Shown here piece by piece: positions 1-52,214 of a stretch of DNA of 52,214 nt. The translations under genes were made by a program, and so were the position numbers. Origin of the DNA: a virus (Duplodnaviria > Caudoviricetes); IMG/VR virus record IMGVR_UViG_3300031972_002079, positions 1 to 52,214 of that record. One strand, written 5' to 3'. The notes beneath the pieces are model-generated. The model searched no databases. It saw only the letters and a list, made by a program, of their open reading frames with translations, and was not told where the DNA came from. The stretch's first letter is position 1. Each line of letters starts with the position of its first letter.

Positions 1-273
1 AATAAGCGTTGGTTGCACTTCTTTATGTTGTTTGTTCCTGTCATGGGTCTTTGGACATCTTCTATTGGCATCATTGGGCTTGCTTTTAATCTTCGTGCTT
101 ATGATTTTGTAAGTCAGGAGATTCGTGCAGCAGAAGATCCAGAATTTGAGACCTTTTACACCAAGAACATCTTATTGAATGAAGGACTACGTGCATGGTT
201 GGCACCAGTTGATCAACCACATGAGTCATTCGTATTCCCAGAAGAAGTATTGCCTCGTGGTAATGCACTTTGA
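1..273 (+). CDS. psbD: Photosystem II D2 protein, C-terminal part (5' end outside window)
   Basis: [14 protein letters not shown]...[31 protein letters not shown]...[10 protein letters not shown] is the D2 C-terminus. Confidence 0.99.
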
Positions 274-388
274 ATACGTTTTAGCATGGGTTGCACTTAT
301 CATTCTCTATTTTGTTACTCAGAATCCTGACGATGATGATGATCAAGATGGTGGTATGATGGTCCCATCGTATCAAGGAAAACAATGA
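263..388 (+). CDS. Small membrane protein with acidic DDDDDQDGG motif
   Basis: ATG 263 overlapping psbD end; hydrophobic N-terminus followed by DDDDDxDGGMM. Confidence 0.6.
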
Positions 389-594
389 ATAATTTCGAGT
401 TCACACTATACTTCATATGCTTCGCTCTCATTGCTGGTGGTGCCTTCGCTATGATGTGGGCTAACATTCAATCTATTAAAGTAGAGATGAATAAACCCAA
501 ACCACGTCATCCAGAAGCACCACAAGCAGGTGAAGAGTTGATGTATGTAGATCTAACCAGGGAAAAACTGGAAGAAATTTATGATAAAGAATAG
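385..594 (+). CDS. Small membrane protein, DUF2973-like
   Basis: N-terminal TM helix then RHPE motif. Confidence 0.6.
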   Translation: MNNFEFTLYFICFALIAGGAFAMMWANIQSIKVEMNKPKPRHPEAPQAGEELMYVDLTREKLEEIYDKE

Positions 595-617
595 AGGATT
601 CTGAAAAGGTCAATCTT

Positions 618-647
618 AAAACCACCTCTTGACTGGGGTGGTTTTTT
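618..647 (+). terminator. Rho-independent terminator
   Basis: AAAACCACCTC-TTGACT-GGGGTGGTTTT stem-loop with T-tract. Confidence 0.8.
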
Positions 648-657
648 AATGTATAAT
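629..657 (+). promoter_or_regulatory. Sigma70-type promoter
   Basis: TTGACT(629-634)-17 bp-TATAAT(652-657). Confidence 0.8.
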
Positions 658-680
658 TAAGTATACAAGTGGTTTTGTGT

Positions 681-2204
681 ATGAAATTTATAGGTCTGCG
701 ATTAGATGATCATGACTCAAATATTACATACACTGACGGCACGAAGGTTAAATATACGAACTGTGAAAGAAATTATCAATGCAAACATTATGGTCTTGAT
801 GATTTAAATACATGGACTAGTATTATTAAAAGATGGAAAGTGAATCCATCTGAGGTTGATGCGATTGCAATTATCATCGATAAATCTTTACATGGACATA
901 TACAATACAATGAAGATGATTTATTTTCTATTGTAGAATTAAAAATTTTTAGAGTTCTTGGATTTGAATGTCCTATTTACAGAGTCGATCACCATTATTC
1001 CCATGCGTTAAGCATATGGCCTTTGGGAATAAAACCAACAGTTAGTATTATTTCTGATGCGTTTGGAGATGATAGTACTAACTTCTCCGTTTTTAGGGAT
1101 GATAAAATTATTACTAGATTGAAGAGATCCAATGAAATAAGTTCTTTAGGATATAGATCTTTTGAGAGCATTGCTATGTCATTAACTTTTGTTGGCAATT
1201 TAATAAAAATTGTCGGAGATCCTTTAGATCATGCTGGTAAGATTATGGGGATGAAAGCTTATGATTCTTCAGTCTCTACTAAAAAAGACATTTTCAATTT
1301 AGAAAATATTTCAAGTGTATGGGAATCTTTTGATTGGGATTCGGTTGATATTAATGACATTAAAGATTTTGACAAAATATGTTCTTGGGTATCGAAAGCA
1401 CATACATATTCGGAGAGAGTGTATGCTGATATTTTTGTCAATTATACAGATAAAAATGACATTATATGCTATAGTGGTGGTGTAGCACAGAATACTGTGA
1501 TCAATAGTGAGATTAAAAAAGTTAGGCCCAACTTACATATTCCTCCTCACTGTAATGACTCTGGATTATCTCTAGGTGCTGTAGAGTTTCTTAGAAAATA
1601 TTATGATCAGGAAGAATTTGATACTACTGGATTTCCTTTTTGGCAGGATGATGAAGCACCAAAGACTATTCCTAGTAAAAAAACTATTAAGGATACTGCA
1701 GAAAGGTTGGCAAGAGGAGAGATCGTTGGGTGGTATCAGGGTCATGGTGAAGTTGGCCCCAGAGCATTAGGAAACAGAAGTATTTTAATGAACCCATCCA
1801 TTTCTAATGGTAAAGATTTAATCAATTCTAAAGTAAAAAATAGAGCCTTCTATAGACCCTTTGGTGCATCTGTTCTGGAAGAAAAATCTTCTCAATACTT
1901 TAACTTCTCTCACCCCTCTCCTTATATGCTTTATGTCATGGATATGATTGATACAGAATTATATCCATCAGTTACACATGCTGACGGAACTTGTAGGGCA
2001 CAGACTGTATCTCAAGATCTTGAGGTATACTATTCTCTAATTGAAGAATTTGAAATGCTTACTGGAATTCCGATGTTATTAAATACATCTTTAAATGTTG
2101 GTGGTAAACCTATTGCAGCATATAAAACTAATGCATTGGATATTTGGTGTGGCACAGAACTTGACACATTAGTATTTGGAAACGAAGTATTTTCACATGA
2201 ATGA
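681..2204 (+). CDS. Carbamoyltransferase, NodU/CmcH family
   Basis: HD..., DHHYSHA, GKIMG, SGGVAQN, DSGLSLG, GPRALGNRS, RPFG, LLNTSLN motifs. Confidence 0.93.
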   Translation: MKFIGLRLDDHDSNITYTDGTKVKYTNCERNYQCKHYGLDDLNTWTSIIKRWKVNPSEVDAIAIIIDKSLHGHIQYNEDDLFSIVELKIFRVLGFECPIYRVDHHYSHALSIWPLGIKPTVSIISDAFGDDSTNFSVFRDDKIITRLKRSNEISSLGYRSFESIAMSLTFVGNLIKIVGDPLDHAGKIMGMKAYDSSVSTKKDIFNLENISSVWESFDWDSVDINDIKDFDKICSWVSKAHTYSERVYADIFVNYTDKNDIICYSGGVAQNTVINSEIKKVRPNLHIPPHCNDSGLSLGAVEFLRKYYDQEEFDTTGFPFWQDDEAPKTIPSKKTIKDTAERLARGEIVGWYQGHGEVGPRALGNRSILMNPSISNGKDLINSKVKNRAFYRPFGASVLEEKSSQYFNFSHPSPYMLYVMDMIDTELYPSVTHADGTCRAQTVSQDLEVYYSLIEEFEMLTGIPMLLNTSLNVGGKPIAAYKTNALDIWCGTELDTLVFGNEVFSHE

Positions 2205-2223
2205 TTTTAAATAGGTATCTAAA

Positions 2224-2922
2224 ATGAAAGTAATTACAGAAGGAAAAGTCAAAACTGTATACGCAGGTGATGATGCACAGCAAGTCATCATTGAGTATCA
2301 TGACAAGGTAACAGCTGGTAACGGTGAGATGGTTGATCATCCTTTAGGAAAAGGATCCCTCTGCTGTAGTATCTCTGCTCTTATCTTTGAGAAACTTGCC
2401 AAAGAACTTATCCCAACTCATTATATTAATATGGTTGGTGCTAACAAGATGATCTGTAAGAAGGTAGACATTGTTCCACTAGAAGTTATTTGTCGCAATC
2501 GTGCTGCTGGATCTATTGTTCGTGAGACAACTCTTCAAGAAGGTTACTCACTACCCCATCCTATTGTTGAATTCTTTTTGAAGGATGATAGCAAGCATGA
2601 TCCTTTATTGACACCAGATCGTGTGCGTCTGATGGGATATGACCCTGAACCTTTTATTGAGATGACATTGCGAATCAATGATTATCTCCGTCAGATGTTC
2701 TACATCATGGGCATTGATTTGATTGACTTTAAGATTGAGTTTGGATATACTGCTCATGGTGAGTTGCTACTTGCCGATGAGATCAGTCCTGATAGCATGA
2801 GACTCTGGAAGATTGGTGGTGATGAGAGATTTGATAAAGATCTATTCAGAAAAGACGAGGGAGATATCGTTCCTGCCTATCGTTACATCCTTGACCGACT
2901 ACAACCACTTGCTATTCAATGA
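2224..2922 (+). CDS. purC: SAICAR synthetase
   Basis: EGKVK, PLEVICRNRAAGS, DFKIEFG, LADEISPDSMRLW, DKDLFR. Confidence 0.97.
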   Translation: MKVITEGKVKTVYAGDDAQQVIIEYHDKVTAGNGEMVDHPLGKGSLCCSISALIFEKLAKELIPTHYINMVGANKMICKKVDIVPLEVICRNRAAGSIVRETTLQEGYSLPHPIVEFFLKDDSKHDPLLTPDRVRLMGYDPEPFIEMTLRINDYLRQMFYIMGIDLIDFKIEFGYTAHGELLLADEISPDSMRLWKIGGDERFDKDLFRKDEGDIVPAYRYILDRLQPLAIQ

Positions 2923-3173
2923 TCATGCAAAACTTTTATCAAGCATTAGAAAACTATAAAAATGCTTATGCAATGATGGAACTAAAAGAACAATTGAAAA
3001 GAGAAATGCCTCCTAGTGGTAGTTCTTTCTATAGATATTTTTCCGATCCTAATAGTAATCCACCATCACATCATACTCTTGAAGAACGCATTGATAATAT
3101 GTCACTTGTAAAGTGTAAAGGATATGCTGTGTTTAATTATTACTATTCACAAGCTGCGTTTGCAATCCAATGA
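2919..3173 (+). CDS. Hypothetical protein
   Basis: 84-aa ORF with ATGA overlaps on both sides. Confidence 0.6.
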   Translation: MIMQNFYQALENYKNAYAMMELKEQLKREMPPSGSSFYRYFSDPNSNPPSHHTLEERIDNMSLVKCKGYAVFNYYYSQAAFAIQ

Positions 3174-3400
3174 AACTAATTAAGTTCACCCGTGATTCTG
3201 ATTATGGACAGGATTTATATGTCCAAGTATTATTCAACAAACGATGGGCACTCTTGCAAACATCAGTACATTGGTTTGAGTGTCCTGTTTGGCCTTTTCT
3301 TCAAATTCAATCTGGTATGGGTAATCTAATTTCTATTTTGTTTAGTGTCTATAAGTTTGGATTTAATATTGGATTACTAGAACGCACTTGGAGATTTTGA
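3170..3400 (+). CDS. Hypothetical protein
   Basis: 76-aa ORF, coupled to upstream gene. Confidence 0.6.
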   Translation: MKLIKFTRDSDYGQDLYVQVLFNKRWALLQTSVHWFECPVWPFLQIQSGMGNLISILFSVYKFGFNIGLLERTWRF

Positions 3401-3402
3401 TA

Positions 3403-3675
3403 ATGAAACACCACGTCCCTGATGAGATTAGAAAACTTGGTTTCGATTGCTTTAGAAGTTTGAACCAAGCAGAGCGAGCTGTTGTTATGTTTGGTGAGGA
3501 TGAGTATCGTAAATCATTAGACCTTGAGAATGATGATGCTCCCTGTTGGAAGATACCAAGTGGAGAATCAACTACCTTTGTTGGTTGGAATCCCATGTGT
3601 ATCCCAACAATGGATTACATAGTATGGAAACTAAAACGTCGTGAACAAATTGCAAAAGGAGAAATCATTGGATAA
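3403..3675 (+). CDS. Hypothetical protein
   Basis: ORF starting MKHHVPDE two bases after previous stop. Confidence 0.65.
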   Translation: MKHHVPDEIRKLGFDCFRSLNQAERAVVMFGEDEYRKSLDLENDDAPCWKIPSGESTTFVGWNPMCIPTMDYIVWKLKRREQIAKGEIIG

Positions 3676-3838
3676 GTTATCTAAAGACGAGATGAGAACT
3701 AAGATTAAAGAGTTCTCTGCTATTCTTAAAAGTCAAAGAGAGCACTGGGATAAGGAAGACCAAATTGGATTCACATATTCTTGTGATCTAATCTCACAAT
3801 CACTCATTACATTATACATTCGTTTAGGAAGAGACTAA
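3668..3838 (+). CDS. Hypothetical protein
   Basis: Short ORF (TTG start assumed) with TAATG overlap to purM. Confidence 0.45.
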   Translation: MDKLSKDEMRTKIKEFSAILKSQREHWDKEDQIGFTYSCDLISQSLITLYIRLGRD

Positions 3839-4770
3839 TGGACTACAAAACTTCTGGCGTTGATATTCAAAAAGGCCGATCCTTTGTAGAATATCTTAAG
3901 GTAATGGCACCTAGTATTGGTGGGTTCAATGGAATGATGGAAGTCCCATCAGGATATGAGAAACCTGTTCTAGTAACTGGTGCTGATGGTGTTGGAACTA
4001 AAATTAATATTTGTAGGATTGCCCGTGATTACTCCACTATTGGTCAGGATCTCGTTGCTATGTGCGTCAATGACGTTATATGTTCTGGCGCTAAACCATT
4101 ATATTTTCTAGACTATATCTCTACCAAATCCCTTGACGGTAATGTGAGTGATATTGTGTATGGAGTTGTCAAGGCATGTGAGCTAACTGGAATGGATCTT
4201 CTAGGTGGAGAAACGGCAGAACATTTCAGACAAACTGATTATGACCTTGCTGGTTTCTGTACTGGTGTTGTAGAGAAGAATGATATTGTTGATGGTCAGA
4301 ATATTAGACCTGGTGATGTAGTCATTGGTATTGAGAGTAGTGGACTCCATAGTAATGGATACACACTCATCAATGATATGCTGTGGAGGCATAAGATCCG
4401 CTATAAGGACATGCCTGAGTTGCTAACACCAACTACCATCTATTCTGGTTTGATCCAACACCTGTTGGACGAAGTTCCCATCCTAGGCATGGCACACATC
4501 ACGGGAGGAGGACTGCCTGAGAACCTCCCACGATGCCTTCCAAGGGGTCTCACAGTTGACGTTGACTATTCTGCTTGGGAGAGACCAGAACTCTTTAACA
4601 AGATCCAGCAGGCAGGAGACGTTTCTGAAGAAGAGATGCGTAATGTATTCAATCTTGGTATTGGATTCTGTTTGGTTGTGCCACAAGAAGTAGCAACACT
4701 AACTCAAACTCTGATTGCTGACACACCATTTGGCATGAGATCGTGGGTTATTGGAGAAGTTAAATGCTAA
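3838..4770 (+). CDS. purM: Phosphoribosylformylglycinamidine cyclo-ligase (AIR synthetase)
   Basis: YKTSGVD, DGVGTK, GQDLVAMCVND, GGETAE, SSGLHSNGY, AHITGGG, FNLGIG. Confidence 0.97.
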   Translation: MDYKTSGVDIQKGRSFVEYLKVMAPSIGGFNGMMEVPSGYEKPVLVTGADGVGTKINICRIARDYSTIGQDLVAMCVNDVICSGAKPLYFLDYISTKSLDGNVSDIVYGVVKACELTGMDLLGGETAEHFRQTDYDLAGFCTGVVEKNDIVDGQNIRPGDVVIGIESSGLHSNGYTLINDMLWRHKIRYKDMPELLTPTTIYSGLIQHLLDEVPILGMAHITGGGLPENLPRCLPRGLTVDVDYSAWERPELFNKIQQAGDVSEEEMRNVFNLGIGFCLVVPQEVATLTQTLIADTPFGMRSWVIGEVKC

Positions 4771-4967
4771 CTGTCACTAACCATTTAGCCGCTTTTTGGA
4801 CTGTTGTGGTGATGAATTGTATTCATCCAGTTAATTGGCAATCATGTCTTCCAGTTCATGAATGGTTGATTCCAGATGTAGGTCAGGGATTGCAAATATA
4901 TTTTGATAAAAAGTTGGATTTTTTGTATAGAAATGAGCGAGATTACCTAGATAGTGCAGTCAAGTAA
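4764..4967 (+). CDS. Hypothetical protein
   Basis: 67-aa ORF between purM and petE. Confidence 0.6.
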   Translation: MLTVTNHLAAFWTVVVMNCIHPVNWQSCLPVHEWLIPDVGQGLQIYFDKKLDFLYRNERDYLDSAVK

Positions 4968-4972
4968 AACAT

Positions 4973-5317
4973 ATGAAAAGTTTTATTCGGTTCACTATTC
5001 TGGCATTTATTGCTGCAATGATTTTTTTCATACCCAAGACAGCATATGCATTGGATGTGCAAATGGGATCGAATGGAAATCTAGTATTTGATCCTGCAGA
5101 AGTCACTATTCAAGCTGGTGAATCTGTCCATTTTATCAACAATATGCTCCCTCCTCACAATGTAATTGTTGAGGATCATCCTGAGTTGGGTCATGATGCC
5201 CTGGCAATGTTGCCAGGTGAAGACTTTGAGGTTGCATTCCCTGAGGCAGGTGACTATACTTACTGGTGTGGTCCCCACAAAGGAGCAGGTATGATCGGAA
5301 CGGTGCATGTGGAATGA
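4973..5317 (+). CDS. petE: Plastocyanin
   Basis: Signal peptide; PHNV and YWCGPHKGAGM copper ligands. Confidence 0.96.
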   Translation: MKSFIRFTILAFIAAMIFFIPKTAYALDVQMGSNGNLVFDPAEVTIQAGESVHFINNMLPPHNVIVEDHPELGHDALAMLPGEDFEVAFPEAGDYTYWCGPHKGAGMIGTVHVE

Positions 5318-5409
5318 GTGCATTATTTGTCTTTGGATTTATTGCATTACTAACATTTGGAATGCATATAACATGGCCACTGCCATATAGAGGAGGAGGA
5401 ACAAAATGA
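5314..5409 (+). CDS. Small membrane peptide (31 aa)
   Basis: MSALFVFGFIALLTFGMHITWPLPYRGGGTK; ATGA overlaps both neighbours. Confidence 0.6.
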   Translation: MSALFVFGFIALLTFGMHITWPLPYRGGGTK

Positions 5410-5876
5410 AAGTTGGAATTATTGGGTTGGGACGTACTGGTGAAGGTATGTCTCGCCGTATGATTGAAAAGGGAATCGAAGTTTGGGGTTACAGTAGCAC
5501 CAACTATGAAAGTGCCTGTGGACAATATGAAGCAGGATATATTAGTGGATGTGTAACCTCACTAGAGTATCTTGTCCAAGCAGTTAAATCTGACAGCAAG
5601 AAATATACTAGTGCAGGAAAAGTTCCTGGTATCTTTCAGATTACACTTCCAGAAAAAAAGGTAGAAGACACACTTGATGAGTTATTACCTTTACTTGAGG
5701 AGGGTGATATCATTATCGACTATAGTAGTAATGATGTTTCAAAATGCCAGGAACTAGAAAAGTATTGCTCTAAGTTGGGCATCTCATACATTTTCTCTGG
5801 TGTATATGGAGCACCTTATGCTATTGATTCTTGTTCTAAGATTTTTCAAGCCCTATCTCCTGGTAATGTGATCTGA
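5406..5876 (+). CDS. 6-phosphogluconate dehydrogenase-like NAD(P)-binding domain only (truncated gnd-like)
   Basis: MKVGIIGLGRTG Rossmann start, LLEEGDIIID..N; only 156 aa, no catalytic C-terminal domain. Confidence 0.8.
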   Translation: MKVGIIGLGRTGEGMSRRMIEKGIEVWGYSSTNYESACGQYEAGYISGCVTSLEYLVQAVKSDSKKYTSAGKVPGIFQITLPEKKVEDTLDELLPLLEEGDIIIDYSSNDVSKCQELEKYCSKLGISYIFSGVYGAPYAIDSCSKIFQALSPGNVI

Positions 5877-6061
5877 TGCCACATGAATTCGACCCATGCG
5901 AAGCACCTGTAGAAGGTAAACTTGATAAGTGGGGGTTTACAATTAAACCTACTATCAGTGATGATGAACTAATTCTTCGATGTTTGAAGAATGCACCTTG
6001 TGGGTCTGATAGAAAACAGGCAATGAAGCTAATTAAAATCTACGAGGAAAAAATTCAATGA
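5876..6061 (+). CDS. Hypothetical protein
   Basis: 61-aa coupled ORF. Confidence 0.6.
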   Translation: MPHEFDPCEAPVEGKLDKWGFTIKPTISDDELILRCLKNAPCGSDRKQAMKLIKIYEEKIQ

Positions 6062-6189
6062 CCTTAGCGCATGTCCTACTTTTCGGATCACTACCCTTTA
6101 TATGTGCCACCGCATATTTCGGGTACAGAAAAGGTGAAAATGTCTACTATGAAAGTGACAAATATGACGGAAACGGAACAGCGCATTAA
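6058..6189 (+). CDS. ndhP: NDH-1 small subunit NdhP-like protein (43 aa, not in ORF track)
   Basis: MTLAHVLLFGSLPFICATAYFGYRKGENVYYESDKYDGNGTAH; TM helix plus C-terminal Y..D.Y.GNGxAH as in cyanobacterial NdhP. Confidence 0.8.
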   Translation: MTLAHVLLFGSLPFICATAYFGYRKGENVYYESDKYDGNGTAH

Positions 6190-6367
6190 GATGAGACATG
6201 CGTTTGCTATGTCATCATTTGCTAGAATGTTTACTCCAAACAAAATCACATATGATATGAGATCACTCTGTAGAGAGTGGTCTAAGATTGATGAACAACC
6301 ACCCACAGGTGATTTGTATAAAGTTGATCGTTATTTTCTGGAACTTTGGAAAAATAGAAACACATGA
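6164..6367 (+). CDS. Hypothetical protein
   Basis: MTETEQRIKMRHAFAMSSF...; start re-placed at ATG 6164. Confidence 0.6.
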   Translation: MTETEQRIKMRHAFAMSSFARMFTPNKITYDMRSLCREWSKIDEQPPTGDLYKVDRYFLELWKNRNT

Positions 6368-6450
6368 ATTTAAGTCAATTAATAGTATTAATAATCCCAT
6401 TAATGTTTGGACTTGTTATATTTTTTGCAGCAGTTCTTACAGATCAATGA
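6364..6450 (+). CDS. Small membrane peptide (28 aa)
   Basis: MNLSQLIVLIIPLMFGLVIFFAAVLTDQ; ATGA overlaps. Confidence 0.5.
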   Translation: MNLSQLIVLIIPLMFGLVIFFAAVLTDQ

Positions 6451-6608
6451 TGTTACAATTTGCTAGATTTTGTGGTGTTGTACTAAACAACCCATACGGA
6501 TTAGGATTTCTCTCAACCATTTTAGTCTTTGTTCCTATCATAGGAATGTGGGCTGTTCACAAATATAATTGGCAACATTGGGAACCTTTTGCAAAAAAAC
6601 ACCTCTAG
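6447..6608 (+). CDS. Small membrane protein
   Basis: MMLQFARFCG...LVFVPIIGMWAVHKYNWQHWEPF. Confidence 0.65.
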   Translation: MMLQFARFCGVVLNNPYGLGFLSTILVFVPIIGMWAVHKYNWQHWEPFAKKHL

Positions 6609-6613
6609 ATAAT

Positions 6614-6775
6614 ATGAACCTCCTTCTCCGATCACATCAAAACGTAACTGATCCAGTTTGGAGTGTTATTTTTAGTATTATCATTCTCTTAATTGGAGTC
6701 GGTTATTATGTCTATACAATTTTAAATTACGACGATGGAAAAAACAATGCCCAGGAATCAAATCACGAAAATTGA
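6614..6775 (+). CDS. Small membrane protein
   Basis: MNLLLR...DPVWSVIFSIIILLIGVGYYVYTIL. Confidence 0.6.
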   Translation: MNLLLRSHQNVTDPVWSVIFSIIILLIGVGYYVYTILNYDDGKNNAQESNHEN

Positions 6776-6911
6776 TATGCTCGCAAGAGTATACAAAGTC
6801 AAAACCTCTCTTTACGATGGGAAACAAATTGATAAGTCAGCTGAATGGCATGATGGTGCTCATAAAGCTTTAAATGATGTGCTTAACATCCTTGACGAAT
6901 TCAGAAACTAA
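6747..6911 (+). CDS. Small hypothetical protein (54 aa)
   Basis: MPRNQITKIDMLARVYKVKTSLY...EWHDGAHKALNDVLNILDEFRN; fills gap before talC. Confidence 0.7.
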   Translation: MPRNQITKIDMLARVYKVKTSLYDGKQIDKSAEWHDGAHKALNDVLNILDEFRN

Positions 6912-6948
6912 TGTTAAAGTCCCTGATATGAAATATACTCACAATTAT

Positions 6949-7599
6949 ATGAAGATCTTCCTAGATACCGCTGATACTGATATCATCAACGAATACTTCA
7001 AAACTGGTTTGGTGGATGGTGTGACTACCAATCCAACATTGATCATGAAAAGTGGTCGAGATCCAGAAGATGTGTATCAAGAAATTAAAGATCTTGGTGT
7101 TCGTGACATCAGCATGGAAGTGGTTGGTGATGAGGGTGAAATGTATCGTGAAGGCAAGCGTCTTTATGAAAAATTTGGTGATGTATGCACTGTAAAAGTC
7201 CCTTGCACCCGTGAAGGACTAGCAGTCTGTAAATCACTCTCCGATCAGAACATCAAAGTCAATGTCACATTGATCTTCAGTGCCGCTCAGGCGATCTTGG
7301 CAGCAAAGGCTGGTGCAACATATGTCTCACCCTTCGTGGGACGCCTAGACGACCAATCTGTGGCAGGTCTAGAGGTCGTTCGTTCTATCTCTGAACTCTA
7401 TCGTATTCATGGTGTTCAAACTAAAGTTCTTTCAGCATCGATTCGTAGTGTTCAACGTGCTGTTCGTTCGTGGTACAATGGAGCTGACATCTGCACCATG
7501 CCACCAAAGGTATTTGATCAGATGTATGACCACATTCTTACTGATAAAGGTCTAGAGATCTTTGACAATGATTGGAAAGCGGTTCAAAACCAAAATTAA
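6949..7599 (+). CDS. talC: Transaldolase, TalC/Fsa type
   Basis: MKIFLDTAD, GVTTNPTL, VKVPCT, NVTLIFS, YVSPFVGRLDD. Confidence 0.97.
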   Translation: MKIFLDTADTDIINEYFKTGLVDGVTTNPTLIMKSGRDPEDVYQEIKDLGVRDISMEVVGDEGEMYREGKRLYEKFGDVCTVKVPCTREGLAVCKSLSDQNIKVNVTLIFSAAQAILAAKAGATYVSPFVGRLDDQSVAGLEVVRSISELYRIHGVQTKVLSASIRSVQRAVRSWYNGADICTMPPKVFDQMYDHILTDKGLEIFDNDWKAVQNQN

Positions 7600-7666
7600 C
7601 TTTTTAATTCCATATATCGGGACAAAAATTTCCCAGGCTTTTTTCGTTCTATAGGATTTTTTAAAA

Positions 7667-7852
7667 ATGGCACAAGGATTTGATGTAGATGGTGTAGAGG
7701 TTGAGATTCCTGTTCAAGACATGAGTCGTCTTATCAAAAGATATAAGAAATTGAAAAAGTATGAGAAGTCAACTCTACATACCATTCAAAAACTGAATGG
7801 TGATAGAACTATCATTGACAAATTGACTGAAGAATCTGAAAATTTTGAATAA
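7667..7852 (+). CDS. Hypothetical protein
   Basis: 61-aa ORF with AGGA upstream. Confidence 0.6.
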   Translation: MAQGFDVDGVEVEIPVQDMSRLIKRYKKLKKYEKSTLHTIQKLNGDRTIIDKLTEESENFE

Positions 7853-7853
7853 C

Positions 7854-7882
7854 TTGACTAAATACGGTATGGGGTCTATAAT
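7854..7882 (+). promoter_or_regulatory. Sigma70-type promoter (with embedded late-type CTAAATA)
   Basis: TTGACT(7854)-17 bp-TATAAT(7877); CTAAATA 7858-7864; predicted start at about 7889-7891. Confidence 0.8.
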
Positions 7883-7890
7883 AGACCTGT

Positions 7891-8155
7891 CGTTCATCTC
7901 CTAATCAGGAGACGCAAGTAAGTCGCGGAACGGAGCGTTCATCCCATGAAATTACTTCTACCTTTATTACTTCTAGCTTCTCCCATATATGCTGGCGAGT
8001 ATGTTATGCCTTGTCAACATGTAAAAGAAGTTGCAGAAGTCGTATTGGAGGATCCTTACCTTTCTGAAAGGGACAAAAAGATTATTCTTAAAAACCTTTT
8101 AGGTAGACATGGTATGGGTTGTCTTTCAAGGGACGCAAACGACTAAAGGAACGGG
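7891..8155 (+). ncRNA. Tandem glutamine-II (Downstream-peptide) riboswitch-like RNA
   Basis: Two copies of CGTTCA-stem-CGCA...GGAACG: 7891-7932 and 7936-8153; followed by a YRG-motif peptide gene. Confidence 0.75.
7946..8146 (+). CDS. Small secreted-type protein nested in second aptamer
   Basis: GGAG at 7932-7935; signal-peptide-like MKLLLPLLLLASPIYA; two Cys. Confidence 0.65.
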   Translation: MKLLLPLLLLASPIYAGEYVMPCQHVKEVAEVVLEDPYLSERDKKIILKNLLGRHGMGCLSRDAND

Positions 8156-8186
8156 CCTAAAAATCCAACTACTTTAGGAGTTCAAC

Positions 8187-8354
8187 ATGAACACACTTAA
8201 TCTAATCAGAAAGCAGATCAACAAAGCATCTGCTCTTCATGACGCACAGATCACTCACACCGCATATCGTGGTGTCGAGTATTCTACTCGTTGTGTAGAA
8301 TCAAAAGATACTCATGGTACATTCTGCTACCGTGGTCGTCTTTACACCAAGTGA
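8187..8354 (+). CDS. DUF4278-like YRG peptide (55 aa, not in ORF track)
   Basis: AGGAG SD; ...TAYRGVEY...FCYRGRLY. Confidence 0.8.
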   Translation: MNTLNLIRKQINKASALHDAQITHTAYRGVEYSTRCVESKDTHGTFCYRGRLYTK

Positions 8355-8373
8355 TTAACGTAAGTTAAAGAAG

Positions 8374-8399
8374 AGCGGGGTTGCGGCCCCGCTTTTTTT
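8374..8399 (+). terminator. Rho-independent terminator overlapping a promoter
   Basis: AGCGGGG-TTGCGG-CCCCGCT then T7; TTGCGG-17 bp-TATGAT(8404) with extended TG. Confidence 0.8.
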
Positions 8400-8431
8400 A
8401 TGGTATGATACGTGGGAACGTCAGACATGCC

Positions 8432-8653
8432 ATGGACCAAGTTCAGATTTGGAAAGAGAGGTATGATGCTCTCACCCGATGGGTCGAGGAGAATATGCCA
8501 GAGAAAGATCCTAAACTCTGCAAATGTACACCTGGAGCACTAGAATCAGTGCATCTTGGAAGGATTAAATACTTAGAAGCACAGATTGAAAAATACGAAC
8601 AAGAAATTTCAATTCTCAAAATGTACCTAGAGGCCCGTGGCTATGACAACTGA
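8432..8653 (+). CDS. Hypothetical coiled-coil protein
   Basis: ORF downstream of promoter. Confidence 0.6.
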   Translation: MDQVQIWKERYDALTRWVEENMPEKDPKLCKCTPGALESVHLGRIKYLEAQIEKYEQEISILKMYLEARGYDN

Positions 8654-8825
8654 TCAACTTCGTGACATCCTGATATCAGATGTTGAAGAGTTTTATTGCT
8701 CAAGATCAACTTATCTTATGGATTATGATCTAAGATATCTTGACTGCCTCTTTGAGGAATTTGTTGTAGATGGTGAAGAACCTGATGAATGGTTGTTTAT
8801 GAACGATATGACAAATGTCTCATAA
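8637..8825 (+). CDS. Hypothetical acidic protein
   Basis: 62-aa overlapping ORF. Confidence 0.55.
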   Translation: MAMTTDQLRDILISDVEEFYCSRSTYLMDYDLRYLDCLFEEFVVDGEEPDEWLFMNDMTNVS

Positions 8826-9006
8826 ATTTAAAGTAGGAATGTGGGCTTGTTACCGCAAAAATACTGGTGTCATTGATTTTATAGATACTGCGTACATTAG
8901 AATCAAACTACCAGCAGCGCCAAATAGAGGTAACCCACTTCTTTTGGTTTATCCTTGCTATTGGAAGGAAGTTGAAATTTTAGATGATATTAAAAAAGGA
9001 ATTTGA
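8815..9006 (+). CDS. Hypothetical protein
   Basis: 63-aa ORF, FKVG start. Confidence 0.55.
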   Translation: MSHKFKVGMWACYRKNTGVIDFIDTAYIRIKLPAAPNRGNPLLLVYPCYWKEVEILDDIKKGI

Positions 9007-9007
9007 T

Positions 9008-9244
9008 ATGACCTTTATCGTTTATTCAAAAGAAAACTGTCCACATTGCTCAAAACTCAAGCAAGTTATGGACTTGACAGAACAAAAGCATGTGATCTAT
9101 ACTCTTGGTACAGATTTCACTCCAGAGGAATTTTATGAAAAATTTGGTGAGGGTAAAACCTTTCCGCAAGTAGTTATTGATGGACAAACTATTGGAGGCT
9201 GCAGTGAAACACTCAAATACTTCCGAGAGCAGAGGATCCTCTGA
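9008..9244 (+). CDS. nrdC: Glutaredoxin
   Basis: VYSKENCPHC, TFPQV, IGG. Confidence 0.93.
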   Translation: MTFIVYSKENCPHCSKLKQVMDLTEQKHVIYTLGTDFTPEEFYEKFGEGKTFPQVVIDGQTIGGCSETLKYFREQRIL

Positions 9245-9395
9245 TCTACCACTAAATAGAGGCGTAGAACTAATCCTCAACGGAGTCAAAAACCCAAAGC
9301 AATTACTTGATCTGAACCTTAACCAAAGATTTAGATTGTTCAAAAGACAAATTTCAATTAGTTTTGCATTTTCTTTTGACATAAAAAAACCATAA
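9180..9395 (+). CDS. Hypothetical protein
   Basis: NRGVELILNG motif ORF after glutaredoxin; start uncertain. Confidence 0.55.
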   Translation: MDKLLEAAVKHSNTSESRGSSDLPLNRGVELILNGVKNPKQLLDLNLNQRFRLFKRQISISFAFSFDIKKP

Positions 9396-9412
9396 AGTCT
9401 AAGAGAGGAATT

Positions 9413-9634
9413 ATGTTAGCAGTCTCACTTGTTTTAGGAACATTCATCTTAATAGGTGCCTTTCTTACAGGATTTATTTTTGGATGGATTATAAGAGAAA
9501 ATGTTATATCATTTAATATTCCTCAGGGTCTACATCCAGAAATGTATGACGAACAAGGTGGCATTCTTCCAGATCAATTAATTGCATTTCGATTTGAAAA
9601 TGGATTTGAAGACGAAGAAGAAGAAATCGACTAA
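9413..9634 (+). CDS. Membrane protein with HPEMYD motif
   Basis: GAGG SD; TM helix, HPEMYDEQG, acidic tail. Confidence 0.75.
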   Translation: MLAVSLVLGTFILIGAFLTGFIFGWIIRENVISFNIPQGLHPEMYDEQGGILPDQLIAFRFENGFEDEEEEID

Positions 9635-9649
9635 AAATGGAGTTTAATT

Positions 9650-10102
9650 ATGGCTAAAAAATTACCACCAAACCCGCTACAATCTGAAATTTTACAAGCT
9701 GTATCAAGCGCAAAAACTAAAGCAGCAAAAGTGGAACTTCTTAAGGAGTATCGCAACCCTGCCTTAGTTTCTTTGCTTATCTGGAATTTTGATGAATCCA
9801 TCAAGAGTTCTGTTCCAGAAGGTAAAGTACCCTATACCGAAAATGATAAACCTATTGGTGATGGTATTTCTCGTCTTGCCAGTAATCAAAGAATGTTTTA
9901 TAATTTTGTAGAGGGAGGAAATGTAGATCTCACTCGCACTAGACGTGAGGCACTTTTCATTGAATTGCTTGAATCTCTTCACAAAGAAGAAGCAGAGTTA
10001 CTGTGTTTAGTAAAGGATAAAAACATTGGAAGCAAATACAGAGTTACAAGAAACGTTATTGCCGAAGCCTATGAGGACATCCAGTGGGGAAATAGAACCT
10101 AA
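9650..10102 (+). CDS. Conserved T4-like cyanophage protein
   Basis: GGAG SD; RREALFIELLESLH..EAELL motif. Confidence 0.8.
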   Translation: MAKKLPPNPLQSEILQAVSSAKTKAAKVELLKEYRNPALVSLLIWNFDESIKSSVPEGKVPYTENDKPIGDGISRLASNQRMFYNFVEGGNVDLTRTRREALFIELLESLHKEEAELLCLVKDKNIGSKYRVTRNVIAEAYEDIQWGNRT

Positions 10103-10103
10103 T

Positions 10104-10409
10104 ATGTCTTGGACTGATGAAGAAAAGTCTCTAACTAAAAAGAGATATGGATGTACAATTCTACAAACTAATTGTGATCCATCTGCTGCAAACGACAAGA
10201 CCCTTCCTACAGATTCGTTTTTAGTAGAGTTTCGAGTTGATGGTCAATCATACTATGATATCACCAGGACTCAAAAAGAGACTAAACTTTTTGATATGTA
10301 CTATGATAAGTTCGGAAAAGAATTTGTAAAATTTTCTTGGACAAAGGGAACTATCAAGCCAAAACTTTGGGGTTACAAACCTGTCGAGGAAAAGAAGAAA
10401 AAACGCTGA
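10104..10409 (+). CDS. Conserved hypothetical protein
   Basis: LFDMYYDKFG...GTIKPKLWG. Confidence 0.7.
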   Translation: MSWTDEEKSLTKKRYGCTILQTNCDPSAANDKTLPTDSFLVEFRVDGQSYYDITRTQKETKLFDMYYDKFGKEFVKFSWTKGTIKPKLWGYKPVEEKKKKR

Positions 10410-10421
10410 AGATGTGCTAAG

Positions 10422-10601
10422 ATGTATGAGGAACTGAATGACTTTGAGGAAGCCCTCAAACACTTTGGAACAAGAGTTGAGATCATCACTGCTATGGAAA
10501 TGGCAAAGAAACTATCACCTGAAGATGCCTATCAGATGATTAAGGATGAGCTCAAAGAAGTAAAAAAATGTCGTAAACGTTTCAAGAATGAATCATGTTA
10601 A
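10422..10601 (+). CDS. Small hypothetical protein (59 aa, not in ORF track)
   Basis: MYEELNDFEEALKHFGTRVEIITAMEMAKKLSPEDAYQMIK... Confidence 0.7.
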   Translation: MYEELNDFEEALKHFGTRVEIITAMEMAKKLSPEDAYQMIKDELKEVKKCRKRFKNESC

Positions 10602-11238
10602 ACTGATCTCTGTTACTCCTGATGCAGAGAAAAATATTGCGTATTGTGCCCGTGTAAGCAACCCCAACAATCAAGAGAACGAAAAGATCGCTGGTCTTCT
10701 CAAATACTGCATCAATCATAAGCACTGGAGTATTTTTGAACAAGCATATATGACCCTTGAGATCAGTACGACCAGGGGACTTGCGGCTCAAATTTTGCGA
10801 CATAGGAGTTTCACATTCCAAGAGTTTTCTCAACGGTATGCTGATAGTTCTATGTTAGCAACTAAGATTCCTCTTCCAGACTTACGTCGTCAGGATAAAA
10901 AGAATCGTCAAAACTCTACTGATGATTTGGATGCGTTCCATAAGCAAGAGTTTGAGATTGCTATTGAGAGACATTTTGCTTCTGCTATGGATCTATATCA
11001 AACTATGCTTGATCATGGCGTGGCAAAGGAATGTGCTCGTTTTGTGCTTCCTTTGGCCGTACCCACAAAAATTTACATGAGTGGCTCAATTCGCTCATGG
11101 ATACATTATATCGATCTGAGATCCGCTAATGGTACTCAGAAAGAACATATGGATATTGCCAAAGAGTGTATGTGTGTTTTTGCAGGAGAATTTCCTGTAA
11201 TATCTGAAGCACTTGGATGGACAAATCATAGTGAATGA
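10588..11238 (+). CDS. thyX: Flavin-dependent thymidylate synthase
   Basis: HWSIFE, QILRHRSFTFQEFSQRY, KECARFVLP. Confidence 0.97.
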   Translation: MNHVKLISVTPDAEKNIAYCARVSNPNNQENEKIAGLLKYCINHKHWSIFEQAYMTLEISTTRGLAAQILRHRSFTFQEFSQRYADSSMLATKIPLPDLRRQDKKNRQNSTDDLDAFHKQEFEIAIERHFASAMDLYQTMLDHGVAKECARFVLPLAVPTKIYMSGSIRSWIHYIDLRSANGTQKEHMDIAKECMCVFAGEFPVISEALGWTNHSE

Positions 11239-11722
11239 GTCCATTTATCTTAAGAATAATTTTTTCAGTGATGATGAGTGTGATTTTCTAATTTCTTACT
11301 ATAAGGACAGAGAATCTTCATCTCATTACTATGAATGTAATCAGACACATACTCTAACGATACTTTCAAGTGATGAGAACAATATTGATGATGCACTGAG
11401 ACCATTTTACGATAAAATTCAGAATATAATCACAAAAATAGAAGGACCAAACCTTTATATTAATGTTTCTGAAATTGTAAAATGGTTATCAGGTTCATCA
11501 GTGATGAAGCCCCATCTTGATAGAAAAGAAGATCTATTTGGAGTCATCATTTATTTGAATGATGACTTTCTTGGTGGAAAAACTTACTTTAAAAATGGCA
11601 TCATGATAAGTCCAAAGAAAGGTAGTATTCTTCTTTTTACTGGAAACAAAATTGAGCATGGTGTGACACCAGCAATAAACGGTGATAGACTTACAATAAC
11701 TTGTTGGATTAGATCCAAATAA
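11231..11722 (+). CDS. 2OG-Fe(II) oxygenase
   Basis: HLD...IIYLNDDFLGG...HGV...R. Confidence 0.88.
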   Translation: MNESIYLKNNFFSDDECDFLISYYKDRESSSHYYECNQTHTLTILSSDENNIDDALRPFYDKIQNIITKIEGPNLYINVSEIVKWLSGSSVMKPHLDRKEDLFGVIIYLNDDFLGGKTYFKNGIMISPKKGSILLFTGNKIEHGVTPAINGDRLTITCWIRSK

Positions 11723-11753
11723 CGTCTAAATAATTGAGTTGGGATTTTAATTT

Positions 11754-12002
11754 ATGGCAACATATCCAGTTGTCCACCTTAAAACAGGTGAGACAAAAGA
11801 AGTGATAATGAGTATACATGAATGGGACCAGTGGAGAACAGATAATCCTGATTGGTCAAGAGATTATTCAGATCCTACCACCTGCCCTGGTGTTGGGGAA
11901 GTTGGTGAGTGGCGCAACAAATTAGTTGCTAAAAAGCCAGGTTGGAATGAAGTGCTTCACAGAGCATCGAAGATGCCTGGTTCAAACGTCAAAAAAATCT
12001 AG
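11754..12002 (+). CDS. Conserved hypothetical protein upstream of phoH
   Basis: MATYPV...GWNEVL; CTAAATA at 11726-11732 upstream. Confidence 0.75.
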   Translation: MATYPVVHLKTGETKEVIMSIHEWDQWRTDNPDWSRDYSDPTTCPGVGEVGEWRNKLVAKKPGWNEVLHRASKMPGSNVKKI

Positions 12003-12015
12003 TAAACCTCAACCT

Positions 12016-12777
12016 ATGCCTGCAAAAAAGAGAAAGAACTCAGCTCATCAACCAGTTGGTGCTGGTCTCACTGCCAAGCAGATGAAGCGCAAAAAACCTA
12101 TCAACTCAGACTTGATGGTTGACATTAATCCGCTCACAGATAATCAGAAGAAATTTTTCGATGCCTACAGTGAAGGAAAACAACTAGTTGCATATGGATG
12201 TGCTGGAACTGGTAAAACGTTCATTGCTCTTTACAATGCACTCGCAGATGTTCTAAACGAAGTTACACCATATGAAAAAGTGTATGTTGTTCGTTCTCTA
12301 GTTGCAACCAGAGAGATTGGTTTCTTGCCAGGAGATCATGAAGATAAGTCTTCTCTTTACCAGATTCCTTATAAGAATATGGTAAAATATATGTTCGAGA
12401 TGCCTACAGACACAGATTTTGAAATGCTGTATGGCAATCTCAAAGCTCAGGAAACTGTAAGTTTCTGGAGTACATCTTTTATTCGTGGTACTACTTTTGA
12501 TAATGCAATTCTCATCATTGACGAATTTCAGAATCTAAACTTTCACGAACTGGACTCTATCATTACTCGCGTTGGTGAAAATAGTAAGATTATCTTCTGT
12601 GGCGATGCCACTCAAACTGATCTTACTAAAACTAATGAGAAAAATGGGATCGTTGACTTTATGAGTATTCTCAGAAAGATGCCATCATTTGATCTTGTAG
12701 AATTTGGTGTTGACGATATTGTAAGATCTGGTATCGTCAAAGAATATTTACTTGCTAAACTTGACTCTAATTTGTAA
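12016..12777 (+). CDS. phoH: PhoH-like ATPase
   Basis: GCAGTGKT, IGFLPG, RGTTFD, IIDEFQN, GDATQ, DIVRSG. Confidence 0.96.
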   Translation: MPAKKRKNSAHQPVGAGLTAKQMKRKKPINSDLMVDINPLTDNQKKFFDAYSEGKQLVAYGCAGTGKTFIALYNALADVLNEVTPYEKVYVVRSLVATREIGFLPGDHEDKSSLYQIPYKNMVKYMFEMPTDTDFEMLYGNLKAQETVSFWSTSFIRGTTFDNAILIIDEFQNLNFHELDSIITRVGENSKIIFCGDATQTDLTKTNEKNGIVDFMSILRKMPSFDLVEFGVDDIVRSGIVKEYLLAKLDSNL

Positions 12778-13433
12778 TGTTTCATCATATTGATATTCCC
12801 TTTATTAATGAACTAGAAAGAGAAGAAATCGAAGGTGTTAGACACTATGTTGTACCTAACACCCAAGATGTAAAATTTGTCTCGATTACTTCAGTGCTAA
12901 GCTGGATTAACCGAGACAAATTTGCTAAGTGGAGAAAAAAAGTTGGTGACAATGTAGCAAACGAGATTCTTAGAAAATCATCCAGTCGTGGCACTGACAT
13001 GCACACTTTGACTGAACATTATCTAAAAAATGAATCTCTTCCAAAAGTAAATCCACTTCCAGAGATGTTGTTTAAGATTGCAAAACCAGCTTTAAACAAT
13101 ATCGACAACATTCATGGTCTTGAAAAGAGACTATATAGTATGAATCTTAAAGTTGCTGGAACAGTAGATTGTATCGCTGAGTATAATGGTGAGTTAGCGA
13201 TTATCGACTTTAAGACAAGCAAGCAACCAAAACCCAGAAATTGGGTAGATGGATACTTCGTACAATGTGCTGCATATGCTTGCATGTTATACGAGCTTAC
13301 TGGTATAATAGTGAAGAAGTTTGTAATTATCATGTCATGCGAAAATGGGGAATGCGAAGTTTATGAAGAATACGACAAATCCAAATACATCCATATGTTG
13401 GGTGAATATCTACGGAGATACAATGAAAAATGA
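12777..13433 (+). CDS. PD-(D/E)XK exonuclease
   Basis: SITSVL, RGTDMH, AGTVDC, IIDFKTS, QCAAY. Confidence 0.9.
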   Translation: MFHHIDIPFINELEREEIEGVRHYVVPNTQDVKFVSITSVLSWINRDKFAKWRKKVGDNVANEILRKSSSRGTDMHTLTEHYLKNESLPKVNPLPEMLFKIAKPALNNIDNIHGLEKRLYSMNLKVAGTVDCIAEYNGELAIIDFKTSKQPKPRNWVDGYFVQCAAYACMLYELTGIIVKKFVIIMSCENGECEVYEEYDKSKYIHMLGEYLRRYNEK

Positions 13434-13677
13434 ATTAAAAAAAGAGTTAGAAAAAAAATTCATTACTTCTGAAAAATTCTGCCAAGAAATTGAACAGATT
13501 GTTCTTAATCAAAAGATTAATTACATCGATGCAATCGTATTCTTTTGTGAGAAGAATAGTATTGAAGTTGATACAATTTCAAAACTAATTACCAAACCAC
13601 TAAAAGAAAAATTAAAGTGGGATGCTATTAGACTTAATTTTATGAAGAAAACATCGAAGGCTAAATTGCCTATTTAA
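13423..13677 (+). CDS. gp33: Late promoter transcription co-activator
   Basis: YIDAIV..C...LKEKL..DA..LNF; position after exonuclease. Confidence 0.9.
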   Translation: MKNELKKELEKKFITSEKFCQEIEQIVLNQKINYIDAIVFFCEKNSIEVDTISKLITKPLKEKLKWDAIRLNFMKKTSKAKLPI

Positions 13678-13678
13678 A

Positions 13679-14263
13679 ATGGATTGTAATTTTCAAGATT
13701 TTATTGGGGTATGGGACGATCTTGTTCCACCCCAACTATGTGATGACATTGTGAATCTTGCTGAGAGAATTACTAAACACAATGCACACAATTCAATCAC
13801 TCATGATGGTGGTAGTCAGTTTTCCGTCGAAGGGAAGACTGGTAGATATGATACTCAGATATATTTGACTGACTATGATTCTGAGTTGTGTGATGAAATC
13901 AATGATTATTTGACTACTTGTATATCTGAATATTGTGAGGAATACTCAATATTAAAGCAGATTAATCTAGCCTCATATTTTATCAAATGTCAGATCACAC
14001 CTCCTGGCGGTGGTTATCATGTCTGGCATTATGAAAGCATGTATTATGAGGAAGTATCCCGTGAATTAGTATGGACGGTATATCTAAATGATATGCCAGA
14101 TGGTGAAGCTGAAACAGAATTTCTGTATCAGAAGAGACGTATCAAAGCAAAACAGGGAAGAGTATGTATTTTTCCTGCTGGTATGACTCATGTTCACCGT
14201 GGAAATACCGTATTTAGTAGTAATAAATATATTTTGACAGGTTGGGTCAATAAGGTCAAATAA
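13679..14263 (+). CDS. 2OG-Fe(II) oxygenase
   Basis: GYHVWHYE, YLND, ETEF, FPA..THVHRG, KYILTGW. Confidence 0.92.
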   Translation: MDCNFQDFIGVWDDLVPPQLCDDIVNLAERITKHNAHNSITHDGGSQFSVEGKTGRYDTQIYLTDYDSELCDEINDYLTTCISEYCEEYSILKQINLASYFIKCQITPPGGGYHVWHYESMYYEEVSRELVWTVYLNDMPDGEAETEFLYQKRRIKAKQGRVCIFPAGMTHVHRGNTVFSSNKYILTGWVNKVK

Positions 14264-14267
14264 TAAA

Positions 14268-14597
14268 ATGAGTGATTTTATGAATTCAGAGATTGTTCAA
14301 GATTCCTTGGACAATATTGAACGCCTCCAATCTGAGGTGTTTAGTGGTGTGTTCAATTACACCGATTTTGATGATGATGACAAAAGAGAACACATTGAAA
14401 AAATGGAAGAGTTAATCGAAGCTCAGAAATTAATGTATACTCGTATGTCATTGAGTGATGATCCAGCAGCAATTGAACGCAGAGAGCAAATTGAAAAATT
14501 CGTCGCAGTCATGGGTTTTGAAGGGACGGATGTCTATGCCGTCTTTAGCGAAATGCATCGATACCTAGAACAAGCGAAGAAAGAACTTGACACCTGA
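14268..14597 (+). CDS. DUF1825-like protein
   Basis: F..SEIVQ...Q..MYTRMSLSDDP. Confidence 0.8.
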   Translation: MSDFMNSEIVQDSLDNIERLQSEVFSGVFNYTDFDDDDKREHIEKMEELIEAQKLMYTRMSLSDDPAAIERREQIEKFVAVMGFEGTDVYAVFSEMHRYLEQAKKELDT

Positions 14598-14615
14598 CTC
14601 AACCCATCCTATAAT
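14587..14615 (+). promoter_or_regulatory. Sigma70-type promoter of gp32
   Basis: TTGACA-17 bp-TATAAT. Confidence 0.85.
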
Positions 14616-14639
14616 CTAAACGTACACAAGCCAAATCCA

Positions 14640-15563
14640 ATGTCCTTTTCCGATCTAAAGAAAAAATCATCCCTTGGTTCATTGACTTCCAAACTCACCA
14701 AAGAGATTGAGAAGATGAACAAAACTGGTTCTTCAGGAGACGATCGTCTCTGGAAACCACAACTAGACAAAACAGGTAACGGTTATGCCGTTATTCGTTT
14801 CCTTCCTGCTCCCGATGGTGAAGATCTACCATGGGCAAAACTATACACTCACGCATTCCAAGGCACTGGTGGTTGGTTCATTGAGAACTCTCTTACCACT
14901 CTCGGTCAAAAGGATCCAGTATCTGAACACAACTCTCAACTTTGGAATAGTGGTCTAGAGTCTGATAAAGATATTGCTCGTAAGCAAAAGCGTAAACTGT
15001 CATATTATAGTAACATCTATGTTGTCAAGGATCCAGTCAATCCTGATAACGAAGGTAAAGTATTCCTATTCAAGTTTGGTAAAAAGATCTTTGATAAGAT
15101 CACTGCTGCAATGCAACCTGAGTTTGAAGATGAAGAGCCAATCAATCCTTTTGACTTCTGGCAAGGTGCAAACTTTAAACTGAAGATCAAGAAGGTTGCT
15201 GGTTATTGGAACTATGACTCTTCTGAGTTCGCACGTCAAGAACCTCTTCTGGACGATGATGATGCTATGGAAGAACTATGGAAGAAAGAGTATTCATTGA
15301 CTGCCATTGTTGCCCCTGATCAGTTCAAGTCCTATGATGAGCTCAGGACTCGTCTAGATTATGTTCTTGGAATCAAAGGTACTCCTCGTTTCCAAGATCA
15401 AGAGACTGTTGAAGAAGAACAACAATTCCGTAGTGAGAATCGTGCAGAACCAGCACCTTCAGTTCCCCAGTCAATGAAAGAAGAACTGACTGATCTTTCT
15501 TCTAATAATGCTGATGAAGAAGATGATACCCTGAGTTACTTCCAACGACTCGCAGACGGATGA
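14640..15563 (+). CDS. gp32: Single-stranded DNA-binding protein
   Basis: DDRLWK, GNGYAVIRFLP, FGKKIFDKI, GANFKLK, NYDSSEF, acidic tail. Confidence 0.97.
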   Translation: MSFSDLKKKSSLGSLTSKLTKEIEKMNKTGSSGDDRLWKPQLDKTGNGYAVIRFLPAPDGEDLPWAKLYTHAFQGTGGWFIENSLTTLGQKDPVSEHNSQLWNSGLESDKDIARKQKRKLSYYSNIYVVKDPVNPDNEGKVFLFKFGKKIFDKITAAMQPEFEDEEPINPFDFWQGANFKLKIKKVAGYWNYDSSEFARQEPLLDDDDAMEELWKKEYSLTAIVAPDQFKSYDELRTRLDYVLGIKGTPRFQDQETVEEEQQFRSENRAEPAPSVPQSMKEELTDLSSNNADEEDDTLSYFQRLADG

Positions 15564-16208
15564 TTACTTCAGTCTAATATTATCTGCCTTAATTAGTTTA
15601 TTATTCACTTTCTGGGAGGATCTGTCGTAAAACAGTTCCTCCCTTAAATCTAGGATGGCTTGAGTGACATAAGATGCTCTCAGCAATTGAATAGATCTTT
15701 TATTATTATTCAAACGAATTTCATTTTCGTAATATGTAATTGCTCTTACAGGATTTATTGTTGCATCAACTTGAGTTGGATCATTGATAGTAAAATCAGA
15801 ATCAACTCTGATTCCTTCTGGATAAATTAATCTACCTTCATCATCTTTCACTTCAGTTGTTTCATAATAAGCAAATTGATTTATATTTTCTTCACCATAT
15901 TTGTCAACAACATAATTATATAACTGTGCATCAGATAAAGGCCACTCATTATGAACGTTAGTAATATTATTTGAAACTAGAACCAACCAATCTAATTCTG
16001 CATTTCCATAAAATTCTTCAGCAACAATATCGGGTCTTTCACCATCACTAATTTCATAATTATCAAACGCTTCTAATACTGAACTTAAATCGTCTCTTAA
16101 TTTTACTCTTCTGAAAAGATTTTTAATCGTTACATATTGTCTATCAGAACTTCTTTCTGATAGTGGGGACGGATAACTTACGTTTGGTAACTCAGTAAAA
16201 TATGCCAT
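15564..16208 (-). CDS. gp53: Baseplate wedge subunit
   Basis: YF..LP, GERPD.VA..FYG...LDWLVL..NNI, WPLS, YE...N..KR.I. Confidence 0.9.
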   Translation of the reverse strand: MAYFTELPNVSYPSPLSERSSDRQYVTIKNLFRRVKLRDDLSSVLEAFDNYEISDGERPDIVAEEFYGNAELDWLVLVSNNITNVHNEWPLSDAQLYNYVVDKYGEENINQFAYYETTEVKDDEGRLIYPEGIRVDSDFTINDPTQVDATINPVRAITYYENEIRLNNNKRSIQLLRASYVTQAILDLREELFYDRSSQKVNNKLIKADNIRLK

Positions 16209-17104
16209 TAGAATCCAGCTCCTATTAGTCCTTGATCTGTATCATAATCTTGATCATAAACAGGTGACAACTCTTGGAATGTCATTGTCAGAGTGTATAC
16301 AACTGGTGATCCATCATCATAAGTTGCATATGTACCAGTTCCAGTATAGTTTACACTGCAATTTGTCATTGCCATTGGTTTGAATCTATTTAAGTATGGG
16401 TGCTCTGCAGATCCTTTCTTAAAATTAAGATGAAATACATCGGGAGAACAAAGAAAAGCAGAACTACTTGGAGATCTTTTTGGAGACATACTTTTTTTCA
16501 AGATCCTAAGAATATACTTAATCTGAGCTGCTTCATTAACATCTCTTGGTGTTAATTGATATGAAAAACTGAAAGATCTTAAACCAGGTCCACTAAACAA
16601 CAACTCTAAGTTTGGATTCAAAACTTGACCCGTTGTTCTTGCTAGAGTTTGTCCAAAGGTAACGTTACTTCCAAACGCTTGGAGAATTTTTGCAGTGAAT
16701 CCTGCTTGTGCTGCTTTAATTACATCATCACCTAATCCAACACGCTTTGCTCCATCTGCGATCTGTGAACTAAAGTCACTAAAAGCATTTTTCCCTCCGT
16801 TCATTAATGTAGGAGCAGCTTGCAATACAAGATCTTCTACAACATTCATTGTGGCACCGTTCCATGTAACACCATTTGATGCTGTTATTGATGTTGGAAC
16901 TGGTAAAATTATATTTGCTTTTGTTTTTCCTACTTGATTACTTAAACCTTGACTGAATAATTTTATTGCTTTACTTTCATTTTGAAACTTGTTATTCGGT
17001 TTATATGTACGAATTGACATTGAAAGATAATCCGAATAGTCCTCAAGAACTGTTGTCGGATATCTAAACGGGGCTAGTTTTGACTTTTTGCTTTGAACTG
17101 GCAT
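16208..17104 (-). CDS. gp48: Baseplate tail-tube cap
   Basis: NPNLELLFSGPGLRSFSF, VNYT, LTMTFQEL. Confidence 0.88.
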   Translation of the reverse strand: MPVQSKKSKLAPFRYPTTVLEDYSDYLSMSIRTYKPNNKFQNESKAIKLFSQGLSNQVGKTKANIILPVPTSITASNGVTWNGATMNVVEDLVLQAAPTLMNGGKNAFSDFSSQIADGAKRVGLGDDVIKAAQAGFTAKILQAFGSNVTFGQTLARTTGQVLNPNLELLFSGPGLRSFSFSYQLTPRDVNEAAQIKYILRILKKSMSPKRSPSSSAFLCSPDVFHLNFKKGSAEHPYLNRFKPMAMTNCSVNYTGTGTYATYDDGSPVVYTLTMTFQELSPVYDQDYDTDQGLIGAGF

Positions 17105-17119
17105 TAGACAGACCCTGTT

Positions 17120-17512
17120 TTAAATATTTAGTCGATAATTTTGATATGGTATTGATCTTAGATCTGATACCTCTGAAGAGTTCACTAAGTGAATAGAACC
17201 TATAACCTCTTCATTAGTATAATTTCTATAACTTCCCCAATGATAATTAATTCCACGGAATCCCCAGTTATACTTTGCAACAACTGCAACTAGAGGGTTT
17301 TGATCATATTTAATAAATGGAGTTTTTGGTTGATAAACAAAGGTGCAGAAGTTTCCAACTTCAACTTCTGTCGAATCAACTGTTTCTGGTAGAGCCTCCA
17401 TAATCTCTACCATCAAATCATCTGGATCTTCAACTCCAGTCAATTTATCAATCAGTGGTTGAATTCTACTGGTAGATACTTTTTTTGTTTGTTTGAGTTT
17501 TTTTCTTGGCAT
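17120..17512 (-). CDS. DNA end-protector (gp2)-like protein
   Basis: FVY.PKT..YDQNPLV, GFRGINYHW; lies between gp4 and gp48. Confidence 0.6.
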   Translation of the reverse strand: MPRKKLKQTKKVSTSRIQPLIDKLTGVEDPDDLMVEIMEALPETVDSTEVEVGNFCTFVYQPKTPFIKYDQNPLVAVVAKYNWGFRGINYHWGSYRNYTNEEVIGSIHLVNSSEVSDLRSIPYQNYRLNI

Positions 17513-17949
17513 TACTTAATACCTAGATCATCTTCAGTAAGAACTTTAAATTGCCACCTACGATCTGCACAGTAATCTGTTGCAGCCTCCCATTTTGCTT
17601 GATTTTTGGCGTATTCAGTTACTTCATAGATGTACTTTTTAGTTTTTTTGCTTTGAACTTTTGGTTCTTGGCATTGTCTCTTGGGTTTAATTTCAATGAT
17701 ATATCTCTGAACATTTCCATTCGTTTCAAGAACCTTAATATAAAAGTCTGGAAAGTAACGATGCACTCTCGAATCTAATGGTGATCTATATGGAATGATT
17801 ATTTCTTCACTACCCCACTCAAGAATGTTTTCGTTAAGGTCACAATAGACCATGAACTTTCTTTCCCAAAGAGACCTATAAATAATGTTAGTTGGATTCC
17901 CTCTATACTTTTTTGTATTTGTGGGAATAAATTTACCTTTATACGCCAT
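17512..17949 (-). CDS. gp4: Head completion nuclease
   Basis: YRSLWE, WGSEE, HRYFPDF, IEIKP, NQAKWEAA. Confidence 0.95.
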   Translation of the reverse strand: MAYKGKFIPTNTKKYRGNPTNIIYRSLWERKFMVYCDLNENILEWGSEEIIIPYRSPLDSRVHRYFPDFYIKVLETNGNVQRYIIEIKPKRQCQEPKVQSKKTKKYIYEVTEYAKNQAKWEAATDYCADRRWQFKVLTEDDLGIK

Positions 17950-17977
17950 TTATAAAAACTTCACTATAGGTATTTAG
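17877..17977. promoter_or_regulatory. Overlapping divergent late promoters
   Basis: TATAAATA (+) 17877-17884 inside gp4; CTAAATA (-) 17971-17977 upstream of gp4. Confidence 0.6.
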
Positions 17978-17978
17978 A

Positions 17979-19025
17979 GTGCCAGGACCAAAAAAAATTT
18001 CAGATATCAAAAGTACTTTCAGTGATTTGGCTCAGTCATCTCACTATGAGGTACAATTTCATGATTTCCCATTTGGTATAAAGCAAACTTTTGCTGAGAA
18101 TGGAGTCCTGAAAAGTTTTTATAATAACACTGCTGGACTATTATGTTACAATGCTGTTTTACCTGGATCTAGTTTAGCAACAACAACTATTGAAGGTAAT
18201 TTCACTGGAGTGCAACAACAGTATGCACACACCAAAATATTCAATAACATAAATCTAAGTTTCTATTGTGATAGTCAATATCAAGTTTTGAGATTTTTTG
18301 AATCTTGGATGCAACATATTACTGGTGGTAATAACGTTCCAAATAATAGTGTATCTGCAAATCCAAAGAATCCTGGATACTTTTATAGGATGAGATATCC
18401 AAGAGGCACGAATGGATATAAGTGTGATAGTATGAGAATTTATAAATTTGATAGAAATTATCAGGCAGCAGTTGCATATAGTTTTGTTGGATTATTTCCC
18501 GTTGCAATTACATCTACTCCAATAGGATACGAAAGTCAAAACTCTGTTCTAAGAATTAGTATTGATTTTAACTATGAAAGACATTACATGACAGCGGCTG
18601 CACAAAGTACTAAATCACCATATCCATTTAATTTCAATTCAGAATTCTCAAATCTTGGTGATGCATTTGGTAAAGTAAATGCATATTCATCCGCCACTCA
18701 AACCGATCAAGATCAATACTCTTCAAAATTAGCGAAGTATTTCACTTCAAATAATGGTGAGAATAATGCAAAAATTACCCAACAATTTATTGATGGTCTC
18801 AATTCAATAAAAGGTGCTTGGAATCCTACACTTGGAAAAGGTTCTGATATCATTAATTTTGTTAATGATAATGCAGGTGGAGCTGGTGGTGATCAATCTT
18901 CTGCTGCGAGTGCAGGAGCAGCTGCGATTGGTGGTGCCGCAGCTGCTGGTGCTGGTGGAGCTGGATCGGCAGGTGCTGGTGGAGCTGGATCGGCAGGTGG
19001 TGGCTCTAACGTTATCCGTGGTTGA
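17979..19025 (+). CDS. Tail tube-like baseplate protein (gp54/gp19-like) with Gly/Ala tail
   Basis: LLC..A.LPG, FY.D, FFESW, FP..I; divergent from gp4. Confidence 0.75.
   Translation: MPGPKKISDIKSTFSDLAQSSHYEVQFHDFPFGIKQTFAENGVLKSFYNNTAGLLCYNAVLPGSSLATTTIEGNFTGVQQQYAHTKIFNNINLSFYCDSQYQVLRFFESWMQHITGGNNVPNNSVSANPKNPGYFYRMRYPRGTNGYKCDSMRIYKFDRNYQAAVAYSFVGLFPVAITSTPIGYESQNSVLRISIDFNYERHYMTAAAQSTKSPYPFNFNSEFSNLGDAFGKVNAYSSATQTDQDQYSSKLAKYFTSNNGENNAKITQQFIDGLNSIKGAWNPTLGKGSDIINFVNDNAGGAGGDQSSAASAGAAAIGGAAAAGAGGAGSAGAGGAGSAGGGSNVIRG
18948..18995 (+). repeat. 24-bp tandem repeat x2 (GAGGAGSA)
   Basis: GGTGCTGGTGGAGCTGGATCGGCA twice. Confidence 0.9.
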
Positions 19026-19063
19026 CGTACTAAATAAAAAAAACATAGATTATTCAATACATT

Positions 19064-19780
19064 ATGCCTTTACCAAAGTCCAATACTCCTGTTTATGAAC
19101 TTGAGTTGCCATCCATTGAGAAAAAAATCAAATATCGTCCATTTTTAGTAAAAGAAGAAAAAGTTCTTATCATGGCTCTAGAGAGTCAAGATATGAAACA
19201 GATTACTACTGCGGTGAAAAATGTTCTTGCTGCATGTATTCTCACTAAAGGTGTGAAGGTAGAAAATCTTTCTACTTTTGATATTGAATATCTATTCTTA
19301 AATGTTCGTGCAAAATCTGTTGGAGAACTTATTGATGTAATTGTCACTTGTCCTGATGACAATCAAACTGAAGTTGAGGTTCAAATTAATATTGATGATA
19401 TCACTATCACTAATCAGGAAGGTCATGACAGAGACATTCAGTTAGATGATCAACTTACATTAAGAATGAAGTATCCATCACTAAATGAATTTGTAAAAAC
19501 AAACTTCAATGGTGAAGATATTAACGTCGATCAAGGATTTGATATTATTGCAAACTGCATTGATCAGATTTATTCTGAAGAAGAATCTTGGAATACTTCA
19601 GATTGTACTAAAAAAGAATTGGATGAATTTATTGGTAATCTAACATCAGCACAATTCTCTAAAGTTGAAAAGTTTTTTGCATCTATGCCAAAATTGACTC
19701 ATACTTTAAAGGTTGAAAATCCAAATACTAAGGTCGAAAGTGAAGTTGTTCTAGAAGGGTTAGCATCTTTTTTCGCATAG
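19064..19780 (+). CDS. gp26: Baseplate hub subunit / assembly protein
   Basis: MPLPK, YRPFLVKEEK, FDIEYLFL..RAKSVGE, LEGLASFF; CTAAATA 19030-19036. Confidence 0.9.
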   Translation: MPLPKSNTPVYELELPSIEKKIKYRPFLVKEEKVLIMALESQDMKQITTAVKNVLAACILTKGVKVENLSTFDIEYLFLNVRAKSVGELIDVIVTCPDDNQTEVEVQINIDDITITNQEGHDRDIQLDDQLTLRMKYPSLNEFVKTNFNGEDINVDQGFDIIANCIDQIYSEEESWNTSDCTKKELDEFIGNLTSAQFSKVEKFFASMPKLTHTLKVENPNTKVESEVVLEGLASFFA

Positions 19781-19962
19781 CCCTGGCACATACTTCTCTG
19801 ATGTCTTATTATCAAACTAATTTTGCCTTGGTTCAGCATCATAAATATAGTTTAAGTGAGTTAGAGAATATGATGCCATGGGAAAGAGAAGTGTATGTTT
19901 CACTTCTCTTATCATACCTGGAAGAAGAAGAACTGAAACGTAAGCAAGCAAATGGCATCTAG
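19768..19962 (+). CDS. gp51: Baseplate hub assembly catalyst gp51-like ORF (-1 frame relative to gp26; first ATG 19801)
   Basis: YYQTNFALVQHHKYSLSELENMMPWEREVY; frame is open back to T TTT TTC at 19768. Confidence 0.85.
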   Translation, partial: FFRIALAHTSLMSYYQTNFALVQHHKYSLSELENMMPWEREVYVSLLLSYLEEEELKRKQANGI

Positions 19963-21688
19963 ACTCAACCCATCAAAACTATTACCATCACAAAGCAAAG
20001 TGGTGCGTGAAAGTCTTGTGGAGGTTGAGGAACAGAACAATAAACAACAAATAGAAGTATATACTTTTTTAGGGAAACAATTAACATCTATCAATAGAAA
20101 CGTTGAGGCTATTGGTAGAAATCTTGAAACTCTCACGAAAGCCATAAGTGGTGAGACAAGAGCAGAATTAGCTCAAGCAAATGCATCCAAGTTAGAACGC
20201 TTGCGAGATGCTGAGAAAACTGCTTTTGGAAGATCCGAAAATATTTTAGAGGGCAGACTCACTTCTGCAATAACAAAACCTATTAATGCAATAAAGGGTG
20301 TTGTAAGTAATAAATTATTTGACTTAAAAAAAGCATTACTGTTTCTTTTTGGTGGTTGGTTAACCACTAAATTCCTCAGAATGCTTCAGGCAGACGCAGA
20401 AGGAAATAAAGATGAATTTGAAAAATTAAAAGGTGAACTTGTCACTGCATTAGCAGCGGCTGGCGCAGCATTTTTAGTATTGAATGGTGGATTGCTTGGT
20501 TTAATCACCACTATTGGTGGAATAACTTTAAGAGTTGGAAAATTTTTACTATTAAAACCTTTCCAGTCGTTATTTAATGCACTAAGACCAAAACCACCTG
20601 CTACAAAACCTCCTACTCCAACGCCTGGAGTAAGACCAAAACCTGGTGCTACTACAGTTCCTGGTGCTACACCTAAACCTGGTGCTACTACAGTTCCTGG
20701 TGCTACACCTAAACCTGGCGCGACAAGACCTGGAGTACCTCCTGGTAGATCCCCAGGATCTGGTGGAACAATTCTCGGTCCTAGTGGAAAACCGACTGGT
20801 CCTCAAGTACAGGGGACTACTCCAGGTAGGGCACCTAGTATACCACCACCAAAGACAGCTCCTCCCAAGGTAGTTACTCCTAAAAATCCAATTGCATTCT
20901 TATCAAAATCTAAAAATCTTCTTGGTGGATTAAAATCATTACTAGGTAATGCAAGATTTCTTGGTGCTCTTGGTGGTTTCTTAAAAGGAGCGTTCGTATT
21001 ATCAAAAATAAAAAGTAGATTGGATCAAGGAATGTCACCAACTCAGGCATTTGTGCCTGTAATACCAGAAATTTTATTAACTCTCAAAGGTGCAACTATA
21101 GGTGGTGGTCTTGCAGGTGCTGTCGGTCTTACAACTGGACCAGGAGCATTATTAGTTGGAGCTGCTGGTGCTGTTGGTGGTGGTGCATTGGGTGGATTAA
21201 TAGGTGGGCAGGTTACAAATATGATGGATGGTTTGTATGGTCCACTTGGTATGGATAACCTGTTTGGATTTGCGAATGATCCAATCACAAACTTCCTACA
21301 AGGTCTAGGATTGATGAAGAAACCCGAAGAGGGTGGTTTTACACCAGGTGTTGGTGCTAAAGGTAGAGGAACTGGTGTTGCTACGAAGGTTCCTACACAA
21401 GACGATGTTAAGATACCGTCAGTTGCAGCTCCTCATCTTCATCAGGAAAATGTTAAGGTTCCTAGTACTGATAAACAAATTTCCAATAGATTAATGTCTG
21501 CTGGACCAGACTTTGATAATGAACAAAATAATGAAATGCCACAGGATGTTAGAGATGCTATTCAAAATCTTGAAAATACATACCCACTTACATCAGGAAA
21601 TGAAATTCCATCTACATTAACATATGATATATTAAATCCATATAGAGTTCTGGCACAATCAATTTATAACGTAAATTATCAATCCTAA
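19952..21688 (+). CDS. Tape-measure/gp29-slot protein 1
   Basis: Coiled coils, hydrophobic Gly-zipper segments, Pro-rich linker; directly follows gp26/gp51. Confidence 0.6.
20639..20718 (+). repeat. 36-bp tandem repeat ([12 protein letters not shown]) x2.2
   Basis: AAACCTGGTGCTACTACAGTTCCTGGTGCTACACCT twice plus partial. Confidence 0.9.
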
Positions 21689-23730
21689 TGGCACTTTCAT
21701 CTGCTCTACTAAGAGATACTTTTAAGTCTTCTCCTTTAGATGAAACTATTGTTTCTCTTAGAAGAAGCACCATTTTTACTAGAAAATCTTCTATTAAAGC
21801 AATAAAAGTATTTCAAAAGAAAAAAGTAGTTGGTGATAAAATATTTCAGAAAGAAAGAAGATTAAATCAACTGTTTAGATTTAGAAATGAAAGAAGATCA
21901 AGAGAGGATGTATTAGAGGCAAACAAATCTACTGGTGGTGGAATTGCAGCTCGTGCTCTAGATAAAGGAAAAGGATTCTTAGGCAGAATAATGAATGCAC
22001 TAGGATATCTTCTCCTAGGTTGGTTGACTACACAACTTCCAAAAATATTAGCATTTATTGATACGCTAAAATATCGTATTGGAAATATTATTGATGCTGG
22101 CAAAAGAATGCTTCAGGATGTCAGAAATATTGTTGTTGGAATAAAGGGAGTTGTATCTCAGGCAATTACAAATATTATAAACTTTGATTTCACAGACAGT
22201 GAAGGAAAATTACAAAAGGAGATGGATGATTTAAATAAATCTTTTGAAGATTTGGGTAATGACTTTGATGATGCAGTAGACAATTTTAAAAATATAACGA
22301 CACCAGAACCAAAGCCTGAACCAGAACCAGTTCCAGTCACACCTACACCCACTGAACCAACACCAACTACTCCAACTATACCTACACCTGTACCTACTCC
22401 ATCTATATCAGGAGCTAACTATTCAAGTAGATTGCAACCTATTCATAGAAAGGCGTTAGACAAAATATCTGAATATGAATCAGCAGCTGCTGGAAATTAT
22501 AATGCAATGAATCAAGGTACTGTGAATGATTTTGCAGGAAGAAGACCAAAAAGTGGTGCGTCAAAAGGTATAATTGGGAGAGATCTAACCAAAATGTCCA
22601 TTGCCGATATTTTGAAATCTCAAGATAAGAGATTAGGAAATAATCAAGGGTTTATACATGCTGCAGGAAGATATCAGTTCCTCTCAGGAACTTTGCAGTC
22701 TGTCTTAAGATATGCTGGAATTTCAGATAAGGTAAAATTTAGTCCTGATGTTCAAGATTATTTGGCAGCCGTTTTATTAACTATGCCAGGTGGTGGATTG
22801 AGTCACTGGACAGCAGATAGAAGAACTGGATTGTTGAGAGATAGGGCAGGAATGGACCTTATCAATAAGGCAGCTCGAACTCCATTAAAAAAAGCATCTC
22901 CAGTAGTACAATCCCCACCTCAAGTAGTTGTTCCAGCACCTCCAGCACCACAACAACCTCCTACACCACCAGCTCCACGACCACAAAGACAAAATCAAAT
23001 GCCTGGTTCTAGACCAACAATCAGCACTGGTGGTGTGAACTTAATACCACTGAGACCTGGAGAACGTGGTTTAGTACAAGGTGGATCTGGTAGTAGAAGG
23101 GGACCAGATGGAACAATAGAATCACAGTATGCAACACATTATCATATCGATGGCCCAGCAAACCTATCTAAAAAACAGAGGAGGCAAATTAGAGAGGTTG
23201 CATTCCATGCAATTAAAGCAATGTTTAATAGAGGTTCCCATGTTCATCTTGGAAGTAGTGCTCAAACATTGTATAAGGGAATGAGTGATTCAAAATTAAG
23301 GAATGCGATTTTATATGAACAGCAAAGGCATGACGCTAGATCATCACCAGCTGTTGATATTCAAGAATTAAATTCTAAACTACAAAGAACTTTGCCTGGT
23401 CAACCTGGAGCAAGAACAACCTTCCCATTTGCAGTTGGACAAGTTTATACGGCAGGTGGTTATGGAAGAGAAGCAAAGATTATTGGAACTGATCAAATCT
23501 CTGTCTCACATGGTGCAAAAGGATCAAGTGCAAGTAATGTTAAACCAGTTAATGTAAGTTCTAATATTCCTAGAGGCCGAAGAAGAGGAGGAAGCACTCT
23601 GATTACTTATATTCCTGTTCCTGTTGGAAAACCAAAAACAGTTCCTGTAGGTCAACCGATGAAAAGTGGATCGTCTGAAGGTTTATCGTTAAATAGTATT
23701 GTCACCGACATTTCTACAGCATATACCTGA
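21688..23730 (+). CDS. Tape-measure/gp29-slot protein 2 with lysozyme-like domain
   Basis: N-terminal helical part, PT-rich linker, I..YES and AAGRYQF...FSP..QD muramidase motifs. Confidence 0.7.
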   Translation: MALSSALLRDTFKSSPLDETIVSLRRSTIFTRKSSIKAIKVFQKKKVVGDKIFQKERRLNQLFRFRNERRSREDVLEANKSTGGGIAARALDKGKGFLGRIMNALGYLLLGWLTTQLPKILAFIDTLKYRIGNIIDAGKRMLQDVRNIVVGIKGVVSQAITNIINFDFTDSEGKLQKEMDDLNKSFEDLGNDFDDAVDNFKNITTPEPKPEPEPVPVTPTPTEPTPTTPTIPTPVPTPSISGANYSSRLQPIHRKALDKISEYESAAAGNYNAMNQGTVNDFAGRRPKSGASKGIIGRDLTKMSIADILKSQDKRLGNNQGFIHAAGRYQFLSGTLQSVLRYAGISDKVKFSPDVQDYLAAVLLTMPGGGLSHWTADRRTGLLRDRAGMDLINKAARTPLKKASPVVQSPPQVVVPAPPAPQQPPTPPAPRPQRQNQMPGSRPTISTGGVNLIPLRPGERGLVQGGSGSRRGPDGTIESQYATHYHIDGPANLSKKQRRQIREVAFHAIKAMFNRGSHVHLGSSAQTLYKGMSDSKLRNAILYEQQRHDARSSPAVDIQELNSKLQRTLPGQPGARTTFPFAVGQVYTAGGYGREAKIIGTDQISVSHGAKGSSASNVKPVNVSSNIPRGRRRGGSTLITYIPVPVGKPKTVPVGQPMKSGSSEGLSLNSIVTDISTAYT

Positions 23731-25022
23731 TGTCAGCAACCGAACTATCTATTATAGAAAAATTTACACTCACCAGTGCTAATGGTGAGAATGAAGTTGA
23801 CATCAGTGCAGGTACTGGTGGAGAATTTTTATATTATGAAGATATTTTTTCACCAGTAGTGACTGCAAAAACTTTTGTAATGGACAGTGGTAGAAATAAT
23901 ATTAATTCTAAAAAATTTAACGATCCATTGATGTCTGGATTACCTGTAGTTGGTGGTGAAAAAGCAGATATTAAGATAACAAATCAACGCAATCAATCTC
24001 TTAATCTTACATCATTAAGGGTCTTCAAACCATCTCAGGTAACGCAGGATAACAATAAAGAATTACTTGAATTTAATTTCATTTCAAATGAATATTTTAT
24101 AGATTCAAACAAAAGAGTCTATAGGAAATTACCAGAGAATGTAACGTCCGAGAATGTTCGTAGCATTTTAGATACTGAGATAAAAACAGATAAAGCATTT
24201 ATTACATCTCCATGTTCATCTAATTTTTCATATCAAGGTAATTCTAGAAAACCATTTACTGTTATTATGAACATGTGCCCGAGAGCTATCGGTGAAGAAT
24301 CTGGAAAATCTGCTGGATTTGTTTTCTTTGAAACTAGAAGAGGTTATAATTTTAAATCAATCGAATCCTTAATTAAACAACCGACTCTTACAGAAGGTGG
24401 TGTAAAGGTAGTTTATACTTACGGTGGAACTGCTGATACTCAATACGAATCAAAAAATCCATATGGAACTTATTTAAATACAAATAAGAGGATACTGAAA
24501 TATTCCCAAACACAAGCAAATGATTTGGTAAGGAAAACACAGGTCGGTGCATTTGGTGCAAAAAGATATAATTTTGATCCTTTTTCTGGGTCTATGGAAA
24601 CTGGTGCAGATAAAATAAACTTTGACTGGGAAAATATCGAGGACACAGATTTCTTAGGTAAAGAAAGATATGAACCACCAGAAGATCTTAATCTTTCCAT
24701 GACTAGAATGTTTTCGGGATTAAATGATAAGCAAAGTCTAACTGATCGAGAAGCTATAAACTTTGCTTTCTCAGAATTTTCAATACAAGCACCCATGACA
24801 TATAATAAAATTTTTACACAGATACTAAATATTACAGTTCCACAAAACCTTAATCTACATGCTGGTGACTGTATAGAAGTCAATATAGCAAAACTTGGCT
24901 GTCAATACGAATTTGACAAAGAATTGAGCGGTAAGTTTCTTATTAAAGAACTCTGCCATCAGTTTACAAATTCAAGATCTTACTCACACTTATTAATCAT
25001 ACGAGATACACTAGGAGCTTAA
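23730..25022 (+). CDS. Baseplate hub/tail protein (gp27-like)
   Basis: YYEDIFSP, FFETRRGYNFKSIESL, LSGKFLIKELCH. Confidence 0.7.
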   Translation: MSATELSIIEKFTLTSANGENEVDISAGTGGEFLYYEDIFSPVVTAKTFVMDSGRNNINSKKFNDPLMSGLPVVGGEKADIKITNQRNQSLNLTSLRVFKPSQVTQDNNKELLEFNFISNEYFIDSNKRVYRKLPENVTSENVRSILDTEIKTDKAFITSPCSSNFSYQGNSRKPFTVIMNMCPRAIGEESGKSAGFVFFETRRGYNFKSIESLIKQPTLTEGGVKVVYTYGGTADTQYESKNPYGTYLNTNKRILKYSQTQANDLVRKTQVGAFGAKRYNFDPFSGSMETGADKINFDWENIEDTDFLGKERYEPPEDLNLSMTRMFSGLNDKQSLTDREAINFAFSEFSIQAPMTYNKIFTQILNITVPQNLNLHAGDCIEVNIAKLGCQYEFDKELSGKFLIKELCHQFTNSRSYSHLLIIRDTLGA

Positions 25023-25025
25023 CCT

Positions 25026-25253
25026 ATGGAAAACATCGAAACTCACATCGCTAAGGACAAAGAGATCCTTGATAATCCTCTAATTTCCCCCAATCAGCGT
25101 CGTCATATTGAAGGCGAACTGCATGATTTGGAAGAATATGCTGAAAACCACAAAAAAGAAATTGAAGCAGGAGATCATCATGATCCCACTTACTTAGAAC
25201 TCTTCTGTGATCAAAATCCTTCCGAACCAGAATGCCTTGTGTACGAGGATTAA
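25026..25253 (+). CDS. cp12: CP12 Calvin-cycle inhibitor
   Basis: C-terminal LELFCDQNPSEPECLVYED. Confidence 0.92.
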   Translation: MENIETHIAKDKEILDNPLISPNQRRHIEGELHDLEEYAENHKKEIEAGDHHDPTYLELFCDQNPSEPECLVYED

Positions 25254-25256
25254 TTA

Positions 25257-27770
25257 ATGTCAGTTACAGACTCTCTGTTCAATAGTTCTTTTTTTGGCCG
25301 TGATGGTTATCGATATTGGATTGGCAAAGTGCCGTTCAGTAAAACTATCAATGAAGGCTATAACTGGGGAGAGAGAGTACCTGTTAGAATTTTAGGATAT
25401 CATACTGAAGATAGATCAATACTTCCAGACAAAGATTTACCAGTAGCAATAATTAAAAGACCCACCAGCATGGGATCTGGGAATAATGCTTCCAGTGGAA
25501 TTGTTGGTGGTGAACTTGTAACTGGATATTTTGTAGATGCTGATCAAGCACAACAACCAATTATTGATGGTATATTAGGTTGGTTTGATAAAGATGCTCC
25601 AAGCATAACTGGTAATGAGTATCAAGATGTAAATAGTGGAGTTAATCCATTTGAGTCATCATTTCCTTATACCGATAACCTTCCATTCTGGAGAGTGGCA
25701 GCAGAAGGTAAACTTCCAGACATAGGATCAAATACATCTACACAGGGTAAAGAATCTAAACCATCAGGAAATTTTAAAGCTACCGTAGTTTCTGACTCTA
25801 CACCTTATTCATATTTTGTCCCCAGTAATGGAAATACTTGGGAGATGATGAACCTGATGGAGGAATTTAGTGGTCCGAATAATTGTGGAACCGACACTAT
25901 TTCTAGAATTCAAGTTGAGATATCAAAGATTGCAACCATACTAAGCGGGGTAAAAAAATATTACGCACTATATGTTCTTGGCACTGTCAATAAAGTATAT
26001 GACTTTGCTGGACAAATTAATAATATCATTGAAAATATTGCTGCAGTATTAAGAACACTTATACAAAGAGTTAGAAACTGGGTACTCAGACAAGTTAGAC
26101 AATTAATATCTAATGCAATAGATCTGATCTTAGGAGACGTTTCAAAAGATTTAGCAGACTCAATCCTTGCAAAAGTTCTTGATATTTTATTTTGTATCTT
26201 TCAAACCACGATAGATGAACTTCCTGGATTGATTGGTGACTTCCTTGCTGCTCTCCTCAATAAATTAGCATCTGCTCCATTATGTGCTGCTGAAAAGTTT
26301 GTAAATGCTTTAATTAATAATGTTTTGGGCGCATTGCAAGGTGCATTAAATGAAGCTATGGAGGAGATTAGCACATATCTAGATGGTATCTTAGATATTG
26401 GTGGTGCCATCATGGATGTCATTGATCAAATTCTTGGTATCCTTGGTTTCTTATGTTTGACCAAAAACTGTTCTGAAGTTACAAAATTCAATTCTAGTCC
26501 TTGGGGTGGTCCAACAAAACAACAAAAAGATAATTATAATGAGTTCTTGACTAAATTAGAAATACCAGACCCAACGGCGGGAGCTCTTTCATGGTTAGAA
26601 GCATCAGGATTAGGAGATACTTCTGGTCCTAGTGCTTGTGATATTGCAGGTGGTAATGAATGCACTCCACCAACTGTAAGTATTTTTGGTGGCAATCCAA
26701 CAGCAGAGGCATTGGCATCAGCAGTTGTTAGCAGAAAAGGCAATATCATTGGAGTTTTACTTTCTCAAGCAGGATCAGGATATAAGTATCCTCCATTCGT
26801 TGCATTTGATGATCCCTGTAATTATGGTTCTGGAGGAGCTGGTTATGCTGAGATTGACGTTGATGGTGGATTGACAGGTATTGTTATTACAAATCCTGGT
26901 TGGGGATATATTGATGTTCCTGATGGATCTAATAGTAATGACCCTAATGACTTTGCAAAAAGTCCTGTTGGTGGTGGAGAAGATGGAGTTCTAATAGACT
27001 TACCCACTATTATAGATGATACTGAGAATGCAGACGGTGGTGGTGGAACTATTAATCCTGGAGTTCCTATTCCTGGTAGTGGAGATCTACCTGGTATTGA
27101 CATCCCTGATTCTGGTAATCAGATCGATGATGGTGATGGAGATGATACATTAACCCTTGATCCTGGTGACGGCATAGATGATACTATCATCGACATTGGT
27201 CCTGGTGATGGTGGTGAAGATGATACAAATATCATTGTTCCTGTTGTTGGATGTTTAACTGGATTCACCATTATCTCTACTGGATATGGATACGCTCAGG
27301 GTGATACATTTATTGTTACTCCACCTATGCCAGGTCTTATATTGGAAGGAAGATATACAGATTCTGGCCAATTAGTCGAGATTGTCATTAAAGGTGAGCA
27401 ATGTGGATTTGTTGAAATTCCAGATGTAACGATAAATAGTAAGACTGGTAATGGTGTTAGGGTGAAACCTAATATACTCTTCACTGAGGCATCTAAATTT
27501 ACTATAGAAGAACAACGTAGGTATCGTTCTAGTACACTTTCTGTCATACAATGTACTTCAAAACCTAAAGAGTTAGTTGGTTATGTGAATGGTCAACCAT
27601 ACTATGGTCCATACCATATCCATAAAGGAAAGAAAATGGTTGGTGCTGCTCATAATCCTAGGCCACATGCATTCATCTTTGATACAGCAGAAGAAAGTTT
27701 AAATCAACTAGAACCTACTGTAATCAGAAGAAATACAGTATCAAGTACACCCGAGGATATTAACCAATGA
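25257..27770 (+). CDS. gp5: Baseplate hub/spike protein gp5-like (N-terminal OB domain)
   Basis: WIG.V, VRILGYH, LP.A, V.GYF.D...QQPII.G. Confidence 0.8.
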   Translation: MSVTDSLFNSSFFGRDGYRYWIGKVPFSKTINEGYNWGERVPVRILGYHTEDRSILPDKDLPVAIIKRPTSMGSGNNASSGIVGGELVTGYFVDADQAQQPIIDGILGWFDKDAPSITGNEYQDVNSGVNPFESSFPYTDNLPFWRVAAEGKLPDIGSNTSTQGKESKPSGNFKATVVSDSTPYSYFVPSNGNTWEMMNLMEEFSGPNNCGTDTISRIQVEISKIATILSGVKKYYALYVLGTVNKVYDFAGQINNIIENIAAVLRTLIQRVRNWVLRQVRQLISNAIDLILGDVSKDLADSILAKVLDILFCIFQTTIDELPGLIGDFLAALLNKLASAPLCAAEKFVNALINNVLGALQGALNEAMEEISTYLDGILDIGGAIMDVIDQILGILGFLCLTKNCSEVTKFNSSPWGGPTKQQKDNYNEFLTKLEIPDPTAGALSWLEASGLGDTSGPSACDIAGGNECTPPTVSIFGGNPTAEALASAVVSRKGNIIGVLLSQAGSGYKYPPFVAFDDPCNYGSGGAGYAEIDVDGGLTGIVITNPGWGYIDVPDGSNSNDPNDFAKSPVGGGEDGVLIDLPTIIDDTENADGGGGTINPGVPIPGSGDLPGIDIPDSGNQIDDGDGDDTLTLDPGDGIDDTIIDIGPGDGGEDDTNIIVPVVGCLTGFTIISTGYGYAQGDTFIVTPPMPGLILEGRYTDSGQLVEIVIKGEQCGFVEIPDVTINSKTGNGVRVKPNILFTEASKFTIEEQRRYRSSTLSVIQCTSKPKELVGYVNGQPYYGPYHIHKGKKMVGAAHNPRPHAFIFDTAEESLNQLEPTVIRRNTVSSTPEDINQ

Positions 27771-28336
27771 GCCAAAGAACTTACAGGTTACTAGATAACG
27801 AAAATGCTTCCATCATGTGTGGACCAGGAAGACATGATAATACTGGTCGTGAATTAACTACATGGACCAGAGCTGGTAATTCAGATACCCAATGGAATAA
27901 TGGTGCTAGAACTATTGTGACATCTGGTGCATTTAAAGAAGTATGTAATGTAGATCCAGCAGATGTTAAACAAAAAGAACAAGTTGCAAAATCCATATAT
28001 TGCAAGAACGGCGATTTCGTGGTTGTTGCTGATAATATTAAGTTTAAAGCAAAAAATATCTTGTTTGAAACTGAGGGTGCAGGGGGAGATGGTCAGATTG
28101 AGTTAAGAGCAAATGGAATCGTGAGTATCAACTCAAATGAAACTGTTCAAATCTCTGGTGGTGAAGTTCAAATTGTCTCAGAAAAAAATGTAGTTATTGA
28201 TTCTACTGGATTCATCTACTTAATTGGTGATGTTAAAGGTTCTGGAGCTGCCAGTGCAGTAAGCAGTGTAAAAAGTCTTATTACTGGTCAATGGGGAACT
28301 CTGTTATCTGATATTTCTAAAACATTGAGGGTTTAA
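27767..28336 (+). CDS. Beta-helical spike protein (gp5 C-terminal-like)
   Basis: Repeated short beta strands; follows gp5. Confidence 0.55.
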   Translation: MSQRTYRLLDNENASIMCGPGRHDNTGRELTTWTRAGNSDTQWNNGARTIVTSGAFKEVCNVDPADVKQKEQVAKSIYCKNGDFVVVADNIKFKAKNILFETEGAGGDGQIELRANGIVSINSNETVQISGGEVQIVSEKNVVIDSTGFIYLIGDVKGSGAASAVSSVKSLITGQWGTLLSDISKTLRV

Positions 28337-28339
28337 ATT

Positions 28340-29278
28340 ATGGCAGCATCATTAGAAGCACTATCATCTGGTAAATTCCATGTTGGCACGGTATCAAGTC
28401 AACAGATTATGGGATCTCCCGTAAGTTTTAGTTCTATAATACCAGGTACTCTTACTGCATCTGGACCTGCTTATATTGGTCAATGTGTTGGCGGTGATAT
28501 TGCCAACGCCGCTTTAAGTGTTGGACCGAGACTTGTTCCAACTGGACTTTTAGGTATTGGAGTTCCTACTCCTGGAATTGCATCTTTAATAGTGTATGGA
28601 GCTCCAATGGCAATTCAAGCCAATGGTGGTGTAAACGTTATTGGATTATTTAATGTAAGTGGTATTGCAACGAAAGCGGGTGCAGATGTAAAAGCATCTG
28701 TAAGTACTACGGGAGGTTGTACCGTTGAAGCTTCATCAACTGCAAACGCAAGAAATAATGCTACTGCTGGAGCTATCACATGTTCAAAAATCAAGGCAGG
28801 TTTTGGTGCATTTGCTAGTGTTGCTGCACCATTCAAACAATTTGATATCCCACACCCAACTAAAGGTAAAGGTTGGAGACTTGCACATGCTGCACTAGAA
28901 GGCCCAGAAATGGGTGTATATTATCGTGGAAAGACTAAAGAAAAAATAATTAAATTACCAGAATACTGGACTGAACTTGTCCATGAAGAGTCAATAACTG
29001 TTCAGTTAACACCAATTGGCAAAGCATGTAGTAGTTTACATGTTAAAAAAATTGAAGATAATGTTGTAACTGTTGGTCATCAAGCACAAGATCTAGAATA
29101 CTTTTATATTATTCATGGAGAAAGAAAAGATCTTGGTGATCTAATTGTTGAATATAGAGGAGATAAACCAGAAGACTTTAAGATCTCTAAAGAGAAGATA
29201 AAACGCAATGGTGAAGTTATTATAGATAATGGACATAAAGGTTTAGCACCTCTACCACTCAATCCTTTAGGTAATTAA
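28340..29278 (+). CDS. Structural protein with C-terminal chaperone-like domain
   Basis: KQFDIPHP...LAHAALEGPE.GVYYRG...LP.YW..LV...ITVQLT...GERKD. Confidence 0.7.
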   Translation: MAASLEALSSGKFHVGTVSSQQIMGSPVSFSSIIPGTLTASGPAYIGQCVGGDIANAALSVGPRLVPTGLLGIGVPTPGIASLIVYGAPMAIQANGGVNVIGLFNVSGIATKAGADVKASVSTTGGCTVEASSTANARNNATAGAITCSKIKAGFGAFASVAAPFKQFDIPHPTKGKGWRLAHAALEGPEMGVYYRGKTKEKIIKLPEYWTELVHEESITVQLTPIGKACSSLHVKKIEDNVVTVGHQAQDLEYFYIIHGERKDLGDLIVEYRGDKPEDFKISKEKIKRNGEVIIDNGHKGLAPLPLNPLGN

Positions 29279-29280
29279 TC

Positions 29281-30000
29281 ATGGCAAAATCACCACTACA
29301 AAAAACATACGATATAGAACTAGATCAGATTGATAAAGATGTTGCATATCTAGAAACTAGATTTGATGATCATACCGAACAAATCACACAGATTGAAAAT
29401 TTATCAAAAGCAAGTGATGCAGAATATGCACAAACTGTTATTATTGCCAACAGTTATTTGGGTCAAGCGGTAGACTTTGGAGATACTGCTGTTTCTTGTG
29501 GTTGTTCTATACTAGTGACCACAGAAACCGCTTATGAATCTGCCAGGGCTAAAATGACAAATGTTAATAATAATCCTAATTATGGCGGGGACGATCCAAA
29601 TGAAGACGTTGGCACAGTCAGTTTAACAAGTAATGAGGGTCCTAATACAACTTTAAATCCAGTCAATTATGGAAAAGGTTATCAAAATGTGATTGAAGAA
29701 TCGGACACCACAGCAATGTTGAACTATGTCCAGTTATTCCAACCATCACCTGGTATTTGCACTCAAACTTGTTCTGAACTTTATACCGCTCAACAACAAG
29801 CTTTGACTGATCTTAATAATGCAAGATCATCTCCTGATAGAACTCTATACGGTACTCAATCAGCAATCATTAAAGACGAGGCACAAGAATATAGAAACCA
29901 GAGGTGGGCGCTTAGAAAAGGTAAGCAAAATACTGAAGAACGTCGTCAAAGAATCGTGAACTTCTATCCTAATGCAGGTCCAGCTGGCATTGGAACTTGA
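29281..30000 (+). CDS. Hypothetical, probably virion protein
   Basis: 239-aa ORF in tail operon. Confidence 0.65.
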   Translation: MAKSPLQKTYDIELDQIDKDVAYLETRFDDHTEQITQIENLSKASDAEYAQTVIIANSYLGQAVDFGDTAVSCGCSILVTTETAYESARAKMTNVNNNPNYGGDDPNEDVGTVSLTSNEGPNTTLNPVNYGKGYQNVIEESDTTAMLNYVQLFQPSPGICTQTCSELYTAQQQALTDLNNARSSPDRTLYGTQSAIIKDEAQEYRNQRWALRKGKQNTEERRQRIVNFYPNAGPAGIGT

Positions 30001-30025
30001 CACAGCATCAATAATCCCCTATAAT
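29997..30025 (+). promoter_or_regulatory. Sigma70-type promoter
   Basis: TTGACA-17 bp-TATAAT upstream of small ORF and tRNAs. Confidence 0.85.
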
Positions 30026-30046
30026 ATCTGAATATTCATAGATACA

Positions 30047-30232
30047 ATGAAATACAATCTACCTGAAAAAAATAAGACGACTAAAGAAAATGTAGATGAG
30101 GCGAACGAAGGGTTGTATTATTGCACAATGAATTTGCCTGAAGCTGCGGCACATTGTGGTATGACTCACAAAGAAATGAAAATGACATTTTTTGAATACC
30201 TTAAGCATCAACCACCTATATGTGATATTTGA
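30047..30232 (+). CDS. Small conserved hypothetical protein
   Basis: MNLPEAAAHCGMT.KEMKMTF, HTH-like. Confidence 0.7.
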   Translation: MKYNLPEKNKTTKENVDEANEGLYYCTMNLPEAAAHCGMTHKEMKMTFFEYLKHQPPICDI

Positions 30233-30240
30233 TTGCTTAA

Positions 30241-30312
30241 GGGACTGTCGCATATTGGTTAATGCTCTCTGCTTATAACGGGGTAAACTGGGTTCAATTC
30301 CCAGCAGTCCTA
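30241..30312 (+). tRNA. tRNA-Ile (anticodon TAT)
   Basis: GGGACTG/CAGTCCT acceptor; CTCTG-CTTATAA-CGGGG anticodon arm; GGTTCAATTCC T-arm; no encoded CCA. Confidence 0.9.
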
Positions 30313-30315
30313 TTC

Positions 30316-30388
30316 GCTTCCTTAGCAATCTGGTGAATGCAGCAAACTCATAATTTGCCTAAGGAGAGTTCGATCCTCTCAGGAAGCA
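30316..30388 (+). tRNA. tRNA with CAT anticodon (elongator Met most likely)
   Basis: GCTTCCT/AGGAAGC acceptor; GCAAA-CTCATAA-TTTGC; GTTCGATC T-loop; paired 1-72. Confidence 0.9.
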
Positions 30389-30460
30389 TCAGGGCCTCAT
30401 AATAATAATTTAAAAGTCGCTAAATAAATCATAATGCAAAGTTAGCGAACTTTTATATCC

Positions 30461-33400
30461 ATGCCTCTTAGTAAACTACAGAATTTTATTAAGAACACCG
30501 AAGGTAAGATTCTATATGTGAATCCCAACGACATCGGTGCCACTGATAGTATAGAAAATCAGGGTAATTCACTCTCTCAGCCCTTCAAAACAGTTCAGAG
30601 AGCACTTTTAGAATCGGCAAGATTTTCGTATGTAAGAGGAAACGATAACGATCTGTTTGATAGAACTACGATCCTCCTCTTTCCTGGTGTTCATTTCATC
30701 GATAATAGACCAGGATTTAAGATTAAAGATGATAATGGAATTGCAAAGGCAATCTCTCCTGCTGGTACAGAAACTCTCGCTCAGTCTACACTAACCCTAT
30801 CACTATCTTCAGTATTCGATTTGGGTGTCGAAGATAATATGCTCTATAAGTTTAACGATCACAGAGGTGGCGTTATTCTTCCTAGAGGTACTGCTATTGT
30901 TGGTTTTGACTTAAGAAAAACCAAAATTAAACCATTATATGTTCCAAACCCAACAGATGATGCAGCCCCAGACACTTCTCTAATTCGTCTAACTGGTACG
31001 TGTTACTTTAGAGACTTTACTTTCTTTGATGGAGATTTGAATTCTCAGGTCTATACAGATCCTTCAGATTTCTCCGCGATTAACAAATCAACACCAACAT
31101 TCTCTCACCATAAACTAACTTGTTTTGGTTTTGCTGATGGTGTTAACACTGTTGACGGTACAGGTCTAACTGACCTTGACATGTATTATAGCAAACTATC
31201 TAATGCTTTCAACGAAGCATCTGGTAGAAATATTGACCAGAAGTTCCCAGCTGAACCATTAGGATTCTCTAAGAGTAGAGTTGAATGGGAAATTGTTGGT
31301 GCGTTCCAAGCAGACCCAATTTCAATTAGGACTATTCAAGCTGGTGATGGTGTTACACCATCCACTTTGATCACTGTTGAAACAAACAATCCACATAAAC
31401 TAACAGTTGGTACACCAGTTAAGGTTAGAGGTGTAACTCCTGCGGATTATAATGTTTCGACATTCGTTACTTCAGTTACCGATGCAACTACATTTGGTTA
31501 TCTGCTAGCAGATGCAGAACCTACTCTACTTGCCACTGGTAATGTCTCTGGTGCCACTGTAACGATCGAAACTGATACTGTTACTGGTGCATCACCATAT
31601 GTCTTTAACGTGTCTCTCAGATCCGTTTTCGGCATGAATGGTATGCTTGCTGATGGTGCAACTGCCTCTGGCTTTAAGTCAATGGTTGTGGCACAGTTTA
31701 CGGCCGTATCACTACAAAAAGATGACCGTGCTTTCGTTAAGTATAACCCAGTATCTAGAACATATGATGGTATTTCCATCACTAAGGTAACTGGTTCTCA
31801 ATTAGCAACGGAATCTAGTTCTACAAACTCTAATACTGTTTATCACCTAGACAGTAGAGCTATCTACCGCAAAGGATGGGAGACTTCCCACATTAAGATG
31901 ATAAATGATTCAATCATTCAGGTTGTGTCTGTGTTCGCCATTGGATTTAATGGTCATTTCCTTTGTGAGTCTGGTGGTGATGCTTCTATTACTAACTCTA
32001 ACTCCAACTTTGGCCAGATCGCTCTAATCTCTGATGGATTTAAGGCAGAGGCATTTACAAAAGATGACCAGGGATATGTTACTGGTATTATTGCACCACA
32101 AACGGTTCCACAAAGTGAATCTAATATAGATCTATTCACTCTTGATGTTGATAAAACAAAGCAAGTAGGTATTAATAGTCATCTCTACCTATTTGGATTT
32201 ACAGATCAAGATAACCCACCTGCAATTATTTCTCAAGGTTATCGTATTGGTGCCAGAAAAAATGATAAACTATTTGTCAATCTTACTAGTGGAGCTGGTA
32301 CAACTGCATATTCTGCACCAATTCTAATTACCGACAATATAATCGGTGCAGCAACCACGATTGCAACTGGTCTAGGATCTAAAGAAAGAATTACTAAAAT
32401 TGTTGGACTAGATGCAGAGGGTAGATTTAGTTGTCAGGTCAATCACAACCTAGTAACTGGTGAGAAGGTTCGTATTATAAGTGAAGACGGCGATTTACCA
32501 GAGAATCTAGTTGAAGATAGAATATACTATGCCATCACTGATGGTATTAATCTTGCTCTATTCCGTGTTGCTTCAACTTCCAGTGATGCACTTAGAGGAG
32601 AAGCAATTACAGTTTATGGTGGAACTGGTTTAAGAGTTGAAAGTCGTATATCCGATAAAGCTGCAAACGAAATTGGATGCCCTGTACTATTTGATACAAA
32701 TCAAAATAACTGGTTCATTCATTGTAAGGAAGATAATGATATCTACACAGAGATTGTTGCTAGAGGTGTAACAGGTATTGGTGCTCAAACCAGTGAAACA
32801 TTTATCAAGAGACTTTCTGATAACAGATCCATTGGAGACAAAGTTTATAAACTAAGATATTTTGTACCAAAAGAATCAACGATCGGTAGAGATCCAGTAA
32901 ACGGATTTATTCTACAGGATAGTAATAACACATCCAGTAGAAATGATCAGGACTTCACTATTTCTTCTATTGATACATCTGATTTTGAATTTGATAGAAA
33001 CCCAAGATACATTTCTACTTGTGCCACAAGTGGATCAACAGTTACAGTTAGAGTTGATAAGCCACATGACCTATTTGTTGGTGATATAATTAATATTCTT
33101 GATGTACAAAGTACAACAAACACTGCTGGTATCGCAAAGAGTGGATTTAACGGTAAATTTACAGTTACTGGTATCCTCGATGATCTGACCTTTACACATG
33201 GCACTACTGATATTGATAATATCGGGAGATCCACTGGTGATTTCACGTCTGACATGAACACCAGAACTCAACTCATGGCAAGATACCAGAGAGTTGATAA
33301 CAATAGAAATGTTTCACTATACAGATCTGAAATAATTCAACAGCACAATCCTGGTATTAGTGATGGTATCTACCACTTCAACATTCTTTGTGCTGATAAC

Positions 33401-36331
33401 CAAATCGTTGAAGAATTTGATAATCTAAAGTATCTACCTGATATTGAGAGATATTATCCTCAGTTAGATAGAGACAACGTTCTTGCAAACCCATTAGCAG
33501 CTAAGTCTTTTGCAAAGAGATCACCAATTGGTGATGTTGCAGTTGACGATCCAGAAAATAGTATCACTAGAGAAAGTATTGACAAAGTTTCTAGAGTTAT
33601 TGGATATGGTAGAACAGTTGTTGGTTTTGAAAGAAATGATATTGTCGGTATTGTAACTGTAACTCTAGATCGTCCACATGGTTTCTCTGGTATTGTAACT
33701 TATTCAACACTAACTGGTGGTAGTGGATTCACTGAAGGTGATTACTACAACGTCAAGTTGTTGAATAATGGTACTTCCGACTGGGATGGTGGTACAGCTA
33801 GAGTCACTGTTGGATCAGGTGGTGCTGTAGAGAATGTTCAAATAATTAATCCTGGTTCTGGTTATGGTGCAGAAACTTTAGATCTAGATGGATTTACTGG
33901 TGCTGAAGTCGCATTCACAACTGCTGGAATCTCCACATTCATCAATAATTCAGTTCAACTAACTGGTATTGGTAGCACTGCAACAAATGCTTATCGTGTT
34001 CTTGGAACTCCAGATAAGAATAAAGTTTCCTTTGCTGTAACAGCAGGAGATCCAAATCCTGTTAATGATCAATACTTGGTTGATTGTGGCCGTTCAATTG
34101 GTATTAAGACTATTAGTGCAGTTACTGCCAATGTTCAAACGATTGAAACAAATGAAGCACACGGTTTAGTTTCTGGTGGTAGTTTCAATATCGTTGATAC
34201 TAACAACAATAGTTTCCATGGATTTACTGTCCTAGAAAGAGTTGGTATTCTTACGTTTACTGTTGATGGATCTAATCCTATTACACAAACATCACCATCA
34301 TTCTTACTACCAACAATTTATGATGCAAAAGGTGGGTCAATTGATGCTGATACTGAATCTATTGGTTCTAGGGTAACATCAATCTTCCTACATGATGATG
34401 CAATTCTTGGTAATGATTTAGGAAGTGCAGAAGTAGATAATAAAGTTATTCTACAACTTTCAAACTCTGGTATAGGAACAGCAGAGAGATTCCCAATCGG
34501 ATCTTATATTCAGGTTGGATCTGAGATCATGAGAATCGCAGACTCAACCCTATCTGGATCTTCTAACAATGAACTTACTGTAATCAGAGGATATTTAGCT
34601 TCTCAGACTGCAACTCATCAAGAGGGCTCAAGAGTTAGTAGAATCAATGTTAGAGGAATGGAACTTCGTAGACCTTCAATTCTAAGAGGTTCTGGTCATA
34701 CTTTTGAATATCTAGGTTATGGTCCTGGTAACTACTCAACTGGTCTACCACAGGTTCAAAATATTACATTAACTGGAAGAGAAGAGTTCCTAACACAATC
34801 TCAGAAGAGATCTGGTGGTGTGGTTGTATACACCGCTATGAATAATGATGGTGACTTCTTCATTGGTAACAAGATTATCAACCCATCTACTGGTGAAGAA
34901 ACAACATTTGATGCCCCAATTCCATCAATTAGAGGTGAAGATACTTCAGTTCTATCTGTTATCTTTGATGAAGTTACTGTTAGACAGAGATTACTTGTTG
35001 AGGGTGGCCCATCTAAGACACTATTGTCTCAGTTTGATGGACCTCTAAGAGTTAATAATGTTGTTAATATTTCTGGTAATACTAAGATTGATGCAAACCT
35101 TGAAGTTACTGGAAGATTCAAATCTAGTGGTAGTGCAGATATTCAGGGTGCCCTAAATGTTGCTGGTGTTGGTACATTCTCTGGTAAGATTGAAGGTGAT
35201 GCTGGTATTGATGCTGCTGACATAAGAATTGGTGTTGGAGCATCTACTGCTAGAATTGAGTCACTTGATAGTGAGAATCTGGTTCTCAAGAGTGCTACAA
35301 CCAATGTCATGGTTGAGGACAATCTTAATGTTGATGGAAACATCACATGTGACAGAATTGAGGCTGATAACATCATCCCGATCGGTGGAATCATTCCATG
35401 GTCAGGAACATCATCAAACTATCCAAGCACTGGATGGCTTGTTTGTGATGGATCAGCAGTTAGTCAGACAACATATGCTGGACTATACGACATTCTTACG
35501 GATGGCGGAACTGTATTCCCATACGGAGCAAATCCCGATGGATCAACATTCCTAATTCCAGACTTAAGAGATAGATTCCTTGTAACTGCTGGCACTACAT
35601 ATAATCGTGGTGGTACTGGTGGACAAAAGGATAACAGCGTAATTGATCATACTCATACAGTTACTAATGATCCAGTAGCATCTCACGCTCACAATATTGG
35701 TAATGAAGCTGCTCACACTCACCCATCCAGATCAGTTGATGCTCACGATCACAACATTGATCCGATCGGAGCTCACTCACACACCGTAAACCCAGTAGGT
35801 AGTCACGGTCACCCATCTAGAGGTAATAACGCACCACACTCACACACCGTTAACCCTGGTGGTGGTCATGGACACCCATCTAGATCTGCTAATGCTCCAC
35901 ACTCTCACCAAGTTCGTCGTTTCAATAGAGGTAGGGGCCAATATTTCCAGGGTAGAAGTGATTCCCGAGTTAGTAATCCAGCATTCAACACCTTACCAAC
36001 TACTGGTAATAATGCCCCACACTCACATACCGTAAACCCAGTTGGTAACCACGGTCACCCATCTAGAGGTGCTAATGCTCCTCATAGTCATACTGTTAAT
36101 CCTGGTGGTGGTCACACACACCCATCTAGATCAGCTGGTGGTCACACTCATAATGCTGATCCAGGTGGAGCTCACTCACACACCGTTAATCCTGGTGGTA
36201 GTCACGCACACCCAATCGGAACCAATGGTGGACATACTCACCCTGCCACAGCTGACCCCGCTGGTGTATCTGGAGTCAATAGAAATCTACCTCCTTACTT
36301 TGGTCTTTTCTATATTATCAAGGCCCTATAA
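30461..36331 (+). CDS. Large tail fibre/structural protein with tail-collar domain and His-rich tip
   Basis: MPLSKL..F, 1956 aa; PIGGIIPW..GWLVCDG..PDLRDRF collar; NLPPYFGLFYIIK end; CTAAATA 30420-30426. Confidence 0.85.
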   Translation: MPLSKLQNFIKNTEGKILYVNPNDIGATDSIENQGNSLSQPFKTVQRALLESARFSYVRGNDNDLFDRTTILLFPGVHFIDNRPGFKIKDDNGIAKAISPAGTETLAQSTLTLSLSSVFDLGVEDNMLYKFNDHRGGVILPRGTAIVGFDLRKTKIKPLYVPNPTDDAAPDTSLIRLTGTCYFRDFTFFDGDLNSQVYTDPSDFSAINKSTPTFSHHKLTCFGFADGVNTVDGTGLTDLDMYYSKLSNAFNEASGRNIDQKFPAEPLGFSKSRVEWEIVGAFQADPISIRTIQAGDGVTPSTLITVETNNPHKLTVGTPVKVRGVTPADYNVSTFVTSVTDATTFGYLLADAEPTLLATGNVSGATVTIETDTVTGASPYVFNVSLRSVFGMNGMLADGATASGFKSMVVAQFTAVSLQKDDRAFVKYNPVSRTYDGISITKVTGSQLATESSSTNSNTVYHLDSRAIYRKGWETSHIKMINDSIIQVVSVFAIGFNGHFLCESGGDASITNSNSNFGQIALISDGFKAEAFTKDDQGYVTGIIAPQTVPQSESNIDLFTLDVDKTKQVGINSHLYLFGFTDQDNPPAIISQGYRIGARKNDKLFVNLTSGAGTTAYSAPILITDNIIGAATTIATGLGSKERITKIVGLDAEGRFSCQVNHNLVTGEKVRIISEDGDLPENLVEDRIYYAITDGINLALFRVASTSSDALRGEAITVYGGTGLRVESRISDKAANEIGCPVLFDTNQNNWFIHCKEDNDIYTEIVARGVTGIGAQTSETFIKRLSDNRSIGDKVYKLRYFVPKESTIGRDPVNGFILQDSNNTSSRNDQDFTISSIDTSDFEFDRNPRYISTCATSGSTVTVRVDKPHDLFVGDIINILDVQSTTNTAGIAKSGFNGKFTVTGILDDLTFTHGTTDIDNIGRSTGDFTSDMNTRTQLMARYQRVDNNRNVSLYRSEIIQQHNPGISDGIYHFNILCADNQIVEEFDNLKYLPDIERYYPQLDRDNVLANPLAAKSFAKRSPIGDVAVDDPENSITRESIDKVSRVIGYGRTVVGFERNDIVGIVTVTLDRPHGFSGIVTYSTLTGGSGFTEGDYYNVKLLNNGTSDWDGGTARVTVGSGGAVENVQIINPGSGYGAETLDLDGFTGAEVAFTTAGISTFINNSVQLTGIGSTATNAYRVLGTPDKNKVSFAVTAGDPNPVNDQYLVDCGRSIGIKTISAVTANVQTIETNEAHGLVSGGSFNIVDTNNNSFHGFTVLERVGILTFTVDGSNPITQTSPSFLLPTIYDAKGGSIDADTESIGSRVTSIFLHDDAILGNDLGSAEVDNKVILQLSNSGIGTAERFPIGSYIQVGSEIMRIADSTLSGSSNNELTVIRGYLASQTATHQEGSRVSRINVRGMELRRPSILRGSGHTFEYLGYGPGNYSTGLPQVQNITLTGREEFLTQSQKRSGGVVVYTAMNNDGDFFIGNKIINPSTGEETTFDAPIPSIRGEDTSVLSVIFDEVTVRQRLLVEGGPSKTLLSQFDGPLRVNNVVNISGNTKIDANLEVTGRFKSSGSADIQGALNVAGVGTFSGKIEGDAGIDAADIRIGVGASTARIESLDSENLVLKSATTNVMVEDNLNVDGNITCDRIEADNIIPIGGIIPWSGTSSNYPSTGWLVCDGSAVSQTTYAGLYDILTDGGTVFPYGANPDGSTFLIPDLRDRFLVTAGTTYNRGGTGGQKDNSVIDHTHTVTNDPVASHAHNIGNEAAHTHPSRSVDAHDHNIDPIGAHSHTVNPVGSHGHPSRGNNAPHSHTVNPGGGHGHPSRSANAPHSHQVRRFNRGRGQYFQGRSDSRVSNPAFNTLPTTGNNAPHSHTVNPVGNHGHPSRGANAPHSHTVNPGGGHTHPSRSAGGHTHNADPGGAHSHTVNPGGSHAHPIGTNGGHTHPATADPAGVSGVNRNLPPYFGLFYIIKAL
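35648..36241 (+). repeat. Imperfect ~30-bp coding repeats encoding 17 HxH motifs
   Basis: HSHTVNP and HGHPSR units repeated. Confidence 0.9.
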
Positions 36332-36356
36332 CTAAATACATAAAAACACCATATCG

Positions 36357-38696
36357 ATGGCAAATTTTAAGAAAGTATTTAATTTTAGGGAAGGTGTTCA
36401 AGTTGATGACCAAACATTTGTCGTCAATGGTTCCCTAGTTGGTATCGGAACCTCCATTCCGACAAAATTTTTAGATGTTAGATCAGAATCAGCATTTAGC
36501 GGACTAAGTACGTTTACTGAAGTTCGTGTTACTGCTGGTGCATCTTTTGAAACTGGAGTTGGTAAAAGTGTAGTTGTTGGTAATTTTGAATTCAATCAAG
36601 GTATCGTAACTTCATTTACTGGAGTTGTTACCTATTTTGGTGATGGTTCTCAACTATCAGATCTTCCAACTTCACAGTGGGTAGATGTAGACACTGGTAT
36701 TGGTGTTTCTAGTGTTTACAATGGTGGATTTGTAGGAATTAGTACACTTAATCCACAATATCAGCTACAAGTTGGTGGAAATCCTGAGCAGGGTAGTGAC
36801 GGATTCGCTGTAAATCTTGGAAATGTATATGTTTCTGGTGCAATGACTGCATTCAGATTCGTTGGAGATGGTGCTCTCCTTGTAGATTTAAACGCTAGTG
36901 AGCTCACTTCTGGTATTGTAACTCAAGCAAGAATACCAAGATTAGAACTAGATAAGATACCTCTGATTCCAGACTATAAATTAGAGCAAAATTTACAAAT
37001 TAGTGGAATCTTAACGGCTCAGGGTGGATTCATTGGTAGTGTTACTGGAGATATTGAGGGTGATATTATTTCACCTGGATTCTCAACATTCACTGATGCT
37101 GAGGTAACTGGATCATTAACCGCTGTTGCGTCTACTGCTTTAAGTTTACAGGGAACTCCAGATATTAGAGTTGGTTTCGTATCTGCAAATACTATTGATG
37201 CTGGTATTGCACTTACTGTTACTAGAGCGGATGTAACTGGTGATATTAGTGTTGGTATATTAACAGTTGTCAATGGTAATGTTAAGGTTGGTGCCGAAGG
37301 TATCGAGTTTAATGTAACTGATGGAAAGATTGGTATTGGTACAACAGTAGCAGAAACTTCAGAAGTTGTTATTCTTGGTGCAGAAAATGCAAGACTAGAA
37401 GTTGTAACCGAGAGAGGATATTCTGCACTTAATATTGGTGGAGATCTTGGAATTGGTGTTAGTAGTGTAGAACTGAGATATTTTGATCAAGATCTATCTC
37501 TATCAAATTATGCTGATGGAGATTTCATTTACCACGTTGGTAACGCTTCCACATCTTTTAATGGCAACTTTAGATGGTTGCAAGGTACTTCTGATGCTGA
37601 GATAATGACCCTCACGAAGGGGGGATTCTTGGGTATTGGTGTTAGCAATCCTGGTGCAAATTTACAAGTTACTGGTATAACAACTCTGAATAGCACGTTG
37701 TTTGTTCAACAGGCAGCAGAGTTTGCTGACGATGTTGTAATGTATCAAGGCTTATCATATTACTCAACGTCTGGAATTGCAACAGCATTCGACTTAAATA
37801 TCCTGAATGATATTACAGTTAATGCTAATGCGTTCTTTAATGGGGTAATTTTTCTACCAGAAAACACAGTTATTAATAACACAAGTGGAATCAGTACATT
37901 CAATGATCTGAATATTACTGGAGCATTAATTATAGATAATGATTTTAATTATCTTACACAAAGTGGAATCACCACGGTTAATGATTTCACTGTAAATGGT
38001 ATTTTAAGGGCAGCAGATGCAGATATTACAATCAATATTTCATCTGGAATCAGTACAATAGCTAATCTGAATGTTGCTGGTATATCTACATTTGGTGGTA
38101 TAGCTACATTTTCTGCTGAAACTGAACATTTTGGTGATATTATTTTTAGATTGAATGAGTCAGGTGATTCACCAGCAATTATTGGAACTGGTGCAACAAT
38201 AACAATCAATACTCAGAACATTGACATATCTGATGAGGTAACAATTGCAGGAGCTGTAACACTTGCATCAACTCTTGAAGTTGCTGGGCCTTCTATATTC
38301 AGTGTAGATACCAACTTAAGAACCAATACTGGAGTTAGTACATTCAATGATATCACCGTCACTGGTATAGCATCTGTCAGCAGAATAAATGGACCCGTAT
38401 TTTTCGATGAACCTGACGGTTTTGATGGTGTAGGTCTCAGCACGTTTAATACTGATCTTTGCATTGGCGGTTATCTAACAGTTGGATTAGCTGATACTGC
38501 AAGAAGTGTTCTCGATGCTGGTTCTTCTCCGTCATCGTTTGCCATTCTTCCAAATGTTGATGGAGATACCGTCTCTGGAATTTCAACAATATATACTATT
38601 GATCAACCTTATGCAGGTGCAATGCTTTATAATTCAACACTTAATAAAATGCAATTCTTTAATGGAACTGCATGGGAAACTATCACTAGTTCATAA
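36357..38696 (+). CDS. Tail fibre-like structural protein
   Basis: GIGT and GIST/GVSTF repeats; C-terminal GAMLYNST..KMQFFNGTAW; CTAAATA 36332-36338. Confidence 0.75.
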   Translation: MANFKKVFNFREGVQVDDQTFVVNGSLVGIGTSIPTKFLDVRSESAFSGLSTFTEVRVTAGASFETGVGKSVVVGNFEFNQGIVTSFTGVVTYFGDGSQLSDLPTSQWVDVDTGIGVSSVYNGGFVGISTLNPQYQLQVGGNPEQGSDGFAVNLGNVYVSGAMTAFRFVGDGALLVDLNASELTSGIVTQARIPRLELDKIPLIPDYKLEQNLQISGILTAQGGFIGSVTGDIEGDIISPGFSTFTDAEVTGSLTAVASTALSLQGTPDIRVGFVSANTIDAGIALTVTRADVTGDISVGILTVVNGNVKVGAEGIEFNVTDGKIGIGTTVAETSEVVILGAENARLEVVTERGYSALNIGGDLGIGVSSVELRYFDQDLSLSNYADGDFIYHVGNASTSFNGNFRWLQGTSDAEIMTLTKGGFLGIGVSNPGANLQVTGITTLNSTLFVQQAAEFADDVVMYQGLSYYSTSGIATAFDLNILNDITVNANAFFNGVIFLPENTVINNTSGISTFNDLNITGALIIDNDFNYLTQSGITTVNDFTVNGILRAADADITINISSGISTIANLNVAGISTFGGIATFSAETEHFGDIIFRLNESGDSPAIIGTGATITINTQNIDISDEVTIAGAVTLASTLEVAGPSIFSVDTNLRTNTGVSTFNDITVTGIASVSRINGPVFFDEPDGFDGVGLSTFNTDLCIGGYLTVGLADTARSVLDAGSSPSSFAILPNVDGDTVSGISTIYTIDQPYAGAMLYNSTLNKMQFFNGTAWETITSS

Positions 38697-38700
38697 GAAC

Positions 38701-38729
38701 TTGACAAGACCTTGAAATATGTGTATAAT
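38701..38729 (+). promoter_or_regulatory. Sigma70-type promoter
   Basis: TTGACA-17 bp-TATAAT. Confidence 0.85.
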
Positions 38730-38765
38730 CTGGCTTGTCCAGGATGATATGAGTCACTAGGCTTT

Positions 38766-39245
38766 ATGAAGACTATTGAAAGACATTGTTATGATGGAAA
38801 TAAAATAACAGAGACCAGGGTTCTAGAGTTTGAGCCCTGGTCTTTTTATGACATTGAAGAAGTAATGAGTCTTATTCAAAAAGAACTCACTGTAGATCTT
38901 TTGAAGGGAAAGAGATTGATGTATCCTGCTGATAAAGGAGTCAATCGATTCTATGGTCATTGCTATCATTCAACGCAGGCATTATGTTTTCTTATCGATA
39001 GTGATAAGTTAGTATCATATAGTGGTGTAGATTATCGTAATGAAAAACACTGGTGGGTACAATATGGTGAGACTGTATATGATTGTACGGCAGAACAATA
39101 CTGGTCAGTGAAAGAAAATCCACCATATGATGTAGGAAAGAAAACTAAATGGTATGGGTGGAAAGGCAGGCCACAACAGGTATCTCTTGAGTTATGCAAG
39201 AGGGTTCTTGGAGTGAGACTCAAAAAAGATTGGATAAAAGGTTGA
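38766..39245 (+). CDS. Hypothetical protein, possible transglutaminase-like Cys-His-Asp fold
   Basis: GHCY...HWWV...YDCTAEQY. Confidence 0.65.
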   Translation: MKTIERHCYDGNKITETRVLEFEPWSFYDIEEVMSLIQKELTVDLLKGKRLMYPADKGVNRFYGHCYHSTQALCFLIDSDKLVSYSGVDYRNEKHWWVQYGETVYDCTAEQYWSVKENPPYDVGKKTKWYGWKGRPQQVSLELCKRVLGVRLKKDWIKG

Positions 39246-39270
39246 CAGGTGGGGCGATCTAACCTATATT
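39242..39270 (+). promoter_or_regulatory. Sigma70-type promoter
   Basis: TTGACA-17 bp-TATATT. Confidence 0.75.
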
Positions 39271-39330
39271 AGCCAAGTGATCGGGACAGGAGTTCAACTC
39301 CCGAGGTCATACGTTCTTTAAATTCATTAA

Positions 39331-40494
39331 ATGAATCCTACTATCAACATCTCTGTAGAAGTTCTTGCCATGTGGCAAAAAGTTCTTCTTACCTGTAACA
39401 ATCCACTCGGTTTAACCGAAGAAATGTTGCAAGAATCTTTAGAGACTGCACCACCTAAAGACTACACTGATGCTCGTTTCATGGGACGTTATATCATCCC
39501 ACGTCAGTTTGTTCGTTATGATGAAGCACAACAGCCTCGTGATAAGAACAATGACTCTGAGCACGTTAATAACCTAACCAACAACTTTAATACTGTTGGT
39601 TATCGTAAGGAATCTCAACCTCCTATTGCTTGCTTTGATTCACAAAGCACCAGTATCTACTCACTAAAAGCACAATCTGGTTATAATCGTGATGGTGCCT
39701 TGAACAATCTAGGTCAAGAGTGTTACATCTTTGACATTTATGAGTATGAAAATGAGTATGCTGAAGTGGTTGCTCGTAATGTAAGCAATCACCACAGCAA
39801 TCCTCAGATGGATCAAAAGATCCCTGATTATGTAAAAGAGGTTGTCAACGCTAAAGAGCGTGGTCTAATTGAGAATGTTCAAGATTCTATTGATGCCTTT
39901 GTTGAAGTTATTGCTGCTGATCGTACTGTAACGCAACGTAGCAAGATTAAGAAGGCTTCCTATAGTGAGTGTGAAGTTTTCAGTAACTTCCGCACTTATA
40001 ATTCTACTGGGCATGGCAAGAACACCTTGAATGGTTTCATTGCTTCTCAAAATCTTTGTAGACAAGGTATTGAAGGTCGCTCTAAAGAGGAGATTCAGGC
40101 ACAGGGTTATATTGTATATTGCTCTGGTTCTGGTAACAACAAGTCTGTATGGGCTCGTGCTATTAGTAACTCTGTCAAGTATGGTGTACCCGTCTATGTG
40201 ATAGGATACTCTCAGAATCGTGTAGACGATCTTGAAGAGTTTCGTGGTAAGTTCATTGCTGATTGGAATGAACAGAAAGAGACTTGGGTGAAGTTTGCCA
40301 TGAGTATCTTTGATGATTGTGGTGAGTTTGATGAATCTCGTATTCAAGTCAAGTTGGCTGGATTCAAGGCGCAGTATATCAAACCCGATCCTAATGATAA
40401 GGGTCGTCCTACTGAACAGAACATCGTCAATATGTACGGTAATTCTATTCAGTTTAGATCCAATGCTGATTGCCTCACTCTGACTCAACCCTGA
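39331..40494 (+). CDS. Hypothetical protein, possible ParB/Srx-like N-terminal domain
   Basis: 387 aa; QPR...L...F...G...PPI...SGYNR. Confidence 0.6.
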   Translation: MNPTINISVEVLAMWQKVLLTCNNPLGLTEEMLQESLETAPPKDYTDARFMGRYIIPRQFVRYDEAQQPRDKNNDSEHVNNLTNNFNTVGYRKESQPPIACFDSQSTSIYSLKAQSGYNRDGALNNLGQECYIFDIYEYENEYAEVVARNVSNHHSNPQMDQKIPDYVKEVVNAKERGLIENVQDSIDAFVEVIAADRTVTQRSKIKKASYSECEVFSNFRTYNSTGHGKNTLNGFIASQNLCRQGIEGRSKEEIQAQGYIVYCSGSGNNKSVWARAISNSVKYGVPVYVIGYSQNRVDDLEEFRGKFIADWNEQKETWVKFAMSIFDDCGEFDESRIQVKLAGFKAQYIKPDPNDKGRPTEQNIVNMYGNSIQFRSNADCLTLTQP

Positions 40495-40521
40495 GTCCAT
40501 GTGACAATCTGCAAACTGGTT

Positions 40522-40547
40522 GGGGGCCCTTCACAGGGGCCCCTTTT
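40522..40547 (+). terminator. Terminator-like hairpin overlapping promoter
   Basis: GGGGGCCCTTCACAGGGGCCCCTTTT; TGCTATAAT at 40549-40557. Confidence 0.7.
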
Positions 40548-40579
40548 CTGCTATAATATCTATATCAACGCAAGAGAGC

Positions 40580-41758
40580 ATGACCACCACCCTTCGCCCA
40601 CACCAGCACAAAGCACTGAATGCGATGCTGGCATATGACAAGGGTCAGGTTATCATCCCCACGGGTGGTGGTAAAACAATGTGCATGATTCACGATATTG
40701 TTGAGAATCAGAAGTATATTGATAATGGTTCTACTATTGTTGTTGTTGCTCCTCGTATTCTTTTGGCAGAGCAACTCTGCAAAGAGTTTCTTGAGGTAAT
40801 TGATACTACTCACACTCATGTGATGCATGTTCATAGTGGTGATATTGAGTATTTCAGTAGCACCAAACCAGAAAAGATTGCACTGTTCAACAACACTGCA
40901 AGAGCTGCTGGTGAGAATGTTATCATCTTCACTACATATCATTCATTACATCGTCTTGTAGAGGCAGACATTGAAGTCAATACGATTTACTTTGATGAAG
41001 CACATAACTCGGTTCAGCGTAACTTTTTCCCTGCTACGGAGCACTTTTCTGCTGATGCTGATCGCTGCTACTTCTTCACTGCTACTCCTAAGCATTCTCT
41101 TACTGTTTTCAAACCAGGAATGAACGATCCTGAAGTTTATGGTCAGGTAATTTGTAATGTTCCTGCACCAAAACTGGTTGAGGAAGGTTACATTCTTCCT
41201 CCTAAGGTTGTTGTTCATCAATTGCCTCAGGGTGATTTCAAACTATCTGACGACAAGAATCTGTTAGATACGATTGATGCAAACTCACTCAACAAAATTC
41301 TGATTGCAGCACGTTCTACCAAACAGATTCTTCGTCTCATCGGTCAATCTGATTTCACGATGCAACTTCAGCAACGTGGCTATAACTGGATGTATATCAC
41401 TAGCAAGACTGGTGCTATCATCAACGGCAAGAAAGTATCCCGTGAGGTATTCTTCAAGACTCTTAATCAGTGGGGAATGGATGACACTCGTTTTATCGTA
41501 ATGCATCACTCTATCCTGTCTGAGGGTATCAATGTCAAGGGACTTGAAGCAGTTCTATTCATGCGTAATATGGACTTTATCGGCATCAGTCAGTCAATCG
41601 GGCGTGTAATACGTCTAGGAGGCGCTGAGAAGACTTTTGGTCTAGTATGTGTGCCAGTGTTTGATAAGGTGGGCCTTAGCACTGCAAGGAGCGTTGAGGC
41701 GGTTGTAAATACAGTATTCAATGAAGGGCAACCCGCTGTTTCTGTGGTGCGCCGCTAA
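40580..41758 (+). CDS. Superfamily 2 (DEAH/Res-III-like) helicase
   Basis: LRPHQ, PTGGGKT, DEAH, TATP, LSEGINV, QSIGRVIR. Confidence 0.93.
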   Translation: MTTTLRPHQHKALNAMLAYDKGQVIIPTGGGKTMCMIHDIVENQKYIDNGSTIVVVAPRILLAEQLCKEFLEVIDTTHTHVMHVHSGDIEYFSSTKPEKIALFNNTARAAGENVIIFTTYHSLHRLVEADIEVNTIYFDEAHNSVQRNFFPATEHFSADADRCYFFTATPKHSLTVFKPGMNDPEVYGQVICNVPAPKLVEEGYILPPKVVVHQLPQGDFKLSDDKNLLDTIDANSLNKILIAARSTKQILRLIGQSDFTMQLQQRGYNWMYITSKTGAIINGKKVSREVFFKTLNQWGMDDTRFIVMHHSILSEGINVKGLEAVLFMRNMDFIGISQSIGRVIRLGGAEKTFGLVCVPVFDKVGLSTARSVEAVVNTVFNEGQPAVSVVRR

Positions 41759-42141
41759 TGCTATCAGATAATATTTACGATCTGGTGATTGAGACCGCTA
41801 AATCTTCATCGTCTAAAAAGCAAGTAGGAGCCATTCTTCTCAACAAAAATAGGGTGCTTTGTACTGCAACTAACCTTGAATCAAAAACACATCCAATACA
41901 AGCCAAGTTTGCCGAACGTGTTGGATTGCATCAGAAAATTTATCTTCATGCTGAGATCGCCGCTTTAATTAAATGTAAAGAGGATGCAGATACAATAGTT
42001 GTGGCAAGGTTGGGTGGTCATAATCATGATGAACTTCGTATGGCAAAACCCTGTCCTATATGTGCATTAGCACTCAAAGAAGCTGGTGTGGGCAACATAC
42101 ATTACACAACTAACAATGGATTCTTTTACGAATATAAATAA
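41758..42141 (+). CDS. Zn-dependent cytidine/dCMP deaminase-family protein
   Basis: VGAIL, HAE, PCPIC. Confidence 0.88.
   Translation: MLSDNIYDLVIETAKSSSSKKQVGAILLNKNRVLCTATNLESKTHPIQAKFAERVGLHQKIYLHAEIAALIKCKEDADTIVVARLGGHNHDELRMAKPCPICALALKEAGVGNIHYTTNNGFFYEYK
42133..42140 (+). promoter_or_regulatory. T4-type late promoter
   Basis: TATAAATA 25 bp upstream of ATG 42165. Confidence 0.7.
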
Positions 42142-42164
42142 TTTCTGAAATAAGATTTCACCAT

Positions 42165-42299
42165 ATGAAATTCATTAAGTATGTGCCAGTTTTAGTTTTC
42201 TTTGGACTTTTGGGTGCTGGTATTCAACATGGACAAATGCACCTATATAACTCATCAATGCCGCATGTCCATGCAAATGGAGTAGTGCATATTCATTAA
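42165..42299 (+). CDS. Small His-rich peptide (44 aa, not in ORF track)
   Basis: MKFIKYVPVLVFFGLLGAGIQHGQMHLYNSSMPHVHANGVVHIH. Confidence 0.65.
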   Translation: MKFIKYVPVLVFFGLLGAGIQHGQMHLYNSSMPHVHANGVVHIH

Positions 42300-42309
42300 T
42301 TTTGATTTT

Positions 42310-42912
42310 ATGATACAACATGCTGATGCTCCTAATTATAAGTTTTCTGACTTTATCACTGAGTTTCCGAATGCATTAGACGAAGAATTTTGTAATCATT
42401 GCATTGAAAAATTCAAGACTGATGATAGAAAATATCCTGGAATAGTTGGATCTGGATTAAATGAAAATCTGAAAGTGTCAATGGATCTGGTGATATCCGA
42501 TAATCCAGATTGGGAAGAAGAAGATAATAAATTTTGTGCCAGTGTATCACACTATTTTAAAAAGTATTGTGATATTCATAAATTCATGAGTATGCCCCAA
42601 TATTGCCAAGATTGGGGAGATCAAGGATATCAAATTCAAGAAACAAAACCAGGAGGATTCTATAGTTGGCACCATGATTTTGCGCTTTCTTCTAACGATG
42701 GTAATGGCCATCCAAGATATCTTACATTTATCTGGTATTTGAATGATATCCATGAGGATGGATACACTGAATTTGTTGATGGAACAAAAATACAACCAGA
42801 GACTGGAAAAATGCTGGTATTTCCAGCTATATGGACATATACACATCGCGGATATCCACCAAAGTCAGAGACGAAATATATTTGCACAGGTTGGATTCAT
42901 GGAGTTGAATGA
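42310..42912 (+). CDS. 2OG-Fe(II) oxygenase
   Basis: YSWHHD, WYLND, FPA.WTY.HRG, KYICTGW. Confidence 0.92.
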   Translation: MIQHADAPNYKFSDFITEFPNALDEEFCNHCIEKFKTDDRKYPGIVGSGLNENLKVSMDLVISDNPDWEEEDNKFCASVSHYFKKYCDIHKFMSMPQYCQDWGDQGYQIQETKPGGFYSWHHDFALSSNDGNGHPRYLTFIWYLNDIHEDGYTEFVDGTKIQPETGKMLVFPAIWTYTHRGYPPKSETKYICTGWIHGVE

Positions 42913-44129
42913 TGAATAAATTATTACTTGAAAATAACTACTTGCTGATTCCTAATTTTATTGATATTGAATCTGCAAAAGAGTTGTCAGATCAACTCAA
43001 AAATGATCATGAAAAAAACAAGTATGAAGGTGATAGTCAGGCACCAAACTCAGCCTGCGTATATAATCATGAAGGATCACTTAAACTATTACATGAAAAA
43101 GTTAACGATCTTTCTGTAACTGTTGAGACTCAACTTCTACCAACCTATGCATATAGTAGGATCTATTCAAATGCAGAAGAGTTAAAGAAGCATACAGATA
43201 GACCAGCATGTGAGTTAACAGTCTCTGTCAATTTGGATGCAGATGCTGATTGGCCAATCTACATTTGTGATCATAACAATGAACCACAAGAAGTAATAAT
43301 GCAACCAGGCGATGGTGTTGTATTTCTTGGATGTTATTCACCACACTGGAGAGATAAATTTGAGGGTACTTTTTGCTCTCAAGTATTTTTACATTATGTG
43401 AGAGCAGACGGTGCAGCTGCATCTTGTGCTGGAGATACTAACAAGGGTCAAATTGATGAATCATTGATGAGATGTATAGTATCTGAGGAATATGTTAAGA
43501 TGGGCTGGAGACCACCACCACACGTTAAGACAGAAATGGAAAACATTTATACGGGCGAAAAACAATATGCTGATGATTTGATGCATGGTATTGTTTACTA
43601 TAAAAATATCTTTTCACCAGAAGACTGTAAAGAACTGATGAACTATTTCGATGATAATAGTTCGTTATGGAAACCAGCACTAACCACTGGTGATATCTTA
43701 GACAAGAATGAATCATCAGAATCCAGAAAGTGTGATCTAATTGAGATTTCAACTGAAGCAGGGCCTAAAGAAAAGGAATTGGATGATAAACTATTCAAAC
43801 TGTTCAATGCTCAACTAAATGATTATACATCCAGATTCAAGCACTTGACCATTGAAACTGATGCTGGATATACAATGTTAAGGTATCGTGCTGGTGGTGA
43901 ATATATTGAGCATGTTGATCATGGAACACAGACTAATAGAGCTTTAACAGCAATTCTTGGATTAAATGATGCTTATGAAGGAGGGGAATTACATTTTTGG
44001 GGTGGGAGACATAAAATGACAATTGAACCCGGCTCAATGGTAATATTCCCAGCTACATTTCTTTATCCACATAGAGTTTGTCCAGTTGAATCTGGCACTC
44101 GATATTCTATCGTAACTTGGTTTGTATAA
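42909..44129 (+). CDS. Two-domain 2OG-Fe(II) oxygenase
   Basis: Domain 1 KHTDRPACE...HWR...QVFLHYV; domain 2 EHVD...LND.YEGG...HRV...RYSIVTW. Confidence 0.9.
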   Translation: MMNKLLLENNYLLIPNFIDIESAKELSDQLKNDHEKNKYEGDSQAPNSACVYNHEGSLKLLHEKVNDLSVTVETQLLPTYAYSRIYSNAEELKKHTDRPACELTVSVNLDADADWPIYICDHNNEPQEVIMQPGDGVVFLGCYSPHWRDKFEGTFCSQVFLHYVRADGAAASCAGDTNKGQIDESLMRCIVSEEYVKMGWRPPPHVKTEMENIYTGEKQYADDLMHGIVYYKNIFSPEDCKELMNYFDDNSSLWKPALTTGDILDKNESSESRKCDLIEISTEAGPKEKELDDKLFKLFNAQLNDYTSRFKHLTIETDAGYTMLRYRAGGEYIEHVDHGTQTNRALTAILGLNDAYEGGELHFWGGRHKMTIEPGSMVIFPATFLYPHRVCPVESGTRYSIVTWFV

Positions 44130-44794
44130 TGTCTTATTTTAAGTGTAAAATTCTTACTTCTTCCAGAATCAAAGCAATTTTCAAAGAAATTAAATATGCT
44201 GAATGGCAAGATGGAGTGGAAACATATGACTCCGTAAGGGGAAATTTGCATGGAATAAAGAATAATCTGGAATGTGAAATAGACCCATCTATTGTTCATT
44301 ATGTTCTTGATAAAAATGTGGATTTTTTGAAATATACTTATGCATTCATGAGTTCAGATCCAATTGTAAGTAGGACGCCAAAGGGTGGATATTATAAACC
44401 ACATTTTGATGAACCAAAATGCGGCCATTTTAGTACCACTATATTTTTAAGTGATCCAGATGATTATGATGGTGGGGAACTTGTTCTACTGATAGATGGT
44501 GAGGAGAAAAGTTTTAAACTTAAACCAGGAGAATCCATTACATATGAGACTGGTACTCCTCATCGTGTTAATGAAGTCACTAGAGGTGATAGATATGCAG
44601 TTGTATTTTGGACAACATCAGTCATAACAGACATAGAAGATTTGCGGGCCTGGAGATACTATGATATGATGTCTGAGAAGCACATGGATGATCTTGACCA
44701 TGATGATCTAATCTCTTTCAACAATTCTTTGTATACGCATTTTAGAAACAAATGCAATAAAATCTTCAGAAAATATATTAATGTCACGCCTTAG
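44129..44794 (+). CDS. PKHD-type (PiuC/YbiX-like) 2OG-Fe(II) hydroxylase
   Basis: WQDG, K.NLE, Y.PHFD, T.FLSDP.DYDGGEL, HRV.EVTRG.R. Confidence 0.88.
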   Translation: MSYFKCKILTSSRIKAIFKEIKYAEWQDGVETYDSVRGNLHGIKNNLECEIDPSIVHYVLDKNVDFLKYTYAFMSSDPIVSRTPKGGYYKPHFDEPKCGHFSTTIFLSDPDDYDGGELVLLIDGEEKSFKLKPGESITYETGTPHRVNEVTRGDRYAVVFWTTSVITDIEDLRAWRYYDMMSEKHMDDLDHDDLISFNNSLYTHFRNKCNKIFRKYINVTP

Positions 44795-45143
44795 TAAAGA
44801 AAAGATTGCAGAACTGTTTCCATATGAAACTTTTCCTATTCGTATGGAATGGGTGGAAGGAAAAATAAACAAGATAGCATGGTTTGAATGCCATGGGCAC
44901 ATGCAAAAACAATATGATAGGGTAAAGAAACCACGTCTAAAAGTTGATGTCCGATATAAAGATCCCTCATTAAAACCACAAGAGAAACCCAAACGCAAGG
45001 TATCGTCTCCAAAAGTAACAAAAACCAAAAAACCCATAGCGAAAAAAGCAGAAGCGATCAAGACTCCCTCTATTGCAAAGAAAACGACAACAAAGGCTAA
45101 AGCACCTGTCAAGAGGGCCCGCCGCAAGAAAACCAATTCGTGA
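44781..45143 (+). CDS. Basic protein with Lys-rich tail
   Basis: FPYETFPIR...WFEC..H then histone-like K/A/T/P tail. Confidence 0.7.
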   Translation: MSRLSKEKIAELFPYETFPIRMEWVEGKINKIAWFECHGHMQKQYDRVKKPRLKVDVRYKDPSLKPQEKPKRKVSSPKVTKTKKPIAKKAEAIKTPSIAKKTTTKAKAPVKRARRKKTNS

Positions 45144-45186
45144 ACTGGTCTGATCGCTTGCCATAGGAACAGATTTGATGTATATT
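45132..45186 (+). promoter_or_regulatory. Early promoter with upstream palindrome
   Basis: ACCAATTCGTGAACTGGT, TTGCCA(45158)-17 bp-TATATT(45181). Confidence 0.75.
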
Positions 45187-45215
45187 GGCTATGTTGAGAG
45201 GGATAACCCCACCAC

Positions 45216-45593
45216 ATGACTGCCACACTAGCACAACACACTGCTCAGATGGACGCTCGGAACACCATTCAACTGAATGTCACTAAGTTTTGCCTGATGC
45301 TCTGTGATGCACTCACACAGACTGCACCAACTGGTAGCAACTATGGGTTCTATCTTGATTCCGTGGGTCGTAAGTATCACAAGATCTTTATGACTATCAA
45401 TGGCAAACGTGATTCAATTCATGCCTTCATTGATAAGAAGACTGGTGAGGTTTACAAACCAGCATCAATCAAAGCACCAGCTAAAGGTGTCCGTTTCAAC
45501 CTCTTGATCATTCAAGAACGTGAGTTTGTGCTGGATAATTGTGAATGGACTGGTGGTTATCTCTACCGTAATGCATACTATCAGGGTGCTTGA
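45216..45593 (+). CDS. Conserved phage early protein
   Basis: GRKYHKI...HAFIDKKTGEVYKPAS.KAPAKGVRF...WTGGYLY. Confidence 0.8.
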   Translation: MTATLAQHTAQMDARNTIQLNVTKFCLMLCDALTQTAPTGSNYGFYLDSVGRKYHKIFMTINGKRDSIHAFIDKKTGEVYKPASIKAPAKGVRFNLLIIQEREFVLDNCEWTGGYLYRNAYYQGA

Positions 45594-45596
45594 ATC

Positions 45597-45749
45597 ATGA
45601 TCGAATTTAATCAACGTCATTGGAAACTTATTTTTGATGCTGTTCGTAAAGATCAACAGCGTCAAGTTGTTGGTAGTAAATTTTACGAAGAGTACAATGA
45701 TATTTTGAATAGCATTTACTTTCTTGCATATCCCAAAACCAACAAATGA
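45597..45749 (+). CDS. Small hypothetical protein (50 aa)
   Basis: MIEFNQRHWKLIFDAVRK...; ATGA overlap downstream. Confidence 0.6.
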   Translation: MIEFNQRHWKLIFDAVRKDQQRQVVGSKFYEEYNDILNSIYFLAYPKTNK

Positions 45750-46273
45750 AAGACTGGAGAGTTTATTGCCGCGCTGCTTTCAATGCACTCCGTGCTAACG
45801 CGGAGCTGTGGAATGATCCTGACTATTTTCGTCCGATCACGCGCATTTACTATGATTTAGTTTTTTGTTCTGGATACAATCACACTGGATTGATCAGTGA
45901 AGCAGCACTGAATGACTCAAAAGAGCGTACAAATGATCATTGTTTGTCGCCACAGTTCATCGCCAGGATGATCATGGACAATCCAGATCTGTACCTGTCC
46001 GATTATACTGTATTTGAGAATCTATTCAACCTAGCAAGAACCACAATATGTGTCACCAAGTCTGAAAACAGACAGTTGAGTATGCTGACAGACAATAATG
46101 GTGTGGAATACAAAGTTTATATCCCCACCAATCTAAAGTACCAGCATCTTGGTATCAAATTGTATGAGAAGGTTGGACAACAATTCAAAAATGCTGTAGA
46201 ATATGATGGCAATGTTGGAGATATTGTTCCTCAGGATTTGCTAAATTATGAAAAACAATTCTTAGTCAAATGA
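45746..46273 (+). CDS. Hypothetical protein, possible HNH-like
   Basis: TNDHCLSP...VTKSEN. Confidence 0.65.
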   Translation: MKDWRVYCRAAFNALRANAELWNDPDYFRPITRIYYDLVFCSGYNHTGLISEAALNDSKERTNDHCLSPQFIARMIMDNPDLYLSDYTVFENLFNLARTTICVTKSENRQLSMLTDNNGVEYKVYIPTNLKYQHLGIKLYEKVGQQFKNAVEYDGNVGDIVPQDLLNYEKQFLVK

Positions 46274-46401
46274 AGTATCTATTTGTTGGTCTTGTAGCCA
46301 CTGTTTTGTGGGAGTTTGGCCATCCATTCATCCCTGGTCTTGTCGTAGACCATGAACATACACATCAATCTGATTTGTATGTGCCTTTTTGTAAGCAATG
46401 A
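46270..46401 (+). CDS. Small membrane peptide with HEHTH (43 aa)
   Basis: MKYLFVGLVATVLWEFGHPFIPGLVVDHEHTHQ...; ATGA overlaps both sides. Confidence 0.55.
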   Translation: MKYLFVGLVATVLWEFGHPFIPGLVVDHEHTHQSDLYVPFCKQ

Positions 46402-46718
46402 TTTCTACTATGAACAGTCCATACAATAGCGGTTTTGAAAATTCCCAATTCATTCGCTCAAACAAGTCTTTTGAAGAGCAACGTAAAGGTCGCCTAGCTG
46501 AATCTATCGATGAGTATCTCAATGAAGGTAGAGCAAATGGTGACGTAGAAAGTATTGATGTATTCTATCAGGATCTTCGTGATTGTATTCAAGATCTGAT
46601 TGATTATCACGGTAAAAGAAAAGATCATGCCGTTGAGGCACTATCGGCAGTTCTAGGTCACAGGCCAATTCCCGAACTGGGCGAGGAACTCCCCATGCCG
46701 CAAGGCAATCGTCTATAA
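46398..46718 (+). CDS. Hypothetical protein
   Basis: 106-aa ORF. Confidence 0.65.
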   Translation: MISTMNSPYNSGFENSQFIRSNKSFEEQRKGRLAESIDEYLNEGRANGDVESIDVFYQDLRDCIQDLIDYHGKRKDHAVEALSAVLGHRPIPELGEELPMPQGNRL

Positions 46719-46743
46719 TAGCCAAGTAAAGGAAACGGACTCA

Positions 46744-47637
46744 ATGCAGAACAAGCACATCGAACACATTGAAGATTCTATTCTGACGGGTGATCTGTCT
46801 GCTATTGACCTTATTTACAATCCTTCACACATTTCTGTGAAGATGGACGGTTCTCCTGCAATTGTATGGGGAACTGATCCTGCAACTGGTACATTCTTTG
46901 TTGGCACTAAAGCTGTGTTCAACAAGAAGAAACTTCGCGTTGCTCACTCTCACGATGAGATTGATCAATTCTATGATGATGAAGTGGCAGAGATTCTTCA
47001 TGTCTGCTTCAAGTATCTTCCACGCACTGATCAAGTCTATCAGGGTGATTTCATTGGTTTTGGTAATGGCACCAAGTTCGGTCAAAATACTATCACCTAT
47101 GTTTTCAATGAGTTTGTAACTCAAAAGATCATCATTGCTCCTCATACTTTCTACTTTGACATGGATGAGCAAAATGATCTTAGAGAGATGACTGCATTCC
47201 CATTGTTGCAACTCTTTGATGATCATCCTAAGATCAAGTGGGTCCAGCCTTGTGTTGATCGTATCAAACCAGAGGGTATTTCGGCACCCAACATCAACAA
47301 AGATGTTGTCAATTTTCTTGATGAGAAGACTGCAAAGGTCTGCAAACAGATCATCAATGCATTCATCAGGGAAGGCAAAGAGATCAACGATGCATTACTT
47401 ACTGAGATCTTCGGTTGTAAGTATCTTGCCAATCTGTATATGATGGTGATTGAAATGAAGGAAGATCTGATGGATTCTCTGATCATCAGTGATGCTCCAA
47501 GATCATACATCAATGGTCTTGAAATCAAGCAGGAAGGTTTCATTATCTCAGATGATTATGGTGACATGATCAAACTTGTAGACCGTGAGATCTTCAGTGC
47601 TGCAAACTTCAATCAACGCAAGCGGTGGGCAAACTAA
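46744..47637 (+). CDS. Conserved protein with ligase/nucleotidyltransferase-like KxDG motif
   Basis: HIEHIED, SVKMDGSPA, QGDF, EGFI, KLVDR. Confidence 0.7.
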   Translation: MQNKHIEHIEDSILTGDLSAIDLIYNPSHISVKMDGSPAIVWGTDPATGTFFVGTKAVFNKKKLRVAHSHDEIDQFYDDEVAEILHVCFKYLPRTDQVYQGDFIGFGNGTKFGQNTITYVFNEFVTQKIIIAPHTFYFDMDEQNDLREMTAFPLLQLFDDHPKIKWVQPCVDRIKPEGISAPNINKDVVNFLDEKTAKVCKQIINAFIREGKEINDALLTEIFGCKYLANLYMMVIEMKEDLMDSLIISDAPRSYINGLEIKQEGFIISDDYGDMIKLVDREIFSAANFNQRKRWAN

Positions 47638-47709
47638 TAAACTAGCCTGGCTGCCATCAGAAGCGCCTATAAGGTGCTATACTAGTTCTATTCAACGAAT
47701 CCCTTTGTT

Positions 47710-47862
47710 ATGATCAACACAAACATTCAAGATACCACTGACCCTAAAGATTGGGAAGACTTTTGGAATAGTGATGAAGAATTAATTCTCCAAGAGTTAA
47801 TGCAACCCAATTACAATTTACAGTATGTGAAAAACATACTTGATAGTGAAAAGAATGATTGA
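47710..47862 (+). CDS. Small acidic protein (50 aa)
   Basis: MINTNIQDTTDPKDWEDFW...; TGCTATACT upstream. Confidence 0.55.
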   Translation: MINTNIQDTTDPKDWEDFWNSDEELILQELMQPNYNLQYVKNILDSEKND

Positions 47863-48145
47863 ACTTCCAATTGATTTCCCACATGAACCACCAACAGGAT
47901 ACCGATATGAAACGGTACAGTTTAAAAGTAATGTTGTTGCAATCTGGACTGTATGTAATCCTGGGTTTAGTTACAATGGTGGTAATGACATTCGTTGTAT
48001 CTGGGGATTCTACAATACAAAGAAGCAACAATACCATTCACCAATCAATTCAAAGAAAGTAGGAAAGATAGTTGATGTTAAAGACACACGGCCATATACA
48101 TCAATGCCAATTCAATATCAAGGATTAGAGGCATTCTTTGTATAA
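47855..48145 (+). CDS. Conserved hypothetical protein
   Basis: DFPH.PP.GY.Y...IWGFY...PINSKKVG...PYTSMP. Confidence 0.75.
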   Translation: MIELPIDFPHEPPTGYRYETVQFKSNVVAIWTVCNPGFSYNGGNDIRCIWGFYNTKKQQYHSPINSKKVGKIVDVKDTRPYTSMPIQYQGLEAFFV

Positions 48146-48293
48146 ACTGTTTTTTCCATATCGGGAACTGTAAGCATGACCAATGAAGCGAAGCAGGCGA
48201 AAATATGGAAAAAATAGGTCTTTGCTCCTGTGGTGGTAAGGGTTCTCAAGGTAGATCCGCAACAAGGTGACAGCATACCACCAATTCAATCAA

Positions 48294-48349
48294 ACCAGTT
48301 GGGGAACTGGCTAAAACCCCTTGTCAAGCGTCTCAAAATCTGCAATACT
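48294..48349 (+). promoter_or_regulatory. Early promoter with upstream palindrome
   Basis: ACCAGTTGGGGAACTGGC, TTGTCA(48321)-17 bp-AATACT. Confidence 0.65.
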
Positions 48350-48373
48350 ATAAGAGTCAAAGAAACGGATTCA

Positions 48374-48637
48374 ATGCGGGACTTCATCTGTGCATACTTC
48401 GGTAAGGGTTCTGACGGTAAAGACTGGACGATCACCGCAAGAGGTTTTGCCAATAGTCAAGAAGCAGAAAAGCATGGTCTGTTTATGATGCCAACACCAG
48501 GGTGTTTTGGTTTTGCCGTGATTGCCGAGAATGATCTTCAAGAGGGTTGGCAGCTGCGTCTTGAGCGTAGTATGCTCTCACCTCAGAATCGGGTGATTCA
48601 AGATAATCTTAACAATTACAAGATCACCTCTTTCTGA
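48374..48637 (+). CDS. Hypothetical early protein
   Basis: MRDFICAYFG...; start follows promoter. Confidence 0.65.
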   Translation: MRDFICAYFGKGSDGKDWTITARGFANSQEAEKHGLFMMPTPGCFGFAVIAENDLQEGWQLRLERSMLSPQNRVIQDNLNNYKITSF

Positions 48638-48693
48638 ACCAGTTGGGGAACTGGTACAAACCTCTTGACCAGGATCCCAATCCGATGTATATT
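48638..48693 (+). promoter_or_regulatory. Early promoter with upstream palindrome
   Basis: ACCAGTTGGGGAACTGGT, TTGACC(48665)-17 bp-TATATT(48688). Confidence 0.8.
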
Positions 48694-48699
48694 GGCCAT

Positions 48700-48771
48700 G
48701 TTGAGAGGAATACCACTCAACTGCGGTGACTCCCTTGCTAGTTCAGAGTCAGCGGCGATAGGAACTAGCAA
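48700..48771 (+). ncRNA. Candidate structured 5' leader (hairpin plus pseudoknot)
   Basis: GTTGAG/CTCAAC; TGACTC/GAGTCA; loop TTGCTAGTTC pairs with downstream GAACTAGCAA. Confidence 0.5.
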
Positions 48772-48793
48772 CAAACACATTTTCATTTCTAAA

Positions 48794-49030
48794 ATGCAAC
48801 TCGTTGATTCTGCTGTTCAGGTTGATTATTTTCCAGTCGGAACAGGTAAGCGTTTTGTTCAACGTACAATCTGGCATCCTGGTGTTGAACAGGCAATGAC
48901 TTCATTCCGTACTGTGACTAAATCTGAAGCCATGTATGATGCACAACAACGAATCAATAATGGTTCGACAGTTGTTGATTTCAACCTAGAAGAATATGCT
49001 GGTTCTGATTATACTCCCATGTCTTGCTGA
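48794..49030 (+). CDS. Hypothetical early protein
   Basis: MQLVDSAVQVDYFPV... Confidence 0.7.
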   Translation: MQLVDSAVQVDYFPVGTGKRFVQRTIWHPGVEQAMTSFRTVTKSEAMYDAQQRINNGSTVVDFNLEEYAGSDYTPMSC

Positions 49031-49090
49031 TCTCTTAACTTCTAATCAACACACTGCAATGATGGCACGTCAATCAATCATCGAAACATT

Positions 49091-49252
49091 ATGAAAAACT
49101 ATCGTGTTCGTGTTGAAACTTATGATGGATGTGTTACCATCTGGTGGGAGAAATCAAAGGCAAAAACTGCCGACAAATTGATTCTCAATCGTGTCTACAA
49201 TCAACTTTGTGGATTGAATATCAAGGAAGTTTCTGTTACTCCTTCTGTCTGA
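49091..49252 (+). CDS. Small hypothetical protein (53 aa)
   Basis: MKNYRVRVETYDGCVTIWWEKS... Confidence 0.65.
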   Translation: MKNYRVRVETYDGCVTIWWEKSKAKTADKLILNRVYNQLCGLNIKEVSVTPSV

Positions 49253-49256
49253 AATC

Positions 49257-49538
49257 ATGAACTACACTCTCAAGCAACTTCAAGAACGAGTCAACAAACT
49301 TGTCGAACAACAGGGTGAAGATGCAGAATGTGCCGCATGGATTTATACCAAAGAAGATATACATGTAAAGGATGAAAATGGTGAGGTTGATTATGATCAT
49401 CAGGTAGAAAATCCTGCACTGATTGCACGTATCTTTGATGATGTAGGAAACATTGATTATATCTACACTGTGATTCAAGAGGCAGTGGATGAGGTCACAG
49501 AGGAGCAATTCATGTCATATCAGCAAGAGTTAGTTTGA
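49257..49538 (+). CDS. Hypothetical acidic protein
   Basis: MNYTLKQL...QQGEDAECAAWIYT. Confidence 0.7.
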   Translation: MNYTLKQLQERVNKLVEQQGEDAECAAWIYTKEDIHVKDENGEVDYDHQVENPALIARIFDDVGNIDYIYTVIQEAVDEVTEEQFMSYQQELV

Positions 49539-49726
49539 TGAAAGTACCATCACATGAAGAATTACTTCATCTTAAAATTCAGGCTGCAATGAGAGAAAAC
49601 TCTTTTCAAGATACTGAATTAAAATATCTTGGTGAACGGCAAGGTCATCATTGGTATTTGATTGATGGTCAGCATAAGGTGTCAACAAGTGAAATAGAAG
49701 GGTTTGAAAATGTCAATGAAGATTGA
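49538..49726 (+). CDS. Hypothetical protein
   Basis: LKIQAAMRE...KYLGE...HWYLI. Confidence 0.65.
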   Translation: MKVPSHEELLHLKIQAAMRENSFQDTELKYLGERQGHHWYLIDGQHKVSTSEIEGFENVNED

Positions 49727-49934
49727 TACGATTGGTAGAATTGTAGGATCATTTCTTGTGGTCACTGCATATTTCATCATCCTACATGTCAATCTCCAAT
49801 TAGGTGTGATTATGCAGTTCATTGGTGATGCAATCTCTGTGCCATTCTTTATTAGAACTAAGTCATGGGATGTAGTCATTATGCTTACATTTCTATTAAT
49901 CATTTCATCTTCTAAACTATTACCATCCATCTAA
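49716..49934 (+). CDS. Small multi-pass membrane protein
   Basis: RIVGSFLVVTAYF...SVPFFIRTKSWDVV. Confidence 0.7.
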   Translation: MKIDTIGRIVGSFLVVTAYFIILHVNLQLGVIMQFIGDAISVPFFIRTKSWDVVIMLTFLLIISSSKLLPSI

Positions 49935-50065
49935 TGAAGTTTACGACCTATTTCCTCTCTACAACAATTTTCATCATCATTAGTCTCACCACCTATCTGT
50001 TAGTACTGTCACATCAAATGGGTCAGATCAACTACCAAAATCATTCCATTCAAGGAACGTTATAA
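49934..50065 (+). CDS. Small membrane peptide (43 aa)
   Basis: TAATG overlap; single hydrophobic helix. Confidence 0.45.
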   Translation: MKFTTYFLSTTIFIIISLTTYLLVLSHQMGQINYQNHSIQGTL

Positions 50066-50088
50066 ATCATTATACACATATACATCAA

Positions 50089-50289
50089 ATGAATTATACT
50101 AAACAACAACTCATTGATGCACTCTGTCATGAATGGGATTATATTTGTCATGATGATCCTGATCCTGATGATGATACTCCAGAAGAATACAGACTTAAAC
50201 TTGAATGTTATTCATTAGATGAACTCATTGAAGAAACATCTACTGATGAATATTATACATTAGATGAATTCATGGAGAATCATGGATAA
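50089..50289 (+). CDS. Hypothetical acidic protein
   Basis: MNYTKQQLIDAL..EW.Y.CHDD. Confidence 0.7.
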   Translation: MNYTKQQLIDALCHEWDYICHDDPDPDDDTPEEYRLKLECYSLDELIEETSTDEYYTLDEFMENHG

Positions 50290-50551
50290 TAAAGAGAGGT
50301 TAAATCAACATAAAGAAGAACTCAGACTTCTTGGTATACAAATTAGATCTTTCCTTAATACATCTAATGATGTCATACAACAGTTAGATGAAGGTCTATT
50401 CGCAGAGAATACTAGCCAGAAAGAACGTTTATCTATTTGTTTTGAGTGTGATTCATATAATAAACGACGTGATTTATGTAAAGAATGTGGTTGTATTATG
50501 AGAATGAAAACTAAGTTAAATGCTGCTAAATGTCCATTACATAAATGGTAA
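50282..50551 (+). CDS. Cys-rich putative metal-binding protein
   Basis: R..IC..C...C..CGC...K......CP..KW. Confidence 0.75.
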   Translation: MDNKERLNQHKEELRLLGIQIRSFLNTSNDVIQQLDEGLFAENTSQKERLSICFECDSYNKRRDLCKECGCIMRMKTKLNAAKCPLHKW

Positions 50552-50905
50552 TTAAGAATACTAATCCATGGAACGTAAAACCTTGCAAATACTGTGGTTG
50601 TCTCCCACCTAAACATCATTGGAGACCTTATACGTGGATGTATAAACATCAAGAAAGTTGTAGTAAAAAACCTATTAAAGATAGTTAAAAAAAGGTTAAT
50701 TAAATATGGCTGGTTAAATTGTTTCTTATTGAGAATTGTTCTCTGGATACTATCCAATAATACCTCTCTAAATGTGTAGATAAACCTTTGAGAATGTGCT
50801 TACTAAGCACGTAGTAATGTGCGGAGTCGTTGTGAGTAAAGCCCGTTCTAACACAGGAAAGAGTCTTTGTCAACCCACAGATTTATCAGAATTTTCTCAG
50901 TAAGG

Positions 50906-51121
50906 TCTCGACTAGATATGCAACACTTATCATAGATCTCGACTAGATTCGCATATATACTGCTATAATCATTATATACAATCTCGACTAGATTCACATG
51001 TACGAAGATTTCGCACTAGACATCACTATCGAATCACACTATAAAGATCTCGACGAGAATGACACATGTGCATATGATCTCGACGAGGATTACGCACACA
51101 ACACATATGATCTAGTAGAGC
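50906..51121. repeat. Dispersed 11-bp quasi-palindromic repeats TCTCGAC(T/G)AG(A/G)
   Basis: Copies at 50906, 50937, 50982, 51048, 51078; inverted variant at 51111. Confidence 0.85.
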
Positions 51122-51144
51122 TTGCATATAAGCATTATGCATGA
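50998..51144 (+). CDS. Small acidic protein (48 aa)
   Basis: MYEDFALDITIESHYKDLDENDTCAYDLDEDY...; TGCTATAAT at 50961. Confidence 0.55.
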   Translation: MYEDFALDITIESHYKDLDENDTCAYDLDEDYAHNTYDLVELAYKHYA

Positions 51145-51172
51145 TATACTAGTACGAGATGCGCACCCACCC

Positions 51173-51349
51173 ATGGCACACGTAATGTCTGTTGCACACA
51201 AGCGTCAGGTACAGGTAACACTAGACATGTACGTGTATGATGACCTAGAGCTTCCACGTAATGATGATGAATGGGCAAAGCTATTAGGATTAGAAGGTGA
51301 TGAAGTTTTGTCTTCAAGTGTAATTAATATGCATGAAAATATGTTTTAG
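51173..51349 (+). CDS. Hypothetical protein
   Basis: VTLDMYVYDDL...W.KLLGLEGDE. Confidence 0.6.
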   Translation: MAHVMSVAHKRQVQVTLDMYVYDDLELPRNDDEWAKLLGLEGDEVLSSSVINMHENMF

Positions 51350-51380
51350 ATTATTAATAGTACATTTGTCAAGGGGCCCT

Positions 51381-51438
51381 GTGCCAGTTCGTGAAGTGTC
51401 ACAGTATCCCTTGAATTCTAATCCCGTTCTGGTAATGT
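51381..51438 (+). promoter_or_regulatory. Early promoter with upstream palindrome
   Basis: GTGCCAGTTCGTGAAGTGTCAC, TTGAAT(51411), TGGTAATGT. Confidence 0.6.
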
Positions 51439-51501
51439 AGCCATGTTCGGGATTTTTTCTTGAATATTGTTAACAACTCATTCGTCACTAAGTAACAATC
51501 A

Positions 51502-51696
51502 ATGACTGTCACTCAAGAAACATTTAATGCCTACATTCAGATTCTTGATGAGAACACCGAAAGCCAGGTAGATATTCTTAACGTGCTAAATGACATTGTT
51601 CGTGGAGATTGGGACAATTCAGTTAGTTATACTTTAGAGAACAATTCTGATCCAATGGATGACTTCAACTATGCGGGCAGTAAGTATCACTATTGA
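51502..51696 (+). CDS. Hypothetical early protein
   Basis: Ends DPMDDFNYAGSKYHY. Confidence 0.7.
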   Translation: MTVTQETFNAYIQILDENTESQVDILNVLNDIVRGDWDNSVSYTLENNSDPMDDFNYAGSKYHY

Positions 51697-51784
51697 GTGT
51701 GACGGTCGGCAAGGTGGCACAAGCCCTCTTGCTTTCTCCCTTCAGATCTGCCATTGTGGCCACATACCAAACAAATCCCTTCAA

Positions 51785-52039
51785 ATGCAACTCACAGCAC
51801 AGCACGCAAACATGGTTGTTGACTTCTATCCCGTCAAGTATGCTGATGGAAGTATCAGCGAGCGCCTGATGTATAAGACTGTGACATTCATGAATGACAT
51901 GCAATCTAAGTCTTACATCAACAAAGAATCATTTGAGAAAGAGGTTGACAATCGTGTTTATGGTTACAACTATGAAGTGACTGATATGCACACAGAACCA
52001 CAACTTTTCAACTCTGCACTGATTCAAACTCGCTGGTGA
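51785..52039 (+). CDS. Hypothetical early protein
   Basis: MQLTAQHANMVVDFYPV...; palindrome at 51699-51720 upstream. Confidence 0.7.
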   Translation: MQLTAQHANMVVDFYPVKYADGSISERLMYKTVTFMNDMQSKSYINKESFEKEVDNRVYGYNYEVTDMHTEPQLFNSALIQTRW

Positions 52040-52078
52040 TTTGTAACCCTTACTCATTCGTCACTAAGTAACATCATC

Positions 52079-52210
52079 ATGCGTATTGCACTCACTATTG
52101 TGATTCTTTTATTGGGGATCAAGTTGGGCTTAGAATTGGCAGACTCTCCCCTGAGAGACAGGTTAGAAGAAAGAAAGGAAACGATCCAACGCCAGATCGA
52201 TGCCATGTGA
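52079..52210 (+). CDS. Small membrane-anchored peptide (43 aa)
   Basis: MRIALTIVILLLGIKLG...; preceded by the 22-bp leader repeat. Confidence 0.6.
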   Translation: MRIALTIVILLLGIKLGLELADSPLRDRLEERKETIQRQIDAM

Positions 52211-52214
52211 CAGT

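What the first reader, a model, noticed from the sequence alone, without database searches (positions are those of the whole stretch)
7854..8399. Interlocked tandem glutamine-II riboswitch with a complete ORF inside one aptamer stem
Seen: a promoter whose predicted start is at aptamer 1 (CGTTCA-TCTCC-taatca-GGAGA-CGCA-agta-AGTCG-c-GGAACG, 7891-7932). Three bases later aptamer 2 begins (CGTTCA-TCCCaTGAAA, 7936) but closes only ~190 nt later (TTTCAaGGGA-CGCA-aa-CGACT-aaa-GGAACG, 8124-8153). The P2 loop is the 66-aa ORF 7946-8146: its ATG lies in the stem and its last codons (RDAND*) are the aptamer core. The junction strands AGTCG (7921-7925) and CGACT (8140-8144) are complementary. Downstream, CCTAAA (8156) or CTAAAG (8143) can pair with CTTTAGG (8172-8178) overlapping the AGGAG SD of a YRG peptide gene, then a terminator. 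Known: CGUUCA-stem-CGCA...GGAACG upstream of YRG/DUF4278 peptides is the Downstream-peptide (glutamine-II) riboswitch, which normally forms its pseudoknot with 3' sequence. Inference: here the two aptamers supply each other's pseudoknot strand, giving a cooperative nitrogen-status switch that controls two peptides and is itself unfolded by translation of the nested ORF. I do not know of a description of this architecture, but could not search the literature.
Basis: partly seen in the sequence, partly recalled or inferred. Interest (0 to 1): 0.88.

Follow-up and report, generated by a model that had tools for sequence, protein, structure and literature searches.

The report
Nested twin glutamine riboswitch carrying a gene
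A cyanophage mRNA leader folds into two glutamine-sensing RNA cores nested one inside the other, and one of its hairpin loops holds a complete small protein gene, an arrangement shared by hundreds of marine phages and apparently not yet described.

Summary
The sequence features are all present at the stated coordinates and are not chance. The proposed pairing is wrong in one key respect. Compensatory changes at four separate sites in more than 350 related cyanophage loci show a nested fold, not two side-by-side aptamers. CGUUC 7891-7895 pairs with GAACG 8149-8153 (outer P1). GAACG 7928-7932 pairs with CGUUC 7936-7940 (inner hairpin). AGUCG 7921-7925 pairs with CGACU 8140-8144, forming a P3 helix shared by both cores. 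The outer core is a type-I (glnA, RF01739) glutamine aptamer with an AGUA/AAA loop E. Compact natural relatives score above Rfam's threshold in exactly this register. The inner core is a circularly permuted copy lying inside P3. The 66-aa ORF (7946-8146) fills the inner P2 loop and is a real gene of a diverse two-cysteine helical-hairpin family. In 258 of 267 relatives this loop is large enough to hold such an ORF; relatives with short loops keep the same RNA core. The anti-SD CUAAAG (8143-8148) covaries with CUUUAG beside the SD of a YRG (IF17-like) peptide gene, which implies a glutamine ON switch. Glutamine binding, two-site cooperativity and any interplay between translation and folding remain inferred. 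This is a new architectural variant of a known riboswitch class.

The parts
7854..7882 (+). Sigma-70-type promoter TTGACT-17-TATAAT. The predicted start lies 0-2 nt before the first aptamer strand.
   Evidence: 11 of 12 consensus. In 216 of 261 related loci a TTGAC-type promoter was found; in 212 of these it ends 7-9 nt before CGTTCA.
7891..7896 (+). 5'a strand CGUUCA. Residues 7891-7895 form the outer P1 with 8149-8153.
   Evidence: Compensatory C:G to U:A change (CGTTTA with GAAACGG) in 16 of 16 riboswitch loci with that 3' variant. RNAalifold on compact relatives predicts this pairing. The RF01739 alignment uses this register.
7897..7912 (+). P2a hairpin UCUCC-uaauca-GGAGA of the outer core.
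   Evidence: The stem covaries in relatives. In 36 of 267 relatives this loop is large enough to hold an ORF.
7913..7920 (+). Outer linking strand CGCA plus the loop-E strand AGUA.
   Evidence: Matches the RF01739 consensus ACGGAAGUA. The C of CGCA covaries with the base after 3'b (CGGA with GGAACGC) in 5 loci, with no mixed combination among 90.
7921..7925 (+). P3 5' strand AGUCG, pairing with 8140-8144.
   Evidence: AATCG pairs with CGATT in 24 of 24 loci. Wobble intermediates AGTCG/CGATT (6) and AGTCG/CGGCT (2) occur. An 8-bp version with covariation exists in a second branch.
7927..7933 (+). 3'a strand GGAACGG. Residues 7928-7932 pair with 7936-7940 to form the inner P1 hairpin.
   Evidence: GCAACGG goes with CGTTGA in 114 of 114 loci where the strands are adjacent. 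The hairpin appears in the MFE fold and in RNAalifold.
7932..7935 (+). GGAG, the likely Shine-Dalgarno of the nested ORF, 10 nt before its ATG. It lies in the closing pair and triloop of the inner hairpin.
   Evidence: Read from the sequence. A GGAG linker occurs in 189 of 258 loci with an ORF-size loop and in 0 of 9 compact loci.
7936..7941 (+). 5'b strand CGUUCA of the inner, circularly permuted core.
7942..7951 (+). P2b 5' strand UCCC (plus UGAAA after an A.A mismatch). It overlaps the ATG at 7946.
   Evidence: Positions 1-4 are paired across ORF-size loops in 258, 258, 258 and 257 of 258 loci. Pair 4 is C-G in 206, U-A in 37, U.G in 11 and A-U in 3.
7946..8146 (+). Nested gene: a 66-aa protein with a signal-like N-terminus, two invariant Cys and a helical hairpin. 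Its last codons DAND* are aptamer core.
   Evidence: C23 and C59 invariant; codon-position differences 318/158/518; pLDDT 81.8; 330 cluster representatives. It has no Pfam or PHROG family.
8124..8133 (+). P2b 3' strand UUUCA-a-GGGA.
8134..8139 (+). Inner linking strand CGCA plus AA.
   Evidence: CGCA is present in 265 of 267 loci. It is invariant in compact, non-coding versions as well.
8140..8144 (+). P3 3' strand CGACU.
8143..8148 (+). Anti-SD CUAAAG. It comprises the last 2 nt of P3, the loop-E strand AAA and the first G of 3'b, and it contains the nested ORF's stop codon UAA (8144-8146).
   Evidence: The R of CU[R]AAG against the Y of CUU[Y]AG gives G/C 110, A/T 79, G/T 74 and A/C 0; no motif was found in 4.
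8148..8154 (+). 3'b strand GGAACGG closing the outer P1. The final G is the long-range partner of C7915.
8172..8180 (+). CUUUAG-GAG: the partner of the anti-SD, overlapping the SD AGGAG of the YRG gene.
8187..8354 (+). YRG peptide gene (55 aa, two YRG motifs), IF17/DUF4278-like.
   Evidence: phrog_545, E 3.2e-35. DUF4278 scores 18.6 bits, below its 25.3 cutoff. A YRG peptide follows the element in 116 parsed relatives.
8374..8399 (+). Intrinsic terminator AGCGGGG-uugcgg-CCCCGCU followed by U7.
   Evidence: Read from the sequence. The scan lists the same stem on the minus strand only.

Best explanation
The region 7889-8186 is the 5' part of an early cyanophage mRNA. It folds into a nested, pseudo-symmetric pair of glutamine-binding cores. 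The outer core is a type-I (glnA-type) three-way junction. Its parts are P1 (7891-7895:8149-8153), P2a (7897-7912), linking strand CGCA, loop E (AGUA 7917-7920 facing AAA 8145-8147) and P3 (7921-7925:8140-8144). Inside P3 lies a second, circularly permuted core. Its P1 is a local hairpin (7928-7932:7936-7940, loop GAG). Its P2b stem (7942-7945:8130-8133) closes around a 66-codon gene, and its linking strand CGCA (8134-8137) runs back into P3. P3 is therefore shared by two junctions. Glutamine binding is expected to stabilise P1, loop E and P3 of the outer core. That would withdraw CUAAAG (8143-8148) from CUUUAG (8172-8177) and free the SD of the IF17-like YRG peptide gene, giving an ON switch. 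The nested gene's SD and AUG are buried in the inner core, so folding should oppose its translation. Its translation in turn must unfold both cores, because it stops inside the anti-SD. Shown here: the pairing scheme, its conservation, that the ORF codes for protein, and the SD/anti-SD pairing. Inferred: ligand binding by each core, cooperativity, and the reciprocal or coupled control of the two genes.
For: 1. Among 267 complete distinct loci, the outer/inner P1 pair types are C:G/G:C in 181, C:G/C:G in 72, U:A/C:G in 13 and U:A/G:C in 1. No locus has a mismatch (underlying scans).
2. P3 covaries: AATCG goes with CGATT in 24 of 24 loci, with G.U and U.G intermediates. An 8-bp P3 with an A-U/G-C switch at its distal pair occurs in a second branch of 90 loci.
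3. The long-range pair known from the crystal structures covaries between the unit-1 linking strand and the base after 3'b (CGGA with GGAACGC in 5 loci, CGCA with GGAACGG in 85, none mixed).
4. Rfam RF01739 aligns 4 of 5 compact natural relatives in exactly this nested register above its threshold (42.9, 41.0, 40.3 and 38.4 bits against 35), with P3 = AGU[39-48 nt]ACU.
5. RNAalifold on 13 compact relatives predicts outer P1, P2a, the inner hairpin and P2b without prior input.
6. Constrained folding of the window gives -80.9 kcal/mol for the nested fold against -78.5 for the side-by-side fold. The unconstrained MFE already contains the inner hairpin and P2b.
7. All core residues named in the glutamine-II and glutamine-I structures (CGUUCA, CGC, GGAACGG; PMC6698751 sections 12 and 17) are present in both cores. 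They stay invariant in compact versions where nothing codes for protein.
8. The anti-SD covaries with its partner, with no A.C combination among 263 loci.
9. The ORF is a real gene.
Against: The window itself scores below Rfam thresholds (27.0 < 35 and 25.1 < 33). One compact relative (L045) was best aligned as unit 2 alone at 30.9 bits. One (L037) reached the RF01704 threshold (34.0 against 33) for unit 2 read as glutamine-II.

The variant counts come from scans aimed at variants, and the loci are related by descent and recombination. The counts are therefore sequences, not independent events.

The inner core lacks loop E and has only 1 and 2 junction nucleotides and a 2-nt linker after the long-range G. 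Whether it can bind glutamine is not shown.

GGAG before the nested ATG is absent in 69 of 258 loci with an ORF-size loop. No data on ligand binding, structure probing or transcript ends were available. The RNA-library contigs cannot show transcription.
Confidence: 0.78

Rival explanations
1. One reading: two side-by-side glutamine-II aptamers (7891-7932 and 7936-8153), each closing on its own strand and joined by an AGUCG:CGACU pseudoknot.
For: In the window all four P1 strands have the canonical sequence, so either pairing is possible. Unit 1 alone gives weak RF01739 and RF01704 matches. The constrained energy is only 2.4 kcal/mol worse.
Against: 86 of 267 relatives would have mismatches in both P1 helices under this pairing, and none has a mismatch under the nested one. 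The long-range pair covaries between unit-1 CG[C/G]A and the unit-2 3' end. A single C between AGUCG and GGAACGG cannot span a 5-bp helix back to its own junction (geometric inference).
Confidence: 0.03
2. Only the outer core senses glutamine. The inner 'core' is a structural cap of P3 or a translational operator hairpin for the nested gene, and it is conserved for folding or coding reasons.
For: The inner unit lacks loop E and has very short junctions. Its hairpin holds the nested gene's SD. L187 is a natural deletion that keeps the outer parts but lacks 5'b and the start of the ORF.
Against: The unpaired inner residues (the A after CGUUC, CGCA, the first and last G of GGAACGG) are invariant even in 13 compact loci with no ORF. 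CGCA is kept in 265 of 267 loci. These are the residues that contact ligand or form triples in the solved structures (PMC6698751 section 12).
Confidence: 0.15
3. The ORF is a passenger. Hairpin loops are simply the only places where insertions are tolerated, and the gene has no functional link with the switch.
For: All three terminal loops accept inserts: P2a (36 of 267), P2b (258 of 267), and the inner P1 loop, which holds an HNH endonuclease or its remnants (7 of 267). Compact versions keep the same core.
Against: The ATG sits at a fixed place (+10 from CGTTCA) and the stop at a fixed place inside the anti-SD in 99 of 113 ORFs. The P2a and P2b ORFs are one protein family. The linker is GGAG mostly when an ORF is present. 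258 of 267 loci have an ORF-size P2b loop. This reading is compatible with the structural part of the best explanation.
Confidence: 0.3
4. The repeats are recombination or cassette boundaries of a hypervariable phage region and not a functional RNA.
For: The region varies in gene content between phages. A covarying inverted repeat straddles the promoter.
Against: Compensatory base changes in four helices and in one tertiary pair, plus Rfam matches above threshold, are signatures of RNA structure, not of DNA recombination sites.
Confidence: 0.02

Closest known systems
Glutamine riboswitch type I (glnA RNA motif, Rfam RF01739)
   Same: The outer core has P1 CGUUC/GAACG, a P2 hairpin, linking strand ACG(C/G)A, loop E AGUA/(G/A)AA, P3, the long-range C:G pair, and an association with DUF4278/IF17-like peptides. 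Compact relatives pass the Rfam threshold. S-CREM1's published 99-nt 'glnA' hit (PMC9964418, Table 4) has the length of a compact nested form.
   Different: P3 is not a hairpin. It is formed by strands 215 nt apart and encloses a second, circularly permuted core. The P2 loops hold protein genes. The window itself is below threshold.
Glutamine-II riboswitch (Downstream-peptide motif, RF01704)
   Same: [quoted passage not shown]
   Different: There is no P2 helix flanking GGAACGG and no pseudoknot is needed. Loop E and a three-way junction are present. Scores are 25.1 bits in the window and 24.2-34.0 in compact relatives, against a threshold of 33.
Tandem riboswitches (glycine riboswitch; 'tandem even triple' glnA RNAs)
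   Same: Two ligand cores sit in one leader and may act cooperatively (PMC2864571 and PMC10265488, passages).
   Different: As I understand the known tandems (recalled), each aptamer closes on itself. Here the P1 strands are exchanged and P3 is shared. I could not read Ames and Breaker 2011 (not held). I therefore cannot exclude that their 'tandem' glnA RNAs include this fold.
Domain-swapped dimer of the glutamine-II aptamer in crystals (PDB 6QN3)
   Same: The 5' CGUUC of one unit pairs with the GGAACG of the other (PMC7357161 section 5.5; PMC6698751 Figure 1 legend).
   Different: That swap is an intermolecular crystal form regarded as non-physiological. Here the swap is intramolecular, encoded in the genome and maintained by covariation.
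Group I/II introns with ORFs in terminal loops (for example T4 td)
   Same: A structured RNA carries protein genes in peripheral loops, so translation and RNA folding compete (recalled, not from a call).
   Different: This is a riboswitch rather than a ribozyme. The ORF start and stop overlap core helices and the expression platform.

Membership tests
Glutamine riboswitch type I (RF01739) | Covariance-model score at or above the gathering threshold (35 bits). | tested here: inconclusive
   The window scores 27.0 bits for unit 1 only, and there is no hit at gathering thresholds. Four of 5 compact homologous loci score 38.4-42.9 bits in the nested register. The window's 192-nt loop exceeds what the model can span.
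Glutamine riboswitch type I (RF01739) | P1 helix CGUUC/GAACG closing a three-way junction. | tested here: met
   7891-7895:8149-8153. The C:G to U:A compensation appears in 16 of 16 loci, and 267 of 267 loci are consistent.
Glutamine riboswitch type I (RF01739) | Loop E (AGUA facing GAA) next to a P3 helix. | tested here: met
   AGUA 7917-7920 faces AAA 8145-8147 (GAA in most relatives). P3 7921-7925:8140-8144 covaries. The motif identity is judged from sequence only.
Glutamine riboswitch type I (RF01739) | Long-range Watson-Crick pair between the linking-strand C and the G after P1. | tested here: met
   C7915 with G8154. The G:C swap appears in 5 loci, the canonical pair in 85, and none are mixed.
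Glutamine riboswitch type I (RF01739) | Selective binding of L-glutamine. | not testable with these tools
   Inferred from conservation of all core residues (PMC6698751 sections 12 and 17).
Glutamine-II riboswitch (RF01704) | Pseudoknot between the 5' CGUUC and the loop of a P2 hairpin that flanks GGAACGG. | tested here: not met
   No conserved stem flanks either GGAACGG. The model's P2 columns are filled with non-canonical pairs (v marks). The nested fold needs no pseudoknot.
Glutamine-II riboswitch (RF01704) | Covariance-model score at or above 33 bits. | tested here: not met
   The window scores 25.1 bits. Compact relatives score 24.2-31.1 bits, except L037 at 34.0.
Side-by-side tandem riboswitch | Each aptamer closes with its own P1. 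| tested here: not met
   86 of 267 loci cannot form self-closing P1 helices.
DUF4278 / IF17-like peptides (downstream gene) | Pfam PF14105 score at or above the cutoff; YRG motifs. | tested here: inconclusive
   18.6 bits against a cutoff of 25.3. Two YRG motifs are present. phrog_545 matches at E 3.2e-35.

The most novel reading that the evidence does not exclude
This would be the first riboswitch whose aptamer hairpin loops are protein-coding. It is a strand-swapped twin glutamine sensor in which ligand-dependent folding and translation of the embedded two-cysteine protein genes are mutually exclusive. Host glutamine would then toggle the phage between the loop-encoded proteins (low glutamine, RNA unfolded) and an IF17-like putative glutamine-synthetase inhibitor (high glutamine, SD released). 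Two binding sites coupled through the shared P3 helix would sharpen the response.
Probability: 0.35. Interest if true: 0.9.

Novelty: new variant of a known kind. Interest (0 to 1): 0.8.

Why it matters
A 2017 survey regarded riboswitches as rare in phages, finding only two glutamine aptamers in cyanophage genomes (PMC5473149, passage). Here one element recurs in 421 of 50,697 deposited phage records.

Its fold shows that a small-molecule aptamer can be duplicated into a nested, strand-swapped pair sharing a helix. Until now that topology was seen only as a crystal artefact of the glutamine-II RNA.

It also shows that aptamer loops can hold whole genes, which standard covariance-model scans miss. 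This is a general blind spot for split or gene-bearing RNA elements.

Biologically, it places a glutamine sensor at an early promoter in front of a peptide related to glutamine-synthetase inactivating factors. That suggests phages read and perhaps reset host nitrogen status, and the idea is directly testable in Synechococcus-phage systems.

Tried and rejected
- The Rfam scan at gathering thresholds reported only a tRNA. The split half cannot be found by a covariance model, so I used natural compact relatives instead.
- The side-by-side fold was rejected on covariation.
- A scan for 3'b = GCAACGG gave 23 hits, all unrelated coding DNA. Of the 47 hits for 3'b = GAAACGG, 31 had no detected riboswitch context; one of them carries a GGACGCAA context whose upstream part was not found.
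- A scan for the P3 variant AAGCCG in the 5-bp context gave 0 hits.
- The alternative anti-SD CCTAAA (8156-8161) is present in only 47 of 254 loci and never where the SD side reads TTCAGG. I rejected it as the conserved partner.
- The scan of 185,579 species genomes for the junction motif gave 8 hits: 2 by chance (Streptomyces, Obscuribacterales) and 6 phage-like contigs in MAGs or assemblies. There is no evidence for a host copy.
- Contigs from four marine metatranscriptome runs of one study cover the conserved cores and some window-identical stretches. They cannot show transcription, ends or strand.
- The nested protein has no Pfam or PHROG family and no PDB fold match with E <= 0.001. Its function stays unknown.
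- P3 was not predicted by RNAalifold because 5-bp and 8-bp versions were misaligned. I did not force it.
- Papers not held: Ames and Breaker 2011 and Ren et al. 2015. Supplementary files were not consulted.
Full report
WHAT IS THERE

The window is a fragment of a T4-like cyanophage. A transaldolase gene lies at 6874-7599, and the best DNA matches are Synechococcus and Prochlorococcus phages.

A near-consensus promoter, TTGACT-17-TATAAT, lies at 7854-7882. It is followed 8 nt later by CGTTCA. The composite aptamer motif occurs once in the 52 kb window and in none of 100 shuffles.

Rfam at gathering thresholds reports nothing here. In E-value mode, unit 1 (7889-7936) matches Glutamine RF01739 at 27.0 bits (threshold 35). 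It also matches Glutamine-II RF01704 at 25.1 bits (threshold 33).

THE ELEMENT IS A LARGE CYANOPHAGE FAMILY

A 1.1-kb query matched 421 of 50,697 phage records. Five isolates were read: S-B05, S-T4, RN05-S, Sf-CH8 and S-MbCM7. All show the same split layout with different inserts:
- In RN05-S an HNH endonuclease gene sits between the two units.
- In Sf-CH8 both hairpin loops hold an ORF.

Of the 126 loci parsed, 120 showed the unit-2 3' half under a strict pattern. Of the other 6, 2 are cut by contig ends, 3 carry a one-letter P3 variant and 1 has CGAA in place of CGCA.

A second sample was chosen through the downstream peptide and not through the RNA (best 80 of at least 589). In it the unit-2 3' half appeared in 79 of 80 loci and the unit-1 3' half in 70 of 80. 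Nine of the 10 misses have fewer than 140 nt of upstream sequence, and L135 has a 2-nt junction variant.

A scan of one genome for each of 185,579 prokaryote species gave 8 hits. Two were chance and six were phage-like contigs in MAGs or assemblies. No host copy was found.

THE FOLD IS NESTED, NOT SIDE BY SIDE

I call the four P1-type strands 5'a (7891), 3'a (7927), 5'b (7936) and 3'b (8148). Four independent kinds of compensation fix who pairs with whom.

1. Inner P1. In 120 loci with 3'a = GCAACGG, 5'b is CGTTGA in all 114 where the strands are adjacent. The other 6 have an insertion in the linker.
2. Outer P1. 3'b = GAAACGG occurs in 16 riboswitch loci, always with 5'a = CGTTTA. The inner pair there is C:G in 15 and canonical in 1.
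3. P3. AATCG goes with CGATT in 24 of 24 loci that have both strands; 6 more are incomplete. AGTCG/CGATT and AGTCG/CGGCT occur as wobble intermediates. In a second branch P3 is 8 bp long, and its distal pair switches between A-U and G-C.
4. The long-range pair. This pair caps P1 in the solved structures. It switches from C:G to G:C between the unit-1 linking strand (CGGA) and the base after 3'b (GGAACGC). This occurs in 5 loci, against 85 canonical and none mixed.

Pooling distinct loci, 267 of 267 fit the nested pairing, and 86 of them could not form self-closing aptamers.

These counts are sequences, not independent events, and several scans were aimed at variants.

Independent of covariation:
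- RF01739 aligns 4 of 5 compact natural relatives above threshold (42.9, 41.0, 40.3 and 38.4 bits) in the nested register. There P3 reads AGU[39-48 nt]ACU, with AGUA and (G/A)AA as loop E.
- The fifth locus, L045, was best aligned as unit 2 alone at 30.9 bits. L037 also reached 34.0 bits for RF01704. Both count against my reading.
- RNAalifold on 13 compact relatives predicts outer P1, P2a, the inner hairpin and P2b.
- For the window, the nested fold is 2.4 kcal/mol better than the side-by-side fold. The free MFE already contains the inner hairpin and the TCCC-A-TGAAA/TTTCA-A-GGGA stem.

READING THE ANATOMY

The outer core is an ordinary type-I glutamine aptamer, except that its P3 is made of strands 215 nt apart.

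The material inside P3 reads C-GGAACGG-AG-CGUUCA-P2b-CGCA-AA. This is a circular permutation of the same core. Its P1 is closed by a short loop and its P3 is open toward the outside. It lacks loop E.

Every residue that the glutamine-II paper names as forming the binding site or its triples is present in both cores. These are C1-C5, A6, C17-C19 and G35-G41 (PMC6698751, section 12). They remain invariant in compact relatives where nothing codes for protein. I therefore think both cores bind glutamine, but this is inference.

The glutamine-II aptamer crystallised as a domain-swapped dimer, exchanging exactly these strands (PMC7357161 section 5.5; PMC6698751 Figure 1 legend). The phage element is a covalent, evolved version of that topology.

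THE NESTED ORF IS A GENE

In 258 of 267 loci the P2b loop is ORF-size, and in 36 of 267 the P2a loop is too. Only 8 loci are compact in both.

In the first sample, 113 of 114 ORF-size P2b loops hold an ORF. In 99 of these 113 it starts 10 nt after the start of CGTTCA and stops 10 nt into CGCAAACGAC|TRA.

The P2a and P2b ORFs belong to one diverse family (136 different sequences among 140). Two cysteines are invariant. Differences between relatives fall 318/158/518 on codon positions 1/2/3.

AlphaFold gives a confident helical hairpin (pLDDT 81.8, and 94-97 over the helices). A profile search finds 330 cluster representatives. Of the 148 I inspected, only 53 end in the aptamer-encoded DA[NH][DGE], so the family also occurs with other ends.

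There is no Pfam or PHROG family and no PDB fold match. The function is unknown.

The stem that closes around the ORF is kept. Positions 1-4 are paired in 258, 258, 258 and 257 of 258 loci, with C-G, U-A, U.G and A-U at position 4.

EXPRESSION PLATFORM

The downstream gene is always a short peptide with YRG motifs (116 parsed, 111 different, judged by eye). The window's copy is phrog_545 and a sub-threshold DUF4278 match. DUF4278 is the domain of the glutamine-synthetase inactivating factor IF17 (PMC6212724, passages).

CU[R]AAG comprises the end of P3, the loop-E strand and the first G of 3'b. It pairs with CUU[Y]AG abutting the SD. The R/Y combinations are G/C 110, A/T 79, G/T 74 and A/C 0.

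Formation of the outer core and sequestration of the SD are therefore mutually exclusive. This matches the ON-switch logic proposed for both known classes (PMC6212724; PMC6698751 section 17).

The R is also the middle base of the nested ORF's stop codon. A terminating ribosome would therefore sit on the anti-SD.

The nested gene's GGAG (7932-7935) and AUG lie in the inner hairpin and the P2b stem. Folding should therefore oppose its translation. Whether this gives reciprocal control, translational coupling or nothing is untested.

WHAT IS KNOWN AND WHAT IS NEW

Already in print:
- They control IF17-type genes (PMC6212724).
- A glnA RNA is annotated in some T4-like cyanophages (PMC9964418 and PMC9602691, passages). 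S-CREM1's hit is 99 nt long, the size of a compact nested form.

I ran seven full-text searches. None found a description of a nested, strand-swapped or circularly permuted glutamine aptamer. None found genes inside a riboswitch aptamer, or phage IF17-like peptides.

The library lacks Ames and Breaker 2011 and Ren et al. 2015, and supplements were closed. The authors who reported 'tandem' glnA RNAs may therefore already have noticed the fold. This is the main uncertainty on novelty.

VERDICT

It is wrong in topology and class.

The element is a new architectural variant of the type-I glutamine riboswitch. It is abundant in cyanophages and largely invisible to standard covariance-model annotation.

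Noticed in passing
L004:696-1268 (RN05-S); remnants in L081 and L121: An HNH endonuclease gene, or 64-99-nt remnants of it, sits exactly in the linker between GGAACGG and the next CGTTCA, which is the loop of the inner P1 hairpin. Seven of 267 loci have an insert of 10 nt or more there.
   Followed up: partly
window 7873-7887, and the same place in relatives: A perfect inverted repeat (GGTCTAT-A-ATAGACC) straddles the -10 box just upstream of the aptamer. An equivalent repeat with arms of at least 4 nt is present in 252 of 261 loci, with 81 different arm sequences, so it covaries. It resembles the promoter-stem-loop cassettes of T4-type phages (recalled, not from a call).
   Followed up: partly
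for example L134, L017, L038, L005; between 3'b and the SD: In 45 of 267 loci an extra module lies between the aptamer and the SD. Its consensus is roughly A-rich, then CGGAUC, then a GNRA-capped hairpin, then (A/G)AAGG. It looks like a degenerate 3' half of a third glnA-type unit. The window lacks it. Its role is unexplained.
   Followed up: no
L187:about 1380-1500: A natural deletion variant. 5'b and the first half of the nested ORF are missing, while 5'a, P2a, both P3 strands and 3'b remain. The outer core could still form without the inner one.
   Followed up: no
L421-L524 (second branch): A sister lineage, mostly upstream of MAQVTYRG-type peptides, has an 8-bp P3 (AGCCGACA:UGCCGACU) with two symmetric C.A mismatches. 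Some members repair these to U-A or A-U. P3 length therefore varies between 5 and 8 bp.
   Followed up: partly
P0037, P0091, P0104: Some called proteins read from the P2a ORF through the aptamer core into the P2b ORF, or from the P2b ORF into the YRG peptide, in frame. They may be gene-caller artefacts or real fusions where a stop codon is lost.
   Followed up: no
L081:about 2900-3016 (oriented as): A second YRG-type ORF (...FLCYRGVCYAKM...) follows the first YRG peptide gene in at least one locus.
   Followed up: no
window 30241-30312: A tRNA gene (55.4 bits). It is the only Rfam match at gathering thresholds in the window.
   Followed up: no
window 7911-7949 and 8130-8181: Contigs from four marine metatranscriptome runs of one study pile up on the two conserved core segments and diverge on either side. 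This reflects many related phages in the same samples. A few contigs are identical to the window over 150-208 nt.
   Followed up: partly
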